A DNA stretch of 64,000 nt from Adineta vaga. Taxonomy: Eukaryota > Animalia > Rotifera. Location of the stretch: NCBI GenBank assembly GCA_021613535.1, contig CP075492.1:2728001-2792000 (forward strand), written 5' to 3'. Positions 1-64,000 of this stretch are shown here, in pieces (positions within the stretch are counted from its first letter, which is position 1; every line of letters starts with the position of its first letter). The translations under genes and the position numbers were made by a program. Under the pieces are notes generated by a model, which saw only the letters and a list, made by a program, of their open reading frames with translations, was not told the origin of the DNA and did no database searches.

Positions 1-3000
1 ACGTGAATGTATTCAAATCGGTGAATTGTTATTTTTTGGTCGAATTGATAATGTACAAGTCAAAATTCGTGGAGCACGTGTTGAATTGGAAGAAGTAGAA
101 GCTATTTGTATGCAACATCCTTTAGTTCAAGAATGTGCTTGTTTTGTTCATGAAAAAAAAGCTCAATTGATTGCAATTATATATAGTACATCATCTGAAT
201 TGTTGACAAATGAACTTCGACAATGGCTTTCTGAACAATTACCTGAATTTGAAGTACCATCTGTATTCATTTTCGTAAATGAACCTTTGCATCGAACAGC
301 AAGTGGAAAAATTGATCGTAAACATTTAATTATTACATATGAAAATTGGAATAATGACAAGAATTCGAAACAACCTGTAATCAATACTTTAAACGATCAA
401 AATGTAGAACGAATCATAAATTTATGGTGTAAAACATTAGAAATTTCAAAAATCAATCATTTAACATTTACTGAACTTGGTGGTCATTCACTTCTTGCTA
501 TTCAACTTCAATGTGACATTCAATTTGAATTTAATATTCACGTACCGATCGAACAATTTTTTTGCCATACAACTCTTGATAATTTAATTGAATTTATCAA
601 TCAATCAACACCGAAACAATCCATTTCTTTACCAAGTAAAAATGATTGTGAAAAAGTTCCATTAACACTTGTTCAGAAAAGTATCTGGATTGCCGATGAA
701 CTTCAGAATAATCTGACAACACCAGTTTATACTGTAACGTGTGCATTCGAAATTTTATCCAATGATATATCAAATGAACGAATCAAGAAAGCAATTTCTA
801 TTCTAATACAACGACATGATAGTCTACGTACAATTTTTTCTCGTGATACATCCGGTGAAATGTATCAAACAGTTACACTATTAAATAGTGAACATTTAAC
901 TATAGCTGATAAAAGTATCTATCAAGAAATTACATTTGAAGATATCAATGAAATTGATCAAATCTTAAATCAATTATCGAAACAAAAATTTTATCTCGAT
1001 CAACCTCAACCACTTTGTCGATTTTATCTTTATTTAAATGCCAATTGTCGAATACTTGCAATTGTACTTCATCATCTCATCATTGATGGTTGGTCAATTG
1101 ATATTTTAACACATGATTTAGAAGCAATTTTATTAGAACAAAATCTTCCACCGATTACAATGCAATTCTATCAATATGCCATAATGGAACGTGAACTAAG
1201 TGCTTCAGCATATGATGATGATCTCATTTATTGGAAAAAACAATTAAGTAATGGAATGTTAACAGCAACACGTCTTCTTCATGATCATGAACCATTATCC
1301 ATAGATAATTCAACAATAGGACGTGTTCAAATCATATTTCCATCTGATATAACGAATTTAATTTATAATATATGCAAAGATAAAGATGTAACACCATTTA
1401 TGATCTTACTAACAACATTTGGTTCATTATTAACACGTTATACACAAGAAACAGATATAATCATTGGTACTCCTGTAGCAAATCGTACTCGATCAGAAAT
1501 CGAACATACTATTGGCATGTTTACAAATATGTTGGTATTACGAATGGACTTATCAACAAATCCTAACTTTAATGATCTATTATCTCAAACAAAAAAGACA
1601 GTACTCGAAGCATTTACTCATCAATCGTTACCATTTGTTAGTTTGTTAAGTGCACTTGAATATAAACAACGAAATCAATATCAAGATACATTCTTTCAAA
1701 TTATGTTAGCCTATCAAAATGTTGGAAATAAATCAAGAAATATCTTCCGAAAAATGACAATACATGAACAAACGGCGAAATTTGAACTTGATGTTCAAAT
1801 ATGGCCAGAAGCAGATAGTATGTTAATTGAAGCTTATTTTCGATTGGATCTTTTTAATACGAATACAATTGAACGATTTCTTGAACATTGGCTTCAACTT
1901 ACACGTTCAGCTTTATCTAAACCAATAGATTCACATATTCATTGGCCAATGACAATAACGAATGAAATATTATCAATTTCATCTCAAGAATCGAATAGAA
2001 ATTTTCTCAATAAAAATCTTTGTCAACTTTTTTTTGAACAAGTTCAACGTACACCAAATACCATTGCTGTTGAAGATAAATCAATTCAATTAACATACAT
2101 AGAAATTTGGCAAAATATCCAACGTTTTAGTCATACTATTCAACAACATTTAAAATCATCATCCAAACAATGCATTGCTATTCGTATGAAACGAGGAATT
2201 GATTTAATTCAAACGATATTAAGTGTACTTCATAGTGCTAATCATTTCGTCTATATTGATCATGCATTACCTATAGAACGACAACATTTTATTATAGAAG
2301 ATACACATGCTTGTCTAATGATTACTGATTCATTTCAATGTCAAGAATCTATATTAACAATAGGATATGAAATTCAACAAACTGAATCCGTTCCATCTAC
2401 AATGGAATCTACTATTGATCCAAATAATCTTGCCTATATTTTGTACACATCAGGTTCGACTGGAACTCCAAAAGGTGTTTGTGCATCACATCGTGCTATT
2501 GTAACACGAATGGTTAATGTTAATTATCATTCAATTAAATTACAAACACGTGTTGGACAATTATCAACATTTAGTTTCGATATGTCAACATTTGAAATGT
2601 TTGGTACTCTATTAAATGGAGGAACATTAGTTATTGTGGCTCCAGAATTAACTTGTTCAATTCGAGCTCTTATGGAATTACATCTTGATATTATAAGTCC
2701 ATCGACAGCTGTTTTAAATATTCTTACACAACAAGAATCATCACAAGAATTTTTTACTTCTTTAAAAAAGATTTATTTTGGTGGTGAAAAAGTCAATATG
2801 AAATATTTACGTCGTGCAATGAAAGATCAAAGTTTAGGAAAGTTTGTCCATGTCTATGGTCCAACAGAGACCACCGTATTTGCCTTATTTTATGAATTAT
2901 TAAAACCAATACCAATAGATGCATTAACTATTCCTATTGGTCAACCATTAACAAATACATTGATTTATATTGTTAATGAATCATTACAATTAACACCACG

Positions 3001-6000
3001 TGGTGTTCCTGGAGAATTATTAATTGGAGGGATTGGTTTAAGTGATGGTTATCATCATCGTTCTGATCTTACAGAACAAAAATTCATTACTAATCCATTT
3101 GGTAAAGGTCTTGTTTATCGTACGGGTGATATTTGTCGTATGTATGATGATGATAATATTGAATTTCTTCGACGTCTTGATACTCAAGTAAAACTTCGTT
3201 CACAACGTCTTGAATTAGGAGAAATCGAATATCATCTTCTTCAACATGAACATATCGCCGATGCTGTTGTTCTCTTACGTGATGATATTGTTGCAGATGA
3301 AAAACATCTTGTTGCTTATATTCAACCAATATCTTCAATCGATTCAGAACAAATACGTCATTTTCTTTCAAAACATCTTCCAGATTATATGATACCAATG
3401 TATATTGTCATAATGTCTCAACTTCCACTTAATCTTGTTGGTAAAGTAGATAAAAAATCACTTCCAAAACCAGAACGACAAAGAAATATTTCCGATATAA
3501 TTCGTCAAATATGTTCTCAAGTATTAAAACAAAATGATATTGATATGAATGAGAATTTCTTTAAATTAGGAGGTCATTCTCTTTCCGCTATGGAAATCAT
3601 TGCAAAAATTTATGAAAAACTTCATATTCAAATTACTATTCCTAATCTATTTCAAGCACAATCAATCGCTGAATTAGCTCGATATGTAGAAAAACAATTG
3701 AAAACTGAGAATAATTCACAAAAATTAGAACATCCAAAAGTAAATAATCCTTATCGTGCACCATTGACATCTTCTCAAAAACAATTTTGGTTATTTTGGA
3801 AATTAAAACCCCAAAGTTCGTATTATAATGTACCCGTAGCTTTGGAAATCAATGGCAAATTAAATATGATGAAATTAAATCGTTCTTTACATTATCTTAT
3901 GTCAAAATATGTTTTATTACGTACTGAATTTAAAGAAGAAAATGATGGAACATTTTGGCAAGAAAAAAAAGATGATTGGAATTTACCTTTGATTGAAGAA
4001 ACAATTGAAGGAACATTACAAACATCAGAAGTTATTCAACGTTTACAATATTATTCACTTAAAGCATTTCAATTAAGTATTGGACAAGTTTGTCGATTTG
4101 TTGTTCTTCATTTATTGAATAATAAACATATTTTATTAATTTGTTTTCATCATATCGTATGTGATGGTCAATCAGCTAGTCAATTTATAAATAATCTATT
4201 TGAATTATATAATTCAAATGATAACGTAGATTTGAATAATGAAAAATCATTTTTTGATTATGCAATTCAAATTGCTGATCATCCATCGTCTAAAGAAGAT
4301 TTAGATCATGTAATTGATTATTTACGAGATTTTCAATCATTAACATTTAATTCAAATTTTGTAAACGAACAAGAACAAGATATTGGTTTTAAATCAGATA
4401 TATCAACATTTCTTGTTCCAACTAATATTGCCGAAAACTTAAGACAATTAGCAACAAATCATTCATGTACTTTACATACGATTTTAATGACATTATTCAA
4501 TTGTTTATTAAGTATATATTGTTCTGATACATCGGATATTATACTTGGTTGTATTATATCTACACGTTCACAACCCGGTGTTACGAATCTATTTGGTCCA
4601 TTAATTAATACAGTACCTATACGTACTCGTCTTCCAAATACTTCAAATACAACATTTCTTGATCTTCTTCATATTGTACGTCAATCAATTCTATTTGGTA
4701 TGGAATATCAAATGGTACCTTTTGCTGATATTGTACAACGTTTACGTTCTGTAAGTACAGATCGAAGTTTGTTTACGTATCTTCCTATTGTTCGAGTTCT
4801 TTTTGAAATGAATTCATACAATTTATTTGATCGATCAAAACAATTTATAGATGGAACTGAATGGATTGGTATTAATGATTCTGGATTACTTTTACCTTAT
4901 ACAAAATCAGATATTGACTTAGAAATTATGGATTATGGTATTAATCAACCAATTCGTATAACTTTTAATCTAAATTGTACATTATTCAAATCAGGAATAG
5001 CAGATGTTATGGCAAATTGTTATCGTTATGCAATTGATCTGATCGTACGTGATTCGACATGTACGAAAGTAAAACTTTGGGATTATTTACATATAATTCA
5101 ACAGAATAAATTTGATTTGATTTTACATGAACAATTTCGAAAACAAGTATGGATTACATCAAATCATCCTGCTGTAATATATCAAGATCAAACATATACA
5201 TATATGGAATTGTTAGAACAAGTAGAGCGTATAGCATCATATTTATGTCATAGAGATATAAAATCGGGTGATGTGATTGCTTTATATATGAATCGTTGTG
5301 CTTTCTTGATTTCAGCTATGTTTGGAGTACTTATGGCTGGTGCTACTTATCTATATTTAGATCCTGAACTACCTGATCAACGTATACGTTCTATGGTTCA
5401 TGATGTTAATGTACGAATAGTGATAGAAAATCAAGAAGGATCAACAATGCATTGTTCAGCTTTTGAAAATATGAAAATATTATCGAATAAAATATTAACA
5501 GAAGAATTCAAAGAAAATATTCAATTTCCAATTATTCATCCATCAGATTATTGTTATCTTATATATACATCAGGTTCAACAGGAGAACCTAAAGGTATGA
5601 AGATTCAACATCAAGCTGTATCAAAACGTATTCAAATGCCTGTAGCTATTACGTCTTCTGCACGAATAGCTCAATTAACATCATGTAGTTTCGATGTTTA
5701 TATCCTGGAAATATATGGTGCCTTACTTCATGGTGCTGCATTAGTCATCTATGATAAAACACTTATCTTTCAACCAGAACTGCTCTCTCAACAAATTCTT
5801 AAACATCATATCACACATATGTACTTACCAACACCGATCTTTAATTTACTTGCTGAATATGTTCCCGATGTTTTTGCAAACATGGAATGTGTCTTATTTG
5901 CTGGAGATAGTGCTAATGCTAAATTCATGCGTTTAGTCTTACAAACAAAAGAACCACCGAAAAGATTGATCAATGCTTATGGACCTACAGAAACAACTTG

Positions 6001-6833
6001 TATTGTAACATGGTATGATACTTCAGTACATTCACCGATTCTTTCCGATGATAGACAAGTATCAATTGGTTTACCTTTACCAGATACACCACTATATATT
6101 GTCAATCCAACAACACTTGAATTAGTAGAAAATAATGAAGAGGGAGAATTAATTATTGGTGGATACGGAGTTTGTGATGGTTATATTAATAATGATCATG
6201 AAACTGAAAGAAAATTTCTTACTAATCAATATGATATGGATGGTAAAATTTATCGTACTGGTGATCGTGTCAAACGATCTCAAGATGGAACTCTTGAATT
6301 TCTTGGTCGTTTCGATACACAAGTTAAGATTAATGGACATCGAATTGAATTAACAGAAATAGAATATCTATTACAAGGATATCCGACAATATCTGAAGCA
6401 ATTGTTGCTGTTCGAAATGATCTTGTACCAAATACACAATCAATCGTCGCTTATGTTCGACCTAAAGAACAGAATGAAAAAGAGATTCTTCAATATTTAA
6501 GCAGTCGATTACCTTCCTATATGTTACCATCATTTGTTGTATCGATTGAACAATTTCCTATTACTTCTGCAGGTGGTAAACGAGATATCAAAAATTTACC
6601 ATCAATAAAAAATAACATAGACAATAAGGATAATCTTTCAATAATAGAATCAAAACTTCAATTCGTATGGAATACTGTTTTAAATAATGGTAAGAATAAT
6701 CATATATTTCAAATGGATGATGATTTTTTCATGTGTGGTGGAACATCAATCAATATCATTCAACTTCATCGACAACTTGAAATACAATTTGGTTTAACAT
6801 TAGATCCTATGTCTTTATTTCAAATACATACTA
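1..6833 (+). CDS. Hybrid NRPS-PKS, NRPS part (5'-truncated by window): partial A - T - C - A - T - C - A - T
   Basis: Frame is open from position 2 (GRIDNVQVKIRGARVELEEVE = A8 core). Carrier motifs LGGHSL (~475), LGGHSL (~3566), CGGTSI (~6734). Condensation motifs HHLIIDG (~1070), HHIVCDG (~4148). A cores YTSGSTGTPKG/YGPTE/YRTGD and YTSGSTGEPKG/YGPTE/YRTGD. No introns. Confidence 0.96.
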
Positions 6834-6834
6834 A

Positions 6835-9800
6835 TCTTCACAACTATCTTGGCTTGCTTCTTTTCAACCAAATCTGGAATTTATAAAGGAAGTTCCACTG
6901 TCAAACATACCAACAAAAGGAATTGCTATTATTGGTATGTCAGCTCGATATGGTACAATAGAAACAGCTGCTGATCTATGGACAGCACTTCGTAATGGTA
7001 CAGATTGTTGTACTCATATTACGCATGAAGAATTATTACAACAAAATCCATCGATGGCTAGTATGTTAAATGTTAATCCCAATTATGTACATGCTGGTTG
7101 TACGATGACGAATGCTTTATGTTTTGATCATGTATTTTTTGGTATGACTAAACGAGATGCTGAAATTACCGATCCACAACATCGTATTATGTTAGAAGCT
7201 ACTTATGAAGCTTTAGAAAATGCTGGTATTGTACCACAAGAATATTCGGGAACAATTGGTATGTTTGGAGCAGTTTATCGAAATACATATGCTGATTATT
7301 ATAATCTTTTACGTGCAAATCCTTATGAAATCTATGATGCAACGAAAGCAAGTATGGGTATTGCTACATTTGATTCAGCAACAATAATGCGTGTAGAAAT
7401 TGGTAATATGGTTGATGGTGCACCAACATTTGTTTCTTATAAATTAGGTTTTAATGGACCTTCAATGGCAATACAAACAGCATGTTCATCTTCGGGAACT
7501 GCACTACATATGGCATTGCGTAGTCTCGAAGCAGGTGACTGTAGCATAGCTATTGTAGCTGGTGTTTCGATTACATTTCCATTAGATATGGGTTATAATT
7601 ATCAGCCAGGAATGATTATGTCAAAGACAGGTATATGTCGATCATTTGATGAAAGTGCTGATGGAGTTGTTGGTGGTGACGGAGCTGGTGTGGTAGTACT
7701 TATGAAAGCTACAGAAGCTCTATCAGCTGGTTATTCTATTCGTAGTATAATTACAGGATATGCCATTAATAATGATGGTCAAAATAAAACATCTTTTTCA
7801 ACAACTAGTCCAGATACACAAACTTTGTGTATGCAGAAGGCATTGTCAAGTGCAAATATTCATTCTCCACAAGAAGAAATTGATTACATTGAAGCACATG
7901 GTCCTGGTACACAAGTTGGAGATCTATTAGAGATTCAAGCACTGACAAAAGCATACTCTTCTCAAAATGAATCAATAACACGTCAACTTTATTTAGGCTC
8001 TATTAAAACAAATATAGGCCATACAGCACATGCAGCAAGTTTAGCTGGTTTAATTAAAGTAGTTCTATCTTTAGAAGCTGGTGAAATACCACCAACACTT
8101 AATTTTCATCGATTTAGTCCAGTTGTTGCACGTTTTCAACCACCATTTCAAGTAAATACTCATACAATTCCATGGCCAACGAATGATATTGAGATTCGAC
8201 CTCGACGTGCAGCATTAAATGCTTTGGGACAAGGTGGAACAAATACACATTTTATCATCGAACAAAATTATTCAATGTCAGAAGTTCATAGATCGTTTGG
8301 ACCACAACTCTTCGTTCTCAGTGCAAAAACAGAAATTGCTTTATCAAATGTCAAATTACGTCTTCTCGAACATTTGTCTAATAAATCAGATGCTGTAAAT
8401 TTACTTAATATGTCTTTTACATTAGCATGTGGTCGAATAGCTTATGATCGACGATACTTTGCTGTTGCTTCTACAGTTGACGAGCTAAAAGACCAATTAT
8501 CCAATCCCAACATGTCCCTTAACAATCATGAAAACACAAAGTCGCAAATAGTTTTTGTCTTTCCTGGACAAGGTGCTCAATATGCTGGTATGGCTCGACA
8601 ATTATACGATCGTTTTCCACAATCATGTGCAACAATAATAGATACTTGTTTAGAAGAACTACATGCATTCGATAGTGATATGGAACAAAAAATTCGTTCA
8701 TGTCTCTTCAATGAATCTTTCAATGATCATGGTATACTTGCACAATATGCTCAAATTACTTTATTCATAGTTGAATATAGTTTAACTCAGATTTTTCTTT
8801 CATTAAATATTCATCCAAATTATATTATTGGACATAGTAGTGGGGAATTTGTTGCTGCTTGTCTAGCCGAAGTAATGACAATGAAAGATGCTATAAGATT
8901 ACTTGCACGACGATGTCAACTAATGATGACAGCAGAAACAGGTACTATGCTTGCTGTAGAAATTGATTTGAAAGATGATATATCTGAATTTGCAACAAAA
9001 TATGATGTAGATTTAGCTGTTATTAATTCCTCTACTCAATGTGTTTATTCTGGTTCGATATCGAATATACAAAAATTCGAGATTGATATGCGAAATCAAG
9101 GAAAGAAAGTGAAATTACTCAATACTTTTACTGGATTTCATTCTCGTCTAATGGAACCAATCTGTCAAAAGCTTGAAAACGAATTTAAGACTATTACATT
9201 ACGAGAACCAACAATTCCTATTATTTCAACAGTAACTGGACAACTTGTTCATGCAGGTGAAATGACACAAACAAAATATTGGTGTAATCATCTACGAAAA
9301 CCCGTACTCTTTGGTCCATGTCTTTCATCTATGGTAACAAACAATCTTATCAAAGATGATAAATCATTAATATTTATTCCCGTTGGTCCAGGTAAAGCAT
9401 TACATTCACTTATAACTCGTGCTCTATCAATGGCAACTATTATTTCATCTCCATTATTACCTGATTGTCCATCCGCATTACTTTATACATTAGGTTCGAT
9501 ATGGTTAAATATGATTCCAATCAATTGGACAGAATATTATCGTAATACAAATGCTCGACGTATAGTTTTACCAAATTATCCATTTGAAAGAACTATATGT
9601 GTTGCTGATAATCGAGCAACAGCTATTACTAATACAATTTTCGAATCACCAAATCGAACAAGATCATGGTCTACTCCTCATAATGTACCTGTACATATAC
9701 CAACAACAACAGATTTATTTGAATTACTTAACAAACAAAAATCTATCTGTGAACAAACTAAATCACCTCAAAATCGAAGAAATTCACTTCCATGGAAGAT

Positions 9801-11829
9801 TAACAAACGATCGTCATCAATAAGTGCTAAACTATTAAATTTATCAACGAATACATGTACATCAATACAAACGATACCTTCAATTACAGATAATATGCAA
9901 TTAAATCTTGGTTCTTATAGTTCTCTATTCGTATTGGCTCTGTATTATGAAGCAATCGAATTAGATTTAATTCAAAGTAATGATTTAGTAATACAATATA
10001 TTCCTAACGAATATCAACAATCCAATATTACTCTTACAATTGAAGATCTTCTTCAAAGTAATATAGAAATAAATATGGAATGTTTTACACCAAATGATTT
10101 ACTCGATGCATTACAACAAATAAGAATTAAATCAAAAACTGAAACTGATCGTATTCCAACTAGTTTTTCACTCTCATTATTAGGACATATATTAGGTATT
10201 TTACATGACGTATCATACGAAGAAGTCGTCTACGATCGTATTATTCTTCCATTGAAATTACAACAAACAAAAGTAGATATTTCTCTATCCAATGAAGCTT
10301 ATTATCCATCTACAGCTATACGAAGTTGTATTGATGATCTCGAAATGATTTTCAATTCGTCTAACAATAATTCAATATCGACAGGATTTCAAAAGGCAGC
10401 ACTTCTATCAAATCAATTATATTATACAAATACTGAACAACTTATTGCAATCACTTATCCTAATGATTCAAATAAAATATTGATTATAGCTAGTCAACAT
10501 CCACTTCAACAATCCAATGTTGAAGTAATTATGAAGTCTACGTATTCTTTAAGTAATGAAAAAGTTTGTCAATCAATTACTAATTATGAAGAACTTGTAC
10601 AAAAATATTTAGTACAACTTCTTGGCTCATCAGGTCATACAATGGTATCAAATTTTTCTTCTCTAACACCATTTGAACAATTAGGTATTGATTCTTTACA
10701 AGTTATTACATTTGTTGAACTTTTATCTCAACACTTCGGTATCGAATTATCTGTCGATATCATGTCAAAATATCCGAATATGAAAAGTTTATCTGATTAT
10801 TTAAACCAAATCTGTTCTAAAGATGATAATCATCATAAAGTAAAAGAATCATTTCAAGAATATATTCTAAATAAAGAAGCTGGTATGCCACGTGTATATG
10901 AATCTATTACGAACAATCGATCTCTATCAATACTTTTATCATTCATTACAAATAATAAAGTGAAATTACTTAAACAATTACATCAAGATGGTGCTTTACT
11001 ATTTCGAGGATTTGCTATTGATAGTGCTGAAGATTTTTCGCAAGTCGTTGAATTATTAGCTGATAAGGATAAGACATTTCTTGATTATAGAGATGGTATT
11101 TCTCCACGTACTCGTATTACAGATAAAGTATTTACTTCAACTGAATATCCACGACAATTTGATATGGCTTTACATAATGAAATGTCTTATTCACATACGA
11201 TGCCTTCAATGATTTTCTTCTATTGTCAGCTACCACCGGATGAAGGTGCAGGTGGTGAAACACCGATTGGAAACTCTGCTGCAATTTACAATGCTATTGA
11301 TGCACATATTCGACAAGATTTTATTGATAAACAATTACTCTATATTACTAATTTACCAAGTAAAACAAATGGAATTAGTCTTGGTAAATCATGGCAAGAT
11401 ACATATCAAACTGAATCAAAGAAAGATGTTGAAATATTTCTCAAAGATAAAGATATTCAATTCAAATGGTTAACAGACGATCGTCTGAGAACAATACGAC
11501 GTATTGAAGGTATTCGAAAACATCAAGATACTGATGAAATGGTATGGTGTAATCATGCTCATTTGTTTCATCCAACAGATCTGAATATATCGACACGTCA
11601 AACTCTACAGAAGCGTTTAGAACCATTAGATATGCCTAAAAATTGTTTTTTTGGTAATGGAGATATGATTCCAGATACATCACTTGATCATATTCGTCAA
11701 GTATTGAAACAACATGAAATAAAATGGCCATGGAAAAAAGGAGATATACTTGTCTTAGATAATCTTCGTACAGCACATGGTCGTGCTTCATTTCATGGAG
11801 AACGACGTATTTTGGTTGCAATGTGTTAA
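6835..11829 (+). CDS. Hybrid NRPS-PKS, PKS part: KS - AT - degenerate beta-lactamase-like - ACP - TauD/SyrP-like Fe(II)/2OG dioxygenase; continues the upstream ORF across a 1-nt frameshift
   Basis: Frame is open from 6835 (SSQLSWLASF...KGIAIIGMSARY, the canonical KS N-terminus, upstream of the called ATG). KS motifs DPQHR, TACSSS, EAHGPGT, KTNIGH. AT motifs VFPGQGAQ, GHSSGE, GFHS. ACP motif LGIDSL (10681). TauD motifs LLFRGF, LHNEMSY, GGETP, WKKGDILVLDN..AHGR. Confidence 0.94.
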   Translation, partial: SSQLSWLASFQPNLEFIKEVPLSNIPTKGIAIIGMSARYGTIETAADLWTALRNGTDCCTHITHEELLQQNPSMASMLNVNPNYVHAGCTMTNALCFDHVFFGMTKRDAEITDPQHRIMLEATYEALENAGIVPQEYSGTIGMFGAVYRNTYADYYNLLRANPYEIYDATKASMGIATFDSATIMRVEIGNMVDGAPTFVSYKLGFNGPSMAIQTACSSSGTALHMALRSLEAGDCSIAIVAGVSITFPLDMGYNYQPGMIMSKTGICRSFDESADGVVGGDGAGVVVLMKATEALSAGYSIRSIITGYAINNDGQNKTSFSTTSPDTQTLCMQKALSSANIHSPQEEIDYIEAHGPGTQVGDLLEIQALTKAYSSQNESITRQLYLGSIKTNIGHTAHAASLAGLIKVVLSLEAGEIPPTLNFHRFSPVVARFQPPFQVNTHTIPWPTNDIEIRPRRAALNALGQGGTNTHFIIEQNYSMSEVHRSFGPQLFVLSAKTEIALSNVKLRLLEHLSNKSDAVNLLNMSFTLACGRIAYDRRYFAVASTVDELKDQLSNPNMSLNNHENTKSQIVFVFPGQGAQYAGMARQLYDRFPQSCATIIDTCLEELHAFDSDMEQKIRSCLFNESFNDHGILAQYAQITLFIVEYSLTQIFLSLNIHPNYIIGHSSGEFVAACLAEVMTMKDAIRLLARRCQLMMTAETGTMLAVEIDLKDDISEFATKYDVDLAVINSSTQCVYSGSISNIQKFEIDMRNQGKKVKLLNTFTGFHSRLMEPICQKLENEFKTITLREPTIPIISTVTGQLVHAGEMTQTKYWCNHLRKPVLFGPCLSSMVTNNLIKDDKSLIFIPVGPGKALHSLITRALSMATIISSPLLPDCPSALLYTLGSIWLNMIPINWTEYYRNTNARRIVLPNYPFERTICVADNRATAITNTIFESPNRTRSWSTPHNVPVHIPTTTDLFELLNKQKSICEQTKSPQNRRNSLPWKINKRSSSISAKLLNLSTNTCTSIQTIPSITDNMQLNLGSYSSLFVLALYYEAIELDLIQSNDLVIQYIPNEYQQSNITLTIEDLLQSNIEINMECFTPNDLLDALQQIRIKSKTETDRIPTSFSLSLLGHILGILHDVSYEEVVYDRIILPLKLQQTKVDISLSNEAYYPSTAIRSCIDDLEMIFNSSNNNSISTGFQKAALLSNQLYYTNTEQLIAITYPNDSNKILIIASQHPLQQSNVEVIMKSTYSLSNEKVCQSITNYEELVQKYLVQLLGSSGHTMVSNFSSLTPFEQLGIDSLQVITFVELLSQHFGIELSVDIMSKYPNMKSLSDYLNQICSKDDNHHKVKESFQEYILNKEAGMPRVYESITNNRSLSILLSFITNNKVKLLKQLHQDGALLFRGFAIDSAEDFSQVVELLADKDKTFLDYRDGISPRTRITDKVFTSTEYPRQFDMALHNEMSYSHTMPSMIFFYCQLPPDEGAGGETPIGNSAAIYNAIDAHIRQDFIDKQLLYITNLPSKTNGISLGKSWQDTYQTESKKDVEIFLKDKDIQFKWLTDDRLRTIRRIEGIRKHQDTDEMVWCNHAHLFHPTDLNISTRQTLQKRLEPLDMPKNCFFGNGDMIPDTSLDHIRQVLKQHEIKWPWKKGDILVLDNLRTAHGRASFHGERRILVAMC

Positions 11830-11991
11830 TATTTTATTTTTATGAACTATCATCAATATTATAATAAACTTTTTTTATGTTCTATGTTAATCTCGCACTA
11901 TTTTATGCACTAAATGATTCATATTTTTGAATAAAACTTCGAAAAAAATTGATTTGATACGATTTCACAAGTGTCATATTTGAAAATTGAA

Positions 11992-14454
11992 TTATTTCGA
12001 TGGTAAGTTGGAATATACTGTCATGAAGAAGATCAGTGGTACGAAAAGAGCAAACCAAGATGAGAACGTCGAAGGATGACCACCATTATTCAAAGAATGT
12101 GAGAATGAGCAACTAGATGGGTTTTTATCACATGTATCCATTTCAAGTGCTTCTCCTCCGTGTAAGCTATTATGTTCATACAACTCTAAATATTCTGAAG
12201 ATGATGTAGTTACGGTAGTCTCTGCTGTTAATGAAGTATCGTAAGATTCAATTGTAGTTGTTGTTGTTGTTGTTGTAACATACTGGTTGTTATATTCAAA
12301 AAATGCTGTAGTTGTTGTTATATAGTGGGTGTCAGATGTAACAATTGTCGTTGATGTGAATGTTGATCTCATTGGTGAAATCAAATGTTGATCATCAGCT
12401 GATATTTGAATTGGAACTTCACGTAGAATCATATTGTCATTATTTCCGTTGACTCGTTTTTCTACGGCAATAAATGCTGTGTATGGAGATAGAATATTGT
12501 ATTTGAGAGATAATTCAGTAATCTGCTTCTTTTTCATTTCTTCGTTTTTCATTATTTTTTCTTTTAAATCTGTTTGATCTTGAAAACGTGACTGTAATGA
12601 TCCTGTACTCAATTCTTTCGCATGTTCTAATTCGTGAATAAGTGCTTTAGCAGCAAGACGTGAAATTGTTCCAGTATTTTCCACGATTAAGATTTGATCA
12701 AAATGAGCTTCACCTAGTTGATGATCATTTTCATCTATATAAAATCCTACAGAAAAATTATCATCTAAAGGTAAGGTAATCGTGGTATTTGTAAGACCAT
12801 AGATGTTTAAACGATCTTTAGCATAAACTGGAGGTAGTTGAGCAGGTGCTGTATAGACACTGGTCTCACCTAAATTCCATTTAGCTCGAATACCAGTAAT
12901 ACTTGGCTGTAAAGCTCTGTCTAATTGTTCTTTTACATAGATGTCAACTCTTTCATGAGGTGGAATAAAAACAAATCGACCATTTGTTGCACGAGCAAGA
13001 CCTTTGATCAAAGCGCGACTAGGTGACATTCCCAAACCAAAGGAAAAAATTCGAGTAGATGAAGACATTGTTCGACACAAATCCAATACTTGAGAAACAT
13101 CCATAATCTGACCGTCCGTTAGAAGAAAGATTTGGCGTGAACGTCCTTTATTTGGCGGATGATTTTTCAACCATTGTAATGGCGCGAACTGAAAAGAAGA
13201 GACAACAAGAAATATAGATCAAATGTAAAAATATCGAACTTACTAATTCAGTCCCACCTAAATCAGCTTGCATCTGTTCGACAATTTTTTGTGCTTGTTG
13301 AAGATTTACGTCATTAGCGATAACAGTACTTTCTGGGAATAATGGTGAATAAGTTGAACCAAATCGAATGATATTAAAGTAAGAATATGGTGGAAGATTT
13401 TGAAGGAAAAGTATAACAGCTTTCTTAGTCAAACCAATTTTGTCTTCTGAATACATTGATCCACTACAATCTACCACAAAAATAAATTCATTTGTTTGAT
13501 TATCATTTTCTCCTTGTCGACAATCCTCTTCCGTAGGAAAAAAACTAACCATTACAGCATTAGAATCCACAGTTAAAATAGTATTGGTTTGTCTTTTCAT
13601 AAGTTCAATATTGATTAGAATATCTCGATCTAAATGAGTATTTTCATGAGCAAATGTCACAACATAAATATCACTTCGATGAACATCTATTTCAATTTGA
13701 TGAGATGATGAGCTCACTTTACGGATTAATTCGCCTTTTGAATCACTTATCTTTTTAATATTACAACGAAAATTAATAGTATATGGACTATTCTGTACGT
13801 ATTGAATATTAGGACTTGTAAATGATGATGATCCAGTCTGTTGAGAATTGTATCGAGGTGCAATAGTCGTAGGAATCACAAAACGAATAATAGATCCATT
13901 TATCAAATCTAATTCAGTGACATATGATATAGTAATTGTACATTCAGTCAATGGTGGTAATGCACCAATATTAATAATAAACATGTCTGGAGATTTTTCA
14001 TCTTGTTCTAATAGATAAGCTCCATGATTATTTTTTAATGCATCAATATATTCTTTCTGTGCTACATTTTTCTCTTTCAATTCAGCAAATATTTCTCGAT
14101 CATTAATACGTGCAATAAATGAATAAATTGCTGCTTGTTCTTCGATAGGAAAATAATAAACAGCTTCAAATGGTTTGTTTTCATTGTTATAAAATATTTG
14201 AGTTATAGTTACATCAGCTGCAAATGAATTAATTGTTGCATCAATATCTACTTTCTTCAAAGGAACATAAAGTGATGATGATGATAAATCACTATTAGTA
14301 GTTCGTTTGATCTCAAGTCGCTGACCATTTAGTTGAACAAACAAGGATAAGAATATCCCACCAATGATCAATTTTTGCCTATTTTCAACTATAGATATAG
14401 GGATGTCTAGTAAGTCTCATATATGAACATATAAAAATACTTACAAAATCGCAT
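11992..14454 (-). CDS. VIT-VWA domain protein (VWA5A/ITIH-like) with signal peptide, Thr-rich stalk and C-terminal hydrophobic tail; 3 exons
   Basis: VIT motifs (VPLKKVDI..EAVYYFPI..NIGALPP); VWA MIDAS DCSGSM, DLGGTE, LLTDG, FSFGLG. GT-AG introns 14389-14444 and 13189-13243 join the exons in frame (MRFFENR.., GGTEL|FAPLQWLK). Confidence 0.88.
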
Positions 14455-15328
14455 TGTTCGATCCATTCAATTAGAAATCAGTGTGTTATCTAGGTATCAG
14501 AAAATATTGATTTTATACGTATATTTATATATTATTACGACGCAAATCGATGATAACAATCAAACTCGGAAAATATATTTATTCGACGACAAAAATATTT
14601 TCTCTCGGAAGAAAAAAAAATATTATCAAATCAAATAGGTAATTTATAATGTATAGGTACACCATAGATGTGTTTATAAACGATGAAACGCTTCACAAAA
14701 TTTTTCTCTTTTCTTTTCGATCAATAGAAAACGAAATAATACGAAGTCAGGCTTTTCATTTTCCTACTTTTGAGAAGAAATTAAAAAAAAGAAGAATCAG
14801 TTTAACTCTCACTAAATTGAATAGTATTCTCTAAAATAAATTCTGATAAACATATAAAACATAATGTTCTATAGATTACTAATATGTTCATGTCATATAC
14901 TTACATTTTTTCTCAGCCAAAAACATATTCATCTGCATTTCCTAACAACGTATTGTAGAATAGAGATGTGATTCGAGAGTTTTATTGTATTTTAATCCGT
15001 ACATTGTACCGTAATAAAACTCTCAAGTCATATTTCTACTCAGCAATAAATTTTGTTGCAAAGCATGATAAACGCACAAACAAAGAAAGGGGAAGAAGAC
15101 GTTTGTCAGGGAGTGTACACATTAGCTGTATATGTTTATCTAAGTATGATCTATTGCTGTACCTGAACATTTGGTCAAGAAACCAAAAGCTGAAATTCAA
15201 TCAATATATGCATACAACAGATTAAATTGTGGTATCGAAATATTAGAAGTACTTATAAACTTATTAGCTATTTTTAAAATTAGAAAACTGTGCTAAATAA
15301 ATTCTAACTTGCTATGGATACTAATAAA

Positions 15329-15351
15329 CCACACCCGCACACCCTCAAGAT
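15329..15351. repeat. Telomere-like motif copy (ccacacccgcacaccctcaagat)
   Basis: Reverse complement closely matches the arm at 18043 (atcttgagggtg...). Confidence 0.55.
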
Positions 15352-15481
15352 TAAATCCATCGATAACGATAAGATCAATTTATTTCAAAGTAAATAGTAA
15401 AATAGAATTTTCTTTTTAGTATTTTTGTATCACAGTAATCACAACTTTTTTCCAAGAGAAAAAAAACCTCAAATATAATTG

Positions 15482-17609
15482 TCAAAATACTGATCGTTTT
15501 GTTTGGGATTGTGTGTTTGGAAATTTATACTTTATATTTCCTTCTATAGGTACCGATGACATCGAATTATCAACTAAAATAATAATTTTATCATTCTGTG
15601 AAAAGATAATGTTTTGTTGTTTATCTGGATTTAAAACAATTCCAAAAGATCTTGTTTCATCATGTGAATATTTCATTAATCTATAACCAATTGGTAAACA
15701 ATGATATTTTAATATTTCTTGTACAATTTGATAATAACTAATCGATATTCCTAATGGAACAAAGATCGATGCTAAACACAAATAAATTTCCGGACCACCG
15801 GCTGTTAATAAAATATCATAAACTTTTTTAATATTTCGATTTTCCGATAATTGTGAAAGATATTTTGAAAGTAAATTTGGACTAACAATAAAATCATCGG
15901 CACATATTGTATTAACTAATTGTCGATTACGTATATCAATCATTTCTGTAATAATACTAAATGTTTTCTTTTGATTAGATTTATCAAGAATATTTTGTAA
16001 ATATAATAAACAAATTAAACATTCAGCATCGACTTCTTCAATAATATTATCATCTTCATTAGCTAATATGATAATATAACGATAAGAAAAGAAATTGAAT
16101 TTTTCTAAATCATATTTATTTGTTAAACTTCCAAAATATATAAATATTTTTTGTTCTTTTAATTCATTAGTTAATTCTTTAGTGATAAAATCTATGATTT
16201 TCTTAGAATTTATTAATATATGTAATTCACTACCATGAGCAACATAAGTATCTAATTCTTTTGCAATTAATGCTGCTCTACTATTCCATCCAAGTATAAG
16301 ATTTCGTTCAATTGTTTTCACTGTTCGTTCAAGTATCTGTTGTGATAAGAAATTTGTAGGATGATGTTGACGTAAATGATCAGGTGATAAGATAATTTTA
16401 TCATCATCTTCAGCGATAACAATAATTTGATCATTTATATTAATTATTGTATCTAATTGAGGACATAATTTAACTGTACCATCAGAAAACATTAATCCAA
16501 TAACTGAACATTTCCTATATGAAAATAAAGCATCATAAAATGTTTTTCCAACAAGTTTATTTTCATATTTAAAATAAATTTCATCATTTTCAAATGATAA
16601 TAACGTTGCTAAGATTATAGTTAAACCACTTTGTCGACATGATTGAGCTATAATACGTGCAATTATTTCATCTGTATAGACAAATAATGTTTCATCTCCA
16701 CCTGCAATCATTGCTGCTTCTAAATAAATTCGTTGTTTAATTTCTGCAACAATATGAAAATGAATATTTGTTCTTCTTGGATTATTTCGTATTGCTAATA
16801 CTGTTTTAATAATTTGAATATCAGGATTAGGATTGGTTTCGGATGTTAATATAATTATTGATCGTGATTGATTAAGACTTAATTTATTTAAATCATTGAT
16901 CTAAAATAAAAAGATTCTATTTAATATTTTAAATTCAAAGATATTTCATACCGACATTGGATCACCATTTCGATAAATAATTCTTGTATTTTTTAAATTA
17001 GTTATTTTATTCTTAATCATATATTGAATTTCCGTTCGATCTTTTCGTGTTAATATAACAATTGAAGGATTTCGTTGACTTTCATTTGCAATAATTAATT
17101 CATTAAGAATATCGAAGATTTTTAATGACCATCCTAAAATAACTAAAGACAAAAACAACGTTTTCTTCTTTGTTTAAATATGAATTCAATTAAAGAAATT
17201 AACCTGTATGATTCTTTTCAACAACTGTTGTATGTCCTTTTTTTAATTCATTCAATTTCTCATCCATAAAAGTAACAATTGCACCAATTAATATGGCTAT
17301 AATAACAAGACCACAAAGTATAACAATGCCCGATATAATTCGATGTTTTAAACCTTCATCTTCTGCTGCTGCACATGGATCAAGTACACGTGTAAATGTT
17401 GCCCATAATGCATCTTCATAATGTTCACTTGTTTCAGTATAATAATAAATAATACTAAATAATAATGTGATAAATATTGTAATAATAATTAAGAGTGGAA
17501 TTATAAAAATTAAACCATAAGTAAATAAACTTTCAAATTTATATTTTATATATGAAAATATATATTTCAATAATCCATTATGATTCTTTGGAGAAGGTTT
17601 TATTTGCAT
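15482..17609 (-). CDS. CASTOR/POLLUX/DMI1-like cation channel (TM-pore-TM + two RCK domains); at least 3 exons
   Basis: TM helices around TRVLDP; KGHTTVVEKNHT|VILGWS, ELIIANES, GDPMS|INDL, IIAQSCRQSGL, LSFENDEIY, LILGWN. Introns 17143-17203 and 16901-16951 restore the frame. Confidence 0.85.
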
Positions 17610-18042
17610 TTTTTTCAAAAATAATCTTCAAAAATATGAGAGACGAAAAAGAAACGTCAACTATTTAAGGATATGGACTGAATGAGAAAATAATTAACAC
17701 TTCGACTAGAACTATTCAATTTCAGTTCGATATAAATGAGATCATAGAAAAGAATAAACGTACTTTTATAGTAAATGACAAAAAGATTGATTTCTTTTAT
17801 GTATAAATATCGTTTTTATACCGATACGAAGATTAATGAAGAAAAGAAAAAACGTTCTTTCTTTCTTAGCAATTCTGTTTTTCTACTAAATCATTCATTT
17901 TCAATTGTAAGACTCGAATGATTATTCTTACCATTAAAATGTTATGTATATATATAATAAAAGGAAAAAAGAAAATCAGGATATCTAAATTTTTCTTTTT
18001 TTTGGTGTATTACTTTATACCTGTTGTGGAATAATCTCATTG

Positions 18043-18109
18043 ATCTTGAGGGTGGGTGTGAGTGTGGGTGGGATTGATGTGCAAGTACGCTACCCACACC
18101 CACGAAGAT
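18043..18109. repeat. Short imperfect palindrome with TGAGGG/TGTGGG-like arms
   Basis: atcttgagggtgggtgtgagtgtggg ... cccacacccacgaagat; related copies at 15329, 45119-45163, 47785 and 61803. Confidence 0.55.
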
Positions 18110-18629
18110 TCTTCAGTTCTGCTTTCGTCATCTTGAAGAAGAGAACGAACGAAATTATAGAATAATCAACACAAGGCAAAAAATTAACAATTGTCGATTT
18201 TTTTCTAACGAAAAAGGTGACGATGTAATTGCAAGATAGATCTACAAACATCACCCCTTCACGTATTCATATAACTATCCATTCCACATCCTTCTTCATT
18301 CGGCAATATCACGGTACGTTCATACCCTGCAGCGCATTATTTAAATCGTCATTTTTCGTTGTTTGGATATTCGCTATTACATCATAATTGGTTTTTGAGA
18401 GTAGATTTCGATAAAAATATAATAAAATTGAAAAAAAACTTAGGGTTCACATTTTCTTAATGTTATTCTCAACTTTCTTGTCAGGTTTGTATATTTAATA
18501 AATGATTATATGGCAATCACCTTCAAGAGAAAAGATTTATTTTTGTCTTTGTCATGATTAAAGTATTTTCAATTTAACAACATCAATTAAAAGAGAAAAA
18601 AACACCAACGATTTATTGTTCATTTTCAT

Positions 18630-19665
18630 TTATGTTTGTGGTACCACTTGATTTCGTTTTTCTTTGAAATTTTTGCAATATATTTTAGAGAAGACATGAA
18701 TAAACTGTCGTCGAAATCGATGTGATGCACATATGTATATATAAAATGGACACTAGAATCATATAAATATTTTATTTACATTAAATTTTAGTTTTTTTCT
18801 TTTTATCAATACTCACTGCGTAATATATCCAAAAAATAGTAAAAGTAACAGTAGAACTGAGATCAAGTTGTGCTTTAAGAACTAAATCATTATTAACATT
18901 GGTAGTTAAGGCAATAATAAACGTGATCGTATATGGTGACAAAACAAATGTGTTTATAACTCCTTGTACTAGAACTATTAATGTTAATTGCTTATCCAAT
19001 TCACGTCGAATAAGTGGTACAATATAATAACGCATTTTTTGAATATTTCGGTAAGCCATTACACCAAATGTGATTGTTATGAAAATAGGTGAAAATCCGA
19101 TCAGAACAGGTGAATTAAAATAAGTACGAACCTGTATATAAATTGTGTTTGTCATAGTACAAATGACTTGGCCGGTTGTTGGTGAGACAACATGATTCAA
19201 AAAAATCAAATAAGGAACTCCGTATAAAAACCAAATAATACTTAAGATAAATATTAAACGTCGAGCAAGTTTCATATTACATAATTGTTGTAAACGTGGA
19301 TGAGAACATGTTGCACAATATTGATCGATCACTGCAAGACAAAAACAATTCAAAGAAAATATTGTACAAATAGCAGTACAAGATAATCGAAATTTACAAT
19401 AAAACAATGATATTTCACTACCATCCGATCCAATCATTACGCTTAATATACGTGATAAGGCGGTAGTGAATAATTGACCAATATTTAAAATAGACATAAT
19501 TAATAAATAAAATGCACATGAACTTTGTCGAAATGTTTGAAGACTAAGAAATACAGTTATATTGAATATATTACCCAATAAACCTGCGATAAAAACGAAT
19601 AAACCAACGTAGATAAGTACTTGTTTTTCAGCAAATTGTAAAGATGAAATATAGGATGACGACAT
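18630..19665 (-). CDS. Orphan class A (rhodopsin-like) GPCR; 2 exons
   Basis: 7 hydrophobic segments, GLLGNIFN, CK(F)R, CLAVIDQY. Intron 18753-18816 adds CPFYIYICASHRFRRQF (TM7/helix 8). Confidence 0.88.
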
Positions 19666-21055
19666 TGTGATTCTATCTTGCAGTTTTTTTTCTTCTTCTT
19701 TCTAAAAAATGAATCGAAGCAATTTTCTTTTAAGTAAAAGAAATTGTTTGTTTTTGATATATTAATACGTTTCTGCTCCAGAAAGAAACATGATATAGAA
19801 TTTGAAATCGCGTTTACGCTTTAAGGCACATATTTAATTATGCATCTAATAATACAACAGGATATTGATATATTCAAACGAGAGTATTTTGCAGTTAATT
19901 TAATCAGTATCGAAGCAACCTGGAAAATGTTTCGAATCACGAAATCTTATTGAAATGCTTTTTCTATCAAATATCTATCAGAGATTAACATCTGTATTAG
20001 TATTATAAGTTTCTCACATGTACATTCATGCTATTGCAAGTGAGAATGAGCATTAATTCGAAAGTACTCAATATTTGTCTGAAAACTTCACAACATGTCC
20101 TACAGTATATTCCAGGGATTGATGAATATAATTGTGTACGTTATTCTAATATAGAAAAAAGCGTCAACTCCAGAATTATAAAATTGTCTACTTCGAGCTC
20201 TGTATCTGTCAGTGTTATATATTTGTTGTTGTGTCAAGAACAGTATATACTCCATGGCCACTTATTATGCATGAAATTAATTGCAGTTTGAAGTAAAATT
20301 GCTATTGGTTTAGATTCCGCATGGAATACGTTCATAGGGTACGCAATACTCTTTTTAATAATAACTTCTATCAATGAGAAATTAATTCTAAAGATATTAT
20401 TAGCAAAAGAAAACTAGTTCCACTAGTAATTTCAGCAGAAAAGTTTTTTGTTTTGAATAATAACATACGAGAACAAGTTCTTCTATCATAAATTGATACG
20501 CATGTAAATGATAGGCGTTCTACTTTTTAGTTTTCTCTTCGGAATTCGTCATCTAAATTATTTCAGAATGATTTCAATATTTTATTTTAAAATAACTTTT
20601 TCTATAAACGACTGGTCGTTTCCATGTGTCACAACGTTTTTGCACTGGTCTGATTGTCTTACACAGAAGTGAGAACGATTCAGGAGTAAAATACTCACCC
20701 CGGCGGAATATTCATTGGACCATCGTGTCGTATCGATAGATGAAGCTTGGACCCGAAGTCTAAGACTTTTAGGTCCGAACTGATGTGGAGACAGAGTTAA
20801 AACGGGAACTGTTAGAAAATCGATGGATTTAGAATACTATATAGTGCGTAAGTTGCTCTATCTTAGCTATGCATGATGGGATATGTTGTGGTAATAGATG
20901 AATGATATAGAGAATACTGTAACGTTCATTATAAAAATGGTATGTTACACATCTTGTTATTATTATATAATCAAAATAAAACAAACCAAAACACATAACA
21001 TTGTTTTTAAGAGAAAAGTTAGAAATTTTCAATACTATAGATGGATGTAAGCTAT

Positions 21056-23883
21056 TCAAGATAGCTTAAACACTTTTCCATTGGAGTTATGAGATGAGCA
21101 TGATGGTAAATTGGAACGTTTCATTCGAATAACACTAACTCCAGCACTTATTGAACTTCTTTCAACTGTAGAAGATACAAATTGATTTGCTTTACTAATA
21201 CTTGTTAAACTTGCTCGTTTTGATTTAGCGATATCAATATGACGAATACTCACAATTGATGATCTTGGTGTTGGTTTTGTCATTGAATTATTCACTGGAT
21301 CATTGGTAGAAGTCTCATTAGTTTTTTCATGTTCATCTTGAATTATTTCATTTACATTGATTAATGATGGTCTATGGACATGACTGATACGAACTGTATT
21401 GACTGTACTTGGTTTTTGTAACGGTTGATCAGGATCATACATAGGTGAACTTTTACGATCTAATATTTTACTCGATGAACTATGTGTATCAGATATAATA
21501 CTCATATTTGATCTTCTATCTTCGATAGATGTTGATAATGGTCTTGATGAAATAAAACTTACAGATGAGTTTTTATAACGTAATGGATGCCAAACTATTG
21601 ATCGATGGTGCTCGGTTTCTTCTGTTTTACGATGACGCCGACGCTGATTACCTAGACCACCACTAAGATACGAGAAATTCAAATTATGAATTAAATAATA
21701 GAATGAAAAAATAACGTACTATAGATACCACCAACAGCAACAACAACATAAACTTAATAAAGCTAAGAAGCCTAATATTGATAATGCTATTATCAATGGT
21801 TCATATTCTTTAAGTTTGTTCTTTGCTATAAAATAACATCTATTATTTTCTTTTGTTTTATTATTTATTTCATTGATTCGACTTACACGTCATCGAAATG
21901 CGTATTGTTGTTGTAGTAACTGTGCTTCTACAATAAAACTAATATGATAAACTATAGAAAATGTGTGTAATGTCATACGTTGTAACACTTGTAGTACTTG
22001 TACTTGTTGTTCTAGTAGAGACAGTTGTGGTACTAGTTGAGGTCGATGTACTCGAAGTACTCGTTGAACTGGTAGTCTTTGTTGTACTAGTACTGCTCAT
22101 TGTAGTTATACTCGTAGTACTCGTTGAACTGCTTGTCGTAGTTTTTGTTGTTGAACTAAGAGAAAATCAGTTTTATTTAAAGTTGATGTTACAATAGAAG
22201 AAAGAGAAAGATATTGTTCAGTACCTAGTTGATGTTGTAACAGTCGTGATAGTGGTAACTGATGTTGTTGTTGTTGTTCTATAAATAAAAACATCGATAA
22301 AAATAATTCTTTTATTTTCAAACACATTGATAAATAAAAATAATTGTTTACTTACGTTGATGTTGTTGTTTCACCAGGACCTAAATAATATCATTTAGAT
22401 TATATGTAAATGACAAAAAAAATCAATTTGTTTTATTCTTACACAATAGTACAGTTCCATTAGAAACAACAGTAAATGTAGTACAATATTGATCTGATTG
22501 AATATTTGCACTATAATAGAGTTATAACGAAGATAATCGAAATATGTTATTATAAAAACATTTTCAATGAATACCTATCAGTAGCCAGCGCACAATAGGC
22601 TTGTGAACCCAATTGTAAACTATCGGGTGTCCATGTTTCTACCATTGTCCATACATTTGTTGTACCAACTCGTGTTATATTACCTTTATACATATACAAT
22701 GGTGGCATAGTAAAAACATCTTTTATAGTAGTTCCTGAACATCCTGATGTAATTGTTAAAGTAAAATTGAATTGAACACCAACTTGTATGGGTGTACATT
22801 TTGGTAGTGTTGAAGTAATTATCGGTTTTAATGGACAAACGGGTGTACTGACAATTTCAACTAGAAATTGAATTGGAACTTTACTAAAAGATGTATTTGT
22901 TGTTGCATCGTAAAAATCTTCAACCATTAAAGCAATTGCATAAAAATCTCCAACAGTTTTACCTGTACTATTAAATGTTACCGTACATGTACTTTCGTCT
23001 AATTTACTTCCAGGTGCCATTTGACAAACATCTCCACATTCATTAAATGTTGTCGTATTTTTTGCCCAACGACATCTTTACAAATTAAATGAAAATAAAT
23101 CTTATCACAACTATCTCGATGAAGAAAAAAAAACGATTTACAATAAATAATCATTGTCAGCATCGATGATTGGAATTTGAATATCAGTAAGAGTATTAAT
23201 TGGTACTTGCATTGCTAAGAAAATATGAAGAGAAAAATCTATTTACTATTCAAAAATAAATAATTTGATTATTAATATATACGTGAAATAATGGTTGCGA
23301 CTGGTGGTGTATTAATAAAACCTTCTGGTCGAATCGTTAAATCTACACAACATCCAATTGACCAATCGGCAGAATCACTAAAACAACCTGTTTGTGTTAA
23401 TGTTGTTGCTCGTTTTTTTCTACCATATGACTGAGAAGTGCAATCAGTTGATAAAACTTTCATCCAATATTTGCTTTGAAACGCGACACAAAACTTTGAT
23501 CCAACAGTAATCGTTCGTAATGTTGAAATTTGTCCCGAACTAGAATCTACGACTGTACTAAAATCTGTACAATACTCATCAACAGGTATATTTGTATAAC
23601 CACCGCAAGAACCCGAAACACATAAAAGATTATCTCCAGAAACAGGTATTTTGGGTGATCGATTTAAAATCGTAGTTTTATCACAATAAGTACTACCACC
23701 ACCACTAGAAGGCGTCCAAGTTCGTTTCCATTGATACGATTGTGTAAACATTATAGCAACTGTTGAGCCTGTAACATTTTTCGTCATTGGTTTCCATGTT
23801 ACTGTTCCGCCATAAAAATGTTTCAGTTCAATCAATGAAATGTTCCAAATACATATTAGAATAAAAATCAAATGAATTCGCAT
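21056..23883 (-). CDS. Single-pass cell-surface protein: signal peptide, HFYGGTVTW-type Cys-rich ectodomain, Thr/Ser mucin stalk, TM, Ser-rich tail; multi-exon
   Basis: ORF pieces at 23272-23883, 22550-23020 and 21056-21682; Thr-rich small exons at 21900-22380; TM exon at ~21720-21830; short GT-AG introns between them. Confidence 0.75.
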
Positions 23884-24985
23884 TGTTTCTATGAATCCGA
23901 GAGCAAACTATCAAATGAATGTATAAATGATATGATCTTTTTATTATATTATTCCGACTTAAAATTATTCTATGAATTCTGTCAATATAATAATACAGAT
24001 TTAATACAAGATCGAAATAAAACTAATCGAATATTTTCATATGTCTTCAATATACAATATGATCCAACTTCGTGAGAATAAAATAAATATTTAATACTAA
24101 CTTCACTGTATATATATGTTACATGAATTTTGTTTTTCTTTTCGAGGACAGAAAAGAAACCTTTTAAAAGTATATATTAGAGAAAAAAGACAATAGCGGA
24201 CTTATTTAACTTTATAATTTAATGAAATTCATTCTATTTTTATTTCTTTAATAGTAATATCTATCCAAAAATAGAAACCTTTAATATATATGTATATACG
24301 AATGTTTGTATTCGAAGAAGCATTTCAAATAATATTCAATTATATGAAATAGATGTACAATATGACTTAGATTGCTTCTTTACATCATAATTACTATATA
24401 CTAGATATCCGTTGTTGTTTTTTATTCTCTCGAATATATTTAAACGAAAGAGTGATCTGCACCTACGTCTTTGAAGATCGACTATGTTTATGTAAAGGCA
24501 TTCCAATCAAAAACTGTTGAAGTTCATACGATTATACATAGTGAATAATAAATCTCGAATATTTTCCCATCTATCAATGTTTACAAGTACATACGTATTT
24601 GAAATGAGATTCCCATATTTTCTCTTCTTTCAAATTTGATATTACTTGGTGTTTTTTTACTCATTTTTTAACAGAAAGACGCATAATCAGTTTTAATTAA
24701 AATATACTTGTGACAATCTACAGGAAACATAAGTGTGCCTCAAAAAGTGCAAACTCGGACAGAGGGATTATCAATATAGTCAAATGAGATGAAATTTATA
24801 TGTGTTAATTAAAAGTTAATTTCCATTGACATCTAGGTCAACATTTTATGCAGTATATTCTTTCTTCAGGCACATGAATTAATATTAAAAGCTAATTCTC
24901 GATTGAAATGAGGTAGATTCTCATTTGTCTTAATAAAGAAAAAGTATGCTCGTTTTTACTATTTATTAAGTCACAGAAGTCAACT

Positions 24986-25939
24986 ATGTCGGATGGTGCG
25001 GAAATTCTTCGTCTTCAAACTATTTCGAAAATTTTCGATGGCTATGTAATGCTTATTCTTGTTGGTATAGGAACAGTGGGGAATTTATTGAATATTTTTG
25101 TCTTCATACGTCTGAAAATGCTTCGTCAAATGCCAACTCCTGTTTTCATGATCACTTCAAACATTGGTAGTTTAATACTATTTTGGTCCTCTCGTTTTCC
25201 TCGTTGCATTCTTAATATCACCGGTATTGATCTTCTTGTAGGTTCAATATTCTATTGCAAAGTTCGATGGTTGTTAGGACGTTGGAGTCTTAACATGCCA
25301 TTTACATGTATCTGTTTAGCAAGTATCGATCGGTTTTTTAATACTTCACGCAATGTACGCTATCATCATTTCTTTACTCTAAAACGAGCTTACAGTATAG
25401 TGATCATATTTAGTCTTGTCTATCTAATCATCTTTATTCCAGATGCTATTTACTATTCGGGATATTCGTGCACAGCTTCAGCCAAGGATCGTGCTACTTA
25501 CAAAGACTTTGTCGCTTATTTTAATTTGATTGCCACCAATATTTTATCAATGATCATTCTCGGTATTTTTAGTTTACTTACATGGTACAATCTTTGTTAT
25601 GGGACAAGTGTTGGACGTAATCGTCTTCAACAGCAAGTTAATCGAATGATGATGGTTGAATTTGCAATGGCATTCGTTACTACATTACCTAATTTTATCT
25701 ACAATATTTATGCACAAGCTACTCAATCGACAGTAAAATCTCAATTAAGATTAACACAAGAAAGTCTGTGGTCAACTGTGAGTGCTACTATCAATTTTAC
25801 AATACACGCGGGAACATTCTACATGTATATGGTTGTGTCTCCAGCATATAGACGGAATGTACGAAGAGCTATGTGGGTACAGAAACAAAATCATGTTATA
25901 CCCCAAAAAGTACAATTACAAAATCTTCGTTTTTTTTAA
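24986..25939 (+). CDS. Orphan class A GPCR, intronless
   Basis: 7 TM segments, GTVGNLLN, CKVR, CLASIDRF, FYMYMVVSPAYR. Confidence 0.9.
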   Translation: MSDGAEILRLQTISKIFDGYVMLILVGIGTVGNLLNIFVFIRLKMLRQMPTPVFMITSNIGSLILFWSSRFPRCILNITGIDLLVGSIFYCKVRWLLGRWSLNMPFTCICLASIDRFFNTSRNVRYHHFFTLKRAYSIVIIFSLVYLIIFIPDAIYYSGYSCTASAKDRATYKDFVAYFNLIATNILSMIILGIFSLLTWYNLCYGTSVGRNRLQQQVNRMMMVEFAMAFVTTLPNFIYNIYAQATQSTVKSQLRLTQESLWSTVSATINFTIHAGTFYMYMVVSPAYRRNVRRAMWVQKQNHVIPQKVQLQNLRFF

Positions 25940-26337
25940 ACGTCGAAGACGCATTAAAAACAATCGGACGTTGCTATACCGATAAACGCGTCTCACTTTA
26001 TTTTGTAAATTGTTTAAGATGCTCGATGAATCTCCGTCTTGACAAGAATGTGTTTGATTCCTCGATGTTTTACCGTGGAGCCAGACACAATACACAAATT
26101 ACCTGTAGACTCTACCACTTCACATAGCATAGAGCTACTTGTGACGATTTCTGAGGGAAGAGATGTATATCCTCATGAAATCATGTCGTTCTTTATTTCT
26201 TCCAAAACATTAATCGCATCTTTTACATACAAAAGCACAAGCTTATATATGTGCAACCAAAAGAAAGAGAAAGAGAACAGCCAAAGAAAATGGATAGAAC
26301 GATATCATCACAGATATATCTAGCTTTAGAAAGTAAT

Positions 26338-27476
26338 TTACTTTGATTTGAAGATATTCCACATGTAACTAATCCATATTGATTGATTATCGGCTTTTTT
26401 TGGAACGATTTGAATGAGATAAGATGATTCTGATTTCAAAAATTCTACTAATGCATTTGCAATTTGATCATTTGCTAAATCTATTTTATGACCACATCGT
26501 TTTGTTTTTATCTCATTGATTGCTGCACCATATGTACAACAATTCCCCCAACAATCTTCGAGATGTGTAATAACAGTATGAAAAGGTGTTGATCGATGTG
26601 TAAGATCAATCATATTGAACATTGTTGGAATACCAATTTCATGAAATGATCTACTCTTATGAAATGCATCTGATAAAACAATAAAATCATCAAAAAATCG
26701 TCGAGGAATAAAATAGATATCAGTCCAACTAAAAATATTAATTAATAAAAACTCGTTAAATATATATATCTTTTTATTCTTATTCTTACCCTCCACACAT
26801 AATATTTTCATCTGTAATAAATCGATTTGGATATTGTTTTGAAAGAGTTTGCTTCGCATTTCGTACACTTCGAAGAGAATCATTAGTCCAATAGATCCAA
26901 TTTGATCCTGCTGTATTTCCACCACAAATATATGAAGATAATTGTCCAGCTAACCAAATACTATTAAAATTCATTCGATCAAATTGAAAAGGATTGATCC
27001 ATGCCTATATATAATGAAGAAAAAGTTATCGAAAATAAAATCTCTCGAATATTTACATCAAAATGAAAATATAAAATTCCTTCGACTAGAGAATGATTTT
27101 TTAAAAGAATTTTCATTGTTTCAGCTACAGGTTTATATGGATCATCACCAGATAACCATCCATCTGCAGTATAATTAATTACTGATGTATAATGTGGCAT
27201 GGAATAATGAAGATCAATAAAGAAAGGTCGATAACTTTCTAACACTCGTATTCGTTCAGGACGTTGTGTATTCATTCGAATAAATGCAAGAGTACGAGAA
27301 AAAGGAGAGCGAAGTTTATGTATATTAGTATTGATTAATTTCGAATGTGATTGAACATTTGTTTTAAATGGTAATATGTTAATGATGAAGATTAAAAGTA
27401 CACTCACAGTTAATACAACGAGAAATTTTCCATTGGAATAATGATGATATATTATTTGTGACAGAGAATTAAACAT
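26338..27476 (-). CDS. Type II membrane protein, STELLO/DUF288-like putative glycosyltransferase; 3 exons
   Basis: N-terminal TM anchor; GILYFHFD; W(T)DIYFIP..F..F...FHEIGIPT resembles the STELLO C-terminal motif; introns at ~26999-27055 and ~26729-26789. Confidence 0.6.
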
Positions 27477-28651
27477 TTTTCAATAGATAATGATTGTTTT
27501 ATTCGTCACATTTTATGTTATTATATTATAGAATAGAATTATATTTTTCAGTGAAACTTACAGCTACAATTTGATTTGTTATGTGTAACAACTCTCATTT
27601 CAATGCGTAAAATATTTTTTTTCTTAGACGCAGAAAAGAAAGGAAAGTAATTAAATGATTTCAAATATATTTCTTTTTTTCTATTATGATATAAATATTT
27701 TCAGGCGTCAAAACGTTTTACGTCTTGTTTTTTCTTCTTCGGCTTGTTAGAATGAACAAATATTCTTTTTTCTCTCTCTATTTTCTCATAGTTATCAATA
27801 GTTGAGAAATGATGATGTTATATTAACAAAAACATTTTTATTTATATTTATTAGCAGAAAGACTGATGACTAATTATAGGATCCTAGCAGTACAAATGGA
27901 TGATGTGAAGAAAGAAAAAGAATATGGTTAATGAAGAATTCGCGAAGACATCTTTCAATCTTGAATTAAGTTATAAACGAATAAAACTTCATTTTTCCAA
28001 TGAGCAACTTATTCGAATACAAATACTAACTGGTGAAACTAATGTAACGATACAAGATGCTCTGACAGCATAGATTATTTTCACATTAAATAAATATTAT
28101 TGTTATAAGAATAATGATGAACGTTGTATTTTACATAGAATTACAGTTGCGTGTTGCATTTCATTTACTGACAAACATGATCATTCATTTTCGATATTAA
28201 ATCACAATCGCTAATATTGATAAAATATCGAATTTTCACATTTCATCATTGCTATTTTAAATCTTATCAACTATACTTATGAAATTACATAATTACATGT
28301 ATCAATCAGTATAATGGCAAAAAATAAACGTTTGAGAGGAAAACTATTGAGCGATAAGTTATTCAATATTATGAATAGAAATATGTTGTAACAACATTTG
28401 CACAGTAATATTTCGTTTTCAATAGAATTGTGTGTTATAGGTGTTCTCTTTTATATTTATCTATGGCTTAAGAATCGGATTGAATGTAAAGAATATTGAT
28501 AAATATTTAAAGACAACACGTAGATACGAAAGAAGTACACGAGTCTCTCAAAAGTTGAGAAATATGCTTTTTTTTAAGTTGGATTCTTTACCTTTAGTAA
28601 TACTTAATATAGATACTGAAAAATCTTTGACACAAAATATATGTCAAAATA

Positions 28652-29497
28652 ATGAAATTCTTCCAACTAATTCTTTCATTATCTTTTATGTTCCATACAG
28701 TTTCGTGTCAATCAAAGCCGAATAATACATACAATGTTCCTTTACTTGATTTTATTGATAATTTTATTAATAAATCTATGTTATGTTTCACATTTCCATG
28801 TTGTCCAATTGCCTTAACATTTGATGATGGTCCTGATGGTGGTGGTGGAGCTACTGACGCTATTATTAATTATTTACATGGCAATAAGATTCCAGGTACA
28901 TTTTTTATCAACACTAAAACTTGGGTTGATGTCACTACTGATCTAATTGCTCAAAAATCAATTAAGAATATTGTTGAGTATGGATTTAATCTTGGAACAC
29001 ATACTATTCATCATAAAGATTTATCTATTCTGTCCGTTGATGATATACATAATGAAATTGTTGGTGTTCAAACAACTCTAGATAAATTTATATCACCTTC
29101 ACCACATCTATCGTTATTTCGTGCACCATACGGTCATCCATACGATGTTGGTAGTCAATTGCAGATGAATAGGGTATCGAAAATTGCAGCAGATGCGGCT
29201 TATTTTCATGTTGCTTGGCAAATTGATTCAGAAGATTATAATTGTGGTAAGAATATTACTTGTGTTACTGAACCAATATTTAAAGCTATTGATAATGGAC
29301 AATGGGGTGTTATATTGATGCATTTTGTCTATCAAAATACCGCTAATGCTTTGCCATTCTTAATTACTGGACTCAAACAAAGAAAATGTACGTTTTTCAC
29401 TATTGAACAATTGATTCATGCTAAATATGGAAAATTTTCTGAAGAAATCATGTACGATTATAATCACCAAAGCAAAAGTCTTTCAATTACATCTTGA
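28652..29497 (+). CDS. Secreted CE4/NodB polysaccharide (chitin/peptidoglycan) deacetylase
   Basis: Signal peptide and all five CE4 motifs: TFDDGP, HTIHH, RAPYG, DSEDY, LMH; intronless. Confidence 0.92.
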   Translation: MKFFQLILSLSFMFHTVSCQSKPNNTYNVPLLDFIDNFINKSMLCFTFPCCPIALTFDDGPDGGGGATDAIINYLHGNKIPGTFFINTKTWVDVTTDLIAQKSIKNIVEYGFNLGTHTIHHKDLSILSVDDIHNEIVGVQTTLDKFISPSPHLSLFRAPYGHPYDVGSQLQMNRVSKIAADAAYFHVAWQIDSEDYNCGKNITCVTEPIFKAIDNGQWGVILMHFVYQNTANALPFLITGLKQRKCTFFTIEQLIHAKYGKFSEEIMYDYNHQSKSLSITS

Positions 29498-29797
29498 AAA
29501 TTTATGATTATTATGTTTATTTCTTATACGTTTTTCCTCTATTTTTCGGAATAAATTACGATAAGATTCACATTCACATTCACTCGATTGTATTGCAAAC
29601 TACGGTTCGCTCGGACGGATGATCATATTGATAGAGTATAAACAGAAGGAAAGTGTGATTATACGATTCAATTAAATACTCTATTTTCTTAAACGAAATG
29701 TTCACACTAGTAGAACTCAAGATTTTATTTATGTATTATGGTTAAATAGATATAGAAAGCGGAGAAAAAGGTTTACTAATATTAACTGTTGAACTTT

Positions 29798-30040
29798 CTA
29801 TTTTTTCCCGATGAAACAACTTATTCCTGATCCTCCTCCATAATTAGCACATCGACTGCAGACACAGACAGGTCGGCCATTTCGTTTTCTACAAGTTCCA
29901 ATGTCACAATTTTGTGAACAACACGCACCAATACATAGTTTTCCTGCCACTTCACTTAAGCCTCGGATGTCCATTCGTACACAAACAGAAGAAAAGATCA
30001 GAAGCACGTTTAGATCGATTCAATAAAGTGGTATTAACTG
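29798..30040 (-). CDS. ASABF-type (CS-alpha-beta) antimicrobial peptide, mature-peptide exon with a +1 frameshift near 29996
   Basis: FSSVCVRMDIRGLSEVAGKLCIGACCSQNCDIGTCRKRNGRPVCVCSRC aligns with the nematode ASABF pattern (DFSSCARMD.GLS.VA.LCI.C..QNC..G.C..R.GRP.CVC.RC). An AG acceptor precedes 30040, followed by VNTTLLNRSKR. Confidence 0.85.
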
Positions 30041-30457
30041 CTATAGGTTACAATTCATCATTTACATAAATAAATTTTATTCTCCGTCTAGTATTTCATT
30101 TTCTTCTTCATTAATTCATACTTTTCAAAAATTATTTTAGTACTTCAAAATCTTCAGTATCAAGTACATCTACTTAGATATTTTACTGGGTACAAGTTCA
30201 TATGAAATTATGAAATGAAAAAGTATTTCTACTTGTATTCCTTCAATCACTGTTCGAATCGTATTACACATATTACTTTACGTATAGAACTGTGTATATA
30301 TTCCTTAGCGATATTTTTATTTTCGATGCAGTATGAATAAATGTGTTATTACACAAAGTCATACGTCATGTTATTGCGCAAGATGGTAGTATAATATAAA
30401 TGAAAAAAGAACAAAAGGCTATGAATTCAACATTATTTAATTTTTATTTTTACAAAG

Positions 30458-31476
30458 ATGATTGAATATCCCAGTACAAATCAATTTCATAATGTGATCG
30501 AATCGATACGAAAGAATCCATATCGATATAAAATTGAACAAGGAAAAATCTATCCGAAACTAAAATTTATTGGTACTGTGAAATTACATGGCACAAATAC
30601 TGCGATTGTTTATCAAAAGAATGCACGATACCATTGTCAATCTCGACATTTGATCATATCATCAGAAATGGATAATCATGGTTTTGCACGTTTTATGTAT
30701 CCATTATCAGAGAAATTTCTTCAAGAACGTATTTTTATGAATTGTCCACTACTTCGAAGACATTACGATCGTGGAAATACAGTTGTAATTTATGGAGAAT
30801 GGTGTGGTGGAAATATTCAGAAAAATGTTGCTCTTTGTGCTGTTCGAAAAATGTTTGTTATTTTTAAGATTCGAATTGGAGATTCGAAACCACCAGTTTG
30901 GATTGATCCAAAACATTGGTCAACTCTGCAATGGCATGAACAATCTATTTACAATATATTTAATTTTCCTACGTATGAAGTAGACATTGATTTCAATCAA
31001 CTTGAACTTGCTCAAAAACAACTTGGAGAGATTACGAATACTGTTGAACAAGAATGTCCAGTTGGAATGTATTTTAATCAGAAAGGCTATATGGAGAAGG
31101 TGTTATTTGGACTGAATGGTTACAATCATTTGGTATTCTTTCATTTAAAGTCAAAGGTGAAATGCATGCAATAACTAAAGGCGGATCATTAGCACCGATT
31201 GCTACAGAAATATTCCATAGTATTCATGAGTTCATCGAATATGCTTGTACAGAAAATCGTATGAATCAATCAATGGATTATCTTCGTGAAATTCAATTAG
31301 AGATTGAAATGCATAATATTGATACATTTTTAGAATGGCTCATAGGTGACATCAAGAAAGAAGAAACAAATACAATTAAGAATTCAAATTTAAATTTAGG
31401 AAAAGTTATTTCTGCCATTACAAAGAAAGCTACTGTTTGGTTTGAACAACAATTATTACGAAATAATGTACAGTAA
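30458..31476 (+). CDS. Rnl2-family (T4 RNA ligase 2-like) RNA ligase, frameshifted at ~31091
   Basis: Motif I VKLHGTN, SR, motif III YGEWCGGNIQK, FVIFKI. Removing 2 nt in tatat gives motif IV GEGVIW and motif V FKVKGE, in frame with ORF 31162-31476. Confidence 0.85.
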
Positions 31477-31595
31477 ATGTGTGTTGTTTTCTGTAGCAAA
31501 ATTGTTCGATTATGTTATTTTAAAAGAAATGCTGCAGTCAGATCTAGTAGTTGAGTGTGAAGATTGGGTTTGATGAATAAATCGAGGGTGTAGGC

Positions 31596-31918
31596 CAGTG
31601 GCGGAGCCAGGGGGGGGCCAGAGGGGGCTCAGCCCCCCCTACGACCTTTCGCGCCCCCCCTAGAAAAATTTTTGCCCCTGGCGCCTAAAATGATTGTGAA
31701 GATCCGGTTTTTCACGAACCCGACTAAGCTCGAAGGGGAGTACAGGGTTTTTTTTTTTTTGCTTTTCACTTTGGGTTTTTCAGGATTTTTTTCTGTACCG
31801 ACACCTGGTTTTTATATGCAACTTAGCCTTGAAACTGGTGAAAAAAAATTTTTTTCAGAGTCGATTTTGAAGTTAGGGGCTGAGCCCCCCCTAGTACAAA
31901 ATCCTGGCTCCGCCACTG
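31596..31918. mobile_element. Non-autonomous hAT-superfamily MITE (323 bp)
   Basis: Perfect 16-bp TIRs cagtggcggagccagg (31596-31611) / cctggctccgccactg (31903-31918); perfect 8-bp TSD gtgtaggc (31588-31595 and 31919-31926); subterminal ggggct(c/g)agcccc palindromes. Confidence 0.95.
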
Positions 31919-32277
31919 GTGTAGGCGAAGATGATAAACTCAAATCCATACCTACCCTCAAAGATGTTAAATTCTTTTGAATAGTTTTTATACGAAGTTC
32001 ATATTTGCTTTTCTCTTATTTAGTTAATTATTGCTTACTTGTGCACTTGGTATTGCTTGTTTAGAAAAAGCATATGAAGGATACGTGACTTCTATACAGA
32101 ATAAAAAATATATTTTTAACTTTTACACCATGATAATGAGGAAAAGAAGATCACACGAATACGCATGGGCGATCTGACATATATTTTTCTTTGTATTTTA
32201 CTAGAAAAAGAAAGTATGACAAGATCAAACCATTTGAGTACTCGTAAAATATAAGTTGACATCACTATTTTGTTAAT

Positions 32278-33249
32278 ATGCCTTCACAGTATGAAATTAG
32301 TGATTCTACAAAATTATTGAAATTGCTCGAAAAATATTTATTTCAATATGGTGGATCAACTATGATAGTTTTAGGTTTTATTGGTTGTGTACTTAGCTGT
32401 ATAGTCTACAATAGAAAGACTCTTCGCAAAAATCCCTGTTCAATTTATATGACAGCATTTCACATTTCAAATTTTATGTATATTATTATACTTATATTAC
32501 CATCTGTATTAACAGTTGGTTATGATATAATATTTATAACAGATAGTTTGGGTCTCTGTCGATTCACTCTGTATATGGCTTTTTCATTAGATATCATAAG
32601 TCCCAGTTGTTTAGTTTTGGCTTCAATCGATCGACTCTTAGTTACTTCACCAAATGCATTGACAAGACGACGAAGTACTTGTCGTCTTGCTTGCATCAGT
32701 GTTATTTGTGTATCATTACTATGGTTATTATTTCATAGTCATGCATTCGTTTTTATGTCTATTATTCAACTTGAACCAAATAATTTCATCTGTTATACAC
32801 AATCCTTAACATATTTTACAGCGATAAGCTGTTATACACTTGGAAAAAGCATAATTATTCCATCACTTTTAGCAAGTTTAGGTCTTTTAACAATTAGACA
32901 GGTTCAAAAAATAGGTCAAACTAGATCTGTTGCTGATGTATCCATATTAGGCACAAGAAGTAACATTGGTATTCAGTCAATTCACTCTAAAGATCGACAA
33001 TTAGTTCGTATTCTGTTAATTGATATTGGAATCTATGTGATATTTACTTATCCATCAGCAGCATTTAACTTATATTTACAAATTACTCAATATAATATGA
33101 AAAGTTTTAATCAACAGAACGCAGACACTTCAATTCAATATCTCTGTTCACTTTGTAGTCATATTTCTTATTGTATTTGCTTATACAGCAATTTAATGGT
33201 CTCAAAAACATTTCGAAAAGAAGTAAAGAATATTTTTTTATGTAAATAG
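32278..33249 (+). CDS. Orphan class A GPCR, intronless
   Basis: 7 TM segments, LRKNPCSIY, LCRF, LASIDRL, VSKTFRKE. Confidence 0.9.
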   Translation: MPSQYEISDSTKLLKLLEKYLFQYGGSTMIVLGFIGCVLSCIVYNRKTLRKNPCSIYMTAFHISNFMYIIILILPSVLTVGYDIIFITDSLGLCRFTLYMAFSLDIISPSCLVLASIDRLLVTSPNALTRRRSTCRLACISVICVSLLWLLFHSHAFVFMSIIQLEPNNFICYTQSLTYFTAISCYTLGKSIIIPSLLASLGLLTIRQVQKIGQTRSVADVSILGTRSNIGIQSIHSKDRQLVRILLIDIGIYVIFTYPSAAFNLYLQITQYNMKSFNQQNADTSIQYLCSLCSHISYCICLYSNLMVSKTFRKEVKNIFLCK

Positions 33250-33422
33250 ATATTCTCCACATAAAAAGAATCATACTGAGAGTTTGGGTATGGATTTCGT
33301 TTATATTCTTATTTATTTTCACACCACATCCTCTTATGATGATGTTTCATCATTAATTAATAAATTTCATAAACATTATTAAATCAATGTTTGATAAAAA
33401 AGTAGAATAGTTTTTGTGTAAA

Positions 33423-34543
33423 TTAAAAGACAATAGTTTTATCAATATGTTGAATATCACCAGTTTGTTGAATTAAAGGTAAAATTTGATAATTAAATGA
33501 TGATTTATTTGATAAATCAATTAATATTATATTTTCTTTTTGTATAAAATACATAATTTGTTTTTCATTTGAAAATGTCCAATCGATAAAATTAATAAAA
33601 TTTGGAATTGATAAAAATAATTTCCATTGATCTTTTTCATTTAATAAACAAATTCCACCTAATGAACAATCACTGATTGGTAATTTTAATTCTTTAGAAT
33701 AAACAACATTTCGTAATAAATTATTTTCAATTTGTTTCATTATCCATTCACCAGTTTTTATATTAATAACTAAAATATGACGTGTTGTATTGATCAAATT
33801 ATATAAAATCTATTCAAAATTATAGATATAGAATTTCAAAGGTCTGTTCAATTAAGATAGTTCATTTGAAAAACAATTCAAGAGGCATATTGGTCTTCTC
33901 CCCCTCTCCTCCTTCCTTTTTTGAGAAAATTCTTACAATTTCATATGTTGGTTCAACTTGATTGAAATTTATATAAGAAAACCCAGTTTGTGGATGTAAA
34001 ACTTGATAAATATTTGTAAATTGTTCACCAAAATTAACAATTTCTATATGCGGAAGAAATGAGAATAGAGAATTCTGATTTAAAAGAAAAGAAACCTCGT
34101 GCTGATTGACCTGTTATTGGATCAAGTAAATATAATGAAAAAGGAGATGAACCACCTTGATTATTTGATTTCGTACCTAATATTAATAAATATTGATGAT
34201 TAAATGAATGAATTGGTTGTGAACAAGATGTTTTCATAGAAATTATTGATGGAGAATACGATAAATCAGTGATATTGATTAAATATCCTTGATTATCACA
34301 ATTATTTGTGATAAAAATAAATAATTTTTGATTTTTTTCAAATGATGCAATTGAACCAAAATTTTGTTGAATATTAATTTGATCCCATTGATTTATTTGA
34401 TTTGATAAAGCGCGATTATTTAATTGATCAATATCAATTTGAAATAATTGACATATTTTATTTGTTGATGAACAATTTATTGAAAATAATCTTTCACTAT
34501 GAATTTCAATCAAAAGAAACGAAATAAATAAATAAAAAAACAT
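33423..34543 (-). CDS. Secreted protein of unknown function (beta-rich); 3 exons
   Basis: Signal peptide MFFYLFISFLLIEIHS; the middle exon EIVNFGEQ...PTYEI joins both ORFs in frame via GT-AG introns. Confidence 0.6.
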
Positions 34544-34621
34544 TTATGAATAGAATCAAAATATTCCTTTGTAATTCTTATTATAGAAGATAAAAAAAGA
34601 ACAAAGAACAATGTCATTTAT

Positions 34622-35683
34622 TTATTTTTCTTTTATCATCTTTTCACTTAAATTCCAAAGTTGTTCTGCAACATTCATATCTGCTGCATGACATGCTCGA
34701 CCAACAAATTCTGTTTTATCATCATTAACAATGTTTGTAATTGCACAATTTTCTAAATATTCTCCATTTGAATGATTTAATTCTGGTGCTAAAGCAGCAT
34801 AAACACTTGTTGCTGCACCTTGTTGAACAGTTTTAAAAAAATCAGCTAATGTTCCATCTTCTTTAAAATAACCCATTGATTTTTGTTCTTCTAATGAAAG
34901 AATATTTTGTAAATTAGTCATAATAGCACCTGGATTTAATGCAAATGCTTGAATACCTTTTGATTTATATAATTTATTCAATTGTAAAGCAAATAAAATA
35001 TTTCCTGTTTTACTTTGACCATAAGCTAACCATTTATCATAATTCTTTTCCCAATTAATATCATCAAATTGAATACCTTGAAATTTATTTAATACAGAAC
35101 TAACCATAATAACACGAGATGGTTTTCCTAGTTCAAGTTCAGATAAAAGTGAAGTAACAAGAAGATAATGAGCAAGATGATTAATACCAAATTGTGATTC
35201 GAAACCATCTTTTGTTTTTGTATATGGAACTGCCATTATACCAGCATTACCTTTTTATTTATAATTAACATAATTGTTGTTTTTATTTTAATATTAATAA
35301 CTTACAAATAAGAATATGAATTGGTAATTGATATGATTGAAATTGTTTAACACATTGTCGAACTGATTCTAATGAATTTAAATCAAGTTCTAATAAATCA
35401 ATTTGATTATTTCCTGTTGAATTTTTAATATCTTCTACAATTTGTTTTCCTCGATTGATATCTCGTGCTGTTAGAAATAAATGAGCATTTGTCATTGCTA
35501 ATGCACGAGCTGTTTCAACACCAATACCTTACAAAAAAACAATGATAAAAGATTTGATTTCATCAAATTAAATTTACCCGATGTGGCTCCAGTTATAAGA
35601 ATTACTTTACCATCAAGATTTATTTTTAAAGATTTCACGATTTCTTCTGCAGTTGTATTTGCACCGAAATTTGTTGATGTCAT
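34622..35683 (-). CDS. Short-chain dehydrogenase/reductase (retinol dehydrogenase/WWOX-like); 3 exons
   Basis: ITGATS|GIG, ELDL, NAG, FGINHLAH, VSS, YGQSK catalytic YxxxK; two ~50-nt introns. Confidence 0.92.
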
Positions 35684-35919
35684 TTCGAAAGATTAAAAAT
35701 GAAAGTGTATATCGCTCTTATCTTTTGTAATACAAAGCTTCTTTTTTTTCTTTCTTTTCTTCTGTATATCCACGTGTTTAATTATATTATGGATATATCG
35801 ATTCTGTTTTTCTCTCTATATCATGAATATCGTTTGAATATATTCAATACTTTTGTTTATATTTATTTGGTTACGAGATAGTTAAAAATTCAATTATTTA
35901 TTTAAATCTTTAAAGTAAT

Positions 35920-36522
35920 TCATTTTTTATTAAGGTTTAAAAGATTTTGTTCTTCTAATTCTTTAAATATATAACCATAAATAATTTCTGGCATTATTTC
36001 ATAATAATATTCATATGCAGTTTTCAAACCTAAAGTAGTTGCAAATGATAAGACACTAAGTCCAGTTATAAATGGAGTCGCAACAGAACTGAGAATTAAA
36101 CCAGCTGGAACGGCAAACAAACAGAATGTCGCTAATTTTTGTTTATTAATTTGTTTCATTTGTGTTGCATTGACCACTAGAAGATCATATTTTTTATTGT
36201 GTTTCTCAGCAAATATAACAGTTGACTTCCGTCGAGTTGTATCTTCATTGTCATTGGAAGTCGATGCAATCAATGTTGATTCACCATCGTTTTTTAATGT
36301 TGTTAATACATTTTCATATAATAATTTTACTTCTGCATCTTTCGCTTTGTTAGCTAATATTTCCAGTTCATTCGGTTGAATACCTTTTAATTTTTTCCAT
36401 TGGATTTCGAATGAAAAACGAATTAAAGCAAATAGATTTTCATTTGATGTCAAATCATTCATATATTTTTCAGCTTCTTCAGGACTCATTATGTCGATGC
36501 GAACTTGTTTATTGGAATTCAT
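35920..36522 (-). CDS. Unknown protein with C-terminal hydrophobic hairpin (paralog A)
   Basis: 200-aa ORF; shares motifs with 37049-37783. Confidence 0.7.
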   Translation of the reverse strand: MNSNKQVRIDIMSPEEAEKYMNDLTSNENLFALIRFSFEIQWKKLKGIQPNELEILANKAKDAEVKLLYENVLTTLKNDGESTLIASTSNDNEDTTRRKSTVIFAEKHNKKYDLLVVNATQMKQINKQKLATFCLFAVPAGLILSSVATPFITGLSVLSFATTLGLKTAYEYYYEIMPEIIYGYIFKELEEQNLLNLNKK

Positions 36523-37048
36523 GTTTCTATTATTAAAAATCTACCTAATAAGACAAAAAGTACATCTATATATTTTTATATACTATAAAAAAAACAGCAA
36601 TGGAAGTTTTCAAAGTTGGAGAAACTCGATCATATGAGTAAATATGTACACTGATTCATTGTATATATGGCGCGTATAAGTTTCCTCTATATATGATACT
36701 TGGTTTTTTCTCACTTACCTGTATTTAAGTATCAGATATCTCTCAACAAAATATGATTATAAATCAAGATGAAAACGAAGTCAAATATAAAATTCATATT
36801 AATAATTCGAAGAATATTTTAACGAGAATACTGTAAGTTAGACTTGTTATAATCAATTTTATTTTCTATCAGAATAAAATAGTGATTGTGCATCGTTTAG
36901 TAATTCAATCGAGATCAGTAGCGTAAGCAATCATCAATTACATCCATAGTTTTCATACTGTATGTTGGGAAAAATGTTGAACGTAATTAATTTAAAAACT
37001 TTTATTTGTTGTTTATTTTCTAGTTGGAAAAAGAGTGTAAAAAACACC

Positions 37049-37783
37049 ATGCAGCAAGATCCAATATGCACAGCTATCAGTTTACAACAAATGCACGATT
37101 ATATGAAGTTAGTGAAAAAAAATAGATTATCTGATTTCATGAAGGAATCATTCACAATGCAAAGTAGAGATCACAAAGGTATTACAAACGAACAATTTGA
37201 AAACATGACAACACGTACAAAAGATCCAACATTGAAAGCGATAATGGAAGAAACACAATTGTTTGGTGATAGTGGAGCTGTTTTAAGTGATAGTCGTGTT
37301 GTTGGAAGTGTATATACTAGATCATTGATCGTTTATCAACAACGTCCCGATGGGAAGTACAATGTTGTCATTGCACATGCTATACAAAAGAAAGATGTTA
37401 ATTACCAAAAATTATTAATTTGTGGCGGTCTTGCAATAGTTGCTGGTTTTCTGACTCGTAGATTGGATGTTACAATTGGTGTTGCCGGTCTCGCTGCAGC
37501 TAAAGCTGCAAGTGATTATGTTGCAAATATGCCTGATGTTATAGCTGGTTACATACTGAAAGAATTGATAGATTGCAATCTTGTTACATTACCAAATCCA
37601 CCAACTTCTTTATCGACAGAAGAGAATCAAAATATCACAGATGATGTACAGCAACAAGGTCCAATCATTACCGAATTTGAAGACTCAACTAATGATGCGG
37701 GAGTTCAAGCCACCAGTCAAGATGAAAATGTTCCAACCATTGATGAACAAGAAATACATGTGATAGGCATTGACTTGGATTGA
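37049..37783 (+). CDS. Unknown protein with hydrophobic hairpin and acidic tail (paralog B)
   Basis: ORF from ATG 37049; shares motifs with 35920-36522. Confidence 0.7.
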   Translation: MQQDPICTAISLQQMHDYMKLVKKNRLSDFMKESFTMQSRDHKGITNEQFENMTTRTKDPTLKAIMEETQLFGDSGAVLSDSRVVGSVYTRSLIVYQQRPDGKYNVVIAHAIQKKDVNYQKLLICGGLAIVAGFLTRRLDVTIGVAGLAAAKAASDYVANMPDVIAGYILKELIDCNLVTLPNPPTSLSTEENQNITDDVQQQGPIITEFEDSTNDAGVQATSQDENVPTIDEQEIHVIGIDLD

Positions 37784-38329
37784 GTTTTCTCAATAGTAAC
37801 TGATGCTTTTCAACGATTATCTTGAGAGTGAATACATATCAACAATCAAAGTCACTCCTGATCTTCGAGTAAAAAATTAGAAATGAAATGCGAATCTTTT
37901 TTTATTTTTCCTTTGATTTGTATTCGATTATTTCTAAAAGTAAAATATGAAGTTATTGATGACAAACGCGGACATCGTTATATTTAAAGAAAATGTCATA
38001 GAAAAATCATTCTGTTATCATTCGACTCAATTTGAGAAAAAGAACAATTATTCTTTGAAATTTTTACCTTTGAATAGAAATCTAGTAATAAAATATGATT
38101 ATCTAAAATGATTGAATATAAGATTGAAATGTTAAATTTGAATTGAAAGATAAATATAATCATAAGAAAAAAATGTCAAGAAGATGTGTATTATAATTTA
38201 TAAAATCATTATTTCATCAGTCAATAATTATTCCGATAATAATCATCGTCATTTAATATAAAACATAGAAGTCATTTGATTATTATAAATCTTTTCTATA
38301 ATTAAGTATTAATGATATTTGTTCGTTAT

Positions 38330-39733
38330 TAATTCTAATATTCATTTTATCAAACCGAGTTTGTCCTTCTATATTCGTTTACTCAATATTGAGTTGATAT
38401 CTGTTATGAATAATCTTGTATCATTTGAATTTATTGAATAAACAAATAATCGATAAAAACCAACTTGATTATGATCTTGTTCTTCTTATTAAACTTAAAA
38501 GGTTCAAAAGTAAAATTAAGAAAATCTGATACAAATGAAGCATAATAATAAAAATAAAACCTAGAAGAAAATGAAATAGAATTATTTAAATTGATTCATT
38601 TACCAATTCCATATAATGAAATATCTTGATAATAATATTCAAAACTTCAACAGAGATCTTTAAGATATTCTTCTGTGACTTTCAAACGAAAATTTTCAAA
38701 TTCATTTTCATAAATATTGAATTTCTCTGGATAATAATGTTGACGTCGTCCTTCTTCCCAAAGACAAATTCGATTAATTGGATTAACTCTTGGTCTTCTC
38801 TCGAATATTATGTTTTCTATTTCACTGATTTTTTTTGTAAGAAATAAATAACACGTTTTGTTTTTGCTATTTCATCTTTAGTTAAATAATCTCTTTGATT
38901 TGTGAGTATTGTTTTATAAATACCAAAAATTAAATCCATTATATAATTTTAAGATTTACCAAACAGATAGTGAATTTGGTAAATAATCGTTTTCCAAATA
39001 AAAGACATAAAAATATCCAATCATCAAGTGAACGTTCAAAATTTCTAATTCAAAGAAAAGATATTCAAATAATATTATCATTGATATATATTGAAATTCT
39101 ATTCTCGATGTTAGATTATTAATTTATGTTTGTAAAATAAGGTTCATGTGTTGTTAATTCTAATAGAATAGTATCACTATCAGTACCATAAATAATCTAT
39201 GATTATATTCATTTGATATTTTATAAAATATTGAAGATATTTAGAGAAATTGAACATTAATTTTGTTCCAGGTTTAATATTTGATATATTTTCTTATATC
39301 TTTCAGTTGATGTCACTTCTCGAATTTTATCAGAGATGAGATCGTTTATGAGACTTTCGAGTTTTTGGTGTAACACCATCCATAGTTATATAAAGAATTC
39401 GTTTTGGTTGGACAATTTGAAGGATTTCTTTTAATAGAATTGCAAATTGATTCAATTTGTTTCATCTTCATTTCTCGGATTAATATCTGTTGGTAAATAT
39501 TGTTGCTTTAGATTATTTAAATCAATATAAAGATTATGAAACTGAAAAAGAATTCAATGAGGAAAATAAAAATCTCTTTTCATTTTACATAAGTTACCAA
39601 AGATGAATTATATCGGTCGTTTTCTAACGAAAAGGAAAAATTATAGAAAATTCAATTCATCTTCATTATAGATCATTTTAATCTTTGCATATTTTTTAAT
39701 TAACTAATTCGAGAATCCTGGAATACCCTTTAT
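38330..39733 (-). pseudogene. Decayed XRN-family (XRN2-like) 5'-3' exoribonuclease
   Basis: Collinear remnants KGIPGFSN*LIKKY, HNLYIDLNN, MDGVTPK, IKPGT, YGTDSDTILLELTTHEPY, ERSLDDWIFLCLLFGNDYLP, YYASFVSDF, with stops, frameshifts and deletions. Boundaries approximate. Confidence 0.8.
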
Positions 39734-41290
39734 GGAAAAGAAATATTTTATAGAATCTAAAAATCCATCTATGAAAATAAAACATCATAAGATCACTCCC
39801 TTCGTAAAGTAAATTAGAAAAAAGAGAAATGAAAAGTGGCGTCTGAGCTGAACGGTTTACATCTCTAATCTAGATGATAGCGAAAAGAAAAGAAAAATTA
39901 TCAACTTTTAGTATTTTCATAGTATTCACTGCAAAACTTTATAGTTATTGTTTCACTCTAATTGCAATTAAATAATAATCTTCATAAAAAAGATGATTAT
40001 TAATAAATAATATTTCATACATGTGATTAATCTTATCAATACGAGATTAATGAATAAATAGAGAGATTATCAATTACCTTCAATAAAATAAATCTAATAA
40101 AATAAACTTCAGAATAAAAATCTTTCTAGATGAAAAATTTAAAACAAATCTGTGTAAAGAAAACGTTCTTATTCTTCAAATTAAATAAATATAAGAGAAA
40201 AGAAACATTGAAGATGTTTGTTCATTTTATTACTAATTGAGAATAAGAATTTGTTGGGCTTTTTTTTAATTTAGGCTAAACATTTTCTTTCTATGAGATT
40301 ATAGAGAAATATAAAAATAGTTTATTTAGAATACTCGAAATAATCTGTTACTCTTTATCTCTTTTCATTGATTGTATCGACTAATAATCAGATCTGTTTT
40401 GAGAAGAGACTTTTTTTAAAAATACGAAAATGAACTTATGGAAATAAATTGATAATATTTTATATAATAATAATAGATTATTTACTAAAGAATTGAATGA
40501 TATAATTTCAAAAAGAATATCAAATTCTTATTCTAAAAAAACTAAAAGCAATAGAAATAGAGAGAAGAAAAAGAAAGATTAATTTAGAATTCATTTTATT
40601 TTCTTTAAATGAAATTTTAAAGTTTATTTAACTCATTTTTATTGTATTATTTCTTCTCAAATGTTATTCTTCTTTATTTCTATTCAAATCTCATCATCAA
40701 TATTAATAAAAGAATATATTTTACAATCTCTTGACTTTTTATGTAATTTTCATTGTTATTTAAAATAGAAAATAAACAAATCAAATTTCTACTGAATATT
40801 TCAATGTATTTCTATCATTTTTATTGAATTCTATTAATAAATCTTTCTCTTTGTAAATAATAAACTTAATAGAAATATTTCTAGTATTAAATAAATATTT
40901 TCAAATTACAAAAGATGATCAAAGAAAGATTAAGTTATAAATAATAAAATATTAAATTAAAATACGAAAAGATTTTATTGAATCTTTTGAATTTATTTAT
41001 TGAAAATTAAATAATCAATAGAATTTTTGTTCTTTTTTTTATTTATTTCAATTTATTTGTTAAATAAAATTAAAGAAAAATCATTTTTAAATCAACTTTT
41101 ATTTATTTAAAAAACGAAAATGTTTTTCAAAGAAAAAATTAAACAAAAATATTTTTCTTTTTTCATTAATGAAGAATTTTTAAGAAAAACATTTTATTTC
41201 AAATATTTATTTTTATTTTTAAAAATATTCTTTTACAATTTTTCATTTCCAATTTTTATTTTAAATAAAAACTTCTCTTTTTGTCCAATT

Positions 41291-41760
41291 TTATTCATAT
41301 AATTCAGCACTGTTGAGAGAACCACCTCCACCAGTAACTAAAACTTTCCCATTTGATAAAATTGTTGCTGTATGATGATATCGTCCAACACTTATATTTC
41401 CTTTGTTAATCCATCCTAAAAAAGAAAATTTATTTGAATAAAAATAAATGAATTAAGAAAAGGAAACCTTTCGATTGATAAATAATTAAATCAAATTTAA
41501 TTAATTGATGATAATTTTGATTAATAATAAAAATATTTCCAAATGAATCAAATGAAATAGTTGACGGAGAATTTAATTGTGAATTTGTACAACCAATAAT
41601 ACAAAAAAATCCATTTTGTTTTTGTTGAATAATTCTTTGATTATTTGAATCAATAATAAATAAAAAATGATTCAAATCTAAAATAATATCAGAAGGACAG
41701 TTTAAATTAATTGTATAATTTAATGAATAATTTCCCACAATAGTTTGACCAATAAAAGAC
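41291..41760 (-). pseudogene. NHL-repeat plus kelch-repeat fragment
   Basis: LNCPSDI..IIDSNNQRI, LNSPSTISFDSFGNIFI; a spliced kelch exon RYHHTATILSNGKVLVTGG..SAELY ends in a stop. Confidence 0.65.
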
Positions 41761-41829
41761 TCCGATTGAAATTATTTTTAATTTCAAATGAAGATTTCAT
41801 CACAAATGTTCCTTAATCTCAATAAATAA

Positions 41830-44249
41830 TGGATATTTTCAAATGCTCAGAAGAAGTATCAAAGACTTGTGAAGTGTAAATAACTTTACCCAATAATAAA
41901 ATTAAATAGACACGAGTAATTATTCTTTGCTGTTTAATGCTTTTCTCTGTTCGATCATTGATATTCTTAAATAAATTCAATTGTTTTATTGATTCAACCA
42001 GTTTGAATGTACTTGTAGTTTGATGATCTAGAATAAAAACTTAGAGATTTACTCGAATATTCATCTGAGTTACTTGATCGATCTCTAAACTTGAATGAGA
42101 TATCGATGCAATATGATGAAATTAAACGAAGTATAATAATGAGACCACCGTACAGACTAATGAAAAGTGTAATTGCATAAGATACATCTTGTCGACTTGT
42201 TCTTGTATATGTACAGATTGATGGTGAACATTGATCAAAATATGTCAAGTAATCCATCTTTATTGACCAATCGGTAACGAAAAGGCGTTTCAAATTATTC
42301 ATTACAGTCAAATGATCTGATTTTGGAGATAAAATTGAATTATTCCAGTGGAAATTCGTCTGAAAAAGAAAGAATAATTAGGGAGTAGATTATTTGACTT
42401 GATACAAACTTGATTGAGATTTGGAAAGTAATCAAATAGCAATTGAAGGCATATGAATTCATATAAGCAATCCATAATGTACTCTCAAGGATTGCTTCGA
42501 GAGGAGTACATCCCACAAAAAAGCCATTGATAATTGTTGAATTAGCCACTGGTGTCAACAGAAATCTGTCAGAAAATTTTATTGTATAGTTTGATAGCGG
42601 AGGAAGAGTAGCTACTATTGTAAGCTGGCGTCCACTGCAAACTAAGGATGATGATTCTTTTTCTAGTCTTACGTTCGTTGCTATTAGAAGAAAGTATCCA
42701 CCTAAATCATAATAAGTTTCAATAAGCCAATTTGAACCAAATGCTGTAACAAGAAAGTTTCCTTGAATCATTGTACGTGTATAATTCAAAAATGTCATCA
42801 TTCGATCAATTACACTGTCCTTTTGAAATTCAATAATATTATTTATTTGTTTTTGAACTTCCATCTCAGAAAGAACCTCAACAGTGATAAAATCAGTGTT
42901 ATTAATATCCATTTGAGTCTGAGAAATAATCTCTCGAGAAAGTGAACAAAATTTGGATAGAAGTTCAAACTAAAAGAAAAGAAGGTGTGGATGTTGACGA
43001 CATATATTATGAATTTAAAAATAATAAAATTTAGTAAAAACTTCAAAGACTTTTACAATACTTATCATCAAAGTTAATTTTCAACTAACCTGAGAAAAAG
43101 CCGCTTGCCGAAAATCCGATACGTTAAACAGGTTCGCATCTACAAAATATAATCCTTCAATCCATTGCTTTTCAACAAAGATACTCGAACAAATGGGATG
43201 CATTGTAACATGGTTGAAAACAAACTTTTTATATGGTATTTCCATAGTTGTACATGGACATGAAAGAGTTTGACCATGTTTAGATAAAAGCTTGTTGAAT
43301 GTGTCAGGTGTGATATTTCTAATAACAATTGTTTTAGATTCGACTTTCATCAACGTAACGTAGAACAAGACATAGAGACATACTAAAATGCATAAAAATT
43401 CATTTCTTTAACTGAATAAGATGTATCAAATCAAAGTTTATCTTTAAGCTTAACGCGATGGAACTTGTAATCTCAAACTAGACCAGGTGAAAAGCTTGAG
43501 TAAGCCCGATTTAATAGATTCAGTTGATTTGAAAACAACTTTTCGGATCTTGTCTCAAAAAATCGAAATATCAAGACGTTCTTTCTAATTCATCATTTTA
43601 CTCATTTTTTAAACAGTATTTTAAGAATACATCCTATATTCTTGCGATATTGAATATTGCGGAGTCAGTTCCTATCCATTCCTAAAATTCTATCACTTCA
43701 AAATAAACGAGAAATATTTGATCTTGATCGACTTCTAAGGAATTTCTTCCTTAACAGAATCACATCCTCCGTGGGACCCTACCTCATGTATTGTATATAT
43801 TATGTTGATACATCAACCAATATGTACACGAACAAGAGGAACTATAGTTTTAGAATGTTCAACATCATATGGATTAGCATGAGTACTGAATAATAAAAGA
43901 CTAAATAATGGTCAATTTAGAAGAAAAAGTGAGCCTGTACCCTAAATAATCATTCGCATTGAATTCTAACTCAAATTAAAATGTAATATTTGTGTAAAAG
44001 TTTGACACTATCGTTCATATCAGAAGATATCTTTGTTTAGGTGAGAATCAGTATTGTTTGATATTTACCTATGAGAAGAAGTACGTATAACCAAGTTTTA
44101 TATTTTTGACGTTTGAGAATAGCAGCTGTATCATTGATATCCTCCTCCTCCTCCTCATCATGATCATAATCGTTTTCGTCCAACATAAAAAGGTTATAAT
44201 TAGAAGTTTTCTTATAGATCCATTTAAAAATAGTTGTACGATTCATCAT
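41830..44249 (-). pseudogene. Truncated/frameshifted multi-exon membrane protein of a lineage-expanded family (LSCPC / CSPSICTY repeats)
   Basis: Exons with TWLYVLLL, LSCPC..HPICSSIFV..W, GCTPLEAIL, YFDQCSPSICTY..ISLYGGL; 2-nt frameshift at ~42474; breaks off at the start of the second repeat unit. Confidence 0.65.
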
Positions 44250-45751
44250 TGAATGAATCTTTTTTGTTCTAAAAGAAAAAGAATAATAGTTATCATAAGA
44301 GGTTGTAATAATCAAGTAGCTAGAATGCACTGATTAGGGTGTATAAAATCAGTATAAAGATAGAAAATTTTTCACAAGTTTATCGCAAAATGTCGTGTTG
44401 AATAAAAGTTTATTGTCATGGAATATCTCTTGAAAGCTATACTCATTTATCTGTGATTGTAATTCAAAACTAAAATAGTCTGCTATTATAAAGGACTTAC
44501 AACTATACATCTGCGATTTTATCCGAGTATTTTTAAATTTTTTGTATTGTCGGATGACAAAAGAAGGGGAGAGCGTTTCTTAGAAATCACGAATAGAAGT
44601 GCCTTAAGAATTGCTTTTTGTTATCAACTAAAAACAATAATGCATACATTCTAATAAATAGGAAGACGAGAGAGAGAAAAAGTATTTGTTTGTCTCAAAC
44701 ATTTCTTTCTTCATTGTTTTACTGAACGTGAGTTTTTTTGACAATATTCAAATGATAGGTCACCTGAAATCTTTGCTTGTCTAATCAATTTTATGAACTT
44801 TTCTGCTCAATATTCTCTTTCTTTAATTATTAAGTAAGGTTCCACAAAAGAGGTAAATTAACTGATTGTCTATATACAGAAATTTATAAAAACATTTGCC
44901 TTTAGTTTGAGTGAACTGTAAGGACATATATATATATATCTGATGTGATTTTATTTGAGATTCTATTTTTAACTAATAAAGAGAAATTCAAGTATTGTCA
45001 AAGTTGAAATAAGCTATAAGATTATTGATTTTGACTGTTATAATGAATCGAATTCATCAAAAGACAAATTTTGAGACGTTCAAAAGTTGTTATCTGCTTT
45101 TATCTTACAAAAAAGTATGGGTGTGGATGTCAATTAATTATCCATAATCACACCCACACCCCCAATTCAATGATCAATATGATAGATCCCAACCAATAAT
45201 AGAAGATATGCTGTTAGAAACGATGATGAATGGAAGTGAAATAATCAAATGAAACATGAGAATGATAACAAAATCAATATACTTTAGATAGTTCTTTTAT
45301 ATTCAAAATATGATCATCTGCAGCGAGACAATTATCGAAAGGTATTACAAGTAATTTAAGATTCCTCTCCAATGTTTCAAAATGACACACAGATATTTTA
45401 TCTTCAGAATCCAACAAAAAGGGTTTTTTCTCGCAAGAAAAACAAATGATTACGAATATTGCAGTCGTTTTATTTCATCTGTTCTCTTTCTCACGTTAAA
45501 ACACGTGTAGTAAAAATAATGGTAAGAGAGGATATATATATAAAACATACGTATAATAGTAAGCAACACGAAAAAAAACGAGTAGTGAAGAATATTGATT
45601 TATTCGATTAAGGTATGATGAGTATAGTATTTTCTCCACTTTTTTCCGTTCACATTTTTAGAACTGTAAACCTTATTGAAATTTGAATTAAATAAAATCT
45701 ATTTTTTAGACAATAAAAGTGTTCGATTTTTTTCTGTCATCCAGAATAACA

Positions 45752-47179
45752 ATGAACCAAAATGCAGATTTGACTAGTTTCAATGGAAACGTCAAGGATG
45801 TTTGTAAACTAATCTTAATCGGATTAGAAGGGGTCGGAAAGACGACATTACTTAATGAAAGTTGTGGAGAACATTTTAATACGAGTGATGGACGTAGCGG
45901 TTGTCTGATCAAAGAAAATCAAAAGGGTTCATTCTTTGTTGATGGATTTTCTCGTCGTTATGAATTAAATGATATGTTAGGAATTAATTACAAAAATCCT
46001 GGTGAATGGCAGAAAGCACTTCATGGACGTTCAGAAGTACACGGTGTTATCTTTCTGATTAGTGCAAGTAATCCTCGCGATAGTGCTCTGGGAGAATTAC
46101 CTCGAATTTATGAATATTGTTCGAATTTGACTATTCCTGTACTTTTTATTTATCGTGATGGAATTCTTCGCTTTAATCCATACATTCGAATCTATACCGA
46201 AACGAGAGAGAGTATTGTAGACGATGAGGAAAGTGGAAGTAAGATAAGCAAGACTGAATTTGTTCGTTATAAAAACTTGGATGAAGTGAAAAGTTCGATC
46301 GCCAGAACCTTTCAAAATGCTTACATTTTACATCAATTACTCGATCCAATTACTATTTGTGGACAAGTTAAAGTTTTACGAGATAAGAACGAAGAATTAG
46401 AAATCAAAATTGACGAGTTAAATCAAAAACATGAAGCTGAGTTAATCAAAAATCAAGAAACCATTGAGCTACAAAATAAACGATATGATGAACAAGTTGA
46501 AAAACTCAATCGATCACTCAACGAAGCAACATTAAATAATAAAACTTTACAAGAAAGACTTGATCATATCGTACAGAAAAATCAAGAAGCAATCTTGAAA
46601 CTTAGTAATGATATTCAATCAGCGATTAATGAAAATCAACGTTTAAGAATTTCTCTTGAAGAACTTATGAGAGACAAAATGAGTCTTGAAGATAAATATT
46701 CAAAATTAATGACAGACAAAAAACAATTAGATTTCGATTTTCATGATGTTATTCGTGATCGAGAACAAATTCAAAGTGCTAAAACAAAACTCGAAAAAGA
46801 TATCGCAGAAGTTGAACAAAACAGACAAATTTTAGCTAAAGAAAAACGTTCATTAGAAACTCGAAAAGAAGATTTAGAACGGCATATCAACGAGGCACGA
46901 TTGCGTCTTGAAGAACAACTCAATCTTATTGTTAGTGTTATTCATACTACACCAGGTGGAAATAAACGAATTTATCCAAAAAAATACAATACAAATGGAA
47001 GATGGATGTGGTTACCGGGACGAGCATACGATGCTATTCAGAAATTTGATGAACTTGGAGAAAGTACAAAAGATGTTGTTTGTTCTCTCAGGAAAGATTT
47101 GCACAAAATGGATGCTAGGTACGATCATACGTCTGCAAATGTTATGGAAGAAGAAGAAGAATCCGACACTGAATCTTAG
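45752..47179 (+). CDS. P-loop (TRAFAC-like) GTPase with long C-terminal coiled coil
   Basis: LILIGLEGVGKTT Walker A, DMLG (G3-like), VHGVIFLI; ~200-aa heptad-rich region; intronless. Confidence 0.8.
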   Translation: MNQNADLTSFNGNVKDVCKLILIGLEGVGKTTLLNESCGEHFNTSDGRSGCLIKENQKGSFFVDGFSRRYELNDMLGINYKNPGEWQKALHGRSEVHGVIFLISASNPRDSALGELPRIYEYCSNLTIPVLFIYRDGILRFNPYIRIYTETRESIVDDEESGSKISKTEFVRYKNLDEVKSSIARTFQNAYILHQLLDPITICGQVKVLRDKNEELEIKIDELNQKHEAELIKNQETIELQNKRYDEQVEKLNRSLNEATLNNKTLQERLDHIVQKNQEAILKLSNDIQSAINENQRLRISLEELMRDKMSLEDKYSKLMTDKKQLDFDFHDVIRDREQIQSAKTKLEKDIAEVEQNRQILAKEKRSLETRKEDLERHINEARLRLEEQLNLIVSVIHTTPGGNKRIYPKKYNTNGRWMWLPGRAYDAIQKFDELGESTKDVVCSLRKDLHKMDARYDHTSANVMEEEEESDTES

Positions 47180-47369
47180 TTTTAAATTGTCTGTAGGATG
47201 AATACCGCTTTCAAAAAATAATATGTGTCACTATGGTTTACATAGATAAAATCTGACAAGATTAATGATTTTTCTAAAAGCACATCCTAATATATCTTAT
47301 AACGTTTTTGAGAATTTATAGACGAATTTTCGCGATTTCGATACGGTTGGTATATTTCAGAGCGACGTA

Positions 47370-47590
47370 AAAACGAACATATTTCCATTTGTTAACATAC
47401 ATGCTGTATGTATTATCGAGCATCATTTATATCATCAGTAACTGCCCATAATCCTGATGATGGATCGTATAACTCAGCAGTATTTAAAGTTCCGCTCGCA
47501 CCTTCTCGACCACTAACTAATACTTTTCCATTTCTCAATATAGATCCTGTGTATGTACTTCGAGAATAGTGCATTCTACCAGTATGACTC
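47370..47590 (-). pseudogene. Kelch-repeat gene fragment
   Basis: LRNGKVLVSG...LNTAELYDPSSGLW..INDAR* followed by YTACMLTNG; in-frame stop and no start exon. Confidence 0.6.
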
Positions 47591-47854
47591 ACCCTCAAGG
47601 TCAATATTTATGTTTAGTTTCAAAAACAGTGTACACTACCAACTCTTAAAATTTTTCAGTTATAGATGAAAAACTCTTTAGATTTCGTAGAATAAAAACT
47701 ATTTTTTATAGTTAGTATGTACCCTCAATCTTTGAAGAAGTCTTAGTTTAATCAACAAAGATCTATATCGTTGATATACTAAAAGTGGGTGTGGGTAAGG
47801 ATTTGTATGATAAAAATACCTTGCTATATGTTCGTTTATAATAACTGTTGATAT

Positions 47855-48817
47855 TTATTCGCATGAATTTTTATCAAAAAGAAACTTTTTGATAGAGCCA
47901 TTTCTTCTGTCTGTAACATAAAGATTCCATTTTGAATCAAAGGCAAAAGATATCGGATGTTCCATCATATCGTCTTCAAATTCCTGGCGTTCCCATTCAA
48001 GGATGACTTGTACACTTTTCTGTATTGGTAACCATTTAAATAATCCTCTCTCATGCGAGACATAAATAACACCATTGAAATCAACAAATACATTGTGTGG
48101 AAAGAAAGAATCATCAAATATGGAATCAATGTCTCTCTCAAGAATTGATACTCCTTCACTTGAATTTGATACATATTGTCGAATTCTATGATTATTTGTA
48201 TCACAAACATATAGAGATTTTCTGTTATGATTTTCATCAACAAATATTCCCAATGGATTGTTAAGTTGACCATTTTCATTACCATCACCGTCGCCAACGA
48301 GAAGCGTGCCGTTTATTGCACTGATTGGATATTTTACTACTCTCTGATTAGCTTTATCAGAAATATAGATTGTTCCTTGTTTGTCAACATAAATTCCACT
48401 TACATCAGACAATTGATCAAGATCAGATCCAGGTGATATACCAGCAACTATTGTTATATCTCCGTTTTGATCTACCTTGTAAACAGTATAATCAGTATTG
48501 TAGTATATATTTTCAAAACGATCGATAAATATTGAATCAGCAACAACACCATAAGCTAATGTTTGAATAGTATCATTGAGAAAATATTTTCGTATGGAAA
48601 AATCTGAGGCAACAATCAGATTGTCATGAGTGTCCATTGCAATAACTAGATGATGCATTTCGTGCATTCCATCGTCGAGAATGCCTAAATTATCGACAAT
48701 AATCTTTCCATTTGAATTCCATTTAGCATGAAGACAAGGAGCATGTAATGATAATGCACTGTTGATTTTGATGCTTAAGAATGCAATCAAACACAGAAAT
48801 TTTGTAGAAAGTAACAT
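47855..48817 (-). CDS. Secreted NHL-repeat beta-propeller protein
   Basis: Signal peptide; repeats GIYVDKQGTIYISDKANQRV, LNNPLGIFVD..YVCDTNNHRI, HPISFAFDSKWNLYVTD. Confidence 0.88.
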   Translation of the reverse strand: MLLSTKFLCLIAFLSIKINSALSLHAPCLHAKWNSNGKIIVDNLGILDDGMHEMHHLVIAMDTHDNLIVASDFSIRKYFLNDTIQTLAYGVVADSIFIDRFENIYYNTDYTVYKVDQNGDITIVAGISPGSDLDQLSDVSGIYVDKQGTIYISDKANQRVVKYPISAINGTLLVGDGDGNENGQLNNPLGIFVDENHNRKSLYVCDTNNHRIRQYVSNSSEGVSILERDIDSIFDDSFFPHNVFVDFNGVIYVSHERGLFKWLPIQKSVQVILEWERQEFEDDMMEHPISFAFDSKWNLYVTDRRNGSIKKFLFDKNSCE

Positions 48818-49259
48818 TATAAACTTTTTTTTTCGATGTGCAAAACGAAATCAAGTCCAATAGAAGAAAAAGTAGAGAAATTTTGAAAATATTTCGTTTA
48901 TAAAGGTAACGGAGGATTAAGAAAACAAATGATAAAATCATCATTTATGTGCTTCACATTCTTCGAAACCTAATCTTGCTTGCACTTTTTTTAATGAAAA
49001 CGAGTCATCGTCTGCTTCAGATTCGAGTATCTACTGGAAATGAAATTTGTGAGTGGATGAGTTTTATGACAATTGTGTGTATTTCTAATCGACATTTCTG
49101 TCCTTTACAATTAACTTTAGTCTATTGCTGATTTCCAGTGTTTTTAATGAGTAATGATATATGAAGAATAATAAATTTTACGATACATAAAAATGTGAGT
49201 CAAATGAGAGTATAAATGAAAGTAGATTGTTTTCTATATGAACATTTGTTTTCGTTCTA

Positions 49260-51980
49260 TTATGGATATGTAAAAGAGGCGATGTACGTATTCATATTTG
49301 GGGCACAAGTATATTGCAGCGGTTCAGTGCGTGTGGTAAATGTCTTTGTATATGTTTCGAAAACTCCAAAACGACTTCGTACTACAATGGTAGCTGTAAT
49401 AGGATCTTCAATTGTTGCGTGCAACCCGTATTGCTCAAAGCAAATATGATAAGTACCATGTGGAGGTTCATTTTCTTTGACCCAAAATACAATTTCTGGT
49501 CCAGCGCTAGTTGTATCATCAAAATTGAGTGTACCTTGATCGGTAGCTGTAGTGGCATTTCTATTTTGAAAGTGAATACTTTTATCATTTGGTGTTGTGA
49601 CAACAAGATCACCATCTCCAGCTCTAGACCACGTAGCAGAGATAACAAGGTTTTCAGTGTCAACACAAATTCCTTTCACACAGGTCTGACCATTGGAACA
49701 CTCAGGGAAACAGATAACCGTCGAAACTAATAAAATCAAGAAGAACTTTTTATCTTTATAAAGATTATATTTGAAATCTTGCGTAGAACTCTTAATGCAC
49801 AATATTCTCTACTTTTGTTGTCTTTTTCTTCTTGAAAACTTACTGTTTTTACTGATAATTGAAGTTCGTGAGGTTAATGGTGGACATAAATTGATCGAGG
49901 CGCGTTCAATTGGATAACAAACTGGAACATTGCATCGAGTATTATTAATACATACAGTGTTTGGCGTTGAACATGTCATATTATCTTTTTCACACAAGTG
50001 TAATTTTTTACAAGAGATGATCGTATCAGCGCAAATACTACTTCCGGTCATTGTCATCGTTAAGCATTCACAATCGATATTTGTCGAACATCGTGATGAT
50101 TGATTTCGACAATGCGATGACGAACAACATGTACAACTTGAAGATAAGAACTTGTTTGGATCTGCATCTGAAAGAATTTCATACGATCATATTAAGACAG
50201 CTCGACATATAGAAATTACCTTCGAATGTGAACATACTGTTGCCGTCTGTGTAATTACTTTTTGGAATAGTACAACGATAGTGTCCCAAGTAAGATCTTG
50301 TAATTGGACGAATATAAAGAAACTTACCACGTGGGAAAAGTGGCCCTTGATCTTGAAAAATCTTGAAGAAGAAAATTATTTAAATTTTATAAATATTTAA
50401 AAAAAATGCAGTAAGTTGCATCCTCAATATTGAAAACAAAAGAATTAAAATTAATAGAGTAGCAAGGAGTTTTCAAACTTCATTGGGATTAAAAATCCAA
50501 ACATACTCGACTATTATTAAAATACCATTGAATACGATCTTGATCATGTGGTGCTGCACCTTGACACTGAATTTCAACATAATCGCCTTCTTCCATATGT
50601 GGCGCAATGATATGTAAATATCTATGATTACTATTCGCTATAAAAGACAACTTCATATGAAAACTTCAAGAATATTTTTGTTCGACTCACACGTCAGTTG
50701 AACAGTAGCTGTATCGAGATCATCAGCTTGGGAAATATAACCACTTGTTTCGCGCATTGTAACATTAGCAGAGCTAAAGAAAGATGCGCCATCGTATGCT
50801 ATACATTGATATACGCCAATTTTACTCGGATCATCTAACGTAATACGTGATCTTAAAGAAACGCGTGATCGTCTCATTGTTCTCTCTCATTATAACCGGC
50901 CAAGGCGAGACGCTAAAAGGATGATTTTAAAAATAAATAAAAAATATGCATATTTTAAATATTTTACACGTTCAGGTGTCAGTTGTCTCCAAAAAACTGT
51001 GGTTTTTGAAGTAGCTCCAAAGACCTGACAATTCACTTCGACTGTTTCACCACGCCGAACATAAAGAAACGTGGGTAAAACATAAATTAGCAATGTAGCT
51101 GGATTGTCTATCACTAGTTGAACTGATGTAGATGTTTCAATATCGTCGTTCGTAACGTCGGTAGTTAGTTCTTCGACTTCAGTCGATGTTTGTGCTGCCA
51201 CAACATCAGTTGTCGTTGGTTCAGTAGTTTCCGGGTAAGGAATATCAGCTACAATTGACATTAAAATTAATTTTCTTTAGAAAAATTATAAAATCTTGAT
51301 TGAACATGACACTTTGAAATTAAATTGAACAACTAGTTCGAATTTCAATCAATGAATTAGAAAAGAATGTGATATAACTTTGAATCTTTGATATATATCA
51401 ATAGGAGTGAGATTTCAAGACTTCAGATCATATTATAAGAGTGTCGTAATAATTATTTTTCCTAAAAACTATATAAAAAAGAAACTTTTCCAACTTACCA
51501 TCCTGATTTGTATGTTCATCAGCTAAAATCGAAAAAAAAACACAATATTTACGCGATTACAATAAATCTTTGCCTGAACAAGGTTTTTTATATTTGATTT
51601 CGGTGTTCACTGAAGTAGAATCACTGTTGTTCATACTGATTTTAAGACACATCCACTAAAGTACTCATAAAGAATGAGAAATATAAAATAGGGGTAATTT
51701 TTTTAGATGAAACTTGTATTCTGACATTAGCTTTATTTCTTGATTATTAGTAATATCTTTAGACAATAAATAACGTTAGTCAGATCAATTGTTAGTTGTA
51801 TGGTGTATCGTTATGTAATGAGGAAAAAAGTATGAAATAGTCAAGCTCTCATTAACTTACAATCATCGTATTGTCGTCGAAATCTTCGTTCTGAATCGTC
51901 ACTCTAATATGAAAATTTTATAATTCTTCTACACGATGGAAGAAATGTAGTTTACTTTCGATGTTGATACGCTTGCTGTA
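49260..51980 (-). CDS. Multi-exon Ig-Ig-Cys-rich-EGF-like-YfaP/DUF2135-like protein (5' end uncertain)
   Basis: Ig1 GETVEVNC..VFW..GVYQC; Ig2 GDYVEIQC..IQWY..LYIRPI..GHYRC. These splice in frame (phase-1 introns ~50169-50219 and ~49728-49843) to a Cys-rich exon and to ISATWSRAGDGDLVVTTP..LNFDD..GPEIVFW..GTYHIC. 2-nt frameshift at ~50885. Confidence 0.7.
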
Positions 51981-53863
51981 AAACAGAAATATAGAAGTAA
52001 ACCTAGAAGAATTTTAATATTCATTCTAAAAATAATTCCTTTATTTGCACATATAATTTGTTTTATGTCTCTTCTGAAAGAAAAAAAGTCTACGGTATAT
52101 ATAGTTCTCTCATACGAATATCAGTTGTTGATAAGTCAATTTGAAGTATATTTCTTTGTGTCTAAAGATACTTAATCTAATCATTTTACGGACAAAAAAA
52201 GATTGAGAATAAGTTATTGATGAACAAGATAACAAAAAGTTTGTTCAGAAATATTTTCATCATCAACATTATTTGTCAATTGATTATGCACTTTTCTTAA
52301 TAGAAAATCACGTACGATTCGAGAAGTACGGAATGTTTTTTACCTTATATATATGCACAACCAAATAATGAATATTGTGCAAATTGTATCATTCATCAGT
52401 TTAACTAAGATAAATAATTTTTTTCTTATCTTCTAATAAAAATGGAAAACATCATGAGACAGAAAAAAATATAGATAGTTTTTCGACAGCCAACTTATTC
52501 TTTGCTTCTACAGTATTTGTATTAAGTAATACATACTGATACATCTATCATATATAGCTCTAGTATCTTTCTTTTTCTTCCAATCAACGATAACTATAGT
52601 TTGAAAACTGCAATTCCCTTGTCATTTTTGTCTTTCATTGTTATATCAGTTGCAAAAGAAGTAACGAAGATAAATAAAAACAAATCTTTCAACAGAAGTA
52701 GTCTACAGAGTAGTTATCAACAATGGAGGCGTTTGTATTGCAAGTTGAAAAGATTAGATATTTTGACATGAAAATAAACCTCTTATCGCTAAACTAACAA
52801 CGTTACGATGTCCCCAAGCCGCCCACTCTTAATTGCCAGATACATATCCATTACATGAATCTAAAACATGCAATTAATGGTATCTTTTATCTACGATCAG
52901 TACTAAAACTTATTTTCCGTCGAATCATGACGCCAGTTGAGTTCACATTTGTACTAACTTGTCCGTGTAGTTCATTTTTTTTCATTCTTTCGTTTATTAT
53001 TGACTACAAGGTAACATGTGAGTGCACACAGTGAATATGATATGAAAAGAAAGCATAAACATCGATTTTTTTTTCTCGATATTATTATTAGATTATTGCA
53101 TCACTCGAGTTTACATTTACACAAAACTGATCGCGAAGTTCGTTTTTTTTTGGTTTTTGTACGTATTATTCAGTACAAAGTAAAGAGTAAATACGAAAGA
53201 TAGATATGATATAAAAAGAAAATGAAAGAGGATCACTGATTGAATATATAGATATGTAGGTTGGGTGCAGAATTAATTTTTTATAATGATAAAAGAAGAA
53301 GAAGAGAAATGAAAGTAAAATATTATGTGATATCGAAGTATATAAGAAAAAGTCACACTGTGCCCTCCGACTTTCTCTTGTTTCACAATCCTCGAAGTAT
53401 TTTGTCGAAGAGAGAGAGAGAGAGAGAGTTCACTCTGAAACTTTTATATCGAATTCAGTTTTTTGATAACGGAGATGCGTATAGAAGAGCTATGACATCG
53501 TTCACCTTTACTAATAGCACTCGAAGATTATTTGTCTAATGCGAAGACTAAGAACCAGATTTCAGCAGAGCGAACAGAAAAATACCATCCATAATAAGCA
53601 TTGTTTGCTTGGCTTCATAAAATTTCTGATGATTTGTGACTTAACGTTCCTAGAATCTTCGAAATTCCAAATTTATTTATCAGTAGACGGTTACAATCTA
53701 TTAACACATCTCTTTTTCTTCTTCTTTTCATTCTAAAATATCAATTTCAATTCCGCCTAGTCGAAATTTTAATTTTGCCCGCAACATATATATTTTTTTC
53801 TCACTTTAACACATCTGTATAGATAAACGAATATTTAGACGAAAAGTGTAATCGAACATAAAT

Positions 53864-56014
53864 ATGAATTCTACGACTGATGAAATATATCATGAATCAT
53901 TACCGACAGTAAAGGGTTGGATAAAAAATAAACTAAACAATCCAAAAGAACAAATCAAAACTTATCTTCTTTCATTTTTTCCTTTTCTTACTTGGATTTA
54001 TCGTTACAATTTCATTTGGTTTATCAATGATATTATTGCTGGTCTTACAATTGGTGCTATTGTTATACCTCAAGGTATGGCTTATGCTAAATTAGCTAAA
54101 TTAGCACCTCAATTTGGTTTATACAGTTCATTTGTTGGTGTGGTTATCTATTGGATTTTTGGAACTAGTAAAGTAAGTTTTTCTTCAATATAAACAGAAC
54201 GAAGACATTTCTTTGAATAGGACATTACGATTGGACCTGTTGCTGTGATGTCAATATTAACAGGGTCTATTATTGATGATATTCATAAAGCTTATCCTCA
54301 ATATGAATTACATGTTATTGCGTCTTCACTTGCTTTTATTGTTGGATGTGTTGTTTTCGTATTGGGAGCATTTCGTCTTGGTTTTATTATTGATTTTATT
54401 CCATTACCAGCATTATCTGCATTTACAACTGGTTCAGCATTGAATATTGCAATGGGACAAATTCCAACACTAATGGGAAATGACAAATCATTCGATACAC
54501 ATCAATCAACATTTCTTATTTTTATTAATTTTTGGAAAAATATAAAATCTTGTAATATCAATGCAGTTCTAGGTTTAACAGCATTAGTTCTTCTTTATTC
54601 TATACGTTTTCTTTGTTCTTATGGTATTCGACATTATCCTCGTCGTAAAAAAATCTTTTTCTATATCAATACACTTCGTGCCGTATTAGTTATTTTGATT
54701 TATATATTGATTTCATGGTTAATTAATCGACATGATCCATCCCATCCTCGTACATCATTACTTGGAGATATTCCACGAGGTTTTCAAAATATGGCTGTAC
54801 CTTATTTAGATCAAACGATATTTTCTCAATTGATATCCTCTTTACCATCTGCTGTTATTGTTCTTGTTATTGAACATATTGCTATTGCAAAATCCTTTGC
54901 TCGAATTAATAATTATGTGATAAATTCAAATCAAGAATTGATTGCGATTGGTGTAACAAACATCGTGGGACCCTTTTTTGGTGCATATCCAGCAACGGGT
55001 TCATTTTCTCGAACAGCGATTAAATCAAAAGCTGGTGTTCGAACACCATTAGCTGGTCTTTTTACTGGTATTCTTTTAATATTGGCGATTTATCTTTTAA
55101 CGCCAGTTTTCTTTTGGATTTCACAAGCGAGTTTAGCAGCTATTATTATTCATGCCGTTGGTGATGTTATCATTGGACCAAAGACATTAAAACAATTTTG
55201 GCAAATTAATCCAATTGAATTTCTTATTTTTTGGATTAGTGTGATTATAACAATATTTTCAAATATTGAAAATGGAATTTATGTTGGAATTATATTGTCT
55301 CTTATTCTTTTACTCTTTCGTATTGCTAAAGGACAAGGACAATTTCTTGGTCAACTTGAATTAATCTCTAATAATTCTATTAAACGAAATGTTTATATTT
55401 CATTGAATCATTCAGATGGAATAAATCCAATGATAAATCCTATTTTAACTGATAATGGTATCATTATTTATCGTATGTATGAAAATTTTCTGTATCCTAA
55501 TGCTGTAAATTATATGGAAAAGTTAGTTAAAGAAATATTTGAAAAAACGCAAAATGGAAAAAGTTTTCTGTATAAAAATCTTGGTGAACAACCTTGGAAT
55601 TTGGAAACAAGACGTCATCCTGAAAAAGAATCTTTATCGGATGATAATCGTCCTTTTTTACATGCAATTATTCTTGATTTTACTGGTGTTTCACATATTG
55701 ATGTCACTGCTTTACAAAATCTTGTTGATATTCGGCAACAATTGGATGATTATGCAAATTGGGAAGTTCATTGGCATTTTGTTGGATTAGCAAATTCATG
55801 GGTTAAACGTGCACTCATTGCACGTGGTTTTGGATCTTCAAATCACGTGAAAACAAGTACTAATCTTTCGCCAAATATCAATGCTGTTTTAGTTCCAATA
55901 CTTGATACGAATTATCCACTATTTCATATTGATATTGAAGAAGCTTATCAAACAGCTGTTGACAATCTATCAATGCGTGAAAATAGTGACAATTTAGTGA
56001 CGACGGTGTCTTGA
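53864..56014 (+). CDS. SulP/SLC26 sulfate permease, fungal SUL1/SUL2-like; 2 exons
   Basis: DIIAGLTIG..PQGMAYAKLA..GLYSSF; intron 54173-54220 gives GTSK|DITIGPVAVMS; NQELIAIG, ATGSFSRTA; STAS domain with PWN insert. Confidence 0.93.
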
Positions 56015-56437
56015 ATGACAAATAACATTCGTTCAGTTTTTTTTCAATATATATGTGTTCTCTTCTCAGATTTGAAATAAAAATTTGACTTGTTTTTTCA
56101 ACAGTTAACATCTATCAAACTTTTGAAATGAATATTACACATTTGAGTGTATGCTTGAAATTCGTGTAAAAATCTTCCTGCATTTATGTTAAACATTATT
56201 TTAAATGAATAAGAAGGATTTATTGCATGTTATGTTTGTCCAATAAATTCCAAAAGTGAATTATTATCAGTGAATAAAAACGATAATAATCGCCAAGCTC
56301 CGTATTGAGAACGCAAGAAAAAAATGCAAAACTATGTTTTCAACTTTTCATTGTTATATATCTGTTATATACGTCAAAGTTGAACTATGGATTAAGGCTT
56401 AAACATTTACTAAGATAAGTCACTATACTATATAACA

Positions 56438-56470
56438 AAAAAGAAAAGAAAAGAAAAGAAAAGAAAAGAA
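56438..56470. repeat. (AAAAG)n microsatellite
   Basis: Tandem aaaag units directly visible. Confidence 0.85.
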
Positions 56471-56473
56471 ATA

Positions 56474-56980
56474 TCAATGTGGTTCCACAACATCTACACC
56501 CAACTGATCAATCATGTATTGATCAAATAGTTGTGCAAGTTCGTTTAGGTGCTGCTTAGCCATATCGATTAATTCATCCCGTTCTTGTTCATTTAGTTCG
56601 GTTGGAGGTTTTTTTATGAGTTTTTGCAACAACTCAATTGCAGCGCCATGTAGATAATTTGGTAGTTCATCAACAGGAAACAATCTGTTTATAGCACGTC
56701 CAACTAAGTTCTTCTTGATTGATTGGACTGATTCTTCATTGTCATAATAAATATAAACAAATGTGTCACTTAAACCAGGTAATGGCCCTTCTGCAAGTTC
56801 TGTATCAAAATGAGGAAGAAATAAATGTTTATCCTTATCAATTTGATTAGTAATGTGACCACGACATTCTTGATTGTTCTGAAGACGTTTAAATATTCGA
56901 AGATTGATTATAGTATCATAACCGATATGCGTATTTTGAGGATCTAGAAGAATTAATAATTGTATGCCAATATCAGCCAT
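56474..56980 (-). CDS. Small alpha/beta + helical-hairpin protein, distantly like the ART-TPR N-terminal domain
   Basis: 168-aa ORF with a tttag acceptor 6 nt upstream of the ATG. Confidence 0.65.
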   Translation of the reverse strand: MADIGIQLLILLDPQNTHIGYDTIINLRIFKRLQNNQECRGHITNQIDKDKHLFLPHFDTELAEGPLPGLSDTFVYIYYDNEESVQSIKKNLVGRAINRLFPVDELPNYLHGAAIELLQKLIKKPPTELNEQERDELIDMAKQHLNELAQLFDQYMIDQLGVDVVEPH

Positions 56981-57066
56981 ACTTATCTAAAACATTAAAG
57001 AAATATAGGCAATTGTTTACAATACAATAATTCAATAAAAATTAAAAAAAAAGCTGTTTTTAAAGT

Positions 57067-57571
57067 TTATTTTGATGTTTCTGGTTTTGTTTGGCCGATA
57101 ATTTGGGCAAGACGCTTATAAAGTTCTTTGCCCCGTTGAAAATAGTCGCGCGCTAAATCTTTATCACCTTGCTTCGCGTATTCGCCACCTAATCTTCGAC
57201 AGTTATTAGCTGTGTCAAGTGCCCAACGAACAGCTAGTTCTTCTTCATCTTCGCAAAAGATGGAAACTTTGGGAAAACTACTAAAAAACTTATATCGTTG
57301 TTCGCTTGTTTGTGACGATTTACCCAACACATAAATAGATTCAATATGGCGAATAGACGAAAAGTTTGCGAGTAAGCGATCTCGCTCGTCACTAGAATCG
57401 GTCATAATTTCAAATACGATATTTTGAACTTGTTCATTTGATTTGAGATTCGATAGACACTCAGATGGCATTCTAGGAGGCATTAGATGGCCATCAGTTA
57501 ATTCAAACATTATTGAATGCAGACGAGATTGACATTGTGAATGAAGAACGAGAAGACATGGATAGCTCCAT
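57067..57571 (-). CDS. Exon encoding an alpha/beta domain + TPR-like helix pair, spliceable in frame to the end of the ART-TPR ORF
   Basis: IESIYVLG..FPKVSIFCEDEEEL resembles the ART N-terminal LDSIYIFS..KKVEGVF; candidate intron 57572-57618 (CA|GTAAGT...TAG|A). Confidence 0.65.
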
Positions 57572-57614
57572 CTATATATTCAAATAGTTGATTTTGTTGT
57601 TGAAAGAAATATAC

Positions 57615-60600
57615 TTACTGATTAAAGTTTTTGTTCATAGCAGTCTCGCTACATTCTGCTTGATGAAGAATTTCATCATGGTAGCTTTCATACTTTTCCA
57701 TGTCAGATGGATTGGGCTCGCAACTGTGACGTGCAATATTAAGAGCTCTTGCTGAATGATCGATAGCCGAGTCATGCCGTTGAAGACCGTTTAGAACCAT
57801 TGCAATATAATGATGACTTTCGGCGAGGGATGGATGATTGGATGGAAAAGACTTTGCTCGTATATCAAATGCAGTTTCATAGTATGAAAGAGCCAAAGAA
57901 TAATCTCCTGTCAATTGATGCATTTTACCTATATTATTACGAGTGATAGCAAGTGAAGGATGATTAGATGGAAGTGTTTTTTGTTGAATCTTAAGTGCTT
58001 TCTCAAAATAAAATAATGCATCTGAGTGAGAATTTTTCAGTTGATGCGCATGACCAATATTGTTGCAGGTGATTGCTAACAATATATGATCAGATGGAAG
58101 AATAACCTGCTGAATTTTAAGCATCTTCTTATAGTTTGAAACTGCATTTTTGTAATCACGCATCTCCACGCAAAGTTTACCGATATTGTTGTACGTAGTA
58201 ACTAGATCAGGATGACTGGAAACAAGAGATTTTTGTTGGATTTCTAATGCCTTTTGATAATCAGAACGCGCAATGGAAAAGTTTTGCATAGCATTATGCG
58301 CTTGTCCAATATTGTTATGTGTAGTTGCTAACAAAGGATGATCGCAAGGAAGAGATTTCTGACGAATTTCAAGTGCCTTTTCATGATTTGAAAGTGCAAT
58401 TGAATATTCTTCCATAGCGTAATATACTCGACCGATGTGTTCATATGTTGTTGCCAATTGGGGATGATTGGATGGAAGACTTCCTTCTTGGATGACAAGT
58501 GTCTTTTGCAAGTGAGATAATGCAATGGGATAATTGGCCATTGAATCATATACGCTACCAATATGACTATGAGTAGCAGCGAGATCAGGATGATTAAATG
58601 GCAAAGACGTCTGTTGGATTTCAAGCGCCTTTTCATGGTGTGAAAGTGCAGTTGAATGCTCTCCTAAAGTGGAACAGACTTGACCGATGTTGTTATGCGT
58701 AATTGCTAGTGAGGGATGACTAGGTGGAAGGGATTTCTGCAGAATTTCAAGGGCTTTTTGATAATGGGAGAGTGCAACTGAATATTCTCCCATAGCGTAA
58801 TACACTTGACCGATATTTTCATATGTTGTTGCCAAATCGGGATGATTGAATGGAAGACTTTTTTCTTGGAGTTCAGAAGTTTTCTCTGGAGGAGATGATG
58901 CTATTGAATGAGAATCATTTAGCGGAAGGCTTTTCTCTTGAAGTGCAAGAGTTTTTTGTAGGTAGGAGACTGCGGCTGCGTAATTTCCCATTAAATTATA
59001 TACCTGACTAATATTGTTGTATATTGTAGTCAGTTCAAGGTGGTTGGGTGCTAAAGATTCTTCATTAATCTTAACTGTTTCTTCATAATAACGCAAAGCA
59101 GTCAAATAGTCTCCTTTCAATTGATGCACTTCGCCAATATTATTGTAGATACGAGCTAACGCAGAAGGATTTGGTATAATGAGTTTTTTGTGAATTTCAA
59201 GTGCCGTTTGATGATAATAAAGTGCGCTAGTAAAATCACCTTTCTCTTTAAAAATATATCCAAACTGATCGTACAAAGGCACAAGTTGCTCTCGATCAAC
59301 ATTGGAGGTTGTATGAAGTAGTGTTTGAAAGATTTCTTCGGCTTTATCAAACTCGCCCATTTTGATTAAAAGTTTGCCCAATCGATGTAATGGATTAGGT
59401 CCTTCGATTTCGTTACGTAAACTTTGAGCGAGACATTGAAGCTGTTCATCAGTATCGCTTGTTAAGGTCATATCTATACTCCACAAATAGTCAGTAACTT
59501 GTTCAATTGCATCGATTCGAAAAACAGAATGCATCGAAAATAGAATTTCATTTTCACAAAATGGTATATCATTGACATCACTCAATGGAACGAAAGGAAT
59601 CGACGAGATTGATGGATCAACAGTGACTTCAAAAATGATACCAATCAATTCAGAATTTTCTTCTGCAGATTCAGCATATAAGAGTGCTTCGGGAGAATTT
59701 GTTGTTGTTGACAAAAAGTTAGTGAAAGCAATGAGACAGCCAATGTTTTTCTCTAACTGCACGAAATCGTTTTTTGCCATAACTTGACCTCGATAGATAG
59801 TCATTTTGTTACTTTTATCTTGTGATAAATATATCTGCTTAATTTGTTGATATAGATCTTTTATGTAAAACCCCATTTTGATAATAACTTCGATATTCTG
59901 CGTTCGTAACGCGCTAGAAAGCATTGAAACGATGAATGATTCTTTTATATACCACCACAGAGCCGAATGAGATTCGTAATCTCGTTCGAAATCATTGATT
60001 CTATGCAACTGTACTTTGTTATCGTGATATTGTTTACGGCAGAGTTCAATGAAGTCTTTCTTTGCTGCTTTTTCATATTCCATTTCGAGAAGAATCTCTG
60101 TGAGTAATTGTGAATACATAAATGATTGATCAAGTCCATTCAGATCAAAAGTGGATGCTGTCGAGATAACGTTAGTCGGTATACCATCTTGATCACCATG
60201 TTTAATATTTCGTTGAAGTTGATCACAAATGGATGAAATATCGAAGAAGACACCTTCAACTTTCTTCCATGCAGAAGTACATTGTTCATGTTTAACGTCG
60301 TCGGTAGAAAAAATGTAAATCGAATCAAGTTGAACTGTATCGTGAATAGGTGGTATGACAGTTTTAGCGATTGATTCCGATACAATGAGGAAAAATTTAG
60401 CATATTCAATTTCCATGATAAAATCGATACATAGATTAACATCAGTGAATACTTTCGTTGAACTTATAATTTGCTGAAGTTGGTTGATCGAATTTTGATA
60501 ATTCTTATCCGTTTCGTCTATATTTTGATCTAACCAAATGCAAATAAACTTTTTCATTCGATGAGTTGACCAATATCGAAGAGAAATGTTATTATTCATA

Positions 60601-60731
60601 GAATGTGGTTGGCCGTTGCTGGAAGTCATGCGTATGTTGTCACTTTCCGACAAGTTTGACTTTGCATTTTCTTGAATATCATCAGTATTGTTAGATTCGG
60701 AGGCAGCATTTACACCATCAGACGACGACAT
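57615..60731 (-). CDS. ADP-ribosyltransferase (R-S-E clade) - TPR repeat protein
   Basis: N-terminal CIWLD domain; ART motifs IYRGQ, FLSTT, ENEILF; ~13 42-aa TPRs (HPxLAxTxNNIG). Confidence 0.92.
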   Translation of the reverse strand: MSSSDGVNAASESNNTDDIQENAKSNLSESDNIRMTSSNGQPHSMNNNISLRYWSTHRMKKFICIWLDQNIDETDKNYQNSINQLQQIISSTKVFTDVNLCIDFIMEIEYAKFFLIVSESIAKTVIPPIHDTVQLDSIYIFSTDDVKHEQCTSAWKKVEGVFFDISSICDQLQRNIKHGDQDGIPTNVISTASTFDLNGLDQSFMYSQLLTEILLEMEYEKAAKKDFIELCRKQYHDNKVQLHRINDFERDYESHSALWWYIKESFIVSMLSSALRTQNIEVIIKMGFYIKDLYQQIKQIYLSQDKSNKMTIYRGQVMAKNDFVQLEKNIGCLIAFTNFLSTTTNSPEALLYAESAEENSELIGIIFEVTVDPSISSIPFVPLSDVNDIPFCENEILFSMHSVFRIDAIEQVTDYLWSIDMTLTSDTDEQLQCLAQSLRNEIEGPNPLHRLGKLLIKMGEFDKAEEIFQTLLHTTSNVDREQLVPLYDQFGYIFKEKGDFTSALYYHQTALEIHKKLIIPNPSALARIYNNIGEVHQLKGDYLTALRYYEETVKINEESLAPNHLELTTIYNNISQVYNLMGNYAAAVSYLQKTLALQEKSLPLNDSHSIASSPPEKTSELQEKSLPFNHPDLATTYENIGQVYYAMGEYSVALSHYQKALEILQKSLPPSHPSLAITHNNIGQVCSTLGEHSTALSHHEKALEIQQTSLPFNHPDLAATHSHIGSVYDSMANYPIALSHLQKTLVIQEGSLPSNHPQLATTYEHIGRVYYAMEEYSIALSNHEKALEIRQKSLPCDHPLLATTHNNIGQAHNAMQNFSIARSDYQKALEIQQKSLVSSHPDLVTTYNNIGKLCVEMRDYKNAVSNYKKMLKIQQVILPSDHILLAITCNNIGHAHQLKNSHSDALFYFEKALKIQQKTLPSNHPSLAITRNNIGKMHQLTGDYSLALSYYETAFDIRAKSFPSNHPSLAESHHYIAMVLNGLQRHDSAIDHSARALNIARHSCEPNPSDMEKYESYHDEILHQAECSETAMNKNFNQ

Positions 60732-61989
60732 TCTGTGAAAGATTTATGTTGGTACGTGTTTGTTAGTAATTATAGTTTAAATAATAAGAAATAGTTTGAA
60801 GAATGAAAGCTTGTTTATCTACAAATACATGTATAATAAAATAATAAAAACTTCTATAAGTTATTTTTTACTTCATTCTGTCTACTACTGAAGATGAATA
60901 AGAAAAAAATACTAGTATATGTGAATAAGCTAATATTTTTCTTCCTTTCTATTCGTATCTTGCCTTAACGTATGTGCGCATTCAGAATAAAAAAAAACAA
61001 ATATAATTTTCATGACAACATTACCTACTTCATTCGCCGGCCACTTTTGCGTTCTTCTTTTTTCTTTATTTTCTTGCATAGAAGCGATTGTAATTTCTGT
61101 CACAAAATGGTGTACGACTCCTTTTCAAAATAAATTTGAGAACATTGAATTATAACTCCAGTAGAGGCGGTTCAACACACCACCAAGTATTTGAAGCATT
61201 CGTGAAAAGTTATAATAATTCGACTCAAAAGTACTCATCACTTTATTTGTTTATACGGTGGAAAAATTGAGAATTCAAAGTGGACTGAGTGACAAAAAGA
61301 AGAAGATCAACGAAACTGTTAATATGATATACTAAAAGATAGAGCATGAAACACTGAACAAAATGAGCCAAGATGCGGAAAAGCGGATCCTGAAGCAGCC
61401 ACTTTAAATCGCAGTAAACCGATTAAAATTCATCAGATTCAACAAAAATTCAAGGGAGTTTACGAAAACTTGTTGTGATCCGCCAATATTTACGGTAGTG
61501 TGACGATTTTTGATGGAAGAGATGTATGCGCTGATGGAACTACGTCTTTATTTATTTCTTTCTCGTAAATCGCATCGTTCTGATACAAAACACGCGTTTG
61601 TATACTCGTCCCTACAGAAGAGAATACAAGAAAATATTTTATCAAAGTACATCAGAATGTACAGAAATAAGGATAATCCATTAGATGAGAAAAACCGTAT
61701 CAGGCGTACAGCGCATGTCAGAGAGATTGCCACAGGTAGTTCTTCGAAAACAACATAATTTAGAAAGAACGAAGAACATGGATCCACTTTTCCCCCCTTG
61801 TTCACACCCTCAACGAACACAGAAAAACTTCTTTATAGATAGTGTGTTTCATCATATCATATTTTTACGAACAAGTCGATGTTCAAAAGTGGAATAAAAC
61901 TGTTGTGACAAAAATTGTGAACCATATGTTAGATTTAATCTAAGAGCCGAATAAAAAATACTGCTATGTTGAACATTTTTAATTTCAGT

Positions 61990-63060
61990 TCATCCGAACA
62001 AGAATAAAATCCATCACGTTTATATTCTTCTACTTCAAGCGCTGATGTACATTGTTCATCGGGATGTCGAGCTCTAATTACTGGAGATCGTGCTTGTATT
62101 AATAAACCATTAATATCTTTTATATGTGCTTTGCCATCAGGCCATATAATCTATTTCGCTAATGGAAACGTTCGTTGTCCAAGAGTTTTCAATTTCTCCG
62201 TTGTTTTTGCAGTAACACTATAAATGGTGTAGCTTCATTGCCTCTATTAATAATATCCCATGTATAAGTAGATTTAGTCCTCCTACGTTTTCTATTAGCT
62301 CTAAGTATTTGTGCATCAAGTAGAGGATCATACCAATTGATGATAATTGTGAAAATTATAACTTTCCGTATTTGTATGAATTTGTATTGAATTGTTGAGA
62401 ATACGTTCAGCGAATCCTGATTGATCCCACCAAGTTGCATCCTCAATAAACTGCTGTGAATCATATTCTATAACATATTTTAGTTTATCTATGCAACTGT
62501 TATAACCTAATAGTGAGAGAAAATTTGTTAAGTTATTCTCGCAATTAATCAAATTTGAATGAATTAAATCTTCTGAATCAATCACTTTCAATTTTATAGA
62601 TAAAGTTAACAATGAAATAACTTAATATAGATTGTATCATTTTTATCACTATTTCAATTCGTTCATGTAGATATGGAATATGAAAAGTCGAATTGAGAAA
62701 ATCGTTCTGCTTCATTAAGTCTATTTATACTGATATAGAATCATTACTGAAATAGATTTTCTTTTAAAATAAATATGATTAATATGATGTAAATCAATAT
62801 GTACAACTTGTTTAATTTCTTTTGAACAAATTGATTGATTAGTTAAGTCAGTTGAAAGTGATACAATGTAAATTTGAAGAAATATTTTACTCGTAGAATC
62901 AGATGAAAAATAAGATTGATCATAGTTATATAACAATCATCATTTAATCGAATAATTCGAATATTTCCTATTCTTCTGATGATAATCCATTAAATATATT
63001 TCATCAAACCAGAACCATCATGGATCCAAATGACATGACTTATTTATGTAACATTTTGGA
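61990..63060 (-). pseudogene. Possible decayed coding sequence, unidentified
   Basis: Overlapping, frameshifted protein-like ORF fragments on one strand (62189-62464, 62328-62612, 62721-62936); no recognised motif. Confidence 0.3.
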
Positions 63061-64000
63061 TAAGAAGATACGTTGAATAGTTCTTCATGTACAGATTACA
63101 ATTTCAAATTACGATAACTGTGAGTTCTGTCCAAAAGAGGTGATGAGAATAACAAGAGAGTTATATGGATGATTAGAACTAAATGTAATGTTACTATACT
63201 GTAAGAAAACTACAGAAAACGTCCAGCTACAATAATTGAATATATTATCTGAAATTGATTAGATTAATATCAGTTATAGACGTTTAAATAACACATCAAA
63301 TAAATACAAGAAATATATATTCAGTCATAATTTGAAAATTGAAGACTTGCGGTGTTTAAACGATCTAAACTACCTCATAAGTTGTATTAAGACTTACAAA
63401 AAGCTTTTTTCATCACTTACTAACATCACAATGAGGAATAGTATTGAAAAGATTCTTATTCTTACGTCTTTATCAAAAACATAGATAATAAAAAAAACTA
63501 TTATAGACAATTGTTTTGATATTATTCTGAAGAAATCAGTTATACAAGTAAAAGAAACGGAAAAAGGAAATCATGATCTTTATTTTTATGAGTCATCAGA
63601 ATGATAAAAAAATGAATAGAAGCAACACTATACACTATGATGTCTATTACTCTTTGATTGTAGTGTGTGCATGAACGGAGATTGATAAAGCAGGGTTTAA
63701 ACTGTATATTGAAATTTTCAAATCGGGTTGGATGTTTTTAGAATCATATTCATACGAGTATTGAAATAAAATTTCCACAGGTACTTCTTGCTATCGATTA
63801 AAATTGTAAATGTCTCTGTATGGTATGTTGATATTGAAGAATAGATTTATGAAATGCTGTTCTATAAAATTTCGATGGTAATATGAAAATAATAAATGTA
63901 AGCATAGGTGGAATAAATGAAATAAAATAACCCATAAGAAATAACCATGCATCATGATTTGATTTCATACATTTTGATGTAAAAGAAATAATTAAACGTG

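Follow-up and report, generated by a model that had tools for sequence, protein, structure and literature searches.

A horizontally acquired NRPS-PKS megasynthase in an Adineta vaga chromosome that ends in a TauD-type dioxygenase

This study investigated whether a hybrid NRPS-PKS gene found in a chromosome of the bdelloid rotifer Adineta vaga belongs to the animal, whether it is intact, and what its assembly line may produce and release. The gene was analyzed in a stretch of 64,000 nucleotides, hereafter called the window (C3:2728001-2792000), which lies on a 20-Mb chromosome-scale contig. To our knowledge, no product is known for any bdelloid NRPS/PKS gene. At present, they offer the strongest candidates for antimicrobial chemistry encoded by an animal (Nowell et al. 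2024, Nat Commun 15:5787, PMC11258130).

Tracing of the upstream open reading frame (ORF) placed the ATG of the gene at window position -1186 (G000:C3:2726814; position 8814 of L006), and the A1-T1 module therefore lies mostly outside the window; ORF reading placed the stop codon at 11827-11829. In the reference, the gene is divided into two ORFs (CDS 2726814-2734886 and 2734937-2739829). These coordinates are identical to those of 'region3.3' on Chrom_3 of Av20, one of roughly 40 Av20 NRP/PKS clusters, which is listed in Supplementary Data 9 of Nowell et al. (PMC11258130) with 1 frameshift, 4316 aa, and the annotation CAS_like; its paralogue is 'region3.7'. The locus was thus already on record with both its frameshift and its CAS-like (TauD) end, and the 'candidate new' in the original prediction of an animal-made natural product does not hold. 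A 2023 survey counted five NRPS-PKS hybrids in A. vaga (PMC10531068). The region3.3 entry carries no domain-level analysis, product, or allele information, and its table reports no C domain, whereas our Pfam analysis identified two complete C domains. A search of the available supplementary files for region3.3 expression values and for TauD or InterPro annotation found none. New in the present analysis are the fold and lost residues of the domain termed X, the A1 pocket, the cross-species 13-domain order, the dN/dS values, and the ABCB neighbor.

The composition of the gene is host-like (GC, 0.31; GC3, 0.13) and equal to that of its neighbors, and 3.9-kb contigs from independent DNA runs of 2015 and 2021 link its 3′ end to a VWA gene. 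Both results agree with the earlier claim that a hybrid NRPS-PKS is embedded in an animal chromosome, and the contigs bridge the junction for which a check by spanning long reads had been proposed. The neighboring minus-strand ORF, whose end at 11992 is 162 nt from the gene, encodes VIT-VWA; its 3′ splice site, ttttcag near 13190, is consistent with the spliced animal-type gene that had been described about 160 bp away, and the AATAAA hexamer reported after the gene is present twice (Table 1). Upstream, a spliced, multi-exon ABCB transporter gene lies on the opposite strand, head-to-head with the megasynthase. Searches with the ABCB and VIT-VWA neighbors used their individual exons. Neither a release enzyme within about 30 kb of the gene nor a second NRPS/PKS gene nearby was found. 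Apart from gene content of bacterial type and a lack of introns, nothing prompts the alternative that contaminant or chimeric DNA was misjoined to rotifer sequence, and no positive evidence favors it. The chromosome-scale contig, the matching GC and GC3, the contigs running into the VWA gene in both years, a paralogue on the same chromosome, and orthologues in other bdelloid genera all argue against a misjoin, to which we assign next to no probability and which is refuted as far as the present data go. The gene is a real, host-integrated, horizontally acquired NRPS-PKS megasynthase of A. vaga.

Pfam and motif checks revealed 13 domains in the order A-T-C-A-T-C-A-T-KS-AT-X-ACP-TauD. Across window positions 2-6883, Pfam identified AMP-binding_C, PP, C, AMP-binding, PP, C, AMP-binding, and PP, and across 6841-11826 it identified KS, the KS-AT linker, AT, a weak Beta-lactamase match, PP, and TauD. 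Together with the upstream ORF, three AMP-binding domains are present, with the core motif A3 (consensus TSGSTGxPKG) at residues 173, 1212, and 2252. Condensation scored 438 bits, and the HHxxxDG motifs read HHLIIDG and HHIVCDG. The carrier serines stand in GGHSL, GGHSL, GGTSI, and GIDSL; the KS carries TACSS, EAHGPGT, and NIGH, the AT carries GHSSGE, and the TauD carries HNE...H-G-R. The intact C, KS, and AT motifs and the four carrier serines of the original prediction were therefore all recovered. The GFHS of the AT is a motif that we take to be malonyl-like. The single KS-AT-ACP module has no KR, DH, or ER; with three A domains, this fits the proposal of a tripeptide extended by one unreduced ketide. 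The expected ending without a thioesterase was also borne out, as Pfam found no TE, R, or terminal C family in either ORF or in the orthologues P0122, P0127, and P0128.

Table 1. Features of the megasynthase gene and its 3′ flank, in window positions.
Feature	Position	Strand	Basis
A1 C-terminal sub-domain (starter adenylation)	1..330	+	Pfam AMP-binding_C, residues 31-103 of window:2-6883
T1 carrier (GGHSL)	410..622	+	Pfam PP-binding/ACP, residues 137-207; serine motif
C1 condensation (HHLIIDG)	653..1924	+	Pfam Condensation, residues 218-641; motif
A2 adenylation, pocket code DMFSYGVVFK	2006..3448	+	Pfam AMP-binding; core motifs A3, A6, A7, A10
T2 carrier (GGHSL)	3497..3688	+	Pfam PP-binding, residues 1166-1229
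C2 condensation (HHIVCDG)	3734..5041	+	Pfam Condensation, second stretch; motif
A3 adenylation, pocket code DVLYLAACIK	5141..6511	+	Pfam AMP-binding, residues 1714-2061; motifs
T3 carrier (GGTSI)	6641..6838	+	Pfam PP-binding, third stretch; sequence
Frame break, reference haplotype	6832..6886	+	1-nt deletion at 6833/6834, T3-KS linker
KS, Cys-His-His (TACSS, HGPGT, NIGH)	6919..8109	+	Pfam ketoacyl-synt, Ketoacyl-synt_C; sequence
AT (GHSSGE; GFHS at HAFH/YASH position)	8551..9423	+	Pfam Acyl_transf_1, residues 571-861; sequence
X, degenerate class C beta-lactamase/PBP fold	9715..10584	+	Pfam PF00144, 30 bits; AmpC alignment; AF2; Foldseek
ACP (LGIDSL)	10603..10815	+	Pfam PP-binding, residues 1276-1321; motif
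TauD/CAS-like Fe(II)/2-oxoglutarate dioxygenase, C-terminal, then stop codon	10960..11829	+	Pfam TauD
AATAAA, polyadenylation-signal-like hexamer	11863..11868; second 11930-11935	+	Sequence reading

The order of domains predicted for this intron-free line was thus real, but the window does not carry it as a single ORF. Frame 2 terminates in the TAA at 6884-6886, and frame 1, which encodes the KS, is open only downstream of the TAA at 6832-6834, because one nucleotide that the paralogue has is deleted; the reading frame of the reference haplotype is therefore broken between the NRPS half and the PKS half, a point that the original prediction had missed. An additional T behind 6833, accompanied by 6811 G>A and 6828 A>G, was found in contigs of the sequencing runs X1, X5, and X8, which belong to three studies, and it restores a single ORF of 4,338 codons. 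The depth of the contig with the added T was approximately half that of its flanks in the two DNA runs (138 vs 264 and 121 vs 263), and this form is therefore probably one of two alleles. An intron across the break was also considered and was rejected: the paralogue runs collinear through this stretch without leaving the frame, the reads show the simple added T, and no joint was reported.

The paralogue, at C3:16.43 Mb on the same chromosome, has two 1-nt deletions of its own, and with the break in the reference haplotype this indicates that decay of some copies is real or possible. Both A. vaga copies could accordingly be decaying pseudogenes, broken relics of an old transfer that yield no product, as the frameshift listed for region3.3 and the very low expression reported for most NRP/PKS genes in controls (Nowell et al. 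2024, PMC11258130) would also allow. However, the unbroken form occurs in contigs of three studies, all catalytic motifs are intact, and intact orthologues of 4.4 kaa exist in two other bdelloid families. The dN/dS against the Chrom_3 paralogue was 0.30-0.32 overall, with 0.17 for TauD, 0.24 for KS, and 0.48, the highest value of all domains, for X; the overall value and that of TauD likewise argue against decay. We therefore regard pseudogenes as an unlikely explanation that nevertheless deserves some weight.

The 10-residue pocket codes of the A domains were derived by motif anchoring and not with a structure-based aligner. The A1 code is GDWTISLNDK, in which the Asp stands at position 236 rather than 235, and the pattern [GVT]DW[TV][IV]SL[NGS]DK is kept across the whole family. 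In the Ebony-like pocket that activates beta-alanine, the Asp is shifted from 235 to 236 within a VDxVISxxDK-like code. Against this reference, the A1 pocket looks like a possible beta-amino-acid pocket. A search of the available literature for a beta-alanine pocket code found no confirmation, and homologue and PDB searches with A1 returned only generic NRPS matches and no named beta-alanine enzyme. The A3 code is conserved in the bdelloid orthologues. The top PDB match of A3 was LgrA, the high score of which is the sum of two ordinary A-domain matches; a Gly domain was rejected since the pocket residues differ.

For X, Pfam, NCBIfam, PDB sequence search, and fold search all pointed to class C beta-lactamase, and a KR or other reductive domain was thereby rejected. 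Its AF2 model had a pLDDT of 74, and Foldseek matched the model to AmpC, CMY-2, and ClbP with probability 1.00, an E value of 1e-9, and TM scores of 0.55-0.65. X shares this fold with class C beta-lactamases and PBP-type thioesterases (AmpC, ClbP, and SurE-like enzymes), but unlike them it lacks the catalytic Lys67 and Tyr150, and its nucleophile Ser is not conserved. At the SxxK site, A. vaga has GSYSS, the Rotaria and Didymodactylos copies have GF(A/S/Y)(S/T)S, and P0127 and P0129 have (G/A)C(L/I)SS; in AmpC and family alignments, a Ser replaces the SxxK Lys in every family member, and the copies of Rotaria and Didymodactylos carry Phe in place of the nucleophile. Tyr150 (YxN) is Pro in A. 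vaga, is lost in all bdelloid copies, and is retained only in P0127 and P0129. Without the SxxK lysine and Tyr150, X is probably not catalytic.

These losses bear on the possibility that X is the release catalyst, which, like the PBP-type thioesterase SurE, would cyclize the chain head to tail through a free beta-amino group. Its fold and its place beside the ACP suit such a role, no other release domain is present, and the starter amine is free because the line has no starter C domain. The lysine replaced by Ser throughout the family, the Phe in the nucleophile position, the loss of Tyr150 in bdelloids, and a dN/dS that marks X as the least constrained part of the gene make this role very unlikely, and an active PBP-type thioesterase was rejected on the motifs. 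As judged from the alignments and the model, X has a degenerate beta-lactamase/PBP fold and most likely only a structural role.

The TauD domain scored 130 bits in Pfam (E 2e-37). Among solved structures, At3g21360 (1y0z; E 3e-38) is its best relative, and the HxE...H...R residues are retained; the Fe(II)/2OG triad HNE...AHGR aligns to 1y0z and is conserved in the orthologues. Fusion of such a domain has a precedent in the serobactin, cupriachelin, and taiwachelin synthetases, in which a TauD/CAS-like Fe(II)/2OG dioxygenase is fused in line and acts on carrier-bound substrates (PMC8949500). The TauD might beta-hydroxylate a T-bound amino acid to a metal-binding hydroxy-acid, as in the serobactin and cupriachelin NRPSs, so that the product would be a metallophore and other proteins might follow the enzyme in its pathway. 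A 2022 review describes NRPS-integrated TauD domains only as aspartate beta-hydroxylases of siderophore lines (PMC8949500), and many bacterial megasynthases, such as P0052, P0136, and P0143, end in C-TauD. In contrast to the siderophore lines, the TauD follows the PKS ACP directly: in the numbering of the PKS half, the ACP extends to about residue 1325 and TauD begins at about residue 1374, which leaves only a linker of approximately 50 residues and no C-like interface domain. None of the three pocket codes contains the Lys or His of the Asp code, and thus no Asp-type A pocket is present. In a quick tree, the TauD domains of this synthetase family formed one clade with 99% support, apart from the bacterial C-TauD clade, and a second NRPS/PKS gene that would extend the pathway is missing nearby. 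A metallophore is consequently rather unlikely.

On balance, we lean toward the view that the horizontally acquired gene has long resided in the A. vaga chromosome and encodes one hybrid NRPS-PKS of 4,338 residues that works as follows. A1-T1 would load a starter, probably a beta-amino acid with beta-alanine as the leading candidate, and the two C-A-T modules would add two alpha-amino acids, for which the A2 pocket looks hydrophobic and the A3 pocket aromatic-like. KS-AT-ACP would add one malonyl unit and leave the beta-ketone unreduced; X, between AT and ACP, would most likely serve only as structure, its catalytic residues being lost. The C-terminal TauD would then hydroxylate the carrier-bound intermediate in cis. 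As no TE, R, or terminal C domain is present, release is proposed to occur probably by intramolecular cyclization of the gamma-amido-beta-ketoacyl thioester (tetramate-type) or by a trans hydrolase, and export is likely the task of the ABCB transporter that lies head-to-head with the gene. The product is most likely a tripeptidyl beta-keto acid or a tetramate-like compound, hydroxylated in cis, with the substrates, TauD target, release, and export all predicted.

Tenuazonic acid synthetase TAS1 (C-A-T-KS) and the N-acyl tetramates exemplify NRPS-to-PKS lines with release by tetramate/Dieckmann-type cyclization. In such lines, an aminoacyl or peptidyl chain and one malonyl unit give a beta-keto thioester without reduction and without a canonical TE, as is proposed here; in TAS1, however, the KS is the last domain, and AT, ACP, and TauD are absent.

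Full-length orthologues with all 13 domains were found in Didymodactylos carnosus (4384 aa) and Rotaria socialis (4417 aa), and the identical order occurs in eukaryote-context, non-bdelloid metagenome contigs (P0127 and P0128). The NOX neighbor of P0128 has no close named relative. Tentatively, and as a reading that we consider improbable, the 13-domain synthetase may define a conserved eukaryotic family of bdelloids and at least two AT-rich microbial eukaryotes, in which the chain would be off-loaded by an undescribed mechanism (TauD-dependent and oxidative, or assisted by the remodeled PBP-like domain) and the donor to rotifers may have been eukaryotic and not bacterial. One intron-free ORF, an adjacent likely exporter, conservation in three bdelloid families and beyond, and the lack of a canonical release domain make the favored NRPS-PKS well suited to heterologous expression, and its study may give access to an off-loading route not yet described. 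For cloning, the choice of allele matters, since the reference haplotype is broken and an intact form exists; for product prediction, X should be treated as a dead beta-lactamase fold and not as a reductive domain.

We also compared the share of the gene's words among sequencing runs. The runs X1-X4, which have transcriptome-sized contig sets (36-39 Mb) and the kinds of which were guessed, contained 96-99% of the words, whereas similar-sized runs of another study contained 0-24%. This difference suggests that transcription of the gene is condition-dependent, with the run kinds being guesses and the X1 contig also spanning the intergenic region.

Pfam searches and motif inspection gave the domain order A1-T1-C1-A2-T2-C2-A3-T3-KS-AT-X-ACP-TauD for the synthetase, bearing out the order and the intact C, KS, AT, and carrier motifs of the original prediction. 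HHLIIDG marks C1 and HHIVCDG marks C2, none of the four carrier domains has lost its serine (GGHSL, GGHSL, GGTSI, and GIDSL), and TACSS, HGPGT, and NIGH occur in the KS. GHSSGE identifies the AT, whose HAFH/YASH position reads GFHS, a malonyl-like motif. The TauD domain retains HxE...H...R in alignment to At3g21360 (1y0z, E 3e-38), and the same searches found no KR, DH, ER, TE, R, or terminal C domain in the synthetase. This domain content establishes a predicted three-residue chain with one malonyl unit and an unreduced beta-ketone, matching the earlier proposal of an at least tripeptidyl chain with one unreduced ketide.

The initial observation was real, except that it overlooked a frame break between T3 and KS. 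In the window sequence this junction is out of frame: frame 2 terminates at 6884-6886, and a TAA at 6832-6834 bounds the KS frame on its 5' side. Aligned with the paralogue, the window copy lacks 1 nt at about 6832. We aligned public contigs over window 6700-12699, and three studies (runs X1, 2024; X5, 2021; X8, 2015) each yielded a contig that has an extra T after 6833, which gives the gene a continuous frame of 4,338 codons. The same contigs also carry 6811 G>A and 6828 A>G. The contigs with the added T are not derived from the paralogue: over 6 kb, the one from X1 departs from the window at just three letters and one gap. In the two presumed DNA runs they have roughly half the depth of the flanking sequence (138 vs 264 and 121 vs 263). 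Sequencing error is the less likely source of the added T, since the linked SNPs point to a genuine second haplotype. As contigs are unable to demonstrate the absence of a variant, the deleted form may represent the alternative allele or result from misassembly. Whichever holds, an intact form of the synthetase exists.

The A. vaga genome comprises 100.8 Mb in six contigs with roughly 30% GC, and the window corresponds to C3:2728001-2792000, in agreement with Chrom_3 of Av20 (GCA_021613535.1), the assembly on which Nowell et al. 2024 based their coordinates. The synthetase ATG lies at genome position 2726814 (L006:8814, in the stretch upstream of the window); the first ORF stops at window 6886, and the second spans window 6937-11829. 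Supplementary Data 9 of Nowell et al. 2024 (PMC11258130) lists region3.3 (2706884..2759476) with 1 frameshift, 4316 aa, a CAS_like additional domain, and a place in the three-domain set. Because its CDS coordinates (2726814-2734886 and 2734937-2739829) are exactly our two ORFs, the locus was already catalogued. A 2023 survey counted 5 NRPS-PKS hybrids in A. vaga (PMC10531068), and neither paper analyzes the region3.3 cluster further. The region3.3 row reports the condensation domain as not detected (PMC11258130), whereas Pfam revealed two complete C domains here (438 bits). The original interpretation is reasonable, but the locus itself had been published as a catalogue entry. Relative to that entry, the new findings are what X is, that an allele is intact, that the starter pocket is conserved and beta-amino-acid-like, and that the whole architecture extends beyond bdelloids.

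Features at and related to the synthetase locus
Feature	Location	Orientation	Remarks
Paralogue of whole synthetase gene	C3:16,426,261-16,439,284 (L004+L007+L005+L008)		region3.7 of Nowell et al.
AATAAA	window 11863-11868		3' of stop codon
VIT-VWA gene	ends 162 nt downstream of synthetase	convergent	canonical 3' splice site
ABCB-type transporter, multi-exon	L006:~3277-7223 = C3:2721277-2725223	minus	ABC_membrane and ABC_tran exons
Metagenome loci with A-T-C-A-T-C-A-T-KS-AT-betalactamase-ACP-TauD family genes	L010:10001-24013; L012:8001-22769; L011:10001-12991		23-42% GC

The paralogue is 86% identical to the synthetase over the aligned stretch, and its T3-KS junction is continuous. It is given as 'intact' in Supplementary Data 9 (PMC11258130); its Av20 sequence lacks 1 nt at each of two places, window-equivalent positions 1435 (C1) and 5166 (A3). 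Between the two copies, dN/dS was 0.30-0.32 overall (dS about 0.26); TauD (0.17) and KS (0.24) had the lowest values and X (0.48) the highest.

Ten-residue pocket codes for the three A domains were read from their joint alignment with the orthologues, anchored on the FDxS, GGE, NxYGPTE, and A10 motifs. The A1 code, GDWTISLNDK (family-wide [GVT]DW[TV][IV]SL[NGS]DK), places the acidic residue at position 236, not 235, a placement presumably characteristic of Ebony and other beta-alanine-activating domains. Homologue and PDB searches returned no named beta-alanine enzyme among the A1 homologues, and a beta-amino acid starter of the beta-alanine type is put forward as a lead. The A2 pocket (DMFSYGVVFK, variable among orthologues) looks aliphatic, and that of A3 (DVLYLAACIK, conserved in bdelloids) resembles an aromatic type; neither is similar to the Asp code.

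The X domain gave a marginal Pfam Beta-lactamase match (30 bits) and aligned to class C enzymes in PDB and NCBIfam searches. Its AlphaFold2 model (nine-sequence alignment; pLDDT 74, pTM 0.75) matched AmpC, CMY-2, ACT-1, ClbP, and FmtA with a Foldseek probability of 1.00 and TM of 0.55-0.65. Family members have S/F/C-x-S/T-S where AmpC has S64-x-x-K67, the lysine always being serine, and most Rotaria and Didymodactylos sequences examined have Phe at the nucleophile position. Tyr150 is kept only in the non-bdelloid metagenome proteins P0127 and P0129, which also keep HTSGL and have Cys at the nucleophile position. Because catalytic residues are lost within a beta-lactamase fold, X is, by alignment and model, a degenerate PBP/beta-lactamase-fold domain; its role is most likely structural, in place of a reductive loop.

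An exhaustive profile-free search with X-ACP-TauD as the query recovered full-length counterparts sharing all 13 domains: a 4384-aa protein of Didymodactylos carnosus (48% identity) and a 4417-aa protein of Rotaria socialis (43% identity). Unexpectedly, P0127 (4670 aa) and P0128 (4922 aa), on metagenome contigs, have the same order; P0129 is a fragment with the beta-lactamase-ACP-TauD end, and its cluster-mate P0286 has 5786 aa. Their contig neighbours are eukaryotic (WD40, WW/FF, RasGAP, RCC1, NOX, Ost5, and XRN), with an ECH gene broken into short ORFs among them. The metagenome proteins are only 27% identical to the A. vaga NRPS half, and a search with the neighbouring NOX gene gave no close named relative; on these grounds, their sources are probably non-bdelloid eukaryotes. 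In a quick, unrooted maximum-likelihood tree of TauD domains, bdelloid and metagenome sequences formed one clade (99% support) apart from the many bacterial C-TauD-ending synthetases. The bdelloid clade (99% support) contained two sub-lineages, each with Rotaria and Didymodactylos, which suggests a duplication predating the split of these genera; both A. vaga copies are recent duplicates inside one sub-lineage. Besides the two synthetase copies, the only match to the synthetase TauD in the A. vaga genome was a distinct TauD-like gene at C5:5243104-5244088, 37% identical and apparently spliced.

Because TauD shows the strongest constraint in the protein and a short linker connects it to the preceding ACP, the natural reading is that it would act in cis on a carrier-bound intermediate. 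The only NRPS-integrated TauD domains described hydroxylate T-bound aspartate in siderophore lines (PMC8949500); those lines have an Asp pocket and the bacterial proteins examined have a C-like domain ahead of TauD, whereas the synthetase has neither. The chemically easiest release would be attack of the amide nitrogen on the gamma-amido-beta-ketoacyl thioester, yielding an N-acyl tetramate; hydrolysis in trans would be equally possible, and an oxidative role of TauD or a residual role of X in release is possible.

Contig sets of 36-39 Mb from one 2024 study (X1-X4) contained 96-99% of sampled synthetase words, versus 0-24% for runs of comparable size in a 2022 study. The contrast is consistent with RNA libraries and condition-dependent expression, the kinds of run being guessed. 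Because of that guess, and because the X1 contig crosses the 162-nt spacer into the convergent VWA gene, transcription is graded only as probable.

The predicted embedding in an animal chromosome was upheld: 3.9-kb contigs from independent DNA runs bridge the last 75 nt of the synthetase, the spacer, and the VWA gene, and the synthetase has the GC (0.31) and GC3 (0.13) of neighbouring genes. The AATAAA and the spliced animal-type neighbour about 160 bp away, both noted at the outset, were present. The ABCB gene, whose exons were searched singly, lies head-to-head with the synthetase across about 600 nt of AT-rich spacer ahead of the ATG and is a candidate exporter for the product. No hydrolase or second synthetase was found within about 30 kb. 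The surrounding genes encode VIT-VWA, a Castor/Pollux-type channel, GPCRs, a polysaccharide deacetylase, and an RNA ligase, a class among the horizontally acquired genes reported as pathogen-induced by Nowell et al. (PMC11258130). Host-type genes are interleaved with foreign-type ones around the cluster; metazoan-type, rhodopsin-family GPCR ORFs lie at window 18781-19665 and 24986-25939, and the deacetylase and ligase ORFs at 28652-29497 and 30458-31174. Within the VWA gene, several extra contigs of all four runs stop or diverge at window 12383-12425, with loose ends at 12383; this stretch is probably a dispersed repeat.
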